From Leptospira sp. (lineage in GTDB: Bacteria > Spirochaetota > Leptospiria > Leptospirales > Leptospiraceae): a stretch of DNA of 64,000 nucleotides. The DNA is taken from contig JAWXAQ010000002.1 of the NCBI GenBank assembly GCA_034439575.1, positions 32,001-96,000 of the forward strand, read 5' to 3'. Positions within the stretch are counted from its first letter, which is position 1, and each line of letters begins with the position of its first letter. Of the stretch, positions 1 through 64,000 are shown one piece after another. Under the pieces are notes generated by a model. That model was not told the origin of the DNA, searched no databases, and was given only the letters and a program-made list of their open reading frames with translations. Made by a program: the position numbers and the translations under genes.

Positions 1-2
1 TA

Positions 3-116
3 AACTTACGTCCTCAAGTGATTGGTGAATCATTTTCTTTCGAAAATATGAAAGATGCATTAGAAAAATTTAAAAAAGGTAACACGATTGGTAAAATAAT
101 CATCAATGTTCCGTAG
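3..116 (+). CDS. 3' end of a gene entering from the left edge; probable MDR-family (zinc-binding dehydrogenase/quinone oxidoreductase) C-terminus
   Basis: Open frame NLRPQVIGESFSFENMKDALEKFKKGNTIGKIIINVP* resembles the typical MDR C-terminal pattern F..E...A......G...GKIII. Confidence 0.6.
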   Translation, partial: NLRPQVIGESFSFENMKDALEKFKKGNTIGKIIINVP

Positions 117-269
117 AATCAGTATTAGTTTGCAAAAAAATTAAAATAAATTCCTGTAAAAAATAAAATTTCTTTACATTAAAATTGATATGAATTAATT
201 ATGTCGTATCAAACTACTTTATCCGCCAAGGAATATGGTAGTTTGAAATTAAAGATAAGGACGATCACA

Positions 270-344
270 ATGGTTGCTAAAAAGAAAGCCGCAAAAAAGA
301 AAGCCGCTAAGAAAAAGGCCGCAAAGAAAAAAGCTAAGAAATAA
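270..344 (+). CDS. 24-aa Lys/Ala-rich histone-H1-like micro-protein (MVAKKKAAKKKAAKKKAAKKKAKK)
   Basis: AAGGA RBS at 257-261, ATG 270, TAA 342-344; repeat units differ only at synonymous third positions; terminator downstream. Confidence 0.8.
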   Translation: MVAKKKAAKKKAAKKKAAKKKAKK

Positions 345-390
345 CCTTAGCAAGTTTCTTCCTCCGATGTTGTCGGAGTAAGATTGTGTG

Positions 391-415
391 AACCCGCAAG
401 ACCTGCGGGTTTTTT
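391..415 (+). terminator. Intrinsic terminator after the micro-protein gene
   Basis: AACCCGCA-agacc-TGCGGGTT stem followed by T-run. Confidence 0.85.
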
Positions 416-433
416 CATTTATAGACGCATTAA

Positions 434-1015
434 TTATGCGATCGCTCTTGTAAATCCTCGCCTTGGACTATAAAATCCTGATTTTTTTTCATAATTTGGT
501 CTCTCAATCCCAATAAATTGAAAGTGATCTTTCTTATTTATCGAATGAAAGAGTGATTTAAGTAGAGAATCCATGTTAGGGTGCGCTACATTCTTATAAA
601 CTTTCTTTGATGCATCCTTTCCCCATATTTCCAAATGGTCAGATTCAGGTAATTTAATGATCAAAGAAGGCAAATCATAACGCTTCATTAAGATATGACA
701 GGTATCTTCAAATCCGGCTTCAGTGATCGTTGTTTGGTCAAAGAAGGTTAAGAGATATAATATTGCGGCTTGTTCCACCGATCCGCTATCATCAGCGACT
801 TTTTGTAAGCCATCCAACACAAGATACCGCAATTTTTTTGATTGAAGCCATAACTTTTGGTCTTCATGGCGCTTGAGATTTACTTCTTCTGAAAATCTTT
901 TTTGAAAAACAGTTGCGAGAAAGAATCCTGTGGAATCATTTCGATCCGCTATAATTCTTTCCAATTCAAAAGGTTCGAATTCTAAATTGAAGTATTTACT
1001 GTAAGTATCTGCCAT
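434..1015 (-). CDS. Hypothetical protein
   Basis: 193-aa ORF, co-oriented with upstream genes; no recognised motif. Confidence 0.7.
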   Translation of the reverse strand: MADTYSKYFNLEFEPFELERIIADRNDSTGFFLATVFQKRFSEEVNLKRHEDQKLWLQSKKLRYLVLDGLQKVADDSGSVEQAAILYLLTFFDQTTITEAGFEDTCHILMKRYDLPSLIIKLPESDHLEIWGKDASKKVYKNVAHPNMDSLLKSLFHSINKKDHFQFIGIERPNYEKKSGFYSPRRGFTRAIA

Positions 1016-1064
1016 ATCACTTATAGTAACGGACAGATGTTAAGAATAGATCGTAAAATTATAA

Positions 1065-2207
1065 TTAGAATTCTAACATTCTTCGTTCTGAATCATGAAT
1101 AAAAGTGAATCCTTCCTTTTTCCATGTATCCCAAAATTTAGCTGAACCTTCTCTCATAAAACAAATCCTTTCTTCCGTTGAGATGGGAGTTAAAACTAAA
1201 AAATTTACTCTCTTCCCATTTTCAGAAACAAGTCCATGCAATTGTGGAAGAGATAGATTTGTATTTGTATCCAATTCATCTGTAATATTATTAAATACAA
1301 ACCAATTGAAATCTAAGTACAATTGGTCTGGATCTTTTCTTGGATTTTGTATTGTGTGCGAATGACCAAACCAAATGCCCGTATTCCAAGGAAATTTTAT
1401 CATTTCACCAAGTGCATGTTGGATCCATTGTTCTGAATGATCTTCCGAATTTTCTAATAATTTAATAGCGAAAACAAGTTCAATGCGTGCGAAGTCTTCA
1501 AATTGTTTATGATACAACTCAACACTCGGTTGGTTTTGTACGCTCATACCTATCGTTGAAAAAACTCTAACACCAGGAAATTCTTTTGGATAAAAAGAAG
1601 CGATACCAAGTGATGGATAAGCTCCGCCATCTGCTGACCAATACTTATCATGTTTGCCGAGTTTTGATTCTAAAAATTCTAATCGTAGAGTTTGTGCTTT
1701 TTTCCAATGATCTTTTTTGGATACATCTTCCCAAAACTTTCGCGAAGCCTTCACACGTTCCGCAATGACACCATTCTCTGTATCACCTAAAGGAGATGCG
1801 GTGAGGGCTGTCTCTTTAGCTTCCTTGGCATAACCTTGGATGCCTTTGATGCCTGACCAAGGAGGAAGGTATGCATACAATTCATCTTTCACAAATAAAG
1901 CTACTGCATCACCTTCCTCGGCCCATATAAAATGAATTTCATCTTCTGTTAAACTGGGAAGCGCTTTTGGATGATTTAGTTCTGATGCAATGAGTATAGG
2001 TGCGAGTCCTTTTTGAAAATCATCAGGATCCCTTTCAATGGGAGCATCAATTAGATTTCTGATCCATAGTGATTTCATTTTCCATTCGGGATTGTTATGA
2101 GATTGTAAGTATAAATAAATCGTCCTTCCATCATCTTCTAAGAAGGCAGTGAAAGAACCGTAGGGATTTGCCTCTTGGTAGAGGACCTTTGGTTGATTTG
2201 GATTCAT
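1065..2207 (-). CDS. Suppressor-of-fused (SUFU) domain protein
   Basis: C-terminal STIGMS...RIELVFAI...W.GHSHTI...FLVLTPISTEE pattern of SUFU domains. Confidence 0.75.
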   Translation of the reverse strand: MNPNQPKVLYQEANPYGSFTAFLEDDGRTIYLYLQSHNNPEWKMKSLWIRNLIDAPIERDPDDFQKGLAPILIASELNHPKALPSLTEDEIHFIWAEEGDAVALFVKDELYAYLPPWSGIKGIQGYAKEAKETALTASPLGDTENGVIAERVKASRKFWEDVSKKDHWKKAQTLRLEFLESKLGKHDKYWSADGGAYPSLGIASFYPKEFPGVRVFSTIGMSVQNQPSVELYHKQFEDFARIELVFAIKLLENSEDHSEQWIQHALGEMIKFPWNTGIWFGHSHTIQNPRKDPDQLYLDFNWFVFNNITDELDTNTNLSLPQLHGLVSENGKRVNFLVLTPISTEERICFMREGSAKFWDTWKKEGFTFIHDSERRMLEF

Positions 2208-2485
2208 TAAAATTTATGTGGGACGATTCTCTTTTTAAAATTTTCAATCAAACGATGGATTTCTTTATCCATATCTTTTTCAAAATAAATATCTGGAGCA
2301 TAAGAAGAGGCATTGCGTAGGCCAATGAGTTCTGGTTCATTCCACTTGCGATACGTTTTTAAAGAAGTCCATACCTCATCAGAAATGGGCAGAGATTGTT
2401 TTTTCGCATCGAGAAATGATTGAACAGTGCGTGTAGGAGTCATACTACCGTATAGGTTTTGTGATCTTTCTTCTTCTTCCAACAA
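2207..2485 (-). CDS. Small hypothetical protein
   Basis: 92-aa ORF whose stop overlaps the SUFU start (TAATG coupling). Confidence 0.6.
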   Translation of the reverse strand: MLEEEERSQNLYGSMTPTRTVQSFLDAKKQSLPISDEVWTSLKTYRKWNEPELIGLRNASSYAPDIYFEKDMDKEIHRLIENFKKRIVPHKF

Positions 2486-2570
2486 AAAATTATAGTTCTA
2501 TAGGGATTTATTTTCTACAAAATAGCAAGAATCGGGTTTTGATCCATTTCAATTTCTGTATAATGAAAAT

Positions 2571-3419
2571 ATGAAAGAAAATTCTTCTGAAAATTTCAAA
2601 CGAATTGAAGAGGCAATTCATTACCTTCGCAATCATTTTCAAGAACAACCAAATTTGGATGAGGTTGCGGCAGAGATTGATCTGAGTCCTTTCCATTTCC
2701 AAAGACTTTTTACCGAATGGGCTGGCGTTAGTCCGAAAAAATTTTTACAGTACATTACCATTAATTATGCGAAAGATAAATTAAAATCAGAGAATATAAC
2801 TTTATTTGATACGGCACTCGATGTAGGACTATCGGGAACGAGTCGGCTCCATGATTTGTTTGTAAATATTGAAGGCATGACTCCAGGTGAATATAAAAAC
2901 GGTGGAGAATTGTTAAAAATAAATTATAGCCTCACGGAGAGTCCTTTCGGAAATATTTTTTGTGCCTCCACATCTCGTGGGATTTGCCACCTGTCTTTTG
3001 TTAAAGATGAATCACAATCTTATCTTGAATTAGTAAACCTATTTCCAAATGCCAAATTTTACCAAGCGGTAGACCCACATCATACCAATGCCTTAAAATT
3101 ATTTTCAGAAAACTGGACGGATCTAAATCAGATCAAATTACATTTAAAGGGAACTGCATTTCAAATCAAAGTGTGGGAAGCACTCCTTCGTATTCCTTTA
3201 GGCGAATTGACAACATATGGACAACTCGCAAAAAGTATAGATAAACCGAGAGCCTCAAGGGCCGTAGGTTCTGCGATAGGTGACAATCCTGTTGCCTATT
3301 TGATTCCTTGTCACCGAGTGATTCAATCTACAGGTAATTTTGGACAATACCATTGGGGGAGTGATCGTAAAGTAGCTATGATTGGTTGGGAAGCAGCACA
3401 ATGCGAATTGGTAAATTGA
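2571..3419 (+). CDS. AraC-HTH + methylated-DNA-protein-cysteine methyltransferase (Ada-like, lacking the N-terminal Zn domain)
   Basis: LSPFHFQRLF..WAGVSPK HTH; GTAFQIKVWEAL, RAVGSA and PCHRV active site. Confidence 0.92.
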   Translation: MKENSSENFKRIEEAIHYLRNHFQEQPNLDEVAAEIDLSPFHFQRLFTEWAGVSPKKFLQYITINYAKDKLKSENITLFDTALDVGLSGTSRLHDLFVNIEGMTPGEYKNGGELLKINYSLTESPFGNIFCASTSRGICHLSFVKDESQSYLELVNLFPNAKFYQAVDPHHTNALKLFSENWTDLNQIKLHLKGTAFQIKVWEALLRIPLGELTTYGQLAKSIDKPRASRAVGSAIGDNPVAYLIPCHRVIQSTGNFGQYHWGSDRKVAMIGWEAAQCELVN

Positions 3420-3524
3420 ATTGATAAATTTAAATTTTATCATCATTCGCAATAAATTTGGTTCAGATAAAATTAGTATCATCAAAAGTATAAATTCTAA
3501 TTCAGATAAAAATAATTATACCAA

Positions 3525-4130
3525 ATGTCAGATTTATTCCCGATAGATAGAAATGTAAACTTGCTCCCGTTTGGTGGTATTGTAAATTACTTTGGTCCGA
3601 TTTTGAATGCGGAAGAATCCTCTCTTTTACTAAATTCCCTATTAAATGAAACACCTTGGAAATATGATGAAGCTGTAATATTTGGCAAACACATTTATAC
3701 AAAACGGAAAGTTGCCTGGTTTGGTGACGCTGGATTTTCTTATCATTATTCTGGCATTGAAAGAAAAGCCATACCATGGACGGATCTTTTATTAAACCTA
3801 AAAAGCAAAATTGAAACGTATGCTGGTGATACGTTTAATTCTTGTTTATTGAATTTATATCATGATGGAGATGAAGGAATGGCTTGGCATAGTGACGATG
3901 AAAAAGAACTAGGAAAGGATACAACCATCGCATCCTTAACATTAGGTGCAGAAAGAAGATTTTTGTTTCGTCATAAAATTAACAGAACAACAATTACGGT
4001 TCATTTAGAGAATGGAAGTTTGTTACTCATGAAAGGAGAAACACAAACGAATTGGTTACATTCATTGCCTAAAATGAGGCGAGTTAAATCTCCACGTATC
4101 AATTTGACGTTTCGGAAGTATGGGAAATGA
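3525..4130 (+). CDS. alkB: AlkB-family 2OG-Fe(II) dioxygenase (ALKBH2/3-like)
   Basis: NSCLLNLY, WHSDDE (HxD), WLHSLPK, RINLTFR motifs. Confidence 0.92.
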   Translation: MSDLFPIDRNVNLLPFGGIVNYFGPILNAEESSLLLNSLLNETPWKYDEAVIFGKHIYTKRKVAWFGDAGFSYHYSGIERKAIPWTDLLLNLKSKIETYAGDTFNSCLLNLYHDGDEGMAWHSDDEKELGKDTTIASLTLGAERRFLFRHKINRTTITVHLENGSLLLMKGETQTNWLHSLPKMRRVKSPRINLTFRKYGK

Positions 4131-4229
4131 TGTCTTACCTTTGTTAAAAGTTTTATTTGTAGGAATAGGCTCCGCATTACACAGAGCCCAATAATTTTAA
4201 ACTTTATAATATAAAATAATATTTAAAAA

Positions 4230-4985
4230 TCAATGACCTACCATCGTATGCGAGAGAAGAAAAAATCCGATCAACAACAAACTTTGTGCGATAAGGTAGG
4301 TGATCCAAGGCACTTGGAATTCCCAAACAGGATGTCTTCCTCCGTGAATGGTTGTCTCACCCATCACAGCATCAGAAAGTAAAAATACGAGCCCACCTAA
4401 CATAAGAAAAATCCAATACCCACCAAAAGCGATAAAGGCATTCACAGCGAGAGAGACGAAAAAACATAGAACGAGTCCATAGACAAAAGCAAAAATCATA
4501 ATCGGTTTTGGTCTTTTGGGATTATAAACACGGAAATAAAAGATAACAGCAGGCAATATCAAAAAAACCAAAGTGACCACATATGGAATGACTCCCGTAT
4601 AAACAGAATTCCAAGGTGTTAGCTGAAAAAATGCAGAGATATAAAATAACTGAGCCATAGCAAAACTCACAATGCCACCTATCAAAGGTTCACCGTTATT
4701 TTTAAGTGCTACGGGAAAGTGTAAATTAAACCAATCCCCTAGAATAGAAAATCCAACCGCAAAGAGAGGTGCAAGAAATACAGACTTACCTAAGTAAAAA
4801 AGTAAGCCCGCAAATATTACAATCTGAAAGGAAAAACCCAAATAGACACCTCTTGAAATTTCAAGGCGTGCCTTTCCTGTTGTTACCGAACGGAGAGTAA
4901 ACCAATGGATAAAAAAAGCAGAAACAACTGCAATAGGGATGGAAGCAAGGACTGCATAGTATGTCATACAAGACCTAGCTTCCAT
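4230..4985 (-). CDS. YhhN-family membrane protein (lysoplasmalogenase-like); start may be 4967
   Basis: Multiple TM segments; FSILGD, FLLSD and TYLIAQ motifs. Confidence 0.75.
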   Translation of the reverse strand: MEARSCMTYYAVLASIPIAVVSAFFIHWFTLRSVTTGKARLEISRGVYLGFSFQIVIFAGLLFYLGKSVFLAPLFAVGFSILGDWFNLHFPVALKNNGEPLIGGIVSFAMAQLFYISAFFQLTPWNSVYTGVIPYVVTLVFLILPAVIFYFRVYNPKRPKPIMIFAFVYGLVLCFFVSLAVNAFIAFGGYWIFLMLGGLVFLLSDAVMGETTIHGGRHPVWEFQVPWITYLIAQSLLLIGFFLLSHTMVGH

Positions 4986-5022
4986 TTAATATTTGATACT
5001 GGCAATAGAATTAATTTGAATT

Positions 5023-8000
5023 TTATCTCAGGAATAAACCTAATTGATTGTTGTTTAAAGAATTTGTTGTAACTACTGCAATTCTTGCATTTAAAGAATC
5101 AATAACCAAATTTCCTGAATAACCGCTCGAATTAATCCCCGTCGAGATATCAACTGTCGCCTCATTCCCCCCATCCAAGTCACAATAAAATAATTGTGGA
5201 CGATTATTTATACTTTCTGTTCCGACTATGAACAATTTACTATTCACAGAATCAATTTTGGCTGATATGTTGGTATTTGAACTTGAACTAAATATTATAC
5301 CAGATGAGATATCTTTATGCGTACAATTGCTTCCATCTAAATTACATCGAAAGAGACTAAGTTTATTCCCAAGGGCTTGATTTTTAGTTGTAATTAATAG
5401 TTTAGAATTAATTACATCTACATTTATGTAAGGTGAATATCCTGAATCAGAACCTTGCCCTGATGAAACATCCGTATGCGTACAATTATTACCGAGTAAG
5501 TCGCAAAGAATTAAACTAGGCTTATTGTTATTTGTTCCATTTCGAGTCACTATTACAATTTTATTTGAAATAGGATCAATCGTTGCATTTATTTCTGAAG
5601 AAATCAATGTTCCAAAAGCTAAACCGTGGTTCAATGTTTTTCCAACACAATTGGTTCCATCTAAATTACATCTAGAATAGATGATATTTTGAGAATTACC
5701 TGATCGTGAAACCATAATTAGTTTATTATAGAACGAATCCATGAGTAATGTCGGTTTGTAAGATACTCCCGTACCTCCAGAAATGTTTTGATTCGTACAA
5801 TTAGTACCATCTAAATCACAACGGAATAGTGATATATTAAAAGAACTACCACCATTAGTTCCAGCAATTAATAGTTTTTGATTGACGTTGTCAACTACGA
5901 GGAATGGGTCATAAGCAGTCGCGTTAGCTTGACCAGCTGAAATATCACTGTGGGTACAATTTGTACCATCTAAATCACAAATAAATAGACTAGGTTTACT
6001 TCCATTGGCGCTATTCCTTGTAGCAGTAATTAATTTTTGATTAAAATAATCAATTTTTGCATTTGGTTCCCCTCCAGATGAGGATCCTTGGTTTAGTGAA
6101 ATATCTACATAACTTCCAGTAGCACTTAATCCCATTGGCGTAGGTGCAGTTAAAGCACTTCCTTCAAATGTACTTATGCTTCCTGTTCCCACTGAGTTTT
6201 CTGCCTGAACTCGAAAATAATACGTCGTGTTAGCTGATAATCCAGTTAACAAAACATTTGGATTAGTTATTCCAATTATTTTCGGAGAACTCGCATTGAC
6301 ACCTTGAGTTGAACTATAATAAATCGTATAGGCTGAAGCACCGGCAGATTGCATCCATTCAAGAAAAATGTTAGTTCCACTGCCAGTCGCAACGATATTA
6401 TTAGGTGAACTTGGTACGCCGACGAAAAATGAAACGTCTAATTTTGTTCCAAGATTTAAGGCCATATCATTTGCTAAAACTTGTAATCGAATTAGACCAT
6501 CCGGTAAAGTAAAGGAACTTGAATATAAAGTACCAGTATTAAGGGAACCATTCGCTAAATAGCTTACTGTATCTGTCTCTCCAAGTGAATAAATAATATT
6601 TTTACACCCAGACCCATTCGTATCTGTACACTGTAAGGTGACCTGTGTACCTGATGGAAAAGGGCCAGGTCCAGTCGGCGAAACTATGCTCACAACGGGT
6701 ATTACACTGTCTTTATGTATCGTCCTGGTTATTGAACCTTCAACTCCAAAAGAAGTTGTAAAACAAATGCGTATTGTATTGTCTCCTTCGGCAAACAAGG
6801 CTTTGTTCATATTGGATGATCTAGAAATATTTGCGGCAACAGATCCTACTACATTTGAATTAGGTGCTCCTACGGTAAATGCCGTCCCCGTTGTGCAATC
6901 CGTACCACCAATCCTTAATTGATAATTTCCGGCCTTATTACTTTTCCAGTTGATATTCGGGTTCACAGTTCCTTTAACAAGACTTGTCACTGAATTTACC
7001 GTAATAACGGGAAGGTCAGAATCAACAACGTAGGTTTGTAAATTAATAGCAGATACGTTTCCAGCTGAATCTCTAGCTTGGAATTTGAGGGAAGTCGTCG
7101 TAAGATTGGCCATAGTAATCGCCGTATAACCATAAGCAGTGCCTGTCGTAATGACTCCAGTTACTGGATCAAATACAGGATCGGGTGCAACACCTGCTGT
7201 GTTTGTCGTATATACAATTCCATTACATCCAGATCCACCACCATCGGAACAACTCAGTGTGGGAGAAGGTTGAGTTCCATAGTTACCACTTCCGACGGAT
7301 GCAGAAACTGTCGGTGCCGTATCATCACGATAAACAGAGAAAGTAACTTCTGCTTTACGGCCGGCTTCGGAATTGAGACAAATTCTGTAATAATTGGTAC
7401 CTTCGCCAGTGAAGTCAGTGGCATCCCTAGTAAATGTATATTCAGTATCCGCAATGGCATTGCCTGACGCGAGAGTGACTCCATCGTTGCATGAATTGCT
7501 ACCGCTTCGTAATGTATAAGTCCCCGACTTCGATGACTTCCAGCGAGTTATAGATTGCGAAATTGCGCCAACATTTATACTTACACCTTTTGATGTTTGG
7601 CTAATGATTTGTATATTAGGCAAATTAGGATCGATAGTAAATACTTTCAAAATTTTACTTGAAACATTTCCACCTAGATCGCGACAAAAAGCTGTAACCG
7701 TATAATCACCATTTGCTGTTAACTTAAATTTACTATCTGCAGGATGACGAACAGTTCCATTTAAAGGCATAAAACTAGGGTTACTCGCATCGAGTGTATA
7801 AATAATATGTCCAGGTGCTTTGTCATCATTACATTGTAATGCGATTTCTGTTTCTGACGCATAAATTCCCGCTGGCGGATTTAAGGAAAGTGTAGGTGAA
7901 GATTTATCTTTTAACACATCTGAAGTGAGTGTGTCATTGGGAACTCCGTCGCTATCTGTATCAAATCCTAGAATATCACGTGACCCACTTAAAACTAAAA

Positions 8001-8445
8001 AAACAGGATTTCCTGAACCATTAGCACCTGTTCTAAGAACTCCACCACGCGAATTGACATTCAAAAAATATTCTGGATTTCCATCACCGTTTGTATCGAT
8101 AGAATCAGGTTTATTATCTGCGTTTAAATCAAGAGCTAGAATATTAGGAATCCCATCTCCTCGCAAATCGATCCCATCAGAGAATCCATCTCCACTTACA
8201 TCAATCCATGTTCCAGTGAAACTATTGTCGGAGGTAAGGCTAACACTCGTCCCAGGAGTTGTATCAATATCCGATGGCAACAGGAATAAACCTGCAAGTA
8301 GGTTTAAGGAATTTTGTGAACTCGGATTGATTAAATTCAGGAGTTGATCTTTTATAAAAACATTCGCTGAAGGCCAATACGTACAATTCGAAACTGAAAA
8401 TAATAAAAATATAGCAACTGTTAATTTATATAGAATTCTGTGCAT
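5023..8445 (-). CDS. Large surface lipoprotein: DxDxDG repeats, Fn3-associated/Ig-like domains, FN3, C-terminal Cys-pair repeat propeller
   Basis: GGGAG RBS before ATG 8445; lipobox SVSN-C; IIYTLDASNP-type motifs; LTGLSANTTYYFRVQAEN FN3; six CDLDGTNC-like repeats. Confidence 0.85.
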   Translation of the reverse strand: MHRILYKLTVAIFLLFSVSNCTYWPSANVFIKDQLLNLINPSSQNSLNLLAGLFLLPSDIDTTPGTSVSLTSDNSFTGTWIDVSGDGFSDGIDLRGDGIPNILALDLNADNKPDSIDTNGDGNPEYFLNVNSRGGVLRTGANGSGNPVFLVLSGSRDILGFDTDSDGVPNDTLTSDVLKDKSSPTLSLNPPAGIYASETEIALQCNDDKAPGHIIYTLDASNPSFMPLNGTVRHPADSKFKLTANGDYTVTAFCRDLGGNVSSKILKVFTIDPNLPNIQIISQTSKGVSINVGAISQSITRWKSSKSGTYTLRSGSNSCNDGVTLASGNAIADTEYTFTRDATDFTGEGTNYYRICLNSEAGRKAEVTFSVYRDDTAPTVSASVGSGNYGTQPSPTLSCSDGGGSGCNGIVYTTNTAGVAPDPVFDPVTGVITTGTAYGYTAITMANLTTTSLKFQARDSAGNVSAINLQTYVVDSDLPVITVNSVTSLVKGTVNPNINWKSNKAGNYQLRIGGTDCTTGTAFTVGAPNSNVVGSVAANISRSSNMNKALFAEGDNTIRICFTTSFGVEGSITRTIHKDSVIPVVSIVSPTGPGPFPSGTQVTLQCTDTNGSGCKNIIYSLGETDTVSYLANGSLNTGTLYSSSFTLPDGLIRLQVLANDMALNLGTKLDVSFFVGVPSSPNNIVATGSGTNIFLEWMQSAGASAYTIYYSSTQGVNASSPKIIGITNPNVLLTGLSANTTYYFRVQAENSVGTGSISTFEGSALTAPTPMGLSATGSYVDISLNQGSSSGGEPNAKIDYFNQKLITATRNSANGSKPSLFICDLDGTNCTHSDISAGQANATAYDPFLVVDNVNQKLLIAGTNGGSSFNISLFRCDLDGTNCTNQNISGGTGVSYKPTLLMDSFYNKLIMVSRSGNSQNIIYSRCNLDGTNCVGKTLNHGLAFGTLISSEINATIDPISNKIVIVTRNGTNNNKPSLILCDLLGNNCTHTDVSSGQGSDSGYSPYINVDVINSKLLITTKNQALGNKLSLFRCNLDGSNCTHKDISSGIIFSSSSNTNISAKIDSVNSKLFIVGTESINNRPQLFYCDLDGGNEATVDISTGINSSGYSGNLVIDSLNARIAVVTTNSLNNNQLGLFLR

Positions 8446-8460
8446 ACTAAGCTCCCACAC

Positions 8461-8489
8461 TTAGCCTTAGAAAAAATAATCTAGGCTAA
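8461..8489. promoter_or_regulatory. Hairpin just upstream of the large lipoprotein gene (terminator or regulatory)
   Basis: TTAGCC(T)TAGA...TCTAGGCTAA inverted repeat. Confidence 0.4.
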
Positions 8490-8652
8490 AATATGTTCCA
8501 ACATTTACTAAATTATAGTAAACTAGTGGCGAAATTTGGCACGTCTGATGGGAATAAAAATTTGCCTAATGTAATGGATTGGGCTAAAAAGTCCTTAAAT
8601 TTTGAATTTATTGTTCCAAATCGGACATAATACGAATGACTCAAGAATTCAG

Positions 8653-8964
8653 TTAAAAGCTAGGAATGGGCCAAGGGTTTTGACTTTCCTTATCGCAATT
8701 TTTTAAATCATTAAAGTAAGCAGCGCATTGAACAAGAATGAGGTTCATTGCATCATTTCTCTCCATCTCGGTTAGATTGGAATATAAGCCAATGATATGA
8801 TTGCAATTAGCAACCCTGTCCGCTATGCTGCTTTGGAAATCAAAAAGGCCGCCAGGTTTATCATTTTTACAAACATCTCTGCCTGAAGTGCCTGGCCCCA
8901 TTTTACAATTGGAAAAAAGAAATATTGAAAGAGAAAAAAGCAAAATAATATTTTGCATACTCAA
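8653..8964 (-). CDS. Small Cys-rich lipoprotein (likely ATG 8958)
   Basis: Hydrophobic signal ending FSN-C; four further Cys. Confidence 0.7.
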   Translation of the reverse strand: MSMQNIILLFSLSIFLFSNCKMGPGTSGRDVCKNDKPGGLFDFQSSIADRVANCNHIIGLYSNLTEMERNDAMNLILVQCAAYFNDLKNCDKESQNPWPIPSF

Positions 8965-8996
8965 CTCGATTTATTTATATTAAACAAGATAATCCC

Positions 8997-9422
8997 TTAT
9001 AAATAATCTTTCAAACAAGGTAAAAAGAATTCGTAATTTTTTTTACCAATTTGTATCATTTTGATGGTGTTAGGTATCGTTTGGAATTGGATTTGACCGA
9101 AAAACCAACCCATCTTTGTTGTGATTTTTTGAATATGCGAAAATTCTAATGAAAATTGATCGTGACTAGTTTTTATAAACGATTTATGGACAAAAATAAA
9201 TCTTTGATTTGTCAAAACAACTAGCCATTCCCCAGCTAAGTATTTTTCCTTTGATCCTTCCAGTAAACCCATGCAGTAACCTTTGATAACTTCATCTTCC
9301 TTTATTAGTTCGTGGAGGGTATGAAACTCAGGTATATATTTAAATAAAATATCTATATTGATATTTGGATGGTTTACAAGTAAAGATTTAATTTGTGAGA
9401 CAACGGTTTCTTTGGATGGCAT
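8997..9422 (-). CDS. Bacterial PH-domain protein (bPH_3-like)
   Basis: DEVIKGYC.G...LVVLTNQRFIF...GWFFGQI pattern. Confidence 0.75.
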   Translation of the reverse strand: MPSKETVVSQIKSLLVNHPNINIDILFKYIPEFHTLHELIKEDEVIKGYCMGLLEGSKEKYLAGEWLVVLTNQRFIFVHKSFIKTSHDQFSLEFSHIQKITTKMGWFFGQIQFQTIPNTIKMIQIGKKNYEFFLPCLKDYL

Positions 9423-9443
9423 GTCATATTTCCATATCTAGAA

Positions 9444-9487
9444 TTTTCTCCTATCAGTGAAGTTTGATATCCATTGATAGGAGAAAA
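9444..9487 (-). terminator. Long hairpin after the MaoC operon
   Basis: 13-bp perfect stem TTTTCTCCTATCA/TGATAGGAGAAAA. Confidence 0.55.
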
Positions 9488-9495
9488 AATATTTC

Positions 9496-9915
9496 TTAAA
9501 CTGCTCTTACAACCAAATCGCCACCAGCTTTCACTTCGCCAGCTTCGTTTTTTGCCTCAACAAGTACAGTGACGGTTTTTTTACCATCTTTTTCAAACTT
9601 CTTTTTTATTGTACCGAAACAAGTTAGCTTTTCACCTAACTTTGTCATGGCTTTGAAAGTAACACCAAAATATTCTATGTCTTTCTGGTCCGCCCAAGAA
9701 GTACATAACCTTCCTACTTGTGCCATCACATACATACCATGAGAAATAGTTCCTTCGAGGCCTGCTTTTCGTGCAAAGTCAGGATCATTGTGAATAGGGT
9801 TAAAATCCCCAGATGCACCCGCATAACGAACTAAATTTGCATGTTCAATGACAGGAATATCAAGTGATGTTAGTGTTTCGCCAACTTCTACTTTATCAAA
9901 TTGAATTTTAGCCAT
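9496..9915 (-). CDS. MaoC-family (R)-hydratase/dehydratase, catalytic subunit
   Basis: YAGASGDFNPIH and ISHGM hydratase-2 motifs. Confidence 0.9.
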   Translation of the reverse strand: MAKIQFDKVEVGETLTSLDIPVIEHANLVRYAGASGDFNPIHNDPDFARKAGLEGTISHGMYVMAQVGRLCTSWADQKDIEYFGVTFKAMTKLGEKLTCFGTIKKKFEKDGKKTVTVLVEAKNEAGEVKAGGDLVVRAV

Positions 9916-9933
9916 AAATATTATCCTCCTTCC

Positions 9934-10377
9934 TTAATCCTTACGAATGAATATGGCCATATCTGCTGAGAGAATAGGGTCATTTTTTTCATCATAAATT
10001 GTAGTTTTAAAAGTAACTATTTCTGCTCGTCCCATTTTAACGTCTGCGATTTCGGATTGAGCATATACTTTGCCTGGATAAAGAACTTTATGGTATGTAT
10101 ATTCTTCTTTTAAGTGCAGGATTTTGGAGAGGTCAATGCCGAGTTCCGCCATATCATTCCAAATCTTTGGATATCCCCAAAACATAATGACAGTAGGGAA
10201 TGTTAGTGGAGCAGGTACATCAGAGTAACCAGCTTTCTTTGCTTCTTCTACATCAAAATAGATAGGGTTTTTTTCATTGATTGCGAGACAAAATTCTTTT
10301 ATCTTCCCGCGTTCAACTGTGAAATCAAAACGATCTAGTTTCTTTCCAACTATATCTTTCGTAATTGCCATTGGCAT
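9934..10377 (-). CDS. MaoC_dehydrat_N (HadA-like) partner subunit
   Basis: [13 protein letters not shown]...NPIY...APLTF pattern; lacks catalytic D/H. Confidence 0.85.
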
Positions 10378-10385
10378 TTATCTCC

Positions 10386-11252
10386 TTAGTGTTTATCTAA
10401 CCATGATACTAACTCTTTTAAGACGACTGCTCGTTCTTTCGGAGTTTCGTTCATAGTCTCGTGGTACAATCCATCAAATAATTTTATAGTTTTGTCGGTT
10501 GATCCTAGTTTGGCAAATGCATCTTCTGAGCCTGAACATATTGCGATTTGATCTTCTTTTCCATGAAACATATAGATCGGTAATTTGATACGCGAAGCGG
10601 TATTGAGTGCTAGGTCATAGCAATTCAATAAAAAATCTCCAAGGTATGCGGAAACATTTCCATGAACTAATGGATCATTTACATAGGCTTCCACCACACT
10701 TTTGTCATGTGAAATCATATTAACATCTAACCCGGCAGGTATTGTGAGAGTAGGGAGAACTTTTGCAAGAAAACCACCGATACCTTTTTTAACATCCATT
10801 ACGAAATCGGTTTTTACTTTGATAGGGAGTGCACTCGTGACAAGAGCATCCAAATCATCTTGGTAATTGTCCGTTCCTGTATAAAGAAAAGTAACTGCAG
10901 CACCCATAGAGTGTCCAAGTAGAGTGACTTTTTTAACACCTTCTTTTTGTTTTGCGATATCAATGAGTTGTTTTAAGTCTACAAAAAAATCAGAAATATG
11001 ATTGATCACACCTCTTCTGCCATCGGAACGTCCATGTCCGCGTGCATCTAAAAGATAAATCGCATAACTTTTTTCTGCTAAAGCATCAAGTAAGTTCGTA
11101 TAGCGACCGCTGTGTTCACCGAAACCATGGTGAACGACAAGTGCTCTTTTGGCTCCTGACTTCGGTCGGTAAACTTGATAGTAAATTTTGCTACCATCAT
11201 TGTTTTGAAAGGTGGATTCTTCTCGTGTGTATGCTGTTTCCCAAATGCTCAT
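10386..11252 (-). CDS. Alpha/beta hydrolase, lysophospholipase/monoglyceride lipase family
   Basis: HGFGEHSGRY, DARGHGRS, GHSMG, YHETMNE motifs. Confidence 0.9.
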   Translation of the reverse strand: MSIWETAYTREESTFQNNDGSKIYYQVYRPKSGAKRALVVHHGFGEHSGRYTNLLDALAEKSYAIYLLDARGHGRSDGRRGVINHISDFFVDLKQLIDIAKQKEGVKKVTLLGHSMGAAVTFLYTGTDNYQDDLDALVTSALPIKVKTDFVMDVKKGIGGFLAKVLPTLTIPAGLDVNMISHDKSVVEAYVNDPLVHGNVSAYLGDFLLNCYDLALNTASRIKLPIYMFHGKEDQIAICSGSEDAFAKLGSTDKTIKLFDGLYHETMNETPKERAVVLKELVSWLDKH

Positions 11253-11399
11253 AGAATGCTAAATTCATGCAAAGAAAGGGAAAAAGAAAGAACTTTTCGA
11301 AGTGGCAGGGATCAATCTGTCTCCTAAAGGGGGAAACTCTCGACAATTTTTGTAGTCTTAATTGTTGTATTAAATAAGGAATAATTACAAGGACCCATT

Positions 11400-14300
11400 A
11401 TGTCATTTTCTAGATTCAAATTCCTTTTCCCAATTGGCTTGTTCCTTTTCGTGATTACTTCATGTATTCCCACAGTAGAAAGGAGTTTGGTTGAACTTGC
11501 GAGTTTTATAAGAACTCAGACAAATCAAACTTCGGGAAAAATTTTTGTTACAGTCAATGCTCTCCAAGGTTCAGGACTAGTTTTAAATTTAAATGAATCA
11601 GAGGATCTTAGCGTCAGTTCTAGCGGGGAAGTTTCATTTACTACGACCTTATCGCCTCGGTCAAATTATACAGTTACCATCAAAACTCAACCCACTAGCC
11701 CCTTTCAAGTCTGCTCAGTGAGTGGCGGAACGGGAACTCTCATCTCTGGTGATATCAAATCTGTTCTCGTTAATTGTGACGAAGCCACATATTCGTTAGG
11801 TGGAACCATTTCTAGCCTTGCTGGTTCAGGCCTAGTTATATCCAATAATGGAACAGACTCAGTTTCAATTTCCGCAAACGGGAGTTTTGCTTTCACAACA
11901 ACCTATAAAGTCGGAACTACCTATTCTCTATCTGTATCCTCATCGCCCACTCACCCAACACAAACTTGTACTATTTCAAACGGTAGTGGAACTTTTTCTG
12001 CGGCTAATATAAGTTCAGTGAGTATTTCTTGTACAACAACGGCACGTGCAGTGCGGGCGACAGTGACTGGTATAGGTTCTGGAACTTTAGTTCTTAACAA
12101 TAACACATCGGATTCATTAAGTATATCTTCCAATGGAAGTTTTGTTTTTAATAATGATGTTACAATTGGTGCGAGTTATGCGGTCACAATCACATCGGCA
12201 CCTACTTCCCACACTTGTGCTTTGTCTGGTGCTACCGGAACCATCGCTGGGACAGATGCTACAGTGACTGTGAATTGTTTTAGTATAGTCGCACAAACGC
12301 CTGAATCGCTTTCTGTCTTACGGACAAATCAAAGTATTTCACTTCGATTTTCGGCTTCAGTCACAGCATCTTCTTGCACATTGGGAGCAGGCAATTTAAC
12401 AACTGGTGGCACTATTTCATATTCGGTAAGTACGACTTCAATTACAGACGATACTTTGACGATTTCGACAACTACAACTTGGAATCCAGCCTCTGTTTCT
12501 CAACAAATCACATGTACGAGTGCTGCAGGCAATTCACTTGCCAATGGAACACATACTTTTCGTTATACGATTCCCTCATCAGTTAGTTATGTGAGTTCGG
12601 CATCAGGTGCCGATGGAAATTCTGGCACATCTCCTGCTGCACCAGTCCGAACCATTCAGAGAGGGATCAATGTTTTGGGTGCTTGTGGCACCCCTCCCTG
12701 TGTCGTTTATGTAGAAGACGGAACTTATGAAGCAGAAGACTTTGGCCAAAATTTTATCACTTTGTCAGTTGGTGTATCGCTTTATGGTGGCTATACGGCT
12801 GGAAGTTCTTTTGCAACAAGAAATGCGAGTGCTAGGCTCACACTCATCCAAAACAGTGCACCTACAGTTTGTGGAGCTTCCGCAATTCCGCTAACTCCTT
12901 GTAAGACGATACTTGTTCCAGGAACTGTGACAAATAATACTTTTATTGACGGTTTTAGAATTACTGGGGCGAGTACAAGTTCAGATTCGACTGCGATTTC
13001 CATTGTAGGTGGCAAACCAATTATTTCAAACAATACGATCTCTGGTGGGAGCTCAAATAATGCGGCAGGAATTATAATTAATAATTTTGGTGGCTCAAGT
13101 GCAGGTGATGGCTCGCAAGGAGCCATTGTCAATAATACCATTTCTGGAGGTAGTTGTACAGTGGCTAATTGTATCACAGCGGGAATTGTATCATATAGTA
13201 CAACAGCAGGATTATTTCCTTATGTGCAAATCAATACAATCACTGGTGGATCATGTGCTACGGCGACATGCAAAACCTATGGATTTTATTTAGGAACTGG
13301 AAATTCAGTAGATCTAAATAATTTTCGTTATAATACGATTAGCGGAGGTACAGTTTCTCCTGCTTCGACTGGAACGGAAAGCACTGGTATTTATATAAAC
13401 GATGGTTCAACGACCGGTAAGCTGTATGGAAATACAATTAACGGTGGTACGGCGGCAAATACTTCTGGCATTTATCTTGGAGTTTCTATGCCACTTGTTA
13501 TTGGGGATAGTGCGACAAAAACTGGAAATGCCATTTTTGGAGGTACTTCTAATTCAACGAGCTATGGTGTTCGTTTAGGTTCAGGTGGAAGTTTATATTC
13601 CAATTCAATCCATGCAGGAAATGTTATAGCTCCGACTGCCTCAGCAATTACCTATGGAGTTCAATCATCATCTGGTGTTGTCACATTAAATGGGAATCGA
13701 ATTTATGGAGGATCGTCAGTCGCGAATGGATCTGTATTTTCTGCCTCATATGGAGTCGCTTTGGTTAATTTGGGAGCCGCCACCATCATAGTGGGAAATC
13801 ATATATCGGCAGGGATTAGCCGAAATAATGGAACGAATAATGCGTATGCATACGGCTTACATTTAGCGCAAGTTTTTAATACACCATTAAGCGTATATAA
13901 TAATATGATTGATGGGGGAACTAGCAGTCTTGCCGTTTCTACTAATACTTCCGAATCACATGGTATATTTATATCAAATTCTACAATTGTATCGAGCATT
14001 TACTATAACACTATTTTTTCAGGTTCGGCAGAAGATATCTCTACTCCCATCACTTATTCTAATACAAATTCTCGATTTGCTGATATAAAAAATAATATTC
14101 TCTATACACAAGTAGGCGCGACAAATCGGATTTGTCTAAATCATTTTGGTACTACAGAAGCTACAAATTTGTCAGCACTTAGCGGAAATGTTTTTTATGG
14201 ATGTACAACACTTGTTAAATTTCCTACAATTTCTGCTGACCAAATTTGTGTCGGAGGAGTTGTGAGCAGTAGTGGTTGTCCCACTACAAATATTTCTACA

Positions 14301-14519
14301 CCCTCATCTCTTAATGTATATGTAGATCCTGTTCTTAGCACAACGACTACTACGTATAACATGAGTTATCGATCCTATTCCACTAGTTCACCGTGTACTG
14401 CGACTCAAATTAGCAATGTTTTGGGCGCACCTGTTGTAGATTCGCTAGGTGCGGCAAGACCTGGATCTGTTGCCGGAATTAGTGCTGGAGCATTGGAATA
14501 TAACGGATCTTGTCTGTAA
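11400..14519 (+). CDS. Large Ser/Thr/Gly-rich lipoprotein: three Ig-like repeats plus right-handed beta-helix
   Basis: Lipobox ITS-C; repeats ending in QTCTISNGSGT-like motifs; YVSSASGADGNSGTSPAAPVRTIQ motif; NNTISGG beta-helix repeats. Confidence 0.85.
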   Translation: MSFSRFKFLFPIGLFLFVITSCIPTVERSLVELASFIRTQTNQTSGKIFVTVNALQGSGLVLNLNESEDLSVSSSGEVSFTTTLSPRSNYTVTIKTQPTSPFQVCSVSGGTGTLISGDIKSVLVNCDEATYSLGGTISSLAGSGLVISNNGTDSVSISANGSFAFTTTYKVGTTYSLSVSSSPTHPTQTCTISNGSGTFSAANISSVSISCTTTARAVRATVTGIGSGTLVLNNNTSDSLSISSNGSFVFNNDVTIGASYAVTITSAPTSHTCALSGATGTIAGTDATVTVNCFSIVAQTPESLSVLRTNQSISLRFSASVTASSCTLGAGNLTTGGTISYSVSTTSITDDTLTISTTTTWNPASVSQQITCTSAAGNSLANGTHTFRYTIPSSVSYVSSASGADGNSGTSPAAPVRTIQRGINVLGACGTPPCVVYVEDGTYEAEDFGQNFITLSVGVSLYGGYTAGSSFATRNASARLTLIQNSAPTVCGASAIPLTPCKTILVPGTVTNNTFIDGFRITGASTSSDSTAISIVGGKPIISNNTISGGSSNNAAGIIINNFGGSSAGDGSQGAIVNNTISGGSCTVANCITAGIVSYSTTAGLFPYVQINTITGGSCATATCKTYGFYLGTGNSVDLNNFRYNTISGGTVSPASTGTESTGIYINDGSTTGKLYGNTINGGTAANTSGIYLGVSMPLVIGDSATKTGNAIFGGTSNSTSYGVRLGSGGSLYSNSIHAGNVIAPTASAITYGVQSSSGVVTLNGNRIYGGSSVANGSVFSASYGVALVNLGAATIIVGNHISAGISRNNGTNNAYAYGLHLAQVFNTPLSVYNNMIDGGTSSLAVSTNTSESHGIFISNSTIVSSIYYNTIFSGSAEDISTPITYSNTNSRFADIKNNILYTQVGATNRICLNHFGTTEATNLSALSGNVFYGCTTLVKFPTISADQICVGGVVSSSGCPTTNISTPSSLNVYVDPVLSTTTTTYNMSYRSYSTSSPCTATQISNVLGAPVVDSLGAARPGSVAGISAGALEYNGSCL

Positions 14520-14563
14520 ATCTCTGATTGTTTTTAGCCTCGATTTTTCCAGACTAGTCTGAG

Positions 14564-16855
14564 ATGATGATTTTGATTCTTCATTTCAGAAAAATATTTT
14601 TATTTTCATTCTTAACTTTTTTGTTTTGGCACTGTTCAGAAGATAAAAAAACAAATGGAATCTCTTACGATTTGGTGCATGAGCTAAACCAAACATCAAC
14701 CTTATCGAACGGAATTCCAAATATTTCTGATCCAATCCCTTACCATTGGAAAAAAAATCCTGGAAGGCAAAGTGCTTTGCCCGTTAGTCGCAAATGGGAA
14801 AATACTCAAATCACTTTCAATACTGATAAAAATTTATTTATCAATCATTCCTTAGATTCAATTTATTTTCCACCAAAATCAAGTTATACGTTCAAACTCA
14901 AAAACGGAAATTATCAACTGAAGGGAATGTTGGGGTTTTTGAATTCATCGCCCCAAATTAAATTAAGTTCGGGAACTTTGAAATTTTACGCAGATGGAAA
15001 GGAAGTATTTTCACAAAAATTTAATAATTCTAGAGTCGAAATATGGAATCCTATTAATCAAAATATCTCTATAAATTCGGAATTTAAAGTTCAATGGGAA
15101 AGTGAATCTGATCATTTATTTTTCGCAGAACCGTTATTATATGAAAATAATCATTCAAAAAAACCAAATGTCATTTTGATTGTTCTCGATTCGGCGAGAA
15201 AAGATTTTTTCGGAACTTACGGATTTCCTTATCAAATTACACCGCAAATGGATGCCCTCGCCAAGGAATCTATTGTATTTCAAAACCCTTTTTCAAATGG
15301 GAATTGGACAAAACCTTCGATGATGTCTTTTTTTCACTCTGAATATTCTTCTAATTTGGGGCTTGGTAATTCTTGGTTCACAACGAAACCTTACCAGCGT
15401 AAAGTATACTATGGAAAAAAAAGACCTAATTTAACAAATATTCTACGAGAAAATGGATATTATACAAAATCTATAATGAATAATGTTTTCTTTTTGGACT
15501 ATACAACCGTTGGAATCGATTTGGGTTTTCACAATACTTACCAAGTCGGAATGGATATTTTGGATACCGAAGAATTGACCAATCACGCATTGGAATTCGT
15601 ACAAAATATGAATGATACGCCTTTTTTTCTTCACTTAAATTTGAATACGCCTCATGCATCTTATGCGCCACCAGCAGAGGATATGAGCGCAGTGAAAAAA
15701 ATCATTCCGAATGATGTGTTTTATAAATATGAATCACCTGTACAGCGATATATTGGCGAGATGCATTATACTGATCGTGAAGTGGGTAGACTGATACAAA
15801 AATTAAAAGATCTTAGAATTTATGATGATACACTTATCATTCTGACAGGAGATCATGGCGAGCTCTTTAGTCCCCATCATGATTATAGTTACCACTTCAT
15901 AATGAAAACGCGCTTCGGACATGGGGAAACGCATTACGATGAAGAAATCAATGTTCCGTATTTTATAAAACTTCCGAAAACTTTAACTGCAGAAAAAAAT
16001 TTGATCAAAGGTCAATCTTCCTTGCTATCCTTGTTGCCTACAACCCTTGGCCTACTCGGAATCCCGCAGATACAATTTCATTTTAAAGGTTTAGATTATT
16101 CGGATTGTATTTTGAATTCGAATGAATGTCCGAAAGAGGATATGATTTATACAGAAGGGCGAATGTCTGAATCGGTAAGGACGGAAAAATATAAATACAT
16201 TCGAAGGTATCCTGGATTTACAACTGTTAGTAGAAAGGCTGATGGTGAACTTCATTCCATGCCAGAAGAATTATATTTATTAGATTCTGATCCAGAGGAA
16301 AAAATTAATCTTTCTACATCAGATTCATCCAAAGAGATTTTAACAAAGGTTAGGGAAGATTTTCATCAAGGAAAATTTTTGGATCGGAATCATATCCAAT
16401 TACGAATTCCAATTTGTTCACAAATTAAATGCAGAGATTCCTTGAGTATAAATTTGCAAGGCTCTATTTATGATTGGTTTTCTCCCGTTCCCTTAAATGT
16501 TAGCGGGTCTTCCGCAAAAACCTTCAATTTTGAATTGGAAAGCACAAAACAACCCGTTGAAATTTCTATTGCGACTGTTAATCCTGAATTGGAAGGTAAC
16601 TTCCAATTTTTTAGGAATGGGCAAGCTATGTCCCATCGTTTGGGTCGGTGGGGAATCGAGACTATATCCAGTAACCATAAACAGGCCGGAGATTTTATAC
16701 TTTCAGACCGTAAACCGATCGGATGGGAAACAAGTGAACTTCCTTGGGTGTATAATGATGGTTTTTTTAGTGGAACTACTGAATCCAATGTCCAAAGAGA
16801 GATGGGCAAAGAAGTGAAAAAGATTCTCGAAACTTGGGGATACATTCACGAATAA
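14564..16855 (+). CDS. Sulfatase-like alkaline-phosphatase-superfamily lipoprotein
   Basis: KPNVILIVLDSARKD, WTKPS, PHASY, TGDHGE, HGETHY motifs. Confidence 0.85.
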   Translation: MMILILHFRKIFLFSFLTFLFWHCSEDKKTNGISYDLVHELNQTSTLSNGIPNISDPIPYHWKKNPGRQSALPVSRKWENTQITFNTDKNLFINHSLDSIYFPPKSSYTFKLKNGNYQLKGMLGFLNSSPQIKLSSGTLKFYADGKEVFSQKFNNSRVEIWNPINQNISINSEFKVQWESESDHLFFAEPLLYENNHSKKPNVILIVLDSARKDFFGTYGFPYQITPQMDALAKESIVFQNPFSNGNWTKPSMMSFFHSEYSSNLGLGNSWFTTKPYQRKVYYGKKRPNLTNILRENGYYTKSIMNNVFFLDYTTVGIDLGFHNTYQVGMDILDTEELTNHALEFVQNMNDTPFFLHLNLNTPHASYAPPAEDMSAVKKIIPNDVFYKYESPVQRYIGEMHYTDREVGRLIQKLKDLRIYDDTLIILTGDHGELFSPHHDYSYHFIMKTRFGHGETHYDEEINVPYFIKLPKTLTAEKNLIKGQSSLLSLLPTTLGLLGIPQIQFHFKGLDYSDCILNSNECPKEDMIYTEGRMSESVRTEKYKYIRRYPGFTTVSRKADGELHSMPEELYLLDSDPEEKINLSTSDSSKEILTKVREDFHQGKFLDRNHIQLRIPICSQIKCRDSLSINLQGSIYDWFSPVPLNVSGSSAKTFNFELESTKQPVEISIATVNPELEGNFQFFRNGQAMSHRLGRWGIETISSNHKQAGDFILSDRKPIGWETSELPWVYNDGFFSGTTESNVQREMGKEVKKILETWGYIHE

Positions 16856-16906
16856 AAAATGCTAGAAAGCGAGTGAATCATTTTCGATCTTAACTACACA
16901 GCATTT

Positions 16907-18175
16907 ATGAAATCATCTTTCATTCCCCCTGCCTTTGATCTTCCTTTTGCATGGACTCTTGACCTGAGTTTTCCCATACTTTCAAAGTTACTTTTCAACT
17001 TAGATGGAGTAGAAATAAGTAAAGAAGACAAACGTCTGCTAAATGATCTTAAAAATAAAAGATTACTTTATCTCTCCAATCATCCATCTGATGTAGAGCC
17101 AGCTATTGCATATTATGTGGCCAATGAAATGGGTTCCCGATTTCATTTTATGGCTTCTCGTAGTATTTTCAATTGGGGCTTTGGCCTAGTCGGTGAATTT
17201 ATCAAACGTGTGGGAGCATTTTCTGTATTAACTGGAAGTGCTGATCGCGATGCGATTAAAATGGCGAGAAAGATTTTATCAGCCTCTGAGGGTAAGTTAG
17301 TTCTTTACCCAGAAGGTATGATGTCGGGTGAAAATGACAATCTCGTATCCTTTATGCCAGGTGTGGCTCAAATCGCGTTCGGTGGATTAGAAGATGCATT
17401 GAAACGAGATCCGGCGGCAGATCTTTATGTACTGCCCACGTTTGTAAAATATATCATTTCTGGTTCCAAAGAAACGATTGTTCGTGAAATTGAAAATTCA
17501 CTCCAAAGAATTGAAAGAAAATTAAAATTATACCCTGGTGGCAGAACTTTGCTTAGGCGATTTTTGACCGTTGGACGTGTGTTACTCGAAGAAACGGAAT
17601 TTGAACTTGGAGTTCCGAAAGCCGATATCGAAGGTAAAGATTTTGATTATCGTTTGGGTCGTGCTAGGCACACAGCCCTTAACCAAGCTGGAAATATACT
17701 CAATGTTAAGTTCAAAGATACAGATCATGCCATTGATAAAATTCGCCAACTTTTTACAGCACTCGATGCAATGGACGCCGGTTCTCCCTTGCCAACAACT
17801 CCTAAAGAGTTAACACCACAAAATATCCGACGTGCGAGACAATTAGTAGATACCGCTTATACTTTCCTTATCACAAGACAAAAAAGTCTGATCCAACATC
17901 CATCTGCCGAGAGATTATTCGAATGGATTATTAGTTTTGAAAGGCATGTATTTGGTAAGTCCGAAGACAGGGCTAGGCGCGCTCATGTCCTCGTTTCATC
18001 TCCAATTTCCTTAACGCCCTATCATAAAATATATCTCTCAAACAAAAGAGAGGGAATTTCTGCTTTGATGTCTGAAGTTCGTAAACAAATGGAACGATTG
18101 GTGGAGAAGGGGAAGTCTTTAACTGAACCTGTCATTCCACCATATTCAGTGGGCCTAGATATCAATATCGGATAG
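16907..18175 (+). CDS. PlsC-like 1-acyl-glycerol-3-phosphate acyltransferase family protein
   Basis: SNHPSDVE (NHxxxxD variant), GAFSV, LYPEG motifs. Confidence 0.8.
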   Translation: MKSSFIPPAFDLPFAWTLDLSFPILSKLLFNLDGVEISKEDKRLLNDLKNKRLLYLSNHPSDVEPAIAYYVANEMGSRFHFMASRSIFNWGFGLVGEFIKRVGAFSVLTGSADRDAIKMARKILSASEGKLVLYPEGMMSGENDNLVSFMPGVAQIAFGGLEDALKRDPAADLYVLPTFVKYIISGSKETIVREIENSLQRIERKLKLYPGGRTLLRRFLTVGRVLLEETEFELGVPKADIEGKDFDYRLGRARHTALNQAGNILNVKFKDTDHAIDKIRQLFTALDAMDAGSPLPTTPKELTPQNIRRARQLVDTAYTFLITRQKSLIQHPSAERLFEWIISFERHVFGKSEDRARRAHVLVSSPISLTPYHKIYLSNKREGISALMSEVRKQMERLVEKGKSLTEPVIPPYSVGLDINIG

Positions 18176-18190
18176 ATTGCTTTTGATGCA

Positions 18191-19441
18191 TTAATCTAAA
18201 ATCAAAGTGATTTCGACTCTTCGATTTTTTGCACGATTTTCTTCCGTATCATTCGGGACAACTGGAACTGAATCACCATAACCATGAAAAGATATTTTGC
18301 GATCATCTAGTTTGTGTTTATCGACAAGTTCATTTAATACGGATTTGGCGCGGTCTTCGGATAATTTTAAATTATAATCTTTTTTTCCAACATTATCCGT
18401 ATGTCCTGAAACTCTGATTTCTCTTTCGGAATGTTTTTTTAAAATCTCTGAGATTCGTTTGATGGCTTCAGAGGCTTCTGGTTTTAAGTTTGAATCATTA
18501 AAATCAAATAAAATAGAATCCAATGAAAAAGTGACTCCATCATCCGTTTTTCTGACGCTAATCGGTGATTCGGTTTTTTGATTTAAGTTAAGTGGATTTG
18601 GTTGTGAAATGTCACCAACGATTAAATCTTTTAACACATCTTCTGTGAATTTATCTTTTTCTGCTGTATTTAAACTTCGACGTGTATGATAGATTCCTTG
18701 TATATCATAACTTGCTTCTTGCAGAGTACCATCAGGGAGGATAAACGTATAAGACAATTTAACTTCTTTATATTCGGGTAATCCTTTTTTGGAATCAAAG
18801 TAAACGACTCCTCTTGCGAAACCAAATATTTTATTGGGAACATTTCCCTTTCTGGGTTTTTTATCACGGTTATCATAAAAAATTGGATACGTATAACTGA
18901 TCTTATCTGTGAAACCTGATTCCTTTTGGAATTGCCATTTATCTTTTCCTAAATAACTATATTCTGGCTCGACAGCGATTTTGATGCGCTCACCAGAAAA
19001 ATCAAATGATTCTTCGGCAGGTAACTTCCATGAATCTCCAACATTTAGTTCCGTATCGGGAAACGTGGGAAAACTTCGCAAATTCGGCATAACATATTCA
19101 TCTGGTACTTCATACTTTCCATTGCGAAAGATGGTAAATTGGGAATCGAACTTTTTATCTTTTTGGAATGGCCCTTCTGTTTTTCCAAATCGTATATAAG
19201 TATCAAACCATGCTGAGACTTGGCAGCCTAAGTTATCACATTTGCTTGTCTTTAAGAGAACTCGGTTGCGATCTTCTCTTGATACACTTCGATTGCCGAC
19301 ACGAAAAAAAACATCATGGTATTCGTTTAGTTCAAGAATTTGGTTATCTGACCATTTCCATTGAAATTTAGTAGGTTGGGTTCCTTCGGCAAAAATGTCC
19401 AAAGAAAGGAGAAAGAGGATACTTACGACAAAAGTTCTCAC
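18191..19441 (-). CDS. OmpA C-terminal domain protein
   Basis: Signal peptide; ILFDFNDS, GHTDNVG, NLKLSEDRA, NRRVEI. Confidence 0.9.
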   Translation of the reverse strand: MRTFVVSILFLLSLDIFAEGTQPTKFQWKWSDNQILELNEYHDVFFRVGNRSVSREDRNRVLLKTSKCDNLGCQVSAWFDTYIRFGKTEGPFQKDKKFDSQFTIFRNGKYEVPDEYVMPNLRSFPTFPDTELNVGDSWKLPAEESFDFSGERIKIAVEPEYSYLGKDKWQFQKESGFTDKISYTYPIFYDNRDKKPRKGNVPNKIFGFARGVVYFDSKKGLPEYKEVKLSYTFILPDGTLQEASYDIQGIYHTRRSLNTAEKDKFTEDVLKDLIVGDISQPNPLNLNQKTESPISVRKTDDGVTFSLDSILFDFNDSNLKPEASEAIKRISEILKKHSEREIRVSGHTDNVGKKDYNLKLSEDRAKSVLNELVDKHKLDDRKISFHGYGDSVPVVPNDTEENRAKNRRVEITLILD

Positions 19442-19548
19442 CTTCCCATCATCGGGGTTTTTGAGAAAAAGTAAATATGTCTTAGAAAAAACGGCTCAGA
19501 TTTTTTCGGATTGACGGATGGTTTAAAATCGGACATTCCCACTTTATC

Positions 19549-20466
19549 ATGAAAAACCTACTGATACTTTTTTACATTTTGATTACATTCACTTTCTCCT
19601 CATGTAAAGAGAAAGAAACACTTAAAATTGCCGGTTCCGAAACGATGAATGTCATGTTTAAGTACATTGGTGCGGAATATGAAGAAACCAATTCAGCAAT
19701 TAAAATCAAAGTTGAGGGTGGTGGGTCAGAATCTGGTATCGATAGACTCAGGAAAGGTGAAATCGACATAGCTATGTCTTCACGTGATTTAAACCAAATG
19801 GAATTTGAAGACCTTCGTCGAACAGGAAATTTAGAAAAGATTAGAATTGCTTACGATGGCATTGCAATTGTTGTTAATCAGACAAATAAACTCGAAAAAC
19901 TACACCTAACACAAATTTCAGATATTTTTTCTGGCAAAACCAAAAACTGGAAAGAGTTAGGTGGTAAAGATGAAAAGATTCAACTTGTTATCAGGAATGA
20001 TAAATCAGGTACTCAAGATTATTTTGAAAATCATATACTTAGACAAAAAGATTTATCACTTGCAGATTTTGAGAAAAACAAAAGTCTAAAACTCGATCCT
20101 TCTGCCAAAATAGTAAAAGACAATTCTGAAATGGCTGACTTTGTTAAGGCAAATCCATCTGCCATAGGTTATATGGGAATGGGAAGTGCGATTATCGATA
20201 ACAAAGAAAAGGTGAAAGCTCTCAATTATGCGAGAAAACCATCCGATCCATATGTTTTACCTTCTATAACAAACGTTTATGATAGAAAGTATCGTTTGGC
20301 GAGAGAATTATTTGTCGTATATAAATCAGACCAAGGCGGAAAAGTGGATGCTTTCCTTTCCTTTTTGACGGGTGAAGTAGGACAAGCCTTGGTATTAAAA
20401 TCTGGATATTTACGTGCTAGTCTGCCAGAAGTAGAAGTCAATAGTTCACAACCTAGCCCTAAGTAG
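19549..20466 (+). CDS. pstS: PstS-family phosphate-binding lipoprotein
   Basis: IAGSETM, GGGSESGI, DIAMSSR, AYDGIAIVVN, RNDKSGT. Confidence 0.88.
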   Translation: MKNLLILFYILITFTFSSCKEKETLKIAGSETMNVMFKYIGAEYEETNSAIKIKVEGGGSESGIDRLRKGEIDIAMSSRDLNQMEFEDLRRTGNLEKIRIAYDGIAIVVNQTNKLEKLHLTQISDIFSGKTKNWKELGGKDEKIQLVIRNDKSGTQDYFENHILRQKDLSLADFEKNKSLKLDPSAKIVKDNSEMADFVKANPSAIGYMGMGSAIIDNKEKVKALNYARKPSDPYVLPSITNVYDRKYRLARELFVVYKSDQGGKVDAFLSFLTGEVGQALVLKSGYLRASLPEVEVNSSQPSPK

Positions 20467-21913
20467 GTGATGACAATTTAAAAACTGTGGCGGGAGTTCC
20501 AACTCCTTTCAAAGTAGCAGAAAGTTTTTCAGATACAAATCCAGATTTTTGAATTTGGTCTTGGGTTCCTGGGGCATTCCAAATGGATTCAGAAACCCAA
20601 ATTTCACCCGAGCTCGCGAGTCCTTGGACTCGTGCAGCGATATTTACCGATTGGCCAAAATAATCCAACCTTTCATCATTAACAACCGCTAAAGCAGGAC
20701 CTTCATTAAGTCCGACTTTTAATCCAATGATATGACCATCATTTCCCCAAGATTGGTTCATATTTTCAATTTTTTTTAACATTTCTAATGAAGCCAACAA
20801 ACCTTCTGTAGGTGACGAAAATGTTGCCATAATGGCATCCCCCATAGTTTTAACAATGGCTCCTTTATATTCTCTAACGGTTTCGGTGAGTAAACGAAAA
20901 TGTTCCTGAACCAATCGATAGGCAAAAATATCGCCTGCTTTGTCATACATTTCTGTTGATCCGCGTAAATCTGTGAACATGATAGTTAAGGATTTTACAT
21001 TTAAATTTAAATCAGGAGACAATCTATGGATGCGAAACAAATCTCTAAACGATTGGTTGTTTAATAACATTTTTGCTGTTAAAAAAGGGGAGATGGTTGT
21101 GGGATGTTGTTTAACAATATTCATAAGTATTTCAACGTTAGGTGTGAGAATTTGGATTCCGGCAGTCCATCTAGATCTATTGTGAATCGTAAAATGATAC
21201 TTTCCCGGTTTTAAATTTTTGGTTTTAGGCAAGAAGCCTGTTTCTAAGAGATCAACAATCTGATTTGATTCAGTTCCATCTATCGTTTTATCTGCATAGA
21301 AAAAAGAGGCTGCGTTTCTATCAATAGATACAATTTGTAAAACAGAACCCGTATCTTCACCTAATTTCAGTTCAATTTCGATCTCTTTGGATTCATCCGG
21401 TGCTAAAACAAAAAAATGTTTGATCGTAGTTCTGATCCATGCTTGTAATTCTTTTGATTTGTTGTAATTTGCAGAAAAATAATATGTATAATATTCTTCT
21501 AATGAAGCAAAAGGATTTTTTTTGTTTTCTACGAGGGATGGATGTAACTCAAAGGCAACTTCTACTTGGTCATCAAGAAGTGTGGGTATATAAAAATTAC
21601 AAGCAACACAATGAAATTCGTGATTCTGAATTTCGTCCAATTTGTGGTGTGTATGAACTATTCCACCACATAACGGGCATAACAAATTATAAGCAAAATC
21701 AAACAAACCGACTTTGGTAGCATGCACAAAAAAATCCAAACTATCTTCTTCTGTGATTCCATTTTGTTTTGCAAAAAGAAGAGGGTTAATCCTTGTTAAT
21801 TTCCAATCATCTGAATTTCGAATCACACCTTCTGCTTTTTTTATCACCTCTGGTTTTAAGATAGGGAATGTGTTTAAATTGGAAAATTTTTGATTCAAAA
21901 TAGCTTCTTTCAT
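20459..21913 (-). CDS. Class III adenylate/guanylate cyclase with N-terminal DUF5939-like region containing a CxxC..CxxC ribbon
   Basis: FTDLRGST, KTMGDAIMATF, DYFGQSVNIAARVQ; CPLC/CVAC. Confidence 0.88.
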   Translation of the reverse strand: MKEAILNQKFSNLNTFPILKPEVIKKAEGVIRNSDDWKLTRINPLLFAKQNGITEEDSLDFFVHATKVGLFDFAYNLLCPLCGGIVHTHHKLDEIQNHEFHCVACNFYIPTLLDDQVEVAFELHPSLVENKKNPFASLEEYYTYYFSANYNKSKELQAWIRTTIKHFFVLAPDESKEIEIELKLGEDTGSVLQIVSIDRNAASFFYADKTIDGTESNQIVDLLETGFLPKTKNLKPGKYHFTIHNRSRWTAGIQILTPNVEILMNIVKQHPTTISPFLTAKMLLNNQSFRDLFRIHRLSPDLNLNVKSLTIMFTDLRGSTEMYDKAGDIFAYRLVQEHFRLLTETVREYKGAIVKTMGDAIMATFSSPTEGLLASLEMLKKIENMNQSWGNDGHIIGLKVGLNEGPALAVVNDERLDYFGQSVNIAARVQGLASSGEIWVSESIWNAPGTQDQIQKSGFVSEKLSATLKGVGTPATVFKLSSPT

Positions 21914-21934
21914 AAGTATCCTTTAGACTTGGGT

Positions 21935-22453
21935 TTAGTCGATTTTTGGGTCATAGGCGGCGACGTAGGGAAGATTTCTAAATTTTCCCGCATAATCCAA
22001 TCCATAACCGACCAAAAATTCATCCGAGATAATAAAACCGGGATAATGAACGGTAATTTTTGGATTTGCTTTTTCTTTTTTCCAGAATAGGGAGGATACC
22101 CGTAAATCTTTGGGCTTTTGATTTTCCAATTCATTGAGAATGGATTCTAATGTTTTACCAGTATCCACAATATCTTCGACAATCAAAACCGAACGTCCGG
22201 TTATCTGGTGTTTTAAATTTTTTGTGAAATTTACATGACCAGATGATACCTGTTCGTTGCCATAAGAAGAAGCACCCAAAAAATCAATTTCATGTGGGAT
22301 AGCAATGGCTCTGCATAAATCTGCTGTAAAAATAAAACCACCGTTTAATATGCCAATGATGACCAAGTCTGATCCCAAATAGTCTCTTGAAATTTCACGA
22401 CCTATCTCATCAACACGGGTTCGAATTCTATCTTCAGAAAATAATATTTTCAT
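21935..22453 (-). CDS. hpt: Hypoxanthine phosphoribosyltransferase
   Basis: LIVEDIVDTGKT, FLVGYGLDY, RNLP. Confidence 0.93.
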   Translation of the reverse strand: MKILFSEDRIRTRVDEIGREISRDYLGSDLVIIGILNGGFIFTADLCRAIAIPHEIDFLGASSYGNEQVSSGHVNFTKNLKHQITGRSVLIVEDIVDTGKTLESILNELENQKPKDLRVSSLFWKKEKANPKITVHYPGFIISDEFLVGYGLDYAGKFRNLPYVAAYDPKID

Positions 22454-22962
22454 AATTTACCAATTTGGCCTGGAATCCAGAATACTTTCAACTTTGACTT
22501 TCCGAAGGAAATATCTTTCCAATTTTCACATTCAGAATTCACTCCCAATAGAGAGGCTGTAGGAAATTTCGTAAAGCAAGATGCTTCGGGATTTCCAAAC
22601 AAAAGTCCACTCGCAAAATTTTCAAGTCCCGGATTATGCCCAACGATCAGAATTGATCTTACCATATTTGGAATTCCTTGGCATAAAAATAATAAATCCT
22701 CAGCATCCGACTCGTAAATGGAAGGAATAACATCTGGTTTGGGTAGTCTTAAAATTTCTTTGCGTAAATGGTGGTAGGTCTTTTCTGCACGGACTGCTTG
22801 CGAAACAAGTGCCATATCAACATCCAATTGGTAGTCTTGTAAAAAGTGGCGGAGAGCTTTGATTTGTTTTTTTCCCCTTTCGGAGAGTCCACGTTTTTCG
22901 TCGCTTTCGAATGGTTCGCTCCAATCCGACTTGGCATGTCTTAGTAAATAGATATGTTTCAT
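22450..22962 (-). CDS. sixA: SixA-family phosphohistidine phosphatase
   Basis: LLRHAKSDW, VGHNPG, FPTAS. Confidence 0.85.
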   Translation of the reverse strand: MKHIYLLRHAKSDWSEPFESDEKRGLSERGKKQIKALRHFLQDYQLDVDMALVSQAVRAEKTYHHLRKEILRLPKPDVIPSIYESDAEDLLFLCQGIPNMVRSILIVGHNPGLENFASGLLFGNPEASCFTKFPTASLLGVNSECENWKDISFGKSKLKVFWIPGQIGKL

Positions 22963-23008
22963 AACAATTGATTATAATCTATCTACAGCAAAACAAATGA
23001 CTAAATTG

Positions 23009-23638
23009 CTATTTTTGCATTTCTTTTTGGTATTTGGAGATTAACTCGTTATTGTTTTTGCAAGAAAATTTGGTTCTCATTTGGTTCAAATGGTATTCCA
23101 CTGTTTTGCGGGATTTATTTATCTTTTCTGCCACTTCGTTCTGAGAAAGTCCCTGTATTAATAAATTTAATATTTCTATTTGAAAGGTTGAAAATGGTAA
23201 AGTAACGGTACTGATACCTTCGGAAATAAAAAGATCCCCTTTCATAATCGATTCGATAACAGACGGTAGGTGTGAAATAGGATCTGACTTTAAAATGTAT
23301 CCATTTGCTTTTGATTTTAATGCGTCTTCTACATAAAGTTGTCCGGAATGAAGAGTGAACATCGCCACCTTTGTTTTAGGAAAATTTGCTTTTACTTCTC
23401 TAAGAATTTCAATCCCATTTACATCTGGCAGATCTATGTCCAATAAAAGAAAGTCCACTGAACTCGTACTTAGAAAATTTCGTAAATCATTGCCAGTGCG
23501 AAATTGTCCTAGAACTTGAAAGAAAGGGTTGGTTTTCAGGACCGATATGATTCCCTCTGTAACTACAGAGTGATCTTCTAAGATTGCAATTTTTATAGGT
23601 TCCACGTGTACTACTTTAAGAGATTTGAAATTCAACAT
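23009..23638 (-). CDS. NarL/LuxR-type response regulator (start 23638 or GTG 23605)
   Basis: ILEDH, LLDIDLPDVNG receiver; SRKTVEYH HTH. Confidence 0.9.
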   Translation of the reverse strand: MLNFKSLKVVHVEPIKIAILEDHSVVTEGIISVLKTNPFFQVLGQFRTGNDLRNFLSTSSVDFLLLDIDLPDVNGIEILREVKANFPKTKVAMFTLHSGQLYVEDALKSKANGYILKSDPISHLPSVIESIMKGDLFISEGISTVTLPFSTFQIEILNLLIQGLSQNEVAEKINKSRKTVEYHLNQMRTKFSCKNNNELISKYQKEMQK

Positions 23639-23644
23639 AACCAA

Positions 23645-26008
23645 ATGTTAAGACAATGCAAAGTCATTTTTGTAGTGATAGTACAATCTATACTTATTTC
23701 CTGCGGACAAACAATCCCTCAGGCATTTGCCCAAGATGGTTTGTTAAATGCTCAAAATTGGTACATCCCGAGATCCAATTTGGAACTGCGAGGTGAGTGG
23801 AGATTCTTTTGGCATGAATTTTTAGATGCCAATGAAGTGGACAGGCCAGATAAGATGAGTCTTTCTGCGGGAAAACATTGGACTTCTCTAAGAAAAGACG
23901 GGCAAAGCCTACCTAGTTTTGGGTATGGGACGTATCGATTGAATGTTTTACTGCCTGACAATCGTGACACTCTCGCATTGTACATTCCTGTGATGCATAC
24001 CGCTTACCGCGTGTACGTTGATGGCGAATTTTTATACGAAAATGGTGTCGTTTCGGAATTTGAAAGTTTCCATAAACCTTCATTTCATACAAAGGTCATC
24101 GCATTACGAGGACACAGAAAACACCTTCGGATACAAATCGATGTATCAAATTATACTCACAAAATCGCTGGCATGAAAGAAGTGATTCAGCTAGGTAGAA
24201 TTGATAATATATATGCCCATGTTTCAGGAGCGTATATATTTAATTGGTTTATTATTTTCTTCTTAAGTATACTTTCAATTTATCATTTCTTTTTGTATAA
24301 TCTCCGTCAGTCTGAGAAAGCTTCTTTTTATCTTGGATTTCTTTATTTAGGAATTCTGATCATGATACTCACTTTAGCAGAAGGAAGAATATTGTTTAAT
24401 ATGCTGCCTGATGTTTGGTGTATGTTGATCATACGATTGTCTGGAATAGGATTGCCACTCAGTATTTATATGGGAGCGAGAGTGCTTTATTATTTATTTT
24501 TGGATCACCGGTTTGATATACTGATTACTGTCTCAAAAATTTATGTAGTTTCGTATATTTTTACGTCCCTTTTCTCACCAAACGAATATATGGCAGAATG
24601 GACATATCGATTTGAATTTGTTTCTATATTTTTTATCATAGTTGGATTACTTCTAACATTAAGAGCCGTTATATATAGAAAAAAAGATAGTCTTTTGTAT
24701 TTGACGAGTTTGATTTTGATTTGTTTCGGTTCTATTCACGATACTCTCTATAATGGGAATTATGCGATCGGTTTGCATCCGCTTGGTTACTATAGTGTTA
24801 TTTTTTTTCTAATTCCCCAAACGTACATATTAACTAGGTCAATTGTTCAGATTTTTAAATCAGAAGAAAAGATCTCTCGTGCACTTATCAAAAGTAATGA
24901 AGATCTGGAAAATAAAGTCCAAGAACGAACCGTAGAACTGCAAAAGGCAAATCGTTGGAAGGCAAATTTTGTATCCTTAATGTCACATGATTTACGTTCA
25001 CCACTTATCGGTGTGAATCAAATTTTGGATGTATTGCAATTCAAACTATCAACGATACCTGATATAGAAAAGTATAAGTACATAACCATTTGCAAAGAAG
25101 GAATTCAAAATTCACTTCGCATGTTAAAATCATTGTTAGATATCAGTCGCTTTGATTCAGAGGGTATCAAACTCCAACAATCTCAGTTTTCTCTAAAATC
25201 ACTGATTACGGAAGTGACGTCTATACTTCATCCAATAGCAACTGTTAAAGATATCAAGTTAAATATAAATATTTTGCAGGATACGAATATTATTGGTGAT
25301 AGAGCATTATTAGAAGAAGTCTTCAAAAATATTTTAACAAATGCGATAAAGTTTTCTTATCCAAATTCCAGTATAGAAATTTCCGATAAAATCAAAGGAG
25401 ATTGGGTTTCCATAGAAATCAAAGACTTTGGCCTCGGTATGGAAGAAGATGTCGTTGCTAAAATATTAGGAGACAAAAATCCAAAAAGCCAAGTCGGTAC
25501 GAATGGCGAACTTGGGAGTGGCTTTGGCTTAAAATTATGTATCAATATTTTGGATGCTCATTTCAGTAAATTACGCATTCAAAGTGAACCTGGAAAAGGC
25601 TCAACATTTGAAATCCAATTTTCTAAATTGTTAAAATCAATTTTGTTAGTTGATGATTCGGATGGTTATAGAGCTGGACTTGCCGAAGAATTACGTAGGA
25701 GAAAATGGATCGTGATCGAAGCAAGGAATGGGGAAGAAGCTTTAGATCATTTAACTAGAATTAAGCCTACGCTGATTGTTACTGATAAAGAAATGCCTAT
25801 CTTAGATGGGATCGCATTTTTACACGAATGGGAAGCCATCAAAGGCAAACTAAACATTCCAATAGTTTTGATTAGTTCCGATGTATCCTTATCAGGTGAT
25901 AAAGACATTTTAGAAAAAGAAGAGCTGGAACATATGGTGGTTATGTTCCTATCAAAATTAATACCAATTCATAAGTTAGCAGAAAGAATTTCCAATACCT
26001 TTAAATAA
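23645..26008 (+). CDS. Hybrid sensor kinase: periplasmic domain + 7TM-DISM + HisKA/HATPase + receiver
   Basis: LRGEWRFFW, FGYGTYRL; 7 TM; SHDLRSPL, NAIKFS, GSGFGL; C-terminal LLVDDS...TDKEMP. Confidence 0.9.
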   Translation: MLRQCKVIFVVIVQSILISCGQTIPQAFAQDGLLNAQNWYIPRSNLELRGEWRFFWHEFLDANEVDRPDKMSLSAGKHWTSLRKDGQSLPSFGYGTYRLNVLLPDNRDTLALYIPVMHTAYRVYVDGEFLYENGVVSEFESFHKPSFHTKVIALRGHRKHLRIQIDVSNYTHKIAGMKEVIQLGRIDNIYAHVSGAYIFNWFIIFFLSILSIYHFFLYNLRQSEKASFYLGFLYLGILIMILTLAEGRILFNMLPDVWCMLIIRLSGIGLPLSIYMGARVLYYLFLDHRFDILITVSKIYVVSYIFTSLFSPNEYMAEWTYRFEFVSIFFIIVGLLLTLRAVIYRKKDSLLYLTSLILICFGSIHDTLYNGNYAIGLHPLGYYSVIFFLIPQTYILTRSIVQIFKSEEKISRALIKSNEDLENKVQERTVELQKANRWKANFVSLMSHDLRSPLIGVNQILDVLQFKLSTIPDIEKYKYITICKEGIQNSLRMLKSLLDISRFDSEGIKLQQSQFSLKSLITEVTSILHPIATVKDIKLNINILQDTNIIGDRALLEEVFKNILTNAIKFSYPNSSIEISDKIKGDWVSIEIKDFGLGMEEDVVAKILGDKNPKSQVGTNGELGSGFGLKLCINILDAHFSKLRIQSEPGKGSTFEIQFSKLLKSILLVDDSDGYRAGLAEELRRRKWIVIEARNGEEALDHLTRIKPTLIVTDKEMPILDGIAFLHEWEAIKGKLNIPIVLISSDVSLSGDKDILEKEELEHMVVMFLSKLIPIHKLAERISNTFK

Positions 26009-26018
26009 TTCTAAAAAT

Positions 26019-26588
26019 TTAAGTCAGAGAAATCCTTTCAAAATGATTCTTAATGTGAAATAAATGAGCATTTTCATAATCTTCTCTAGATAACTCACCA
26101 TAGGCGAAGTGTGGTTTCAAATCTTCGGTAGTTTTTTTCTGAAATAAATTGATAGCCTCAATTAATTCTTCTTTTCCAACAGAAAATATTGTATTTAAAT
26201 CAATTGGTGTCGCACCGGGAATAGGTTCTTCCAAACCATGATTCATTTTTCCTCTCATTGAAAAAATGGAAAAGGCAAGACTTCCCACCGTATTTCTGAA
26301 GAAAGCAGATTTCATATCCGGATAACCATCGATCGAATAACGTATGCTCTGTGCACAATGGGAAAGCACTGTCCCAATTGACCAAGTGCTTTCAATTTTC
26401 AAATTTTTTTCAACTGCGCTCAAACGTTCTAAGAGTACCAAAAATTCTTTTAGATTGGTAACTTTTTTTAATTCGCTGACTAATTCAGATTGATCTTGAA
26501 TTTCTTTCATTTGTGCCTTCAAAATTTTGGGAATAAATAATAAACTTCCCAATGCCATTATTTTTTTAATAAATGATCGACGATACAT
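26019..26588 (-). CDS. DUF1569/DinB-like protein with twin-arginine signal
   Basis: MYRRSFIK N-terminus; WSIGTVLSHC, PHFAYG, H..HIKNH. Confidence 0.75.
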   Translation of the reverse strand: MYRRSFIKKIMALGSLLFIPKILKAQMKEIQDQSELVSELKKVTNLKEFLVLLERLSAVEKNLKIESTWSIGTVLSHCAQSIRYSIDGYPDMKSAFFRNTVGSLAFSIFSMRGKMNHGLEEPIPGATPIDLNTIFSVGKEELIEAINLFQKKTTEDLKPHFAYGELSREDYENAHLFHIKNHFERISLT

Positions 26589-27326
26589 CTACTTGTCCTT
26601 AAAAACTACTGGTTTATTGGAATTTTTTCTTAATTGTATATTTAACATTTCAACAACAACAGAAAATGCCATGGCAAAATAGATATATCCTTTTGGAATA
26701 TGCATTTCCCAACCTTCGCCGAGTAATGCGAGTCCTATGAGAATCAAGAAACTAAGTGCTAGAATTTTGATCGTAGGGTGCCTATCTACAAAATCAGAAA
26801 TGGACCCACTAGCAAGCAACATAAATCCTACCGACAGTATGACGGCTGTTATCATAACTGCTAAATGATCTGTCATACCAACAGCCGTTATGACCGAATC
26901 GAGTGAAAAAACAATGTCAAGGATCATAATTTGAATGATGACATTTGTAAAAGATACTTTTTTCTTATCCCCACTTGCTGCATCAGCTTCCCCTTCTAGT
27001 TTATGGTGAATTTCTGTAGTTGATTTTCCGATTAAAAAGAGTCCACCTAAGATTAAAATTAAATCTCGCCCACTAATTTGATGATTCAAAATAGAAAATA
27101 GGGGAGTTGTTAATTTCATAATTAGAGAAAGAGAAAATAAAAGCATAACGCGTGTTAACATCGCCAAGATAAGCCCAACTTGTCTCGCACTTTTTTGTTG
27201 GTTTTTAGCAAGTCTTGAGGCAAGAATGGAAATAAAAATGATATTATCTATTCCTAGAACAATTTCCAAAGCAGTAAGTGTAATAAGTGCTATTAAAATA
27301 TTTGGGTCGGTTAAAAATTCGAGCAT
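26589..27326 (-). CDS. TerC-family integral membrane protein
   Basis: LEIVLGIDN, DIVFSLDSVITAVG, IPKGYIYFAMAFS. Confidence 0.92.
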   Translation of the reverse strand: MLEFLTDPNILIALITLTALEIVLGIDNIIFISILASRLAKNQQKSARQVGLILAMLTRVMLLFSLSLIMKLTTPLFSILNHQISGRDLILILGGLFLIGKSTTEIHHKLEGEADAASGDKKKVSFTNVIIQIMILDIVFSLDSVITAVGMTDHLAVMITAVILSVGFMLLASGSISDFVDRHPTIKILALSFLILIGLALLGEGWEMHIPKGYIYFAMAFSVVVEMLNIQLRKNSNKPVVFKDK

Positions 27327-27388
27327 GAAATTTCCTTTGTGCGTAAACTTAAATTTGAATTTTGGAAAAATCTAGCAAAAAAAGAATC

Positions 27389-28834
27389 TTAGTTTGAAAT
27401 CCTTACCAATTTCCAATCAACACAAATTTGACTCATTACTTCTTTTTGACCAAACAAAAGATTTTCATCCTTGGAAACGATTCCCCATGCAAAGGAATTT
27501 GGAACTTTTGAATCTAATTCTTTATCCCAATTTAGGTTGTGTACCCAGGGATAATAAATTCCTTCTTTTGTAAATGGGAGAAGATGGATGGATTCCATAC
27601 TGAATGTTCTTAAATATTTTACTGGCCAATAAGTGGATGACCCCTCTTTTACATTCCATAATTTCACAGTTCGGCTGACACAAAGTAGGCGATCGTCCAT
27701 TTTTAATTTAGCTATATTGATTTTATTTTGTATTTTAGGTTCCACCCAATAGCGATGTGAATAAAATAAAAGGCCAATGAGTAAAATATATGAGATAATT
27801 TTTGTGAATATTCTATTGTTTTTAAGAATGAAAAAAAACATAACAATGATAGAAATAGGTAAAAAATAAAAATAACGCGCATTTGGTTCTATTTGGCTAA
27901 ATTTTATAAAAAAGGATGTGAATACAAAGGCAAATGGTAAGATCCAAATTCGTAGTTCAAATTTTTGTTTAAACATTTTGTAAAATAAAATTAAACAAAA
28001 AACCCAAAAAGTGGGAATCATATATTCCGAAAGAGGTAGTTGTGGTAGGTGCGAAAAAAGATTTCCTATCAATGTAATGGGTTCATATGAGAAAAGAACC
28101 TTGGCATTTTCTATTGTTTCTTTCAACGGAAACTGTTTGATTTGAAACGAACCTATTCCTGTTTGTTTTTGTAAAAATTGAAATCCTTTCAATGTGATAA
28201 AACCGACTAACAGAGTAAAGATGCTCAATTTGGGTTTCAAGCTGGTAATGATGAATAAAGATAAAATAGGAAGTGTGTGAACAAAAAACCATAACTCAGA
28301 ATAGATTGAAATGCCTATAAGCAGTCCAAGGAGTATAGCTTTTGTTAATTCATTGAAAGAATCTTTTTTGATGATCCTTAGGGAGAGACCCAACATCAAA
28401 AATTCTGAAGCATGAAAACTTGGTAAAAAAAACTGGCCCCATTCCCTCGGAAACATTTCGCCTAATTTTAAAAAAGTGAGAGCTGTGATTAAGGAAATGA
28501 TGCGATTAAATCCAAAACTTCGCATCAGATAGATTATACTAATAAAACAAAAAAAAGAATAAAACCAGTGGATCCAGAAAATATCCGAGACAAAAATTTG
28601 AATCAGATACATCACCATTAAATCTGGAAAAAAACAATGAGAAGGCGGAGTCACCCAACCTAGAGCTAAACTGAATGAATTTGTAAGATCACGTATGAAA
28701 AGATAGGGATAAAGGGCATCACTATTTGTAACTGTACCAAAGTGATAATAATAAATGCTTTCAAAAGATGGCTGTAAAAACCAAAAAATAAATAAAACAG
28801 CCACCAACCGAAGAAATAAAAACATCTTGTTCAA
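27389..28834 (-). CDS. Polytopic membrane protein, possibly GT-C-like glycosyltransferase
   Basis: About 11 TM segments; NSDALYPYLF..D and FFPD acidic loop after TM1; C-terminal soluble domain. Confidence 0.5.
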   Translation of the reverse strand: MNKMFLFLRLVAVLFIFWFLQPSFESIYYYHFGTVTNSDALYPYLFIRDLTNSFSLALGWVTPPSHCFFPDLMVMYLIQIFVSDIFWIHWFYSFFCFISIIYLMRSFGFNRIISLITALTFLKLGEMFPREWGQFFLPSFHASEFLMLGLSLRIIKKDSFNELTKAILLGLLIGISIYSELWFFVHTLPILSLFIITSLKPKLSIFTLLVGFITLKGFQFLQKQTGIGSFQIKQFPLKETIENAKVLFSYEPITLIGNLFSHLPQLPLSEYMIPTFWVFCLILFYKMFKQKFELRIWILPFAFVFTSFFIKFSQIEPNARYFYFLPISIIVMFFFILKNNRIFTKIISYILLIGLLFYSHRYWVEPKIQNKINIAKLKMDDRLLCVSRTVKLWNVKEGSSTYWPVKYLRTFSMESIHLLPFTKEGIYYPWVHNLNWDKELDSKVPNSFAWGIVSKDENLLFGQKEVMSQICVDWKLVRISN

Positions 28835-28896
28835 TAATATTATTAAACATTAGATTGAAAATCATAAGAATAAAATTAAACTAATTTTTTGGATAA

Positions 28897-29574
28897 ATGA
28901 TGATTAAATATATTTACTTTCTTAATTTTATAAACATAGCAATCTTTTGCATAAATTGTCAGAATAAAAATAACTTTCATCATATTTCTGATTTTGTAAT
29001 AAATGAGAAAAAAAATCGTACTGTACTCATTTATAGAGATCAAAATTTACCTCCGCTAGGATCCGGTTGTATCATTAAAGATGGGTATGTACTTACAGCT
29101 CAACATGTATTAACAGATGCTTGGGATAAACTTTGGATTTCCTATGATGGGAATACATTAACGTCTGTAAATATTGTTAAGTCCGAGGCAAAATTTGATT
29201 TGGCATTACTTAAGATCATCGAATCAAATCAGGAATTTCCGAAAGACAATTTATCATTTATAGATCGAGAGAAATTAAATGTCGGAGACTATGCATTTGC
29301 CTGGACTGGTGCTTATGGAGCTCCGCCCGGTTTCTATTTAGGAATGATTTCTCATAAGAATCGTTTAAATTTTGATCCCATGTTTCCAAAAATTCCTTTT
29401 ATACAAGTGAACGGGATCGCATATCCTGGAGCTAGTGGTTCATGTGTCTTTGATGAAAAAGGAAATTGGATAGGAATTGTGAGAGCGGCGATTGGCATAC
29501 GTGAGGCGAGCCAAGTAGGATTGGTCATTCCGATCGGATTTGTGAATATACTTTTATTGCAATATTTTAAATAA
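28897..29574 (+). CDS. Trypsin-like (S1C) serine protease lipoprotein without PDZ
   Basis: GSGCII...VLTAQHV, DLALLKI, PGASGS triad. Confidence 0.85.
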   Translation: MMIKYIYFLNFINIAIFCINCQNKNNFHHISDFVINEKKNRTVLIYRDQNLPPLGSGCIIKDGYVLTAQHVLTDAWDKLWISYDGNTLTSVNIVKSEAKFDLALLKIIESNQEFPKDNLSFIDREKLNVGDYAFAWTGAYGAPPGFYLGMISHKNRLNFDPMFPKIPFIQVNGIAYPGASGSCVFDEKGNWIGIVRAAIGIREASQVGLVIPIGFVNILLLQYFK

Positions 29575-29613
29575 ATCTTAATATTTTTCCAATTTTTTTG
29601 TACAGATTTTTTT

Positions 29614-29642
29614 TTGACAATATTCGAGTTATATGGGATTGT
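29614..29642 (+). promoter_or_regulatory. Sigma70-like promoter
   Basis: TTGACA-N17-GATTGT with TG extension; AAGGAG RBS at 29651. Confidence 0.5.
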
Positions 29643-29664
29643 AGGTACTAAAGGAGCAAATCAA

Positions 29665-30687
29665 ATGAATAAAATTTTTAAATTCACAATATTATTTGCA
29701 TTGTGTATCGCCTTACTGGCATCAAGTTGTAAAGAAGAAAAAAAAGATGATAATAGCTTAGCTCTATTACTCTTACTTAGTTCAAGTGCGAATACAAATT
29801 CGGCTACATCTCTAACGCAAACTGCCTCTGTAAGGGCTGTTTCAAGCGGAGTTTCTAGTTCCATCAGTTCTGGTATCCAATCAGGTGTTTCCTTTCATTT
29901 ACCATCCACCAAAATGAAATTGTCAAAAAATGAATTGATGGCATACATTCATAAAAATGCAGTTCGGGCTTCCCTAAAAAATCAAGTACAATCTTATGCG
30001 ACCGCATTACAAAAAGAAGAAGGAACTTGCACTACATCTTCTTGCACTGCGACACTTTCTGGAACTGTTGATTGTACTCTTAGTGGTGTTAAATCAGGAA
30101 CGGCTAAGCTCGACAAAGTTAAAGTTGAATATACAAATGGAACTAACGGTCTCGGTTACAAAATGAAAATCGATGGTAAGGTAACACTTGATAAATGTGG
30201 AGCGAGATCAAACAATTGGTTGGATTTCCCTAGTCAAGCAACGGCTGTAACGACAGGCGATGTAACCTTTGTAGGAACAAATAACATTGACGTTCTAAGT
30301 TATACAACTTCTGGATCGGGATCATCTGCGACTACGACTTTTAACTTAAAATATTCAGAAAACAATACTATTAATTCATCTGCATTGACAATTAATTCCG
30401 ATGCGGCTGTGGCGATCAAAGATTTAAAATCAGTAGTTGACCTTGCAGTGGTTAGTATTTCTTCGAATGTTACTTCATCTTTCACTGCCACCACATTAAA
30501 GTTTACTTCTGATTATAAAGACACTTTAACAGGAACAGTGAATGTAACCGGAACCGTTGGATCAGGATCAGTGAATCAAACCAAAGTTTATTCGGGCGAT
30601 GTGTTTAACTATAACGTAGCATGTGATTTAACTTATAATTCCACTAATGGAACCATTACAGGTGATTGTAAAACTACCAAAAAGTAG
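29665..30687 (+). CDS. Ser/Thr-rich surface lipoprotein
   Basis: RBS AAGGAG; lipobox ASS-C followed by KEEKKDDNSLALLLLL, typical of Leptospira. Confidence 0.85.
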   Translation: MNKIFKFTILFALCIALLASSCKEEKKDDNSLALLLLLSSSANTNSATSLTQTASVRAVSSGVSSSISSGIQSGVSFHLPSTKMKLSKNELMAYIHKNAVRASLKNQVQSYATALQKEEGTCTTSSCTATLSGTVDCTLSGVKSGTAKLDKVKVEYTNGTNGLGYKMKIDGKVTLDKCGARSNNWLDFPSQATAVTTGDVTFVGTNNIDVLSYTTSGSGSSATTTFNLKYSENNTINSSALTINSDAAVAIKDLKSVVDLAVVSISSNVTSSFTATTLKFTSDYKDTLTGTVNVTGTVGSGSVNQTKVYSGDVFNYNVACDLTYNSTNGTITGDCKTTKK

Positions 30688-30697
30688 TTAATTTGTA

Positions 30698-30727
30698 TAG
30701 TCGCTAAGCAAAATTGTTTAGCGACTA
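30698..30727. terminator. Hairpin between convergent genes
   Basis: TAGTCGCTAAGCAA-aa-TTGTTTAGCGACTA. Confidence 0.75.
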
Positions 30728-30738
30728 ATGATTATAAT

Positions 30739-31170
30739 TTATCTAACGACTGTCACACTGCAATTTGCATGATGAACGACACGGTCAGATACGCTTCCTA
30801 CCATAAACCTTCCAAAAGCACCAAGTCCACGGCTACCCACAACAATCATATCTACCTTTTCAGTATCTGCCATTTTACAGATTTCTTCGGCGGGATATCC
30901 TTCTACGATTTTGCGCGTCCATTTGACGGATGTTTGGTCAAGAATGGGATGCACTTTTTCAAATCTTTGTTCTGAAATCCATTTCACTCGATCTTTACCA
31001 GGGGGAGCCGCATCATAATAACCTGGGAGTGGACCAAAATCTTCGATCACTTCAAGAACAATACATTCAGCTTTACTTGCTGTGGCTATAGCCAAGGCCA
31101 TTTCTAAGGCACGCTTTGAACCTTCAGAACCATCAACGGGAACCAGGACTTTACGAATTAATTTTTCCAT
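30739..31170 (-). CDS. Universal stress protein
   Basis: [28 protein letters not shown]. Confidence 0.92.
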
Positions 31171-31201
31171 ACTACTTCCTTTGAAATTTATTTATAAAAG
31201 T

Positions 31202-32140
31202 TCAATAGCTTTTGCATTTTCTTGCAAATGTTTGAAATCTTTCTGGCATCTCAATCGAGATATCAATCGTTTTATCTGCAATAAAGGGATGTGGAAAACT
31301 CATTTCTTTAGCAAGTAACAACATTCCATATTGCGCATATTCTTTTGCTGACCTTGAATACAAGCTATCTCCCACCACAGGACATCCAATTTTTTGTAAG
31401 TGAACTCGTATTTGGTGAGTTCGACCTGTCTCTATTTGGACGGAAAGAAATGAAAATTTCCTACCAGTTTGTGTCTGGACAATTTGTTCGGTTTTGTAAT
31501 GTGTGATTGCATCTCGTCCATCTTCTCTCACACACATTTTGATGCGCTCTACAGGATGGCGACCAATGGGCATACGTATTGTGCCAAGAGCTTCAACCGG
31601 AGATTGTAATACCCAAGCATTGTACAACTTTTTCACTTTTCTTTCTTGGAACATTTTTGCGAGCATTGCGTGAGCACGGTCTGATTTCGCCACAAGGAGA
31701 ACACCTTCTGTCGGTTTGTCCAATCGGTGAACGATCCCTGGTCTTCGTTCCCCACCCACACTTGATAATTGTTTGAATTGATAGAGGAGACCATTGACGA
31801 GGGAAGGTTGGTCATCCCCAGGTCCACTATGGCAAGCGATCCCAGGTTTTTTATGGATTACCATAAATTCGTCTTCTTCATAGAGAATGGGAATGTCCAT
31901 CGGAATGGGTTCCAAGCGCGAAGCAGGTCTCGGCGGGATTTGAATGGAAAATTCTTCTCCTGGTGACACGCGATATCCATTCTTTTTGATGATTTCTGAA
32001 GCCCCCAAAAGCGTCACGTAACCAGAATCGATCCACTTTTGTACAGTTGACCTTGATAGATCGTCTCCCGCATTTTCCTTCAAAAAGACGTCGAGGCGAG
32101 AATCTTGGTAATCATCAGAAACGGTAATATTTATTTGCAT
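31202..32140 (-). CDS. RluA/RluD-family pseudouridine synthase with S4 domain
   Basis: RLDVFL, HKKPG, RPGIVHRLDKPTEG, ETGRTHQIRVH. Confidence 0.92.
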   Translation of the reverse strand: MQINITVSDDYQDSRLDVFLKENAGDDLSRSTVQKWIDSGYVTLLGASEIIKKNGYRVSPGEEFSIQIPPRPASRLEPIPMDIPILYEEDEFMVIHKKPGIACHSGPGDDQPSLVNGLLYQFKQLSSVGGERRPGIVHRLDKPTEGVLLVAKSDRAHAMLAKMFQERKVKKLYNAWVLQSPVEALGTIRMPIGRHPVERIKMCVREDGRDAITHYKTEQIVQTQTGRKFSFLSVQIETGRTHQIRVHLQKIGCPVVGDSLYSRSAKEYAQYGMLLLAKEMSFPHPFIADKTIDISIEMPERFQTFARKCKSY

Positions 32141-32199
32141 TTTCGGTTGTTATCTAGTGAAAAGAACTAAACTATGGATACTATAAGGTAGGTCAACTG

Positions 32200-32769
32200 A
32201 TGAAAAAGGCAATTCTTTCTAAACTTGCAATCATCGCTGGTATTTCTCTCATAATCGTAAATTGTTCTTCAGCAGAAACAAAAACGGCAGAGCCAGCAAA
32301 AGATACTACATCCACTACTAGTACTGATACCGTGGCTTCACGTGATATGAGCTTGGTTATGTTGGATGAAGTAAACACAGCTCTAAAGGATTATAGATAT
32401 CCAGACGGAACTCGTAAAAGAGGATTCGCTTACAAACAAGCGGACATTCAAAAAGAAGATTTTAATACTTGGGCAAAAGATAACGTTGCTTATATTAAAG
32501 AAGCACTCAACAAACTTCCACCAGAATACGCATTGCAAATCATTGGACACGCGGATGCATCTGGACCAGAAGAGGCAGAAGGTTCTAAAAAAGGAAACGC
32601 ATTTTACTCTCAACTTCGTTCAGACGCTGTCAAAGAAGCTTTAGTAAAACAAGGTGTTCCTGGTGATCGCATTGTAACTAAAGGCGCTGGTTCTTCGGCT
32701 CCTATTTCTGGATTTTCAGAAACAGATGCGATCAACAGAAGAGTGACTTTTCAAGTTGTAGCTAAATAA
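32200..32769 (+). CDS. loa22: OmpA-family lipoprotein Loa22
   Basis: C-SSAE, LKDYRYPDG...GF.YK.AD, GHADASGPE.AEG.KKGN.FYS.LR, NRRVTF match recalled Loa22. Confidence 0.92.
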   Translation: MKKAILSKLAIIAGISLIIVNCSSAETKTAEPAKDTTSTTSTDTVASRDMSLVMLDEVNTALKDYRYPDGTRKRGFAYKQADIQKEDFNTWAKDNVAYIKEALNKLPPEYALQIIGHADASGPEEAEGSKKGNAFYSQLRSDAVKEALVKQGVPGDRIVTKGAGSSAPISGFSETDAINRRVTFQVVAK

Positions 32770-32796
32770 ATTATTTTTAATTGCACTTGTTTAATG

Positions 32797-32829
32797 AAGG
32801 CTCACCATTTTATGGTGGGCTTTTTTTTT
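32797..32829 (+). terminator. loa22 intrinsic terminator
   Basis: GGCTCACCAT-ttt-ATGGTGGGC followed by T9. Confidence 0.9.
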
Positions 32830-32858
32830 GTTAATAACATTTCTAATTAGGAGTTTTC

Positions 32859-33425
32859 ATGTTTTCCAAAACCAAAATCATTCTCTCTATCGTTTTCTTT
32901 TTAAACCTAACAGGATTTATTTCTATATATGCAAATAAAAATTGTGATGTATTAGCTTATGCGTCTGATACAGATCCCAATGGTGTGAATTTGCGAGAAT
33001 CAGCAAAAGGGAAAGTTCTGACAAGCATCCCAGATGGAAGTCATATCAGTATAACAGCGGCTAAAGATGGATGGTTCCAAATAAAAAGTTTTGAATATAT
33101 GGTTGAAACAGATGCTGAAAAAAAAATGGCAAAGTCAAAAAAGCATAAACTAGATGCGGAAGAATCAAATGTTAATGTAGAAAATTACAAGGCTTGGATT
33201 CATGGAAGCCGTGTTAGTATTCATTTTTCAGGTTGGTGGCCAGAAGTCACTATGCACACAGCGCCCAATGAAAAATCAAAAGTCTTATTCAAATTTACAA
33301 ACGAACAATACTCAAAACCAACACAAATAATCAGTTGTGAAGGAAAATGGTTTCAAGTGAAGGTGAATGGAAAAGTTGGTTGGGTAGATAAATTCTGTTA
33401 CTCAAGCAGAACAAATTGTTCTTAA
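32859..33425 (+). CDS. Secreted protein with two bacterial SH3 domains
   Basis: Signal peptide; VNLRES, DGWFQI, AWIHG, GKWFQVKVNGKVGWV. Confidence 0.8.
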   Translation: MFSKTKIILSIVFFLNLTGFISIYANKNCDVLAYASDTDPNGVNLRESAKGKVLTSIPDGSHISITAAKDGWFQIKSFEYMVETDAEKKMAKSKKHKLDAEESNVNVENYKAWIHGSRVSIHFSGWWPEVTMHTAPNEKSKVLFKFTNEQYSKPTQIISCEGKWFQVKVNGKVGWVDKFCYSSRTNCS

Positions 33426-33465
33426 AATGGATTAAAAAATTCTGAAATATAATTCCTAATTATTC

Positions 33466-34212
33466 ATGAAATCTTTATTTATATTTCTCTTACAACCGAT
33501 GTTCCTCATTTTTCTGTTTATAAATTGTTCTAGTGGAAAATTCGTTACTGCCGCTTCCAAAGGACAATTGGAAACAATGAAAACATTGTTAGCTGACAAT
33601 CCTAATATCGACCATCAAATTTCTCTTGGACAAACTGCATTAATTTTAGCTTCAAAAAATGGATATAAAAATGTCGTTCAGTTTTTGATCTCACATAATG
33701 CAAATTTGAATATTCAAGATAAGAACGGTAATACGGCATTACATTATGCTTGTATAGAGGAATTCCCAGAAATTGTAGAGTTACTTATTAATAACAATGC
33801 TTTATTAGATATTAAAAATAAAGAAGGCGAGACTCCAATATATTTAGCAAGTTATTCTGGAAATTTAAAAATCTTGGACTCATTACTTTCTAAAAAAGCA
33901 AATCCAAACATAAGCAATTTAAATCAAAACAGTCCTCTGATGATTGCAATTGATAGGGGATTTATTAATATAGTAAATCAACTAATCATTGCTAATGCTG
34001 ATAAAAATGCTTTCAATAATGAAGACCTCTCACCATTGTTTCTAGCCATAAAATCGGCAAGAATTGATATTTTTCAAACTTTATTGAATTCGGGGGCAGA
34101 TCCAACAATAAAAAACAAACTAAATTATGATGTCATACTTTTCGCTAGTTATTATGGCGAAAGAGAAATGATGGTTTATTTACTCGATCATCTTAGGAAA
34201 CAAAAAAAATGA
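33466..34212 (+). CDS. Ankyrin-repeat lipoprotein
   Basis: FIN-C lipobox; GQTALILA, GNTALHYA, GETPIYLA repeats. Confidence 0.9.
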   Translation: MKSLFIFLLQPMFLIFLFINCSSGKFVTAASKGQLETMKTLLADNPNIDHQISLGQTALILASKNGYKNVVQFLISHNANLNIQDKNGNTALHYACIEEFPEIVELLINNNALLDIKNKEGETPIYLASYSGNLKILDSLLSKKANPNISNLNQNSPLMIAIDRGFINIVNQLIIANADKNAFNNEDLSPLFLAIKSARIDIFQTLLNSGADPTIKNKLNYDVILFASYYGEREMMVYLLDHLRKQKK

Positions 34213-35399
34213 TTCATAGAAATCTTCCTTTGGTAAGACTCATAAAATTAGTCATTAGTTTTATCATTATATTCTTGTTAAATGATTGTGCTCAATATGT
34301 TGTTCGCGGAGCTATACCCTTAGGTAATGAGAATTTATTAAGAAAATATTTATATCGAGATATAGATATCAATCATCAAGATCCACTCGGAGATACAATA
34401 CTAATGATGGCTACTTCTGCGGGAAGAATCGAAATGGTAACAGAAATTCTAAAACACAATCCTGATTTAGAAAAAATTAACAACTTAGGAGAAACTGCAC
34501 TATATATAGCTGCTTGCCAAGGCCGTGATGAAATAATCAAAAAATTATTGGAAGCTAAGGCAAATGTAGATGCAAAAAATTATGAGTCAATGACTCCCCT
34601 TTATTGTGCCTCACGAAGAAATCACCTTACAACGGTAAAACTTTTGATCGAAAACAAGGCGGATATAAATTCGAGAGATAAATTTGGGATTACTCCTTTA
34701 ATGATAGCAGCTAACAATGGTAGCTTTTGGGCGCTTAGGGAATTAATTTCATATGGCGCCGATAAAAATTTAAAAAGTAATTTAGAATGGACTGCCCTTA
34801 CACTCGCCATTGATAGAGAAAAAGAAGAAATAATCACAGAATTAATAAATGAAAAAGCGGATCTGGAAATACGTGATAAGTATGAAAGAACACCTTTGAT
34901 TGATGCAGCCAAAAAAGGGAATCTAAATATTCTTAAATTACTCATTAAAGGTAAGGCAAATTTAAATGTAGTTACATCTACAAAGCAAACTCCTTTATTT
35001 TATGCAATATGGAAAAATAAATTAAATGCAGTCGAATATTTAGTTTCGATTGGTAGTCAGTTGGAGCATAAAGATATTTATGGTCGAACTCCACTCATGT
35101 TTGCTTGTGAAAGAAATCATCCAGAAATTGTAGAATTTCTGATTAAACAAAAAGTTAACTTAAATACAACCGATCGTTTCAATCGTACACCATTAATAGC
35201 TGCGGTAATCGCACAGAGCCCAAAAATTGTAGAGATGTTGCTTTCTTATAAAGTGAATGCAAATGTTGTTACAAATTATAAAATGACTGCTCTTTCCTAT
35301 GCTAGAAATATTAAAAATAATAAAATTATTTCATTGCTGGAAAATGTTAGTGCTAAGGAAATTAAAGAAAGTGAATCATTGATCAGAATCCATGATTAA
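34209..35399 (+). CDS. Ankyrin-repeat protein, about 10 repeats, probable lipoprotein
   Basis: LND-C; repeated G.TPL..A motifs; ATGA overlap with previous gene. Confidence 0.9.
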   Translation: MIHRNLPLVRLIKLVISFIIIFLLNDCAQYVVRGAIPLGNENLLRKYLYRDIDINHQDPLGDTILMMATSAGRIEMVTEILKHNPDLEKINNLGETALYIAACQGRDEIIKKLLEAKANVDAKNYESMTPLYCASRRNHLTTVKLLIENKADINSRDKFGITPLMIAANNGSFWALRELISYGADKNLKSNLEWTALTLAIDREKEEIITELINEKADLEIRDKYERTPLIDAAKKGNLNILKLLIKGKANLNVVTSTKQTPLFYAIWKNKLNAVEYLVSIGSQLEHKDIYGRTPLMFACERNHPEIVEFLIKQKVNLNTTDRFNRTPLIAAVIAQSPKIVEMLLSYKVNANVVTNYKMTALSYARNIKNNKIISLLENVSAKEIKESESLIRIHD

Positions 35400-35444
35400 T
35401 GACTATTTAAATGCAAAGATCCCTTTGGGAAGGTTAAATTTGAA

Positions 35445-36272
35445 ATGAAAATACAAATTCTTATTATACTATCTTTGATCGTAAATTGTGCGTCGTCATC
35501 TTCTGTTAAACTACCGATAGAAGCGAAGGTTGTAGGACAGGGTGGATTATTTCTTCGCGAAGATTGTTCTCAAAAATTTCCGAAAATCACTTTGATTCCA
35601 CAATTTGATAAGGTAACTCTAATTAGCGAAGGTCCGTATGACTTGATTAGTGGCATTTCTGATCGTTGGTATAAGGCACGATATAATAATAAAGAAGGTT
35701 GTTTGTATGGTGGATATCTAAATAAGAATTATCAGAATGTTCCCGCATCTGCTATGTTAAAACTTGACCAAGTAATACAATCTTATAAAGAAAAAAATCA
35801 CAATAAAGCTTTAACTTTTGCAAATGAAGCCATAGAAATTTCACCAGAATATGGCGAAGCATTTCATTGGAGAGGACGTATCCATTACAAATTAGGCCAT
35901 TATGAACAGTGTATTACTGATTATTCAAGCGCCTTACGATCTGTAACAAATAGTATTATGTATAATAATAGAGGAATTTGCAAATCTGCTATTAAAGATT
36001 TCATTGGAGCAAAAAAAGATTTAGAAACAGCATTAAAGTTAGGTGGCGATTCTGATGCAACAACTCTTTCAAACACATGCTATGTGATGGGTATATTGTC
36101 GGAAAATAAAGCTATTGATTTTTGCAATAGAGCCATAGAAACATCGCCAAATAACCCTTATCCCTATTATGAAAGATCTCAAATTAGAAGAAAAATGGGC
36201 TTAACTCAAGCCGCTGACGAAGATTTGGAAACTTATACAAAATTAAAGAAAACGGGCGAATGGGATTATTAA
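35445..36272 (+). CDS. SH3 + TPR lipoprotein
   Basis: IVN-C; GGLFLRE...WYKARY..KEG.LYGGYL SH3; YNNRG-type TPR repeats. Confidence 0.85.
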   Translation: MKIQILIILSLIVNCASSSSVKLPIEAKVVGQGGLFLREDCSQKFPKITLIPQFDKVTLISEGPYDLISGISDRWYKARYNNKEGCLYGGYLNKNYQNVPASAMLKLDQVIQSYKEKNHNKALTFANEAIEISPEYGEAFHWRGRIHYKLGHYEQCITDYSSALRSVTNSIMYNNRGICKSAIKDFIGAKKDLETALKLGGDSDATTLSNTCYVMGILSENKAIDFCNRAIETSPNNPYPYYERSQIRRKMGLTQAADEDLETYTKLKKTGEWDY

Positions 36273-36354
36273 AATTTATATCAAATTCTGAAATTTGTAT
36301 TATATTTACTTACATTCATTTTTTGATCGCTAAAATTAATTATTTTTTCAATTA

Positions 36355-37734
36355 TCAAACCATCTCTTCCGGCTTTACCCAAGTATCAAATTGTTCAGCT
36401 GTTAAGAAACCTAGTTTGATACCTGCTTCTTTTAAGGTGGTACGCTCCTTATGTGCCGCCTTGGCTATCTTTGCCGCCTTATCATAACCGATATTGGGAT
36501 TCAGAGCTGTCACTAACATCAGGGAATTGTTTAAATTCGAATTGATTTTTTCTAAATTTGGTTCAATTCCTCGGACACAATATTTTTCAAAAGATAACAT
36601 CGAATCGGCGAGAAGCCGAATAGAATTTAAGACGTTGAAAACCATCATAGGTTTATAGACATTGAGTTCAAAATTCCCTGATGCTCCGCCAATATTGACT
36701 GCCACATCATTTCCTATTACTTGGGCGGCAACCATTGTCATCGCTTCTGATTGTGTAGGGTTCACCTTACCTGGCATAATAGATGAGCCTGGTTCATTTT
36801 CAGGAATAAAAATTTCACCGATACCACAACGAGGGCCTGAGGCGAGCCATCTAACATCATTTGCAATTTTCATAATTGAAGTGGCTATTGTTTTTAATAC
36901 ACCACTGACTTCTACAAGAGAGTCATGTGCAGCCAATGCTTCAAATTTATTTTCGGCTGTGATAAATGGAAGTCCTGTTTCTTTCGCAATATTTGCAGCA
37001 CTTTTTTGAGAAAAATCTGGATGCGTATTCAGGCCAGTCCCAACTGCCGTTCCACCTAGCGCCAAACGATACAATGAAGGTAATGAATTTTCGATTCGTT
37101 TGATTCCATAAGTTAACTGCTGTGTGTATCCGGAAAATTCCTGACCAAGTGTGAGGGGTGTCGCATCTTGTAAATGAGTTCTGCCAATTTTAACGATACC
37201 TTTAAAGTCCTCAGATTTTTTTGCGAAGGTATCACGCAGAATTTTTATAGCTGGCAATAATTTATTTACTAATTGTTCCGCACAAGCAATGTGCATGGCA
37301 GTAGGGAAGGCGTCATTTGAACTTTGGCCATGATTTACATCGTCATTGGGATGGATGGGATTTTTTGAACCCATCACACCACCTGCCAATTCTATGGCGC
37401 GGTTGGAAATCACTTCATTGGCATTCATATTTGTTTGTGTTCCAGAACCCGTTTGCCAAATAACGAGTGGAAAATGATCATCCAATTGCCCTGAGATCAC
37501 TTCTTCTGTTGCGAGTAAAATTAGTTTTTTTTTCTCTTCGCTCAGAACACCTAACTCAAAATTAACAATTGCGGCACATTTTTTTAAAATCCCTAAAGCT
37601 CGGATCATTTCTCTCGGAAATCGTTCGCCACCTATTTTGAAATGATGTAACGAACGTTCTGTTTGCGCACCCCAATAACGGCTTGATTCCACTTCGATCT
37701 CACCCATTGAATCTGATTCTTTTCTCGTATTCAT
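36355..37734 (-). CDS. fumC: Class II fumarate hydratase
   Basis: [33 protein letters not shown]. Confidence 0.97.
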
Positions 37735-37804
37735 AAAAAATTTCCTTAATTGAAAACCAATTTCTACATTAATTTTTCAATGCCCATTTGCAAGTTTAAA
37801 GATA

Positions 37805-37883
37805 GGGCGCCTCGCTATGCTACCGGGCTATCCGCTCCAATCTTTCTCTAACGAGAAAGGATTTCCGCTTCTATCCCTGGCGC
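37805..37883 (+). ncRNA. Structured repeat element copy 1, resembling Flavo-1 RNA motif
   Basis: GGGCGCCTCGC..CGGGCTATCCGCTCCAATC..GGATTTCCGCTTCTATCCCTGGCGC; second copy at 44745. Confidence 0.7.
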
Positions 37884-38092
37884 ATATTTTCAAATTGTAT
37901 TTATTACTAAAACCAAATCATTCAGTATCTATTCGAATTTATATGAAAGAAAAAATTGAACAAAATGTAAATGTGACTTCATTTAGTATGAAAAGATTCG
38001 AAAAGTTGTTTTAGAAATTTTTAAACATTTCACTTTTATTTTCAATTTTATTAATCGTATTATTTACTCTCAATTTGATTATCCATAGTTAA

Positions 38093-38322
38093 GTAAGTCA
38101 AGAACTAACAATTGCTATATATTTTCTTCGAAAAAATTGGGCACTCAAACTCAAGAAATGACAAAAAATTTGAGATATCTTTTGTACGGAATTCAAGAAG
38201 TCGCAGGTAGGGCAAACAACTTTACAAATTATTTAGTAGATATGCAAAGACAGGTAGAACACTTAGGACAACTGATTTCGAAATTTTGTCTGTCATTAAA
38301 TTTGCCATGGTTTTCAAAATAG
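38093..38322 (+). pseudogene. Possible remnant of a methyl-accepting chemotaxis protein C-terminal coiled coil
   Basis: TQTQEMTKNL...IQEVAGRANNF...MQRQVEHLGQLISKF resembles MCP C-termini; no credible start; upstream frame broken. Confidence 0.3.
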
Positions 38323-38527
38323 GCAGTACTTGTACTAGCGAATGATTATAAAAAAATTTTCCACTATCGAAAGTTAAAATTTATTTTTTCCTCCCGACAT
38401 AATCAATAAAACTTACAAATAAAAAATCGTCGAATTTACTGTGAAAAATCGAGTATTTGGGAAATACGAGCCAAGGCTCTCAATATCTAGTCTCAAAAAT
38501 ACGAAAATATATACAGTACCGTGTAAT

Positions 38528-40333
38528 ATGTTGAAAAATATTTATTATCTTCCTTTTTTAATTATTTTTACAACCCATTGTATGTTTATCCCTTTGGTTT
38601 CGCCTTCCTCTAGTGGAAATGGGAATGATTTACTACCGTTAGTTGGGCTTACTATGTCATCGGGATCAAATACTTTCAAAGTAGAATCGGTCGTTCCTGA
38701 AGAAGGATCTACAGATGTTAAGATCAATACTGCAGTTCAAATTGAGTTCTCTGAGGTACCTATAGATTTTTCAACTGAAGATGAATATCTATTGGTCAAA
38801 GTGGATGATATTATCATCGACGGAAGTTTTAATAAAAAAAATAGATTTATCACATTTATACCGTCTAACAATCTACTAAAGAATAGTACACATGAAATTG
38901 TCGTATCACCAGCACTTATCGATAAATCAGGAAAATCTATAGAAAACGAATTTAGATCAAAATTCATTACTCAAGACATTCCGGATATAATTGCACCTAC
39001 TATAACATCTGTTCTTCCGAATATAAATGCGACGAATGTTTCATTAAACTCACCAATCTCTATTAATTTTTCGGAATCCGTCTTATCAAGTTCCATTGAT
39101 TCAAATGCTGTCTCTGTTTCCATCAATGGTTCGGCAATTGCTGGAAGTACAACCTTATCTGGTCAATCAACAATCCTTTTCATACCGAATACGAATTGGC
39201 CATCGTATGCTTTGGTTTCTGTTACCGTTAATACGTCAGTTAAGGATTTATCTTCGAATCCACTTGCCTCAGCTTATAATTTTACATTCAGGACTGTAGA
39301 TGTTGGCACTGTATCGATTTTTGCTGGATCTGATATAGGTGTATCTGGAAATGTTAGTGGTACAGGAACCGCAGCGAGATTCCAGAATCCTAGTTATTTA
39401 ACAGCTGATAATACGGGAAATATTTATGTAACAGACACTAATAATTGTTCTGTGAAAAAAATAACGAATGCAGGTGTAGTTTCTTTTTTTGCCGGATCAA
39501 ATGCAGGATTATGTGGTTATGTGAACAATGCAAGTGGATTGCTGAGTCGGTTTAATTTTCCCCAAGGGATAGCTATCAATCCCGCGAATACTCAACTTTT
39601 TTTGACGGACAAATTCACTCATACGATTAGAAGAATTTTAACTACAACTACATTTACTGTATCTACAAATAACGGAAATAATGCGAGTGCGAATACAAAT
39701 GGATCGGGAACAACTTCTAGGTTTTCCTATCCTGAAGGTATAAGTATAGATTCAAGCGGAATTATCTATGTCTCTGATACGAACAATTGTTCCATACGAA
39801 AAATTTCTGGAACGACCGCAAGCACCTTGGCAGGTACTGCACCAGCTTCTATAGGAGTATGTGGTTATGTAAATGCAACTGGTGCGACGGCAAGATTTCA
39901 ACTCCCTAAAGGTGTCGCCGTGGATGCATCTGGAAATGTGTTTGTTGCAGATTCAGGAAATTGTGCCATTCGGAAAGTTACTGCCGCAGGTGTTACGACA
40001 ACGTTAGCTGGCCCACTAATAGCCGGAAATTGTGGATATGCAGATGGCACAGGAACGGATGCTCGATTCAATAATCCGCAAGGTATTGTGATCGATCCAA
40101 TGGGCAATTTATATGTTACAGATACTGGTAATTGTGCGATTCGTAAAATTACTTCGGCTGGTGTCGTGAGTACATTTTCAGGCTCTGCACCTCCAAATGT
40201 GATTTGTGGAAATGTAAATTCCACACTTCTTGCATCTAGATTTAATAATCCCAAAGGTATCACAAGAGATGCAAGTGGAAACTTATATATTACAGATACT
40301 CTAAATCATTCCATAAAGTTGATCGTGCCTTAA
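38528..40333 (+). CDS. Lipoprotein with two Big_5 Ig-like domains and an NHL-repeat propeller
   Basis: TTH-C lipobox; V.P..G.TDV..N..VQIEFSE; ARFNNPQGIVID..GNLYVTDTGN repeats. Confidence 0.88.
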   Translation: MLKNIYYLPFLIIFTTHCMFIPLVSPSSSGNGNDLLPLVGLTMSSGSNTFKVESVVPEEGSTDVKINTAVQIEFSEVPIDFSTEDEYLLVKVDDIIIDGSFNKKNRFITFIPSNNLLKNSTHEIVVSPALIDKSGKSIENEFRSKFITQDIPDIIAPTITSVLPNINATNVSLNSPISINFSESVLSSSIDSNAVSVSINGSAIAGSTTLSGQSTILFIPNTNWPSYALVSVTVNTSVKDLSSNPLASAYNFTFRTVDVGTVSIFAGSDIGVSGNVSGTGTAARFQNPSYLTADNTGNIYVTDTNNCSVKKITNAGVVSFFAGSNAGLCGYVNNASGLLSRFNFPQGIAINPANTQLFLTDKFTHTIRRILTTTTFTVSTNNGNNASANTNGSGTTSRFSYPEGISIDSSGIIYVSDTNNCSIRKISGTTASTLAGTAPASIGVCGYVNATGATARFQLPKGVAVDASGNVFVADSGNCAIRKVTAAGVTTTLAGPLIAGNCGYADGTGTDARFNNPQGIVIDPMGNLYVTDTGNCAIRKITSAGVVSTFSGSAPPNVICGNVNSTLLASRFNNPKGITRDASGNLYITDTLNHSIKLIVP

Positions 40334-40702
40334 TTATTTATTTGATTCATTATTTGTTGTAGGATCCACATTACAATCTTCTACAATCCAGGTTTTTCTA
40401 GTTAAAGAAATTGTAGAGCCACCTAATGCACTGATTGCGCCATCTAACCATGTAGTTTTTTGAAATAATTTGTAACTTTTATTTTTTGCTGGAAACAATT
40501 CCTTTTCATCCAGTTTGTTTATCGGGTAACTTCCCCAAAATAAATACCATTGCGGATAAATTCTCTCTCCGTTACATTTTTTCTCCCAACCTTCTAACAT
40601 TATGGCATGATCCGCATATGGACTTTGAAATCTATGTGTTGTGCAATGATTGATAACTAAAAATAAAATTAAGTAAGCGAATGATTTCGAAATTCTTTTC
40701 AT
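40334..40702 (-). CDS. Small lipoprotein (Bor/TRL-like Leptospira family)
   Basis: INH-C lipobox; QWYLFWG.YPIN, TTWLDGAIS, IVEDC. Confidence 0.65.
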   Translation of the reverse strand: MKRISKSFAYLILFLVINHCTTHRFQSPYADHAIMLEGWEKKCNGERIYPQWYLFWGSYPINKLDEKELFPAKNKSYKLFQKTTWLDGAISALGGSTISLTRKTWIVEDCNVDPTTNNESNK

Positions 40703-40814
40703 ATTGTGTATAAAATTTACAAAGATATAATTTACCGCAAAGAAAAAATTATTAAAAATGGTTTTACTAATGGAGAATAAATAAAGAGCATAGATTCAAC
40801 ATTTAGAGGTCATT

Positions 40815-42431
40815 ATGCCAGAGTTTTTTTATACCGATCCCTTCCCATTGGGAGAAGATACAACCCCATATAAATTGCTAACCAAGGATTTTGTAAGTAC
40901 GGTTCCATTCGGTGACAAAGAAATTCTAAAGGTTGAACCAGAAGGTCTTACTTACCTTTCCCAAAAAGCCATGGAAGACATCGCCTTTTATTTGCGACCA
41001 GGCCATTTACAAAAAGTTAGAAATATTTTGGATGATCCAGAAGCAACGGAAAACGATCGATTTGTGGCCATGGCACTTTTAAAAAATGCAGTGATAGCAT
41101 CTGATAAACAGCTTCCTTCCTGCCAAGATACAGGGACAGGCATCGTTGTGGCAAAGAAAGGTGAATATGTGATTACTGGCGGAGACGATGCCGAGGCACT
41201 CTCACTCGGAATATATAATACTTATGTAGATCGTAACCTACGTTATTCGCAAGTGGTTCCATTAAGTATGTATGAAGAAACAAATTCTGGATCCAACTTA
41301 CCAGCGCAAGTTGATATATATTCAGTTCCCGGAAATAAGTATAGTTTTTTATTTATGGCAAAAGGTGGCGGATCAGCTAACAAAACATATCTTTACCAAG
41401 AAACAAAGGCTTTACTGAACCCAGCATCGCTTGAAAAATTCATTTCAGAGAAAGTCGCAGGTCTTGGAACTTCTGCTTGCCCTCCGTATCATATAGCAGT
41501 TGTTATCGGTGGAACATCAGCAGAAATGAATCTCAAAACCGTTAAACTAGCATCGGCTGGTTATTTAGATCATTTGCCTACAAAAGGAAACAAACAGGGT
41601 GTAGCTTTTCGAGATTTAGAATTGGAAGAGAAAATGTTAAAGGCGGCTCAAAAATCAGGGATCGGTGCTCAGTTCGGTGGTAAGTATTTAGCACATGACT
41701 TCCGAATCATTCGGCTTCCAAGACACGGAGCATCTTGTCCCGTTGGACTCGGCCTTAGTTGTAGTGCGGATCGTAATTTAAAAGCTAAAATCACTAAGGA
41801 CGGCATCTTTATCGAAGAATTAGAATACGATCCAGCGAAATTTTTACCAACGATAGAAGAAACAGATGCTAGTAACGAAGCAGTTCATATCAATTTGAAC
41901 CAACCTATGAAAGAGATTCTAAATATTTTAAGTAAACATCCAGTTAAAACAAGAGTTATGCTGTCTGGTAGGTTGGTGGTTGCTCGTGATATTGCCCATG
42001 CTAAACTCAAAGAAAAATTAGATAAAGGCGAAGCTCTACCAGAATATTTCAAAAATCATCCTATCTATTATGCAGGTCCTGCCAAAACTCCAGAAGGCAT
42101 GCCTTCAGGTTCTTTTGGACCGACTACCGCAGGTAGAATGGATAGTTATGTACCTCTATTCCAAGAAAAAGGTTATTCTATGATTTCATTAGCAAAAGGG
42201 AATCGTTCTAAAATTGTCACGGATAGTTGTAAAAAGAACGGTGGCTTCTATTTAGGTTCCATTGGTGGGCCTGCCGCCTTACTCGCAAAAGAAAATATAA
42301 AAAAAGTAGAGGTGTTAGACTATCCTGAACTCGGTATGGAAGCAATCTGGGCGATAGAAGTAGAAAACTTTCCTGCTTTTATCGTAGTTGATGACAAAGG
42401 AAATGATTTCTTTCAGATGTTAACACATTGA
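40815..42431 (+). CDS. Class I (4Fe-4S) fumarate hydratase
   Basis: [35 protein letters not shown]. Confidence 0.95.
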
Positions 42432-42445
42432 AGATTAAGTTTCGA

Positions 42446-42471
42446 AGCTTCCTTTCTTTATAAAGGAAGCT
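42446..42471. terminator. Hairpin between convergent genes
   Basis: AGCTTCCTTT-ctttat-AAAGGAAGCT. Confidence 0.75.
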
Positions 42472-42474
42472 GTT

Positions 42475-43629
42475 TCATTCGCAGGCAATATCGATAAATA
42501 TCGACAATCTACCCTCAATGATTTTGGAGAACACAATCAATTTTTCATTTAAACTATGATCAAAGTAAGGCTCACTCAAATGCCACTGCTCTTGGTTTCG
42601 GAATGCTTTTTTCACATGTTTATAAAAAAACGGAAGATATGACCAATTCTTATCTAGACTAGATTTATTCTCTTTAAATCCAGCTTCTCCTTCGCGTTCG
42701 TAATAGGCAGAAACTTGAGTACCATCCCATTCTGTAATATAGACTCGTTTGATAGAAGGGGAGATTTTGAAAATAGACTGTGCATCAATTAAGACAGTAC
42801 TTCCCATTTTTTTAATTATGATGTTAGTTGCTTCTAGTGAATCCAGAAGTTTGGTCTCAAAAGCAATTTCTTCTGTGATTTTTTTGTGTTTGTATTGATG
42901 AAATGTTTCAAATAGTTCCTTTCTTATTTTCACATTGCCTTGCAAAGGAAGATATTCTTTTATCTCTTCACCTAGTAAGTTTCCTTGCAGAAATCTTGTA
43001 CCGGAATTAAGAGCGATGTGTAACTGACTCTCAGTTGTGATTCCTTCAAAAAATAGCGCCAAACCTGTGCTTAGCGAAAAATCACTTAAATAAGCAAGGA
43101 TTGATTTAAATTCCCTTCCTTGGTTGGACTTATTTAATAAAGAAATATTGATCCTGATGATGTCTGGTTTTAAAGCAGCCAATCTTTCCAAATTGTATGC
43201 TTCTTCTCCCAATCCATCTAAAACTATTTTGAAACCTAATTCCTTTGCAAATTCGACCGCAGTCAATAAAGCATCTAATCTTTGATTTCCATTTCTGTCA
43301 TGAATTATGAGAAAAATATTATCTGATTTCAGTCCTAAATCTGATATTTGTTTTTTGATTTTTGAATGAAGACCGATGGAATTTTCAAAATCGGTAATTA
43401 ATTCTTCTACCGAAATATTTATAAAAATATTGTTTTGAAATTTTGAATCAGCTAATTTTGAGAAGGCTAAGTTGAAAAACGAATTATCAATTTCGTTTAA
43501 TAGATTTTCTAGGAACAAATTTTCTTTTAACTCATATCCGAATATAGATTGATCTTCTACAGAATAAATCGGAATCAATGTGGGAGCTATCTTCGCAGAA
43601 CTAATACTTGGATTTGGTTTTGTTAACAT
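42475..43629 (-). CDS. Degenerate EAL-domain protein with YkuI-like C-terminal domain
   Basis: IFINIS, IVLDGLG, PDIIRI, FEGI, LQGNL; C-terminal NWSYLPFF, LSEPYFD. Confidence 0.8.
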   Translation of the reverse strand: MLTKPNPSISSAKIAPTLIPIYSVEDQSIFGYELKENLFLENLLNEIDNSFFNLAFSKLADSKFQNNIFINISVEELITDFENSIGLHSKIKKQISDLGLKSDNIFLIIHDRNGNQRLDALLTAVEFAKELGFKIVLDGLGEEAYNLERLAALKPDIIRINISLLNKSNQGREFKSILAYLSDFSLSTGLALFFEGITTESQLHIALNSGTRFLQGNLLGEEIKEYLPLQGNVKIRKELFETFHQYKHKKITEEIAFETKLLDSLEATNIIIKKMGSTVLIDAQSIFKISPSIKRVYITEWDGTQVSAYYEREGEAGFKENKSSLDKNWSYLPFFYKHVKKAFRNQEQWHLSEPYFDHSLNEKLIVFSKIIEGRLSIFIDIACE

Positions 43630-43631
43630 AA

Positions 43632-44609
43632 TTATAAGAGTCCTTTTTCTTTTAAAAAATCTTTATTGTATATTTTCGATTGGTATTTGGAACCACTGTC
43701 ACATAACACAGTTACGATTGTATGTCCAGGTCCTAATTTTTTTGCCATTTGGTAAGCTGCTCCGAGGTTGATCCCGACTGAACCACCCATAAACAAACCA
43801 TCTTTTTCTAAAACCTGATATAGAATTCTTATGCACTCTTTATCATCAATTTGTATCGCATCATCAACAGGCATTTTTTCCATATTTTTTGTTATGCGAC
43901 CTTGACCAATGCCTTCAGTGATTGAGCTCCCTTCGATTTTGATTTCACCAGTTTTCACAAAGGAAAAAATTCCTGAACCCATCGGATCTGCGACTATACA
44001 TTTGATATTGGGATTTTTTTCTTTTAGAAAGGCTCCTGTTCCCGCATAAGTTCCACCTGTTCCAAGTGCTGTCACCCATACGTCAATTTTGCCTTTCGTA
44101 TCTCTCCATATTTCAGGCCCTGTAGTTTCATAATGCGCCCGTTTGTTGGCAAGATTGTCAAATTGGTTTGCCCATATCGAGTTTGGGATTTCCTTTGCTA
44201 GTTTCTCAGATACTCTAACATAATTATTGGGATTAATATAAGGAACGGCTTCTGCGAGTATTACATCAGCACCTAATGTTCGCAATGTTTCTATTTTTTC
44301 TTTTGATTGTGTTTTAGGAATAATGATAACGGATCTATAACCTTTCGCATTACAGATGTGAGTGAGTCCGATGCCAGTATTGCCTGCAGTACCTTCAACA
44401 ACCGTCCCCCCTTTTTTCAAAATTCCTTTTTTTTCGGCATCTTGGATAATATAGAGCGCGGCCCTGTCTTTCACCGAACCACCGGGATTCATAAATTCGG
44501 CCTTGCCCAAAATTTCACAACCCGTCTCCTCACTTAGAGAATGGATGCGAATCAGAGGCGTATTCCCAATAGAATCCACAAATCCTTGTCTGATAAATTG
44601 GTTCGTCAT
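43632..44609 (-). CDS. cysK: Cysteine synthase (O-acetylserine sulfhydrylase)
   Basis: IGNTPL, KAEFMNPGGSVKDR, EGTAGNTG, GTGGT; GGAG RBS before ATG 44609. Confidence 0.93.
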   Translation of the reverse strand: MTNQFIRQGFVDSIGNTPLIRIHSLSEETGCEILGKAEFMNPGGSVKDRAALYIIQDAEKKGILKKGGTVVEGTAGNTGIGLTHICNAKGYRSVIIIPKTQSKEKIETLRTLGADVILAEAVPYINPNNYVRVSEKLAKEIPNSIWANQFDNLANKRAHYETTGPEIWRDTKGKIDVWVTALGTGGTYAGTGAFLKEKNPNIKCIVADPMGSGIFSFVKTGEIKIEGSSITEGIGQGRITKNMEKMPVDDAIQIDDKECIRILYQVLEKDGLFMGGSVGINLGAAYQMAKKLGPGHTIVTVLCDSGSKYQSKIYNKDFLKEKGLL

Positions 44610-44744
44610 AATCAAAACTCCAGAAGTCCTTTCTGGACAATTGAAGTAAATTCTGCTCAGGATACCAGAAATAAATCAATATATGAGAAATAAAATTCGT
44701 TATATTGGAAAATTTTCCTAAATTAAACAAATGGCAAAAGATTT

Positions 44745-44878
44745 GGGCGCCTCGCATTCTTTACAGGACTGCTGCCTTTTTAAGGAAGCGAACGGGCTAT
44801 CCGCTACAATCCTTCGCAAATTTACTTATAGGGATGATAAAAATGGCGCGAAGGGATTTTCGCTACTATCCCTGGCGC
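44745..44878 (+). ncRNA. Structured repeat element copy 2, resembling Flavo-1 RNA motif
   Basis: Same three conserved blocks as 37805-37883, with longer variable loops and compensatory stem changes. Confidence 0.7.
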
Positions 44879-44963
44879 GGTAAATGGTTTGCATAGTCTA
44901 ATTAAAGTTAGACTTAATTTTCTTTAAACTTTTAGCTAATCAGAATTAAAATAGAATTTTTAA

Positions 44964-45965
44964 CTATTTTACGAACACCTGATCAAAGGAAGCTCCATCG
45001 GCAAAATGATCTTTTTGAGCTTTGATCCAACCTCCAAAATCATTATCAATAGTTACCAATTCAATCTTTGGAAATTTATGTTCGTATTTTTTTAATACTT
45101 TTTCATTGCGAGGGCGGTACCCGTGTTTGGCGATAATTTCTTGTGCGGACTCAGAATAAAGTGACTTTAAGTAAGCCTTGGAAGCCTCAAGTGTTCCATG
45201 TTTGGTGGCATATTTTTCTACTAAGGCAACTGGAGGTTCTGCAAGAATACTCAATGAGGGAATCACGACTTCAAATTTATCTTTTCCAAATTCATCCAAG
45301 ATCAGAAAAGATTCATTTTCCCATGCAAGTAACACATCACCTAATTCGTTTTTTGCGAATGTTGTACTCGATCCTCTCGCTCCTGAATCAAGCACGGGTA
45401 CATTTTTGTATAAAGTTTTTATAAAATTTTCTACTTTTGTTCTATCTTTATTGAATTTCTTTTCTGCAAAGGCCCAAGCGGCTAAATAATTCCATCTAGC
45501 ACCTCCACTTGTTTTTGGATTGGGAGTGATGACTGAAACTTTTGGTTTTACTAAATCATCCCAATCTTTAATATTCTTGGGATTTCCTTTTCTCACAACA
45601 AATACAATCGTCGATGTATAAGGTGTGCTATTATATGGTAGAGATTTGGCCCAGTCTCTGGATATCAATCCTTTGGAAGCGATGATATCAATGTCGTAAG
45701 CAAGTGCCAATGTAACAATGTCTGCTTCCAATCCTTCAATCACTGAGCGGGCTTGTTTGCCACTTCCGGCATGTGATTGGTTAATATGAACATCGATTCC
45801 CGTTTTTGATTTCCAATAGTTTACAAACAATTTGTTGTATTCTGCATACAATTCTCTAGTCGGATCGTAAGAGACATTTAACAGTTTTAAGTCTTCGGCT
45901 AAAAGACTTATGCTCTGGAAAACTAAGAGGGTTGATATTGTGATTTGTTTGAGTAGCGTTTTCAT
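44964..45965 (-). CDS. sbp: Sulfate ABC transporter substrate-binding protein
   Basis: [45 protein letters not shown]. Confidence 0.95.
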
Positions 45966-46033
45966 TTTTTTTTCCTTTGATCAATTCATTTGTAATATTT
46001 ATAAAACGTAAATTTTGTATCTTCAACCTTTCC

Positions 46034-46963
46034 TTAAAATACCGGGTAGGTAGAAGGGCAGATCCCACTGGCAGGTGTAGCGCCTGATGCTGGTAATTCG
46101 CCTGCACTAGTTCCATATCTACATAATAAACTTGGAGTAATTGTTTCGGTAATTGCCTTACGATCAGAAACATTAATTTCTTCTTTGAAAAACTCTTGAA
46201 GCGAGGGGATTTTTGCATAAGCTGATTTCAAGGTTGTGTTTCCTAAGATCACTTTTTTGAAACAAGCTGCATCTTGTGTGATAGAGGGCAGAAGAGCATT
46301 GGCCTCTGCACCATCAAAAAGTGTTATTTCGGCTGCATTCACAAGTCGCAAATTTCCAATCACAAGTTCTTCATATTTTAAATCCAAAGTCTTGTTAATA
46401 ATTGCATTTGAGGTAACAATGCTATCATAACTAACTTTCATGTCTGCCTTAGCATTTGTGATGGTATGATATCGAAATGTATTTCGAAGCGCACTGAGAC
46501 TTGCCTCATCTTTACAAAGATAAACTCGAGGGACCACTTTATAACATCCATTAGGACTTGCATTTGCGGCCTCCGTTAAAGAAGTTACACTCACTAATTC
46601 TCGACTTGCTATGCTTGTTTTTATTAGATCAGAGCACTCATTGTACTTATCGAATGTCAAAGCCAAACCGTTGTAATATGAATCGGAGGCATTTTTCGCA
46701 TCTTGTGCATTTGTCACTAAGGTGTGAAACGTGTTTTCTCGACAGCGACCAGAAGCTACAACACTGGCAGTCGCTGAATAAACCGCAGTTCCATCACTGC
46801 CAGTGGACTTTTCAATCAATGCGCAGTTTCCTGACGAGTTATTTTGTAATAACCGAAAGTATTCCCCATATGTTTTTAAGTCTACGGGCTCATCTTTTTT
46901 ACAGCCTATAAAAAATAAGTTAAGAGTAATGATTATGATTGTTATATTTTTAAAATTTTTCAT
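46034..46963 (-). CDS. Cys-rich lipoprotein of unknown function
   Basis: FIG-C lipobox plus 8 further Cys; lies between barrel gene and sbp. Confidence 0.8.
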   Translation of the reverse strand: MKNFKNITIIIITLNLFFIGCKKDEPVDLKTYGEYFRLLQNNSSGNCALIEKSTGSDGTAVYSATASVVASGRCRENTFHTLVTNAQDAKNASDSYYNGLALTFDKYNECSDLIKTSIASRELVSVTSLTEAANASPNGCYKVVPRVYLCKDEASLSALRNTFRYHTITNAKADMKVSYDSIVTSNAIINKTLDLKYEELVIGNLRLVNAAEITLFDGAEANALLPSITQDAACFKKVILGNTTLKSAYAKIPSLQEFFKEEINVSDRKAITETITPSLLCRYGTSAGELPASGATPASGICPSTYPVF

Positions 46964-47015
46964 TTTTATTTCCTTAGCATAAATATATTCTAATGTACGA
47001 TTGTTTTAGCACATT

Positions 47016-48608
47016 TTAGAATAAACTATACATTACCTCCAGATATCCAAAATGGGAATTGATTTCTCTTCCTGTTGTATTGATTGTAAAATCCCCTGGT
47101 TTGAAATAGGCATAACCTAGATTGGCTTTGATTTTGGAATTTATATCAAATCGAACTCTGTAATTGTACTCCATGCCCATATAGTCTCCACTTTGCCCAG
47201 TTTGATCACGTAAATTGCCTACGCCGCTCCATCTATCTTTAGCACTTGCTAAGTAAAACCAAACAACTGCCGTATCCATTTTGATTCCACGAAACGGTTC
47301 AAATTCTAACACTAACTTGGGTGATTTGACATTTTCCATTTGAATGTAATCATTGCTAGACCAAGGTCTTGCAAAACCAAATAGCCTTTCAAATCTTTGA
47401 TTTGTATTATCGAGTGGGTTTCTATCTCCCGAAACATAACCGAAGAAAAAACCAGTTCTTGGTTTCCAAGGATGATTAAAAGAATAACCAGTATCAAAGG
47501 TAAATGCAAATGCTTCATGCCTTTGTTGCTTTTCTGTATCATTGACACCAAACTGAGTGATACCAGATATATCATAATCAAAACCAGACATATATACATT
47601 ATAAATTCTGATTCCAGCTGTGTGTATTTCACGACCGATACGATTATTTGGCTCATAGGCTAACTTCGATTCATTATAAATAGATTGTTCTAATCTAGAT
47701 TGTTTGAGAGTTAATAAATAAGGTTCTATCGTGATAATTTTTGACCAATGGCGGATATGTCCTATAATTCCACCAAACAACTGATTTCTGATTGGTTTAT
47801 CCAGTTCGTTAGTCAATCTTTCTATAGGCTTTAGAGCAAGGAAATCAACACTCCAATTATTTTGATCCTTTCCGAGGGAGATTTTAGTTCCTTGGAAAGT
47901 ATTAGTTGTGTTTCGCCATTCATTTAGACCAATCAATCGACGATCTAAAAATTCGAACGCCATTACCCCATAACGAATGCTAAGTGGTCTATTGATTCCT
48001 ACACCATTTTTAAAATACAGTTCACCGTATGCATTGATCGGCTCAGCCCTATTGTAATCCCGGTTATCAATTTCGTATTTGCTAAATTCTCTTTGAGCAT
48101 CTTCAATTTCGACTACAAAGCGAAACGGATCTAGTTTCTCTTTAAGCCCAAGGTATCCTCTCGTACGAAGTAATAATGGTCTGTCCACGCCTGAATCAGC
48201 TCGTCTAAGATCATTCTCTCTGTGTTCGTATCTAGTTCTATAATCAAGTCCAGCTTCGATCCAGTCCAAATTTTTAAAGGATTCGATTCCTGTTTGGCTC
48301 AACGGCTTAACATACGTTTGTGGGATTAAAATTCGAGTAGTGCCATAACTTTTGGGATTAACGTAATAGTCTTTTTCATTTTTTCGTTCCTCCTCTGCGA
48401 GTTCCTTTTGTATAGATTCTATTCCCTTGCCATCATTTGGTTGTTCTTCATATTTAACATCTTCTGGCGGATCTAGATTTGTGGTGAGCGGTGCCGCCTC
48501 TGTTTTTGTCGCTTTTGGTTTTTCTTCTTTAGCTGGTTGCCCATTTAGATTTGCATAGCTGGTAAGAAGGCAGAAACCGACCAATAATTGTAGTATTTGT
48601 TTTTTCAC
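47016..48608 (-). CDS. Alginate-export (AlgE-like) outer-membrane beta-barrel
   Basis: GLDYRTRYE, LLRTR.YLG, DRRLIG.NEWRN, YVSGD.NP.D...RF.RLFG; C-terminal Phe. Confidence 0.85.
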   Translation of the reverse strand: MKKQILQLLVGFCLLTSYANLNGQPAKEEKPKATKTEAAPLTTNLDPPEDVKYEEQPNDGKGIESIQKELAEEERKNEKDYYVNPKSYGTTRILIPQTYVKPLSQTGIESFKNLDWIEAGLDYRTRYEHRENDLRRADSGVDRPLLLRTRGYLGLKEKLDPFRFVVEIEDAQREFSKYEIDNRDYNRAEPINAYGELYFKNGVGINRPLSIRYGVMAFEFLDRRLIGLNEWRNTTNTFQGTKISLGKDQNNWSVDFLALKPIERLTNELDKPIRNQLFGGIIGHIRHWSKIITIEPYLLTLKQSRLEQSIYNESKLAYEPNNRIGREIHTAGIRIYNVYMSGFDYDISGITQFGVNDTEKQQRHEAFAFTFDTGYSFNHPWKPRTGFFFGYVSGDRNPLDNTNQRFERLFGFARPWSSNDYIQMENVKSPKLVLEFEPFRGIKMDTAVVWFYLASAKDRWSGVGNLRDQTGQSGDYMGMEYNYRVRFDINSKIKANLGYAYFKPGDFTINTTGREINSHFGYLEVMYSLF

Positions 48609-49094
48609 TTTGAGACCCCCGATTCGACCAGTGTTGCCAAGGGAAGATATTATCCAATATTGTCTACAAAATAATCTGTTATAGTGAATAAATATTTCAT
48701 TTTTATTTCCATTAAGTCAATAATGGCAGTAAATTTAACATTTTGTCTAGTTTATTGGACATTTAATCGTAAATGGATTTAAATTAATGGGGTGACACAA
48801 AAATCTATATGATTCGGATTTCATTCAAAATTAGGTGAGTATTGGCGAAAAAGGTAACGATTAACATTACATTGAATGGAAATAGTCTCTTAAAATTTCT
48901 CAAATTCCTAAACAAAATACAATTCTGAAACTTTAGTATAAACTAATATAAGTTAAAGTTTAGTAATATTTGAAAGAATAGATACAAAGAACAATGATGC
49001 GTTTAGATTCGAGGCATTTAGCTAAAGATAGAAAACCGATATTATTATATTGCCAATTGAAATAAATAATAAAATCATATGGCGAAACAAGCAT

Positions 49095-49979
49095 ATGGAT
49101 TCCACTTTTAGAACATATCATTGTTTGAGTTTAACACTCATATTTTTATTTTGTTTTCCTATATTTTCCGAAACGATTTTACTAAAAAATGGGGAAGTGA
49201 TCATCGGTCAGGTAACAGATCAAAATGATGCTTTTGTCAAAATCCAAATTGAAAATGGAAAAAATGTAGAGATCAATAAAAATCAAATTCTTAAAATAAT
49301 ATATAGAACACTGACAGATACAGAAATTAAAAAAGTTCATGCCGAAGAATTAAAGTTAGCAAAAGAAAAAGAAGAGGAAGCTAAAAATTTAAAAAAATAT
49401 CAAACCAAACAAAGATTAGACTCTCTAGATAAAGATGGAAACAACGAAAATTCATCAAAAACAAAATTGAACGAATGGCAACTACTCAGAAAATCTGCAT
49501 ACCTACCAACGTCTGGTCTTTGGGAGCAAAAAGAAAAAAAATTTGCGATCGGTTATGCGAGTCTTTTGTTTCTTGGAATATTAAAGACATTATACTATCA
49601 AGAAAAACTTTCTGAAGCACAATACCACTATGACAATTTACTCATTGGTTCGCAGATTATTTCGGTAAAAAATAGTTCATTATCAAATGCAAAATTAACC
49701 GATCTTGGTTTGGTTACCAATTTGGAAACCAATGCGGCAGAAATCAGAAAAATAGATTTAGAATATAAGGATTCAATTAAATTAGTAGGCATCGTATATT
49801 TAGCTCAATTATTACACACTTACGTATTAGCCAAAAAAAATAGAGGAGTTGCCCAGGAAGAGAATTTATCCGGCATTAAATTTAACGGCAATTCCTTGTC
49901 CAAGAATCATCTGATGCGAGACAATGTTCAAAAAAACGAATACCAAATGTATATTTATTATGAGCAGAACTATGAATAA
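49095..49979 (+). CDS. Leptospira LA_0442/LA_0875-type N-terminal domain protein
   Basis: Signal peptide then ETILLKNGEVIIGQVTDQN...I.K..ILKIIY; charged linker; RKSAYLP..G.W. Confidence 0.7.
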   Translation: MDSTFRTYHCLSLTLIFLFCFPIFSETILLKNGEVIIGQVTDQNDAFVKIQIENGKNVEINKNQILKIIYRTLTDTEIKKVHAEELKLAKEKEEEAKNLKKYQTKQRLDSLDKDGNNENSSKTKLNEWQLLRKSAYLPTSGLWEQKEKKFAIGYASLLFLGILKTLYYQEKLSEAQYHYDNLLIGSQIISVKNSSLSNAKLTDLGLVTNLETNAAEIRKIDLEYKDSIKLVGIVYLAQLLHTYVLAKKNRGVAQEENLSGIKFNGNSLSKNHLMRDNVQKNEYQMYIYYEQNYE

Positions 49980-50264
49980 ATATTTTATATTATTTCTTTG
50001 TTTCGCTTCCGTTCAATGTCTACGTTTCGAGAAAGGATTATTTTTACCTGCATCCTTGTTTTTCTAGGAACCAGTAAAAATTCTTTGGGTTTTGTACAAA
50101 CTGCTGGGATTTATGGAACAGCTTGGGAATCAATCATTGCACCAACTAACAAGATTGTTACTGTTGGCAGTGGGATTGGACTCGGCCCAGGGGGTTTCAC
50201 TCGCTTTGACATAAGAAGATACAATTCAGATGGCTTTCTTGACAACTGGCACCGGATCAAATAA
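49972..50264 (+). pseudogene. Frameshifted remnant of a delta-60-repeat lipoprotein
   Basis: Signal MNKYFILFLCFASVQ-C stops at 50067; another frame carries IAPTNKIVTVG...FDIRRYNSDGFLD. Confidence 0.6.
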
Positions 50265-50345
50265 TTTTTTTCACCCCCTTATACGAATGGCGAGAGTGGA
50301 AATAAATTAAATGGGACTTTTGTATATTAAGAGGAAATCCTCAAT

Positions 50346-51443
50346 TTAATATTGACAAGACCCAGTCGGAGCTGTTTGGCGACATGAAGATAGACTTCCA
50401 TAACATAAACTTGAGTTATTGCAAGAATATGGCGTCGATGCTTGACATCCAGCAGCAATTCCAGAAGTATTGCATGTTAAATCAGCGACTGCTATGACTC
50501 GAAATGAAATTAAATTGGCATTCGCATTACCAGCAGTGTTGGTTCCTCTTATTGTAATCGAATTCGAGCTAGCAGAACCGGCCGTAGTTCCAGAAATAAC
50601 ACCTGTTGTTGTATTAAGAGAGATTCCAGCTGGTAGAGTCCCTGAAGTCAAAGAGTATGTTAATGTTGTAGCTGTCACTGTAGTGGGAGTAATTGAAATT
50701 GCAGTATTCACTGGATAATATAAGAAAGAACTGGCATAATTGATCCTAGCTGTCGTTATTTCAATAGAATTTGAAGTATTGGATAGATTCCCAGCTGTAT
50801 TGGATGCAGTTATTGTATAAGAAGTTGACGATTGCGTTGCTGTTGGAGTGCCGGAAATCGCACCTGTCGAAGTATTTATAGTTAGACCAGAAGGAAGGGA
50901 AGGCGAAATCGAAAAAGTACACGGAAAACATCCGGTTTTATAAATCGACGATCCTGAAACAGAAACGCCAACTACATAGGAACCATAAACGCTGCTTAAA
51001 TAGCTAGGTGCAGATGCATTAATGGTCATATCAATCGTAGCAGTTCCCGTGGAATTTCCAATAGTGGCTGTCACAGTATATGTAGTTTTTTGTTGGGGTT
51101 CTGTAGGGGTACCAGAAATTGTAAATGTAGTCAGAGTCGTACTTGTTGAAGACGTTAGGCCAGTCGGGAGACTTGGAGAAATTGAAAATGTTGCCGTACT
51201 GCTACTAGTTGTATAACAACTGATAGTTGAAATCGCCGTACCTGCAGAATATGTAAATGAAGCTGTACTTGATGAAGTGCCACCACAATATACCGAAATG
51301 CTTCCATTGTTCGATGTGGAAGACCTTGCACCACCACTAGCTAGAGCTAATAAAAGTGTGGAAGAACTTTCATCACTTTTACCACCAGATTCGCAGTTTA
51401 TCGAAAATAACAAAAGAATTAAAAGTTTAGCATATTTTTTCAT
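50346..51443 (-). CDS. Lipoprotein with three putative Ig (He_PIG) domains and a Cys-rich tail
   Basis: SIN-C; FSISPSLPSGLTINTSTGAISGTPT-type repeats x3. Confidence 0.88.
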   Translation of the reverse strand: MKKYAKLLILLLFSINCESGGKSDESSSTLLLALASGGARSSTSNNGSISVYCGGTSSSTASFTYSAGTAISTISCYTTSSSTATFSISPSLPTGLTSSTSTTLTTFTISGTPTEPQQKTTYTVTATIGNSTGTATIDMTINASAPSYLSSVYGSYVVGVSVSGSSIYKTGCFPCTFSISPSLPSGLTINTSTGAISGTPTATQSSTSYTITASNTAGNLSNTSNSIEITTARINYASSFLYYPVNTAISITPTTVTATTLTYSLTSGTLPAGISLNTTTGVISGTTAGSASSNSITIRGTNTAGNANANLISFRVIAVADLTCNTSGIAAGCQASTPYSCNNSSLCYGSLSSCRQTAPTGSCQY

Positions 51444-51702
51444 AGTACCAGAATTTAGCACAACGTATACTTTGTCAAACAAACAGGAATAAGGTAGTCT
51501 TATTGGAAAAATATAATTAGATATTTTGATATAACATATTATAATTGCAAATTTGCCCTTTACGGAATTTTAATTAGCCAATTCAATTAATATGCACGAT
51601 AAAATTTTTAAAAATTGGGCCCAGAAAATTATTTTCTAAGTTCATCTTTTTGCTGTTAAATGGCAAAACTTTCGAAAATATTAAGCTATATTCATAGACA
51701 AT

Positions 51703-51909
51703 ATGAAAAAACTTACTTATTTACTTTTAATCTTCCCTTTTTGTACAAATTGTATACTAAAATCTTTTCTTGATTCGCCTATTAAATCCGGATGAGTGTC
51801 TGATTTTGAATTTAGTGATTGAACATTTATTTCTTGTCCAGTTATGAAAATGTGCACTGTTTATTCAGATTGCTATACTAGAAATTTTGTTTCAAATATA
51901 TCTAATTAA
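51703..51909 (+). pseudogene. Degraded small lipoprotein gene
   Basis: MKKLTYLLLIFPFCTN-C signal, premature TGA at 51793, Cys-containing fragments downstream. Confidence 0.35.
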
Positions 51910-51921
51910 GTTTAACTTATG

Positions 51922-51961
51922 GAGTCATATCTGACCTAATCCATTTAGGTCAGATTGACTC
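51922..51961. terminator. Long hairpin downstream of the 551-aa lipoprotein gene
   Basis: GAGTCA(T)ATCTGACCTAA-tccat-TTAGGTCAGATTGACTC. Confidence 0.7.
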
Positions 51962-51979
51962 TCTAGACTTTACAAAATT

Positions 51980-53635
51980 TTATTCTACAATCCTTGCACT
52001 CAGTCCTCCACCTAAATTATCAGGGTAGATAAAATAATTATTTTCACCTGATGTCCAGCTAGGTGAGGATGAAAAAGCACCTACTATAATTCCTGAGTCT
52101 ACTTTGACCTTGCACTTTTCTGATTTGATCGAAATCGTTTTAAAGCTTGGGCAAGATTGACCATTGGCTGGAATACAAACAGGAAGATCAACTTGTCCCG
52201 AAAGATCCGCATTCCCCTGATAGAATTTTTTCAAATGTGTATAACTTCCAGGTATATATTTTAATTTACTTATATCGCCTATACTTAAGTTAAACTCTTT
52301 TAAGGGTAGATATACTTTTTCCGAAGCAGCAATTTTGACTGCATTGATACCGCCATTATTCAAACAGCCATCAATGGTCAGGCTTGTCATCGTTCCATTT
52401 GTCAATGCAGAAGAATTTTCTATCAATTTTGTTAGAAATGTCTTTTGTAAATTGGCACCAAAGAACAATAGGCGAGTGGGTGCATTGACTGCAGTTTCTG
52501 GAGTAAATGATGTTAGTTGTAGATAAGGTGGATCTTTCAAAGAAAAAGTTTTTGCACAAGCATCAGAGCTTCCCGTTGTCGTATTATATGAGCAGGTGGA
52601 AAAGTCTGAAAAAGAAGTCCCATCAGATTTTTTGAAGTACTGTCCAAAATCCGTTCCATTGGTAACTGGACGAATGTTAAACGATTCATTGATTCCTAGA
52701 GCCGTGTCATTGATTGACAAAGTGACTATGCTATTCCCAAAATTAGAAGTTCCGAGTGGAAGGGTACTTTCAGAACTGCATACAGTTCCCGTACTTTTGT
52801 TAAATGTATCACCAATCGTATATAATTCCCCTGCGGCACCAAACAAACTTTGATAATAAGATTTTACATATTTTAACTTATTCGTTTTATCAGAGCTTGG
52901 GATGGAGTTGGAAGGGTTGTTTGGGTTATCATAAAGATTCGTATTCATTTCATCTAATCTTTGCAATGTGATTGATTTATTATTATATGAGATTTTTATT
53001 GTTGCCGAGCTGATATCGGTTACCTTTTTATCACTACCAATCTTTCCGAGGAAGATGATTGGTTGCACAAAAAAGTTTCCTGTGGATGCTGTCACACTTG
53101 AGCTAAACGTATTGCACCGAGTACTAAAACCCACATAGCCTTTTAGAAAAATACTTCCAAATTGAGCCGATTGGTTTGCATTACTCACATTCCCACTAAC
53201 AGTGCTACCAGTTGTTGAAGAATGATTGATATTGACATTTGTATCAGAATTGTTTTTAAAATTAATGCGATATCTACCGGATTTGGATGGAGTAAATGCC
53301 ACGGACAAAGAACCATCTCCATTTCTTAAATAACTTTGTTCCATTCCATCTGGATCAACGACGGATACTTCGACTTTCGTTTGGTTGTCTGTGCCTGTAG
53401 CCAATGCACGCATATTGTTTTGGACCGAGGTCGATGCTGTCGCATTATAATTGGAAGTCACAGAATTGCCCGAAGTGACATCCATTTCAATAAAACTTCC
53501 ATCGTTCGTAGAGGTCGCTGTATTTGATAAGATGCCCAAGATTAATAATTTTAATAAATCATCGTCGTTCTCTTTTTTATCGAAAATACCGCATGCCATG
53601 TTCAATAACAAGGTGAGGGTAAGTAAATACTTCAT
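51980..53635 (-). CDS. 551-aa surface lipoprotein of unknown function
   Basis: AGGAG RBS; NMA-C lipobox, KKENDDDLLKLLIL; filamin-like DGSLSVAFTPSKSGRY Ig strand. Confidence 0.85.
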   Translation of the reverse strand: MKYLLTLTLLLNMACGIFDKKENDDDLLKLLILGILSNTATSTNDGSFIEMDVTSGNSVTSNYNATASTSVQNNMRALATGTDNQTKVEVSVVDPDGMEQSYLRNGDGSLSVAFTPSKSGRYRINFKNNSDTNVNINHSSTTGSTVSGNVSNANQSAQFGSIFLKGYVGFSTRCNTFSSSVTASTGNFFVQPIIFLGKIGSDKKVTDISSATIKISYNNKSITLQRLDEMNTNLYDNPNNPSNSIPSSDKTNKLKYVKSYYQSLFGAAGELYTIGDTFNKSTGTVCSSESTLPLGTSNFGNSIVTLSINDTALGINESFNIRPVTNGTDFGQYFKKSDGTSFSDFSTCSYNTTTGSSDACAKTFSLKDPPYLQLTSFTPETAVNAPTRLLFFGANLQKTFLTKLIENSSALTNGTMTSLTIDGCLNNGGINAVKIAASEKVYLPLKEFNLSIGDISKLKYIPGSYTHLKKFYQGNADLSGQVDLPVCIPANGQSCPSFKTISIKSEKCKVKVDSGIIVGAFSSSPSWTSGENNYFIYPDNLGGGLSARIVE

Positions 53636-53753
53636 TTGTAATCTCCTAGAATCTAATTAGAAAAAAATTAGTTTTCTTTTTTGTGATTCTATCACTCTCT
53701 ACAAGCAGTGAGGTTTTATATTTCACATGAATAGAGATATCGATTGCCTTTTA

Positions 53754-53787
53754 ATTCGATGGAAGTAGAAATATTCGATCGAAGTAG
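53754..53787. promoter_or_regulatory. 15-bp direct repeat in a divergent promoter region
   Basis: ATTCGATGGAAGTAG (53754-53768) and ATTCGATCGAAGTAG (53773-53787). Confidence 0.5.
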
Positions 53788-53846
53788 GTGAGAATCCTAA
53801 GTTTTGTGAAATTAAAAAATTAGTAAAAAATTTATTTTGACCAAAA

Positions 53847-55445
53847 GTGAAAAAATCTAAAAACTACCAAGCAAGTATGAGAACTAATTTCTTAAGTATC
53901 CAGAGTATTTCTGATTATATTCCAAAGATAAAAATAATTTCTGTTTTTATACTCCTTACATTTATCATCTCTCCCATTTTCGCCGAACCGAAGATAAATG
54001 ATGCTATCAAACTTTCAAATGATTTTAAAAGGAAAAATCTTTTAGGTTCCCTCATTTATTTTGAAGATAAAAATAAAATCTTTTCAATAAATGAGATAGA
54101 AAATTCATTGAATCAAAATTTTTCCTCATGGTCTACAACGAGCGAACGAGAGTTGAGTTTTGGATTTACTAAGAGTGCGATATGGTTACATTTTAAAGTA
54201 GAAAATTTGGCGAGTGAATTGGATCACCTATTCTTAGAATGTAACCTTGCTACCTTGGATAAAATTGATATTTTTTATAGAGATCAAAATGGGGAGTGGG
54301 TGACAGAGACTCTCGGAGATATTTACCCATTTCAAAAACGAAAATTAAAATATAGAACGTTGGTATTTCAATTTCCTATAAAATTCCAAAAAGAATCAAA
54401 AATATTTTTGAGACTAGAGAATAAAGGCCCGATGAAGATTTCTGTTTTACTAAGGTCGCAAGAAAATTTGATCACTCAAATGAATTCTGATCAAATGGTC
54501 CTCGGGATTTATTATGGAATCATGATCGTGATTCTAATGTACAATTTTATTTTATTTTTTACCATTCGTGATAAAACATACTTATTTTATTTTTTATATG
54601 TGTTAAATATTGCCCTTTATCAGTTTTTCATTAGTGGCAATGCAGCCCAATTTATTTTTAATAATGCACCGGATATCGCCAATCGGGCTCCTAATTTAGT
54701 CGCACAATCATTGTTTGTATTTGGACTATTATTTACAAAATATTTCCTCAATACAAAATTCTATGCACCCAAGATAAATCTATGGTTAGAAATTTTGATA
54801 GGTATCGCTGGAGTTTTATTTGTGATCATTCTATTTGTCGGCCATGATATGAATTTGATGAGAGTATCAAATATTTTTGGATTGGTACTGATACTTTCTA
54901 TAATTGTTTCTGGTGTGATAGTCTTTCGTGAAGGGTATAGACCTGCTCGGTATTTTTTAATAGGATGGTCTATTTTATTATTGGCCGGTTTTGTTCAAAT
55001 TATGGCGAATTTAGGTTCATTCAATCTTACGGCTGAGCATGTAGGACAAATTGGATCTTTAATCGAAGTTATGTTTCTCACCTTTGCTTTAGGTGATCGC
55101 ATTAACACCTTAGGAAAAGATCAACATTTGCATCAAGAGATCATAACAGGATCAATGAATCCGAAAATGAATAAGAAAAATGGAAAATCAGTCAGACCAC
55201 TATTTGTCATCCTGCAAACGGATTTCAGTCTCACTTACCAACAGGCACAAATTTGCGTCGCCTTAAGTGAAGGAAAATCACGGATTACAATTTCCGAAGA
55301 ATTAGGCATTTCTTCCAATACTTTGAAAAAACATCTTTCTGAAATTTATCATAAAACTATCAATCTTACCGACAACCAAACCATTCCTTCCCAGGAAAAA
55401 TTACAGAAATTAACAATCTTTTTGAATGAAATAAACCAAACTTAA
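53847..55445 (+). CDS. 7TM-DISM receptor fused to C-terminal LuxR-like HTH (alternative ATG 53877)
   Basis: FGFTKSAIWLHF, LDKIDIF DISMED2; YYGIM..LILMYN 7TM; LTYQQAQIC..L.EGKS...ISEELGISSNTLKKHLSEIY. Confidence 0.85.
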   Translation: MKKSKNYQASMRTNFLSIQSISDYIPKIKIISVFILLTFIISPIFAEPKINDAIKLSNDFKRKNLLGSLIYFEDKNKIFSINEIENSLNQNFSSWSTTSERELSFGFTKSAIWLHFKVENLASELDHLFLECNLATLDKIDIFYRDQNGEWVTETLGDIYPFQKRKLKYRTLVFQFPIKFQKESKIFLRLENKGPMKISVLLRSQENLITQMNSDQMVLGIYYGIMIVILMYNFILFFTIRDKTYLFYFLYVLNIALYQFFISGNAAQFIFNNAPDIANRAPNLVAQSLFVFGLLFTKYFLNTKFYAPKINLWLEILIGIAGVLFVIILFVGHDMNLMRVSNIFGLVLILSIIVSGVIVFREGYRPARYFLIGWSILLLAGFVQIMANLGSFNLTAEHVGQIGSLIEVMFLTFALGDRINTLGKDQHLHQEIITGSMNPKMNKKNGKSVRPLFVILQTDFSLTYQQAQICVALSEGKSRITISEELGISSNTLKKHLSEIYHKTINLTDNQTIPSQEKLQKLTIFLNEINQT

Positions 55446-55469
55446 ATTACAGAGATTATTTATAGATAA

Positions 55470-56693
55470 TCATTCTATCCATGTGAACCACCTAGCAGGT
55501 ACAATCATCTGGATGGTGTAGGGATTTTTTGAAATGGATAAAGTTCCTCCGATCGATTCTACTTTTGAGATCAGGTTATTTTCATGCGAATCATCTTCAT
55601 CTGGAAATATAATTTCTGCATCCAAGTCGTCATTGCCAGTAGTTGAAAAATGAAACCAGAATGATTTTGGTTCAATGGATAATTTCCAAACGGATGTACC
55701 TTTACCATATTTTAAGTCATTGGTAGTAATTTCTGAAAATATAAAATATAAATTTTTAACAATTTCCTTGTCCGTTAAACGAATGTTAATTTCATTCCAT
55801 TTTTCATCCCATTGAAATTTAATATTTCTTCCAGCAAATTTGTACCTTTTTTTCAGTAATAACCTGATTCCATCTAAAAAGGAAGTTCGTAGAATTTCTT
55901 TTTGATCTTCCTCATGTAATTGGGATCTTAGTAAACCCATAGCTTCTTCGGAAGTATTTTTTAGTTTTTTAAAATCTTCTAAACTTTCAATTGGCGCATT
56001 GGTTTCTAATTTTCTGGTTAAAAGTAATATTTCCGTTAGGTGTGATCCGAGAGAATCATGCACATCTTGAAAAAAAGACTTTTTTCTTTCATTTAACAAA
56101 ACCCCCCGATACGCGGCGATGTATCGTGTGCGAAACCACCAATGATTTAGAAAAAAACATACAAAAAATAATGGAATGATAGTCGTCATCTCTCTCCATG
56201 TTTCTTCAGGAATTTTTCCTTGGTTTTCAATTATAACTCGGAGGATATAAATTAAAAATAAGATGCTCCATTCTAGGACAAATTGCCAAACTCGACCTGG
56301 ATAAAAAAATGAACTAACGCCAATTAAAGCAATGATAGTTAACCAATTTCTAGGATCAAAATATATAATTTTTGGATCGTGAAATCCTGTTTCAATTTCC
56401 AGAACTACGAGAAGAAAAAACAAAACGCGAACGAGTAGGGGAGCAAAGGTAAAAAATTTGCGGAAAAATAAGGAAATCAAAATAAATAAAATTCCAATGA
56501 CAAGTTCTGCCGCAGACAGTGAGAGGTTTATCGGATTTCCAAGTCCCCATTCAATATATACACTTTGTGTATAGGCTAAGGTAAAAGCGATGCCTAATAA
56601 GTATAACTTACCAAGGATTTCCGAATAAACTGCATATAGCGAAACTATTTCGATAGGATTTGATCTTATCAGGCGTGAGAAAAAAGCGTACAT
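55470..56693 (-). CDS. Membrane sensor kinase-like protein (HisKA_3) with degenerate ATPase domain
   Basis: About 6 TM; FQDVHDSLGSHL H-box; EITTNDLKYG N-box; no clear G1/G2 boxes. Confidence 0.75.
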   Translation of the reverse strand: MYAFFSRLIRSNPIEIVSLYAVYSEILGKLYLLGIAFTLAYTQSVYIEWGLGNPINLSLSAAELVIGILFILISLFFRKFFTFAPLLVRVLFFLLVVLEIETGFHDPKIIYFDPRNWLTIIALIGVSSFFYPGRVWQFVLEWSILFLIYILRVIIENQGKIPEETWREMTTIIPLFFVCFFLNHWWFRTRYIAAYRGVLLNERKKSFFQDVHDSLGSHLTEILLLTRKLETNAPIESLEDFKKLKNTSEEAMGLLRSQLHEEDQKEILRTSFLDGIRLLLKKRYKFAGRNIKFQWDEKWNEINIRLTDKEIVKNLYFIFSEITTNDLKYGKGTSVWKLSIEPKSFWFHFSTTGNDDLDAEIIFPDEDDSHENNLISKVESIGGTLSISKNPYTIQMIVPARWFTWIE

Positions 56694-56889
56694 AAGTTTA
56701 TAATGATACGATCATTGTAGGTAGATTCACTATAGTATTTGCTTTCGTCAATTTCCGGGCGACTCAATTTTTATAAAATTTAACAAAAAAATTCTAAATT
56801 CGATTTCTCGTTACCCGGAATTTTTGCTTTATCGTATGATATGGGTTATATGATATGGTATTTGCAATTCTTCGAAAATATCTAAATAT

Positions 56890-57738
56890 ATGGTTAAAAA
56901 AAATATGTTTTGTTATAAGTATAAATATTTTTATATTTTGATTAGTTTTATTTTTTTAAATTCCTGTTCTACAGAAGAATCTACATTACCTTTTCGTAAT
57001 TTGCAAGTTCGTATCACACAACCTATCTTCGTGGATAAAATCATTTGGGATGCAAATATGGTTCCCACTTTAGGAAATTTGATTCAACGAACAGAGAATG
57101 ATGGTGATTCGTTTCAAGTTGTATTTCATAATTTTGAAACTAAAAAAATAGTTCGGACGATTTCAATCACAGTAAGAAATCGAGACTTGGACTTAGAGCT
57201 ACAAAGATATATTTCTTATCCTTTTCAGTATACTATGGCTGCTGCCTATCTATCAGGAATGTTAGCATTGAATATTCTAAGCGTTGGATCTGGAAACGAT
57301 AAATATACAGGTGTGTTTCTTCTTGGTTTTTCTGTGGGAACCTTTACTCTCGGCACAACGGGTGGCTTTCTAGTGGGCCTTGGGCGGGGCACTTATGAGC
57401 TAACGGATGATTTGTGGGATGGTTTTACAGTAAATAAAAAGGAGATCGTACTCGGATATAATGACTATGAGTATGATATGGAAGGTAGAATCAAAAGTGT
57501 GTCATCTTATTTGCCTTACCGTTCGATCACAAATGAAGCGATCCCTGTTTATGATTTAGATGGTAAAAAACAAATTACAACTTTATATACAAAAGAAGAA
57601 CCTGTCGAATTATTTCAGTTAGATTATATTTATGGAAAAAATGGAAAGAATCCGACATCCATTATATTAAAAGAATTCATTCCAAAATTAAAAACAACTA
57701 AGATACGATTACCTATTCGAAAGCAAATCATACCTTAG
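56890..57738 (+). CDS. Hypothetical lipoprotein with internal Gly-zipper hydrophobic segment
   Basis: LNS-C; GTFTLGTTGGFLVGLGRG. Confidence 0.7.
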   Translation: MVKKNMFCYKYKYFYILISFIFLNSCSTEESTLPFRNLQVRITQPIFVDKIIWDANMVPTLGNLIQRTENDGDSFQVVFHNFETKKIVRTISITVRNRDLDLELQRYISYPFQYTMAAAYLSGMLALNILSVGSGNDKYTGVFLLGFSVGTFTLGTTGGFLVGLGRGTYELTDDLWDGFTVNKKEIVLGYNDYEYDMEGRIKSVSSYLPYRSITNEAIPVYDLDGKKQITTLYTKEEPVELFQLDYIYGKNGKNPTSIILKEFIPKLKTTKIRLPIRKQIIP

Positions 57739-57753
57739 TCATTAATTACAATA

Positions 57754-58119
57754 CTAAAATGGTTGGTATACGGCTAAATATGTAGCTAACCCACCTAGCA
57801 GTGGTAATATAATCCATAATGCCTTGGCAAGTTTTTCTGATTTATAAGCAAGTGCGAGTACACCAGCAAACACAAACCAGATGACAAGTTTTAGGTAAAC
57901 CCAATTAGGCCACCCCGCACTGTACTTTCTTGCGAGTAGACCAAATCCACCAGTGAGTATCAACAAGATGGCCACTCCATGAGTGATTGCGACAATTTTA
58001 CGCCAAGTATTGTCTGCTTTTTTACCGCCATTGATCGTAAAAAGGGAAATACCGCCAAGGGATAGGAATAACAAAAACATTCCAAAAATGTGCATTACTT
58101 TATAAAATTCGTAGGGCAT
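57754..58119 (-). CDS. Small 4-TM membrane protein (SirB2/CopD-like)
   Basis: GGAG RBS; YKVMH, ITHG, WVYLKL. Confidence 0.7.
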   Translation of the reverse strand: MPYEFYKVMHIFGMFLLFLSLGGISLFTINGGKKADNTWRKIVAITHGVAILLILTGGFGLLARKYSAGWPNWVYLKLVIWFVFAGVLALAYKSEKLAKALWIILPLLGGLATYLAVYQPF

Positions 58120-58203
58120 AATTAAAACTCCAAATGATTTGGCTTTCATGGTTTGACTTGGCGATTCTTTGTGCTAGATAATAATTGAACTAAAGATTAA
58201 AAA

Positions 58204-58626
58204 ATGAATGATAAAACTTTGTTATTACTCAGAGGACTTCCTGGTTCCGGAAAGTCTACGTTTGCAAATCTCTTAGCTATGGAAGCCTCTTTCCTTGTAT
58301 GTTCTTTGGATGAGTATTTTACAGATGAGAAAGGAAATTATAAATTCGATTTTAGATCAAATCATTTAGCATATAAAAATTGCCAAGACAAAGTAGAAGC
58401 GGCAATGAAATCTCATACTTCCAAAATATTAGTCGATCAAATCTTTGCATTGTTATTTGAGATCGAACCCTATTTCAAATTGGCAGAAAAATACAATTTC
58501 CGAACCATTGTTTGCACTCTTGAGAATCGTCACAAAGGAGAAAATATTCATGCCATTCCTGATGAGCAATTGGTAAAAATGGCGAAGGGTTTTAAGGTTG
58601 AATTGTTGCCAGATAGGCTGCGGTGA
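58204..58626 (+). CDS. AAA_33/polynucleotide-kinase-like P-loop protein
   Basis: LLRGLPGSGKST, SLDEYF, ENRH...NIHAIP. Confidence 0.8.
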   Translation: MNDKTLLLLRGLPGSGKSTFANLLAMEASFLVCSLDEYFTDEKGNYKFDFRSNHLAYKNCQDKVEAAMKSHTSKILVDQIFALLFEIEPYFKLAEKYNFRTIVCTLENRHKGENIHAIPDEQLVKMAKGFKVELLPDRLR

Positions 58627-58639
58627 AGCTCAAGAGGAT

Positions 58640-58689
58640 AAAAAAAATCCACCGTTGATGAGAGTGATCACTCTTAACAACAGTGGATT
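58640..58689 (-). terminator. Terminator of the RRM gene
   Basis: Long stem AATCCAC..GAGTGATCACTC..GTGGATT followed by T8 on the minus strand. Confidence 0.8.
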
Positions 58690-58701
58690 AACAAAAGGAG
58701 A

Positions 58702-58965
58702 TTATCTCCAGTTGTTTGTTTTTGGTTTTGCGATGTTTACTTTCATCTCACGGTTAAGAATGTTCTTTCCGTTCAAATCTTTGATCGCATTGTCAGCTTC
58801 CTGACCATCTTTCATTTCGATAAAGCCAAAACCTTTCGATCGTCCAGAATACTGATCAGTGATGATCTTTGCAGAAGTTACTGCGCCATGTGCACCAAAA
58901 AGCTCGCTTAGCTTGCCTTCGGTCATATCATAAGAAAGGTTTCCAACGTAAATGTTTACTGACAT
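58702..58965 (-). CDS. RRM RNA-binding protein
   Basis: GAGG RBS; IYVGNL (RNP2), SKGFGFIEM (RNP1). Confidence 0.93.
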   Translation of the reverse strand: MSVNIYVGNLSYDMTEGKLSELFGAHGAVTSAKIITDQYSGRSKGFGFIEMKDGQEADNAIKDLNGKNILNREMKVNIAKPKTNNWR

Positions 58966-59154
58966 ATTATGTCCTCTAAAATCAAATTTGGACTCGGTTA
59001 TTCTGGAATTTTCAATCGACGGGACACCCAAAATGAATCGGGTTGTGGTAGGAACTCCAGGGAAATGCAGGAAAACTTAAGAAAGCTATCGGCGTGCAAG
59101 CTAGAAAGGACTACTTCGGCGGTGAAAAATCTACAATACTCTGAATCTGTTACC

Positions 59155-59183
59155 AGCTTAATTTGCCATCAAATAAATAGCAA
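59155..59183 (-). promoter_or_regulatory. Sigma70-like promoter for the RRM gene
   Basis: TTGCTA-N17-TAAGCT on the minus strand. Confidence 0.5.
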
Positions 59184-59230
59184 CAGGAAAGTATGATTCA
59201 GAGTATTTTTATTTCGGAATGGACGGAGTT

Positions 59231-59722
59231 CTAATGGTGATGATGCCCACCAGGACCATGAACGTGACCATGTTGAATTTCTTCTTTTGTTGCATCGCGG
59301 ATTACTTTGATTGTGACATCAAAATGCAATGTCTCGCCAGCTAACGGATGATTGCCATTCATTATAACGTCTGTTTCACGGATTTCTTGGAGATACAAAA
59401 CCATATGGCCTTCAGCAGTATCAGTTTGAAATTCCATGCCAATTTCTAGTTCGGCTTCTGGTGGAAGTTCTGCTTTCGGGACTTGGAAAACAAGACTTTC
59501 ATCATATGTCCCGTAACCATCTTCGGGAGCGACCTTCACTTGTTTAGAGTCGCCATCTTTTAATCCTTCTAATTCTTTTTCCAGACCAGGAATGATATTT
59601 CCTTCACCATGCAAGTAAAGTAGGGGTTCGTCCGACTGATCCAAAGTCGCTCCCTGGGAGTTTTTTAGGTGATAGGAAAATCCTACAACCTTACCTTTAG
59701 TGATTGTATTTGACATATTCAT
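59231..59722 (-). CDS. slyD: FKBP-type PPIase SlyD
   Basis: YLHGEGNIIPGLE, NGNHPLAGETLHF, His-rich tail. Confidence 0.92.
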   Translation of the reverse strand: MNMSNTITKGKVVGFSYHLKNSQGATLDQSDEPLLYLHGEGNIIPGLEKELEGLKDGDSKQVKVAPEDGYGTYDESLVFQVPKAELPPEAELEIGMEFQTDTAEGHMVLYLQEIRETDVIMNGNHPLAGETLHFDVTIKVIRDATKEEIQHGHVHGPGGHHHH

Positions 59723-59817
59723 TACAAAGTAGAATCAGAAAAAAATACTGCAACCTAATAAAAGGTTGGTACCAGATTCCATTATGAGATTTTTACATTC
59801 GGTTTAAAAAAAAATAT

Positions 59818-61494
59818 ATGAACTGGCCTCTACTCATACAAGTCGTCGGTGGATTAGCGATTTTTATCTACGGGATGAAATTGCTAAGTGAATCTTTACA
59901 ACGTGTTGCTGGGGACAGATTACGATCTTTTCTCCAATCAATGACACGGAACAGAGTTTCCGCCGTTCTCAGTGGGATGTTTATCACATCCACCATTCAA
60001 TCTTCTTCTGCAACGACAGTACTGGTTGTAGGATTTGTAAACGCAGGACTCATGCAACTAACAGAGGCTGTTGGTGTGATCATGGGTGCCAATATCGGAA
60101 CGACGATAACTGCATGGATTGTATCCTTTTTGGGATTCAAATTCAATATCGCCTCATTCGCGTTACCTGCCATTGCAGCCGGTATGGTACTTCATTTCTC
60201 TAAAAAAGAGAGCAGATCTGGATGGGGAAGTTTTCTAATCGGATTTGGATTTTTATTTTTGGGATTAGATTATCTAAAGTCCTCTGTGCCTGATTCTGCC
60301 AAAGACCCTGAAACATTTCAATTCCTTGCCCAATATACAAATATGGGTTTTAATACAATCCTACTTTTTGTTTTAATTGGTGCACTATTAACGATTGTTA
60401 TCCAATCCTCTTCTGCTTCGACCACAATCACAATTACTCTGGCATTTTCGGGATTTATTCCAATTGATGCGGCTTATGGGATGATTCTTGGTGAAAACAT
60501 TGGCACGACTATTACAGCGAATTTAGCCGCAATTGCTGGGAATCGAAATGCGAAAAAGGCGGCCTTGGCTCATACTGCTTTTAATATATTCGGTGTTATA
60601 TGGGCATTGATCTTTTTTAAAGCATTTACGGGAATGATAGATAATTTGATTCCTGGCGATCCATTGACTGATAAAGAGTCCACAAGATTTCATATTTCTC
60701 TTTTCCATACTTTGTTTAACGTGACAAACACCTTTATATTGATATGGTTCGTAAATTCATTAACCAAGTTTGTCAGTGTGATCGTTGATACTGTTGCTTC
60801 CAAAACAAGTAGAGAAAAGGATTCAATTCGTCTCTTACAATCAGGTTCTGTAAAAACTACAGAATTGGCTATGCTTGAGCTAGTGGAATATACCAAAAAA
60901 ATCATTCGTGAAACCTATGATTTTTTTCGTCTCACAGAGCAGTTGTTACTTGATCCTTATGATAGCGGTCGTGTCCAACAAGTATTAAAAAAGGAAGAAG
61001 ATTTGGACCAAACAAGAACAGAAGTACTTCAGTATTTGAATGAGATTCAAGCCACTGGAATCACTGGTTCTTATGGTAAAGATGTGCTCGGGATTATGGA
61101 GCGAGTGAAAGCTGTAGAAGAAATGGGAGATAATTTTGCTGCCATTGCTAGAAAACTGCGCAAAGCCCACCGACAAAAATTGGATTTGGATAAGACATCT
61201 CAATCAGCCATTACCGACCAAATCGAATTACTCAAACACCATTATGAACTTCTACTTGGAAATTTAGAAAAAAGTGAATCATTTGATATCCTTGGAAATC
61301 CTCAAATTCGTAACCAGAGTCGTGACTATCGATTCAGAATGATTGAAGTACTCAAGAAAAATGAGTCAAAGATCAGAAAGAAAAAATACCAAAAGAAATC
61401 CAATTTTATGTCAGCATTGCTCTATAGAGATATAGCGAGAAATTTAGATAATATTTCTAGATACTTGAATGCTTCCATTTATGCGGATGTCTAA
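59818..61494 (+). CDS. Na+/Pi cotransporter family protein with PhoU-like tail
   Basis: Two QSSS motifs, MGANIGTT, LGENIGTT. Confidence 0.92.
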   Translation: MNWPLLIQVVGGLAIFIYGMKLLSESLQRVAGDRLRSFLQSMTRNRVSAVLSGMFITSTIQSSSATTVLVVGFVNAGLMQLTEAVGVIMGANIGTTITAWIVSFLGFKFNIASFALPAIAAGMVLHFSKKESRSGWGSFLIGFGFLFLGLDYLKSSVPDSAKDPETFQFLAQYTNMGFNTILLFVLIGALLTIVIQSSSASTTITITLAFSGFIPIDAAYGMILGENIGTTITANLAAIAGNRNAKKAALAHTAFNIFGVIWALIFFKAFTGMIDNLIPGDPLTDKESTRFHISLFHTLFNVTNTFILIWFVNSLTKFVSVIVDTVASKTSREKDSIRLLQSGSVKTTELAMLELVEYTKKIIRETYDFFRLTEQLLLDPYDSGRVQQVLKKEEDLDQTRTEVLQYLNEIQATGITGSYGKDVLGIMERVKAVEEMGDNFAAIARKLRKAHRQKLDLDKTSQSAITDQIELLKHHYELLLGNLEKSESFDILGNPQIRNQSRDYRFRMIEVLKKNESKIRKKKYQKKSNFMSALLYRDIARNLDNISRYLNASIYADV

Positions 61495-61509
61495 GGAAAA
61501 TTAATGACT

Positions 61510-61539
61510 AGATGATCCGAAGATGATTTCGGATCATCT
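61510..61539. terminator. Hairpin between convergent genes, overlapping the stop of the PP2C gene
   Basis: AGATGATCCGAA-gatgat-TTCGGATCATCT. Confidence 0.7.
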
Positions 61540-63585
61540 GACAGCAAACACTAAATAGGTGATGTCGTCCTCTGGGGCGATATTCCTTGTTCTTTTGGAA
61601 ATGAAAGTATCAATTTCTTCCATCATCTTATCGATTTCTAAATCCCAATTTTTATAAAACCAATTGATGAGTTCTGTTTCACCGGATCCTTCCGCTAAGG
61701 ACTGATGACCTGTTTCATCTCGTTCCCAAATATCCCATAACCCGTCCGTATAAATTACAAAACGGTCTCCTGATTCTAAAAGGTATTCTTCTTCTGGATA
61801 ATCTACATCTTTTGAAAATCCAATAAGTTTACCTTTAGGTCTAACTGAGCTTATGCTACGATTTTTATGACTGAGATGATAAAGAGGTGGATGACCTGCA
61901 TTAGCAACACGAAAGTATTTTTCCTCCAAATTGAAATAGAGAGCAGAAGCAGTTAAAAATTGATTTTTATAAGTTCCGACGAGTGAACGATTAATTTTTT
62001 CTAAAATAAGTCCTGGGCTACTAGCAAAGCGAAGAGATTGGGTATAAGCAATTTTTAGCATAGCGGCTTCTATCGCCGCGGGAACGCCATGTCCTGTAAC
62101 ATCCGCGATCAAGCAACTAAGTTCTGTTTCACTAAGTTTAATAATATCATAAAAATCTCCACCTACAAGAGAGGCTGGTTTATAACCTGCCTTTATATCT
62201 ATATCTTCCGGATGAATGAAATTTTCAGGAAGTGTGGACTCTTGTAATTTTTGTGCGAGGATCAGTTCTTTTTGAAATGCCATTAGTTTTTGTTTGTTTA
62301 CTTCTGCCCGCATTTGTATGCGTTCATTATCTCGTCCGATTAGAGTTATGCGATCCCCTAGACCAAATGCCATAAGTACCACTTCGATAGCCATAGCAAT
62401 TTGAAAGGCATTTTCTGTGAAAGCATTCACAGGCAAAACGCCCATATATTTTAACAAAGTGCCAATGCCACCGATAATCACAAATAAAAATGCAAAAAAG
62501 AAAAATAGTCCGGGTCGAAATTTACCAACAAAGGCGATGTAATATGAAGTAACTAAACCCAAGATCGCAACTAACATAGAGAATACGTCACCAGACTCAT
62601 TCATTAATCGGTATGGCAAAAAGAATAATAAAACTATCCCAATAGATGGGAAAATCATAAAAACAAGAAAAGTCCGATAGAAAAAAGTGGAGTTCTCTTT
62701 TAAATTCATAAAAGTGATACTCATGGGAAATGTAAGAAGTAAAAATAAGTAATATATGATATTATGTAAGTGCCATACTAAGGCAGGTGAATCTGGAAAA
62801 AAGAATAAAGGCAGTAGTCCATTCAATGATAATTGAAAAAAGATAGAACCGAACAATAGGTATATAACATAAAAAATATATGCCTTATCTCGAAAGAGCA
62901 AAAATACAAATAAATTGTAAAGGGTCATCACTCCTACAATGCCAAAATAAATTCCTTGAAAGATAAAATCTTCGGCAACAAAATCATAAAAGTCTTTTTC
63001 TTTTGAAATGTATATGGGAACAGACATCGAACTATCTGTTTTAACTTCTATAAAGATCGTTCTAAGCTCCCCTGCATTTAACTGAATCTCATGCCCGAAT
63101 CCTCGGTATTTCACTTCTCGTTTTGTTTGAGTATAAAGTCTCCCTTGCGTTTTTTCAGTTATATTACCCTCTGAAAATATATCAAAAAATTTTATTTCAT
63201 CTAACAAGGGATATTTGATGAATGTAATGAGTTTTAATGGGCTTGCGGTATCATTTTTGATTTCAAAACAAAACCAATACCTTTTGTCTGTATTTCCGAA
63301 GTTTGGTATATTGCCATTCGTAGATAAAAAATCCAACGATTCTCTTTTATAAATGATATCATTGAATTGGATATTTGGATCCGATTCCGAGTGGTACTTG
63401 AGATAATTAGATAGGTCATGTTTTTCTGAGAGAGCACTCGTAACAAGAGTTTGGCTCTTCGGGCAAAATTTCGCCGGGATTGCTTTGTTTTTGTCGGACC
63501 CGAGGAGAGGGGTGATTAAAATAAGAAAAACACCCAAGGATTTTATAAATCTTGTCGAATCCTTGTGCGTTTTGCTTAGAAACAT
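61534..63585 (-). CDS. 7TM-DISM receptor with SpoIIE/PP2C phosphatase output
   Basis: NFGNTDKRYWF; 7TM; VGGDFYD, IADVTGHG, NAGHPP, YTDGL, EDDIT. Confidence 0.92.
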   Translation of the reverse strand: MFLSKTHKDSTRFIKSLGVFLILITPLLGSDKNKAIPAKFCPKSQTLVTSALSEKHDLSNYLKYHSESDPNIQFNDIIYKRESLDFLSTNGNIPNFGNTDKRYWFCFEIKNDTASPLKLITFIKYPLLDEIKFFDIFSEGNITEKTQGRLYTQTKREVKYRGFGHEIQLNAGELRTIFIEVKTDSSMSVPIYISKEKDFYDFVAEDFIFQGIYFGIVGVMTLYNLFVFLLFRDKAYIFYVIYLLFGSIFFQLSLNGLLPLFFFPDSPALVWHLHNIIYYLFLLLTFPMSITFMNLKENSTFFYRTFLVFMIFPSIGIVLLFFLPYRLMNESGDVFSMLVAILGLVTSYYIAFVGKFRPGLFFFFAFLFVIIGGIGTLLKYMGVLPVNAFTENAFQIAMAIEVVLMAFGLGDRITLIGRDNERIQMRAEVNKQKLMAFQKELILAQKLQESTLPENFIHPEDIDIKAGYKPASLVGGDFYDIIKLSETELSCLIADVTGHGVPAAIEAAMLKIAYTQSLRFASSPGLILEKINRSLVGTYKNQFLTASALYFNLEEKYFRVANAGHPPLYHLSHKNRSISSVRPKGKLIGFSKDVDYPEEEYLLESGDRFVIYTDGLWDIWERDETGHQSLAEGSGETELINWFYKNWDLEIDKMMEEIDTFISKRTRNIAPEDDITYLVFAVR

Positions 63586-63636
63586 AAGTGGGGGATTAGA
63601 TTTTAAATCATCTCCCTATTTTGTAAACAGAAGAAT

Positions 63637-63963
63637 TTAGGCTACGCCGGCTTCTACACCCGCTAAAGTACGAAGTGCTTCGTATGCTTTTTCTTTCTGA
63701 TTTACTTTTGTTTTATTTACCGCTTTACGTATGATCACATCCCATTGTTTTTCTGGGTGTTCTCCTTTCATATTCTCGAGGAGTTCAAGAACATTTTCAT
63801 CTTCCGAAGCATTGAAGATTTCTTCCATATCGTAGCGAAAGAGTCCAAAAAGAGCATCAATGTAGTCACCTACACTCATACTTTCCTTTTCTCCGCCGAC
63901 GATTTTTTTCTTTTCCATTCTCCGCAGTTCACGTTCTCTGCGTTCTAATTCTGTGCGTTTCAT
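63637..63963 (-). CDS. Hypothetical acidic protein with basic N-terminal coiled coil
   Basis: 108-aa ORF preceded by AGGTGGA RBS. Confidence 0.75.
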   Translation of the reverse strand: MKRTELERRERELRRMEKKKIVGGEKESMSVGDYIDALFGLFRYDMEEIFNASEDENVLELLENMKGEHPEKQWDVIIRKAVNKTKVNQKEKAYEALRTLAGVEAGVA

Positions 63964-64000
63964 ATGAATCCACCTATAAATTTGGTGTCACTTTCACCAT

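Follow-up and report, generated by a model that had tools for sequence, protein, structure and literature searches.

Positions 173–415 of the window (the whole 64,000-nucleotide stretch of Leptospira sp. DNA that was analysed) appear to constitute an autonomous, monocistronic micro-gene with a transcript of about 210 nt. Its codon signature indicates that it almost certainly encodes a 24-residue Lys/Ala peptide. The micro-gene can be assigned, by sequence comparison, as the saprophyte orthologue of the candidate sRNA locus LIC1nc80/JB_C1_N135. The gene is not wholly new: its orthologous transcript has been published as a candidate sRNA, and a 47-aa protein read from a wrong start is in public protein sets. 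A rough probability of 0.55 is given to the reading that a stable and abundant mRNA from this autonomous unit yields a polycation which would bind nucleic acid non-specifically, with the nucleoid as first choice. The analogy with known Lys/Ala proteins suggests that the peptide probably coats DNA or RNA in the manner of a free-standing histone tail.

Organization of the locus

The positions of the signals and structures are given in Table 1. The promoter ahead of the micro-gene is of the sigma-70 type and is near consensus (consensus scan); transcription is likely to start a few bases past position 202.

Table 1. Features of the Lys/Ala micro-gene in the window
Feature	Positions	Strand	Basis or remark
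Promoter region with A/T-rich upstream stretch	141–205	+	Scan and cross-genus conservation
−35 box TTTACA	173–178	+	Consensus scan
−10 box AATTAT	197–202	+	Consensus scan; inside motif TTAATTATGTC (195–205)
Spurious 5′ ORF extension from ATG 201	201–269	+	Really −10 box and 5′ leader
Leader hairpin TCAAACTACT / GGTAGTTTGA, 5′-proximal, loop GCCAAGG	209–246	+	MFE fold, consensus fold
Shine-Dalgarno (SD) AAGGA	257–261	+	8 nt before ATG 270
24-codon ORF MVAKKKAAKKKAAKKKAAKKKAKK*	270–344	+	ATG 270–272; TAA ends at 344
Hairpin GCTAAG-aaataac-CTTAGC, stop codon in loop	333–351	+	Fold
3′ UTR hairpin CTTcCTCCG / CGGAGtAAG	358–382	+	Includes CTCCGA 362–367 / TCGGAG 373–378
Intrinsic terminator	390–415	+	9-bp G+C-rich stem 390–412, T410–415

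The open reading frame begins ATG GTT GCT and continues as (AAA AAG AAA GCC GCA)(AAA AAG AAA GCC GCT)(AAG AAA AAG GCC GCA)(AAG AAA AAA GCT) AAG AAA TAA. Tandem Repeats Finder detects 3.7 copies of a 15-nt unit at positions 279–334. The predicted peptide has 14 Lys and 8 Ala residues, with a computed mass of 2611 Da (2480 Da without Met) and a computed pI of 11.1. An earlier note on this DNA had described a stand-alone micro-gene with a ribosome binding site, a 24-aa ORF, a 3′ hairpin and a terminator, and repeat units that differ only at third codon positions. Both descriptions can be read directly from the window.

An in-frame ATG at position 201 gives a 47-aa ORF in the ORF reading of the window. 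The true start appears to be ATG 270, because ATG 201 lies within the conserved −10 motif and its frame is stopped early in relatives; by eye, a stop precedes ATG 270 in most species of the same genus and in other genera. The exact 47-aa form is present in public protein sets, including NCBI nr, from which the 24-aa form is absent. The earlier note had held that gene callers miss the gene. This is correct for the true start and the 24-aa form, but the locus was not wholly missed, since the 47-aa form with its wrong start is in nr, and the orthologous transcript has been published.

The flanking genes differ between genera. In the window's genus there is a zinc-type dehydrogenase upstream and a convergent gene downstream, and in g21 and g22 (genera are given here by our own labels) a SpoIIE-type phosphatase lies upstream of the micro-gene. 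The neighbouring genes gave no pointer to a nucleoid function. Directly past the terminator, on the minus strand, is a convergent 193-aa ORF without a Pfam match (positions 434–1015); the next ORF, also on the minus strand (positions 1065–2207), encodes a SUFU-family protein.

Conservation of the unit and of its reading frame

The unit is present in nearly every Leptospiraceae genus searched. A DNA search recovers positions 150–430 over their full length from all 24 of the 24 genomes of the same genus, at 78%–93% identity. DNA matches are found in 101 of 114 Leptospiraceae genomes, e.g. in 40/40 of g1, 22/22 of g21, 24/24 of g22 and 0/8 of g23. Genomes of g23, which have no DNA match, carry the unit in all four tested by a pattern search; by pattern search the unit was not found in one g15 genome. 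Of the 20 loci that were fetched from other genera, 19 have an orthologous ORF between the same promoter and terminator. Locus L077 (genus g12) was discarded as a spurious DNA match, there being no ORF at the locus. Ortholog lengths at the fetched loci are 30 aa (g21 and g22), 29, 36, 24, 25 and 24 aa, and 92 aa in g17. The 92-aa version (locus L076, where the ORF begins at position 1503 of the reverse complement) contains some 12 repeats with KKK and closes with an acidic stretch that is not part of the repeat (...NIRTAPEAEELPAETV); the same promoter precedes it and the same terminator follows it.

When named genomes were scanned for the 20 nt that open the ORF, 80 loci were found, 46 of which carry a Lys/Ala micro-ORF of 18–43 aa. 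All but one of these 46 are from records of Leptospira, Leptospiraceae, Leptospirales or Spirochaetota, the exception being an unclassified MAG. Named records with the micro-ORF include L. interrogans, L. borgpetersenii, L. noguchii, L. weilii, L. fluminis, L. haakeii, L. yanagawae, L. vanthielii, L. idonii and L. ilyithenensis, species which we take to span the pathogenic, intermediate and saprophytic groups. Among the 46 loci the promoter motif is found in 43, the terminator in 44 and the SD in 45. The sequence CTTTACA-N17/18-TAATTATGTC is common to all genera inspected, and the terminator AAACCCGC...GCGGGTTTTTT is kept across genera. The SD is an invariant AAGGA in all 35 same-genus sequences and GGAGG in other genera. 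Leptospiraceae have 18 protein variants of 21–43 aa; all start with MVA(P)KKKA and keep the frame, and the length variants retain MVAKKKA, the SD and the stop. A conserved order of ribosome binding site, ORF and terminator, which the earlier note had proposed to look for in relatives, is thus present.

In a sister family of the same order, longer forms of 59–74 aa are found (loci L026, L027 and L029). These read MAKKK(V/A)AKKK... and have short non-repeat C-terminal ends. Their leader of about 150 nt starts at the same TTATGTC motif as that of the Leptospiraceae unit. The unit is probably spread across the order. The C-terminal tails of the sister-family forms contain Pro and Phe (...GSLPNF, ...SPSPFF and ...LPGFSL) and resemble short linear docking motifs.

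The codon analysis comprised 35 same-genus sequences from 35 of 41 genomes; the ORF is 24 codons long in 33 of them and 26 codons long in two. None of the 35 has a broken frame. The 33 sequences of 24 codons display ten variable columns, nine of them at codon position 3 (binomial P = 3.6e-4; the columns are not independent events). Both this statistic, which sets the upper limit of significance, and that on A runs given below overstate independence because the same-genus sequences are related. The three variable Lys-codon columns have A and G only, and the third positions of the GCN codons take several bases. There is one replacement only, Ala22Ser (GCT to TCT), in 21 of the 33 sequences. In 21 of 21 cases it is paired with a C to A change just past the stop, so that the hairpin GCTAAG...CTTAGC becomes TCTAAG...CTTAGA; the closing pair of this hairpin is G-C in 10 sequences, U-A in 21 and G.U in two.

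AAA makes up 58% of the Lys codons in the micro-ORFs, compared with 82% in genome frames of at least 300 codons. The longest A run is six or shorter in 32 of 35 distinct ORFs, where the expected share is 0.8% with genome codon usage and 14% with the ORFs' own usage. The KKK triplets of the long frames of the genome show the same avoidance, AAAAAAAAA accounting for 11.9% of 411. Long A runs thus appear to be avoided in the micro-ORFs and not exploited.

The earlier note had suggested that selection acts on the peptide. This finds agreement in the nine third-position columns out of ten and in the orthologues of other genera, which keep the frame. The pattern argues that selection acts on the frame at the protein level, and that the conservation of the unit is due neither to chance nor to slippage. 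We infer from the sequence that the ORF is translated and that the peptide would be abundant.

RNA structure and the published transcript

Positions 206–418 fold with an MFE of −63.3 kcal/mol, compared with a mean of −40.1 (sd 4.1) for shuffled sequences (z = −5.6; none of 200 shuffles is as stable). Folded together, the 35 sequences give a consensus of 43 pairs. Compensatory changes are found in the leader hairpin, where pair 11–38 shows six double changes with four pair types, and pairs 18–32 and 19–31 show two each. In the 3′ hairpin, pair 181–194 changes from U-A to C-G in six sequences. The terminator is invariant in the 35 sequences save for the outermost pair, which changes from G.U to A-U. 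CACAAU at the start codon pairs in the folds with AUUGUG at positions 383–388; both sides are invariant, hence there is no covariation signal, and the pairing was set aside.

In other genera the leader sequence is different, and a leader hairpin is predicted again. The last codons are also predicted to pair there with the first bases past the stop. By a crude criterion, i.e. a helix of at least 4 bp closing over the stop, a stop hairpin is present in 32 of 53 distinct contexts, and in all 16 of the 24-codon contexts of the window's genus, with 5–9 bp. The folds suggest that the hairpins may be mRNA-stabilising elements that flank the short frame.

Two side observations on the leader may be added. 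In the MFE folds of positions 203–268 and of the orthologous leaders, the first bases past the −10 box (GUCGU here; GUCC or GUCUC elsewhere) pair at or beside the SD, with ACGAU as partner in the window and GGAC or GAGA in other genera; this predicted pairing would link the 5′ end to the ribosome binding site. The loop GCCAAGG(A) at positions 225–232 is invariant within the genus and repeats the AAGGA of the SD; other genera differ. With one GGA in a loop and another at the SD, the arrangement is reminiscent of CsrA sites. A CsrA two-site leader was considered and dropped because the other genera are without the GGA loop, which is confined to the window's genus. An Rfam search of positions 1–1200 (E-value of 1 or less) gave only an unrelated sub-threshold match at positions 896–1029 on the other strand.

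Putz 2026 (PMC13224635) validated the sRNA JB_C1_N135/LIC1nc80 (JB_C1_N135 being its L. borgpetersenii name) by Northern blot and reports that 42 of 43 pathogenic species have it. Reverse-complemented, the Northern probe maps to the SD region and ends 1 nt before the orthologous ATG. There is one mismatch in L061 (g21), one in L156 (L. borgpetersenii) and two in L084 (L. interrogans), as Putz 2026 states; 200 shuffles of the probe gave no chance match. The window's genus differs in the probed leader segment, and its membership in the LIC1nc80 locus therefore rests on the promoter, the ORF and the terminator.

Caimano 2014 (PMC3953431) describes LIC1nc80 in L. interrogans as a 201-nt region with high transcriptional activity, which is up 4.39-fold in host-adapted cells from dialysis membrane chambers. 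Zhukova 2017 states that serovar Manilae carries LIC1nc80 as an annotated CDS, and names a 92-nucleotide gene, LMANv2_330026, as second in expression after lipL32. LMANv2_330026 could be the Lys/Ala micro-gene or the gene for ribosomal protein bS22 (see below). The sentence in Zhukova 2017 may describe bS22, because the bS22 gene has 93 nt with its stop (30 codons), compared with 78 nt (25 codons) for the L. interrogans orthologue in L084.

In Putz 2026 none of the terms peptide, open reading frame, small protein and lysine occurs. A search of the literature on lysine-rich or small proteins, ribosome profiling and LIC1nc80 in Leptospira found no description of the peptide, and a 2025 preprint on sORFs makes no mention of lysine, histone or LIC1nc80. 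Contigs of three RNA libraries from three studies cover positions 226–397, which indicates presence only, as contigs cannot prove transcription. With the contigs of runs X5, X8 and X11 the rest of positions 1–1100 is uncovered, which says nothing on silent flanks or RNA abundance. Read-mapping shares are small (0.04–0.22), and no inference on habitat is drawn from them.

Possible role of the peptide and comparison with known systems

The 24-aa form has no family in Pfam or NCBIfam, and the 30-aa form is likewise without a Pfam match. The 62-aa and 74-aa orthologues of the sister family match PF07382 (HC2) with E-values of 3.7e-4 and 3.7e-6 (21.1 and 27.6 bits); no form reaches the Pfam gathering cut-off of 40 bits. 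In the ESM Atlas the first match (0.90), which is no more than a lead, is a cluster in which 20% of the members carry HC2. A protein homology search with the 62-aa orthologue gave none at an E-value of 0.001 or less among 155 candidates. Sequences of the type MVAKKKA(A/G)...KKK start HU-fold proteins (PF00216, E = 1e-14 to 1e-16) in Gammaproteobacteria MAGs (L110, L131 and L141). The earlier note had placed the peptide near H1-like Lys/Ala proteins and tails; these are indeed the nearest named resemblances, as seen in the sub-threshold HC2 matches and the HU-protein starts. As regards membership in these families, the peptide lacks the globular winged-helix domain of linker histone H1, its 24 residues of repeat being the tail-like part only, and it is without the HU fold of the tailed HU/IHF forms (PF00216), as the ORF ends at 24 codons and is followed by the terminator. 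All likeness to H1, Hc2 and HU tails is one of composition and may have arisen by convergence.

It should be added that the 20 nt with which the ORF opens are also found at the start of HU-fold proteins with Lys/Ala N-terminal tails in Gammaproteobacteria MAGs (L110, L118, L131 and L141), of Hc2-like proteins of more than 120 aa in Chlamydiae MAGs (L125 and L128), and of a stand-alone repeat protein of 78 aa, made of Lys, Ala, Pro and Arg, in an Acidimicrobiia MAG (L150).

The single HU gene of the genome lies elsewhere, in a 103-aa open frame, and is without a Lys-rich tail. According to Hocher 2023 (PMC10627809), all Leptospirales have a histone that is extremely abundant and enriched in the nucleoid. 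A search of the window's genome (G000) with PF00808 gave no match to the histone fold. The idea of the earlier note that the peptide acts as a tail for the leptospiral histone is without support here, because no histone-fold gene was found in the genome with PF00808. Nucleoid condensation and polyphosphate binding, which the same note proposed, are putative roles.

A scan for small Lys/Arg-rich frames revealed a separate 30-codon gene with a strong SD outside the window (G000:C8:52844–52933; L081:501–590, + strand). The 30-aa protein it encodes is similar to bS22 chains of known structure: 7jil_5 (E = 1.8e-9), Borrelia 8fmw_V (2.9e-7) and 9i5v_10 (1.1e-6). The gene is found in 61 of 61 Leptospiraceae genomes with 90%–100% identity. 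The Lys/Ala peptide is therefore not bS22, since the bS22 slot is filled by this separate gene of the same genome. A phmmer search of the PDB with the Lys/Ala peptide gave no match at an E-value of 10 or less.

The removal of this one candidate narrows the ribosomal alternative of the earlier note. In a more general form, the peptide would be associated with the ribosome or rRNA and belong with the very short polybasic proteins (bS22, bL37, eL41 and bTHX), be it as a lineage-specific ribosomal protein or as a factor for assembly or hibernation. This reading appears rather unlikely. A length of 24–30 aa with 58% Lys is akin to bS22, which PMC10618245 gives as 30 aa with 61% Lys/Arg and unannotated in Borrelia, and the A/T-rich region upstream of the promoter together with the high reported transcription of the orthologue would fit ribosomal-protein-like expression; no Leptospira ribosome structure was found in the literature. 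However, the bS22 position is already taken in every genome searched for it, the PDB search is negative, and the peptide is a pure repeat which varies from 21 to 92 aa with drifting filler, unlike peptides that occupy rRNA pockets. The contrast between the near-invariant bS22 and the drifting repeat argues against a fixed rRNA site for the Lys/Ala peptide.

That the transcript is a regulatory sRNA, acting in trans or as a protein sponge, with the frame incidental or secondary in a dual-function RNA, is improbable, even though the orthologue was published as a Northern-validated, differentially expressed candidate sRNA. The stability of the predicted structure and the covarying hairpins would also suit an sRNA, as would, within the genus, the CsrA-site-like GGA in the leader loop GCCAAGG and in the SD AAGGA. 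But where the A-rich core varies, it does so in step with the codons and without change to the amino acids; the SD, ATG, frame and stop persist from genus to genus and the leader sequence does not; the GGA in the loop is limited to one genus; the structured parts lie in the UTRs, as for mRNA stabilisers; and Rfam has no match to the micro-gene at an E-value of 1 or less. Lys-rich frames can slow ribosomes, and this, with the stop codon placed within a hairpin, is the point in favor of a regulatory leader or translation sensor, which would respond to Lys-tRNA supply or to polylysine stalling and control a downstream gene. Such a leader is highly improbable, as the strong terminator at 390–415 is followed by a convergent gene, the neighbours vary between genera, and long A runs are avoided where a sensor would use them. 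A Lys-sensing leader was dropped from consideration for want of a co-oriented gene downstream.

The reading as an mRNA for a nucleic-acid-binding polycation can be put as a series of proposed steps. The near-consensus sigma-70-type promoter would drive a transcript of about 210 nt, made up of a 5′ hairpin, the SD, the 24-codon ORF, the hairpin enclosing the stop, a second 3′ hairpin and the terminator. This RNA would be translated into MVAKKKAAKKKAAKKKAAKKKAKK, which carries 14 positive charges. Such a low-complexity polycation may be selected for charge and periodicity and not for a fixed fold, and could bind nucleic-acid polyanions non-specifically, as a free counter-ion or as a compaction factor. 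Its target of first choice would be the nucleoid, where it would act much like the Lys/Ala tails of H1, chlamydial Hc2 and tailed HU. The number of repeats and the filler residues (A, V, S, T and P) drift between genera, the pattern expected of a non-specific electrostatic binder, while bS22 stays nearly unchanged.

A bolder form of the proposal is put forward tentatively. In it, a highly abundant transcript of the Leptospirales would supply an oligolysine counter-ion, the peptide would act as a free “histone tail” that compacts the chromosome with the tail-less histone of the order, and the micro-gene would be an accessible example of unannotated polycation micro-genes that occur across phyla.

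If the mRNA reading is true, the peptide may be a major component of leptospiral chromatin or ribosome biology that is invisible to proteomics, its trypsin fragments being too small for identification. A pathogen transcript reported to be host-induced, and carried in the literature as a regulatory sRNA, is read here as a likely mRNA for a polycation of 24–30 residues. Saprophytic Leptospira can be grown and engineered. The genus thus offers a cultivable and genetically tractable host with published transcript evidence for the micro-gene.

Several known systems invite comparison. H1 C-terminal tails, AlgP and BpH1 have Lys/Ala-rich short-period repeats and a high positive charge. Hc2 (PF07382) shares with the Leptospira peptide the short-period Lys/Ala repeats and the extreme positive charge; the Hc2 model, however, has 194 positions and the chlamydial-type relatives exceed 120 aa, whereas the Leptospira peptide is 24 aa of repeat only. 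The tailed HU proteins show the same MVAKKKA start in a DNA-binding context, but there is no HU fold on the Leptospira peptide and the likeness is possibly one of convergent low complexity. bS22 (PDB 7jil and 8fmw), eL41 and bL37 are alike in length, charge and missing annotation; they have no sequence similarity to the Lys/Ala peptide, and bS22 is nearly invariant in the family, in contrast to the variable repeat. The closest system is LIC1nc80/JB_C1_N135, which by orthology is the same locus and has an independent, intergenic transcript of about 200 nt. It differs in having been published as non-coding and as conserved in pathogens, whereas the unit described here is found in nearly all Leptospiraceae genera searched.
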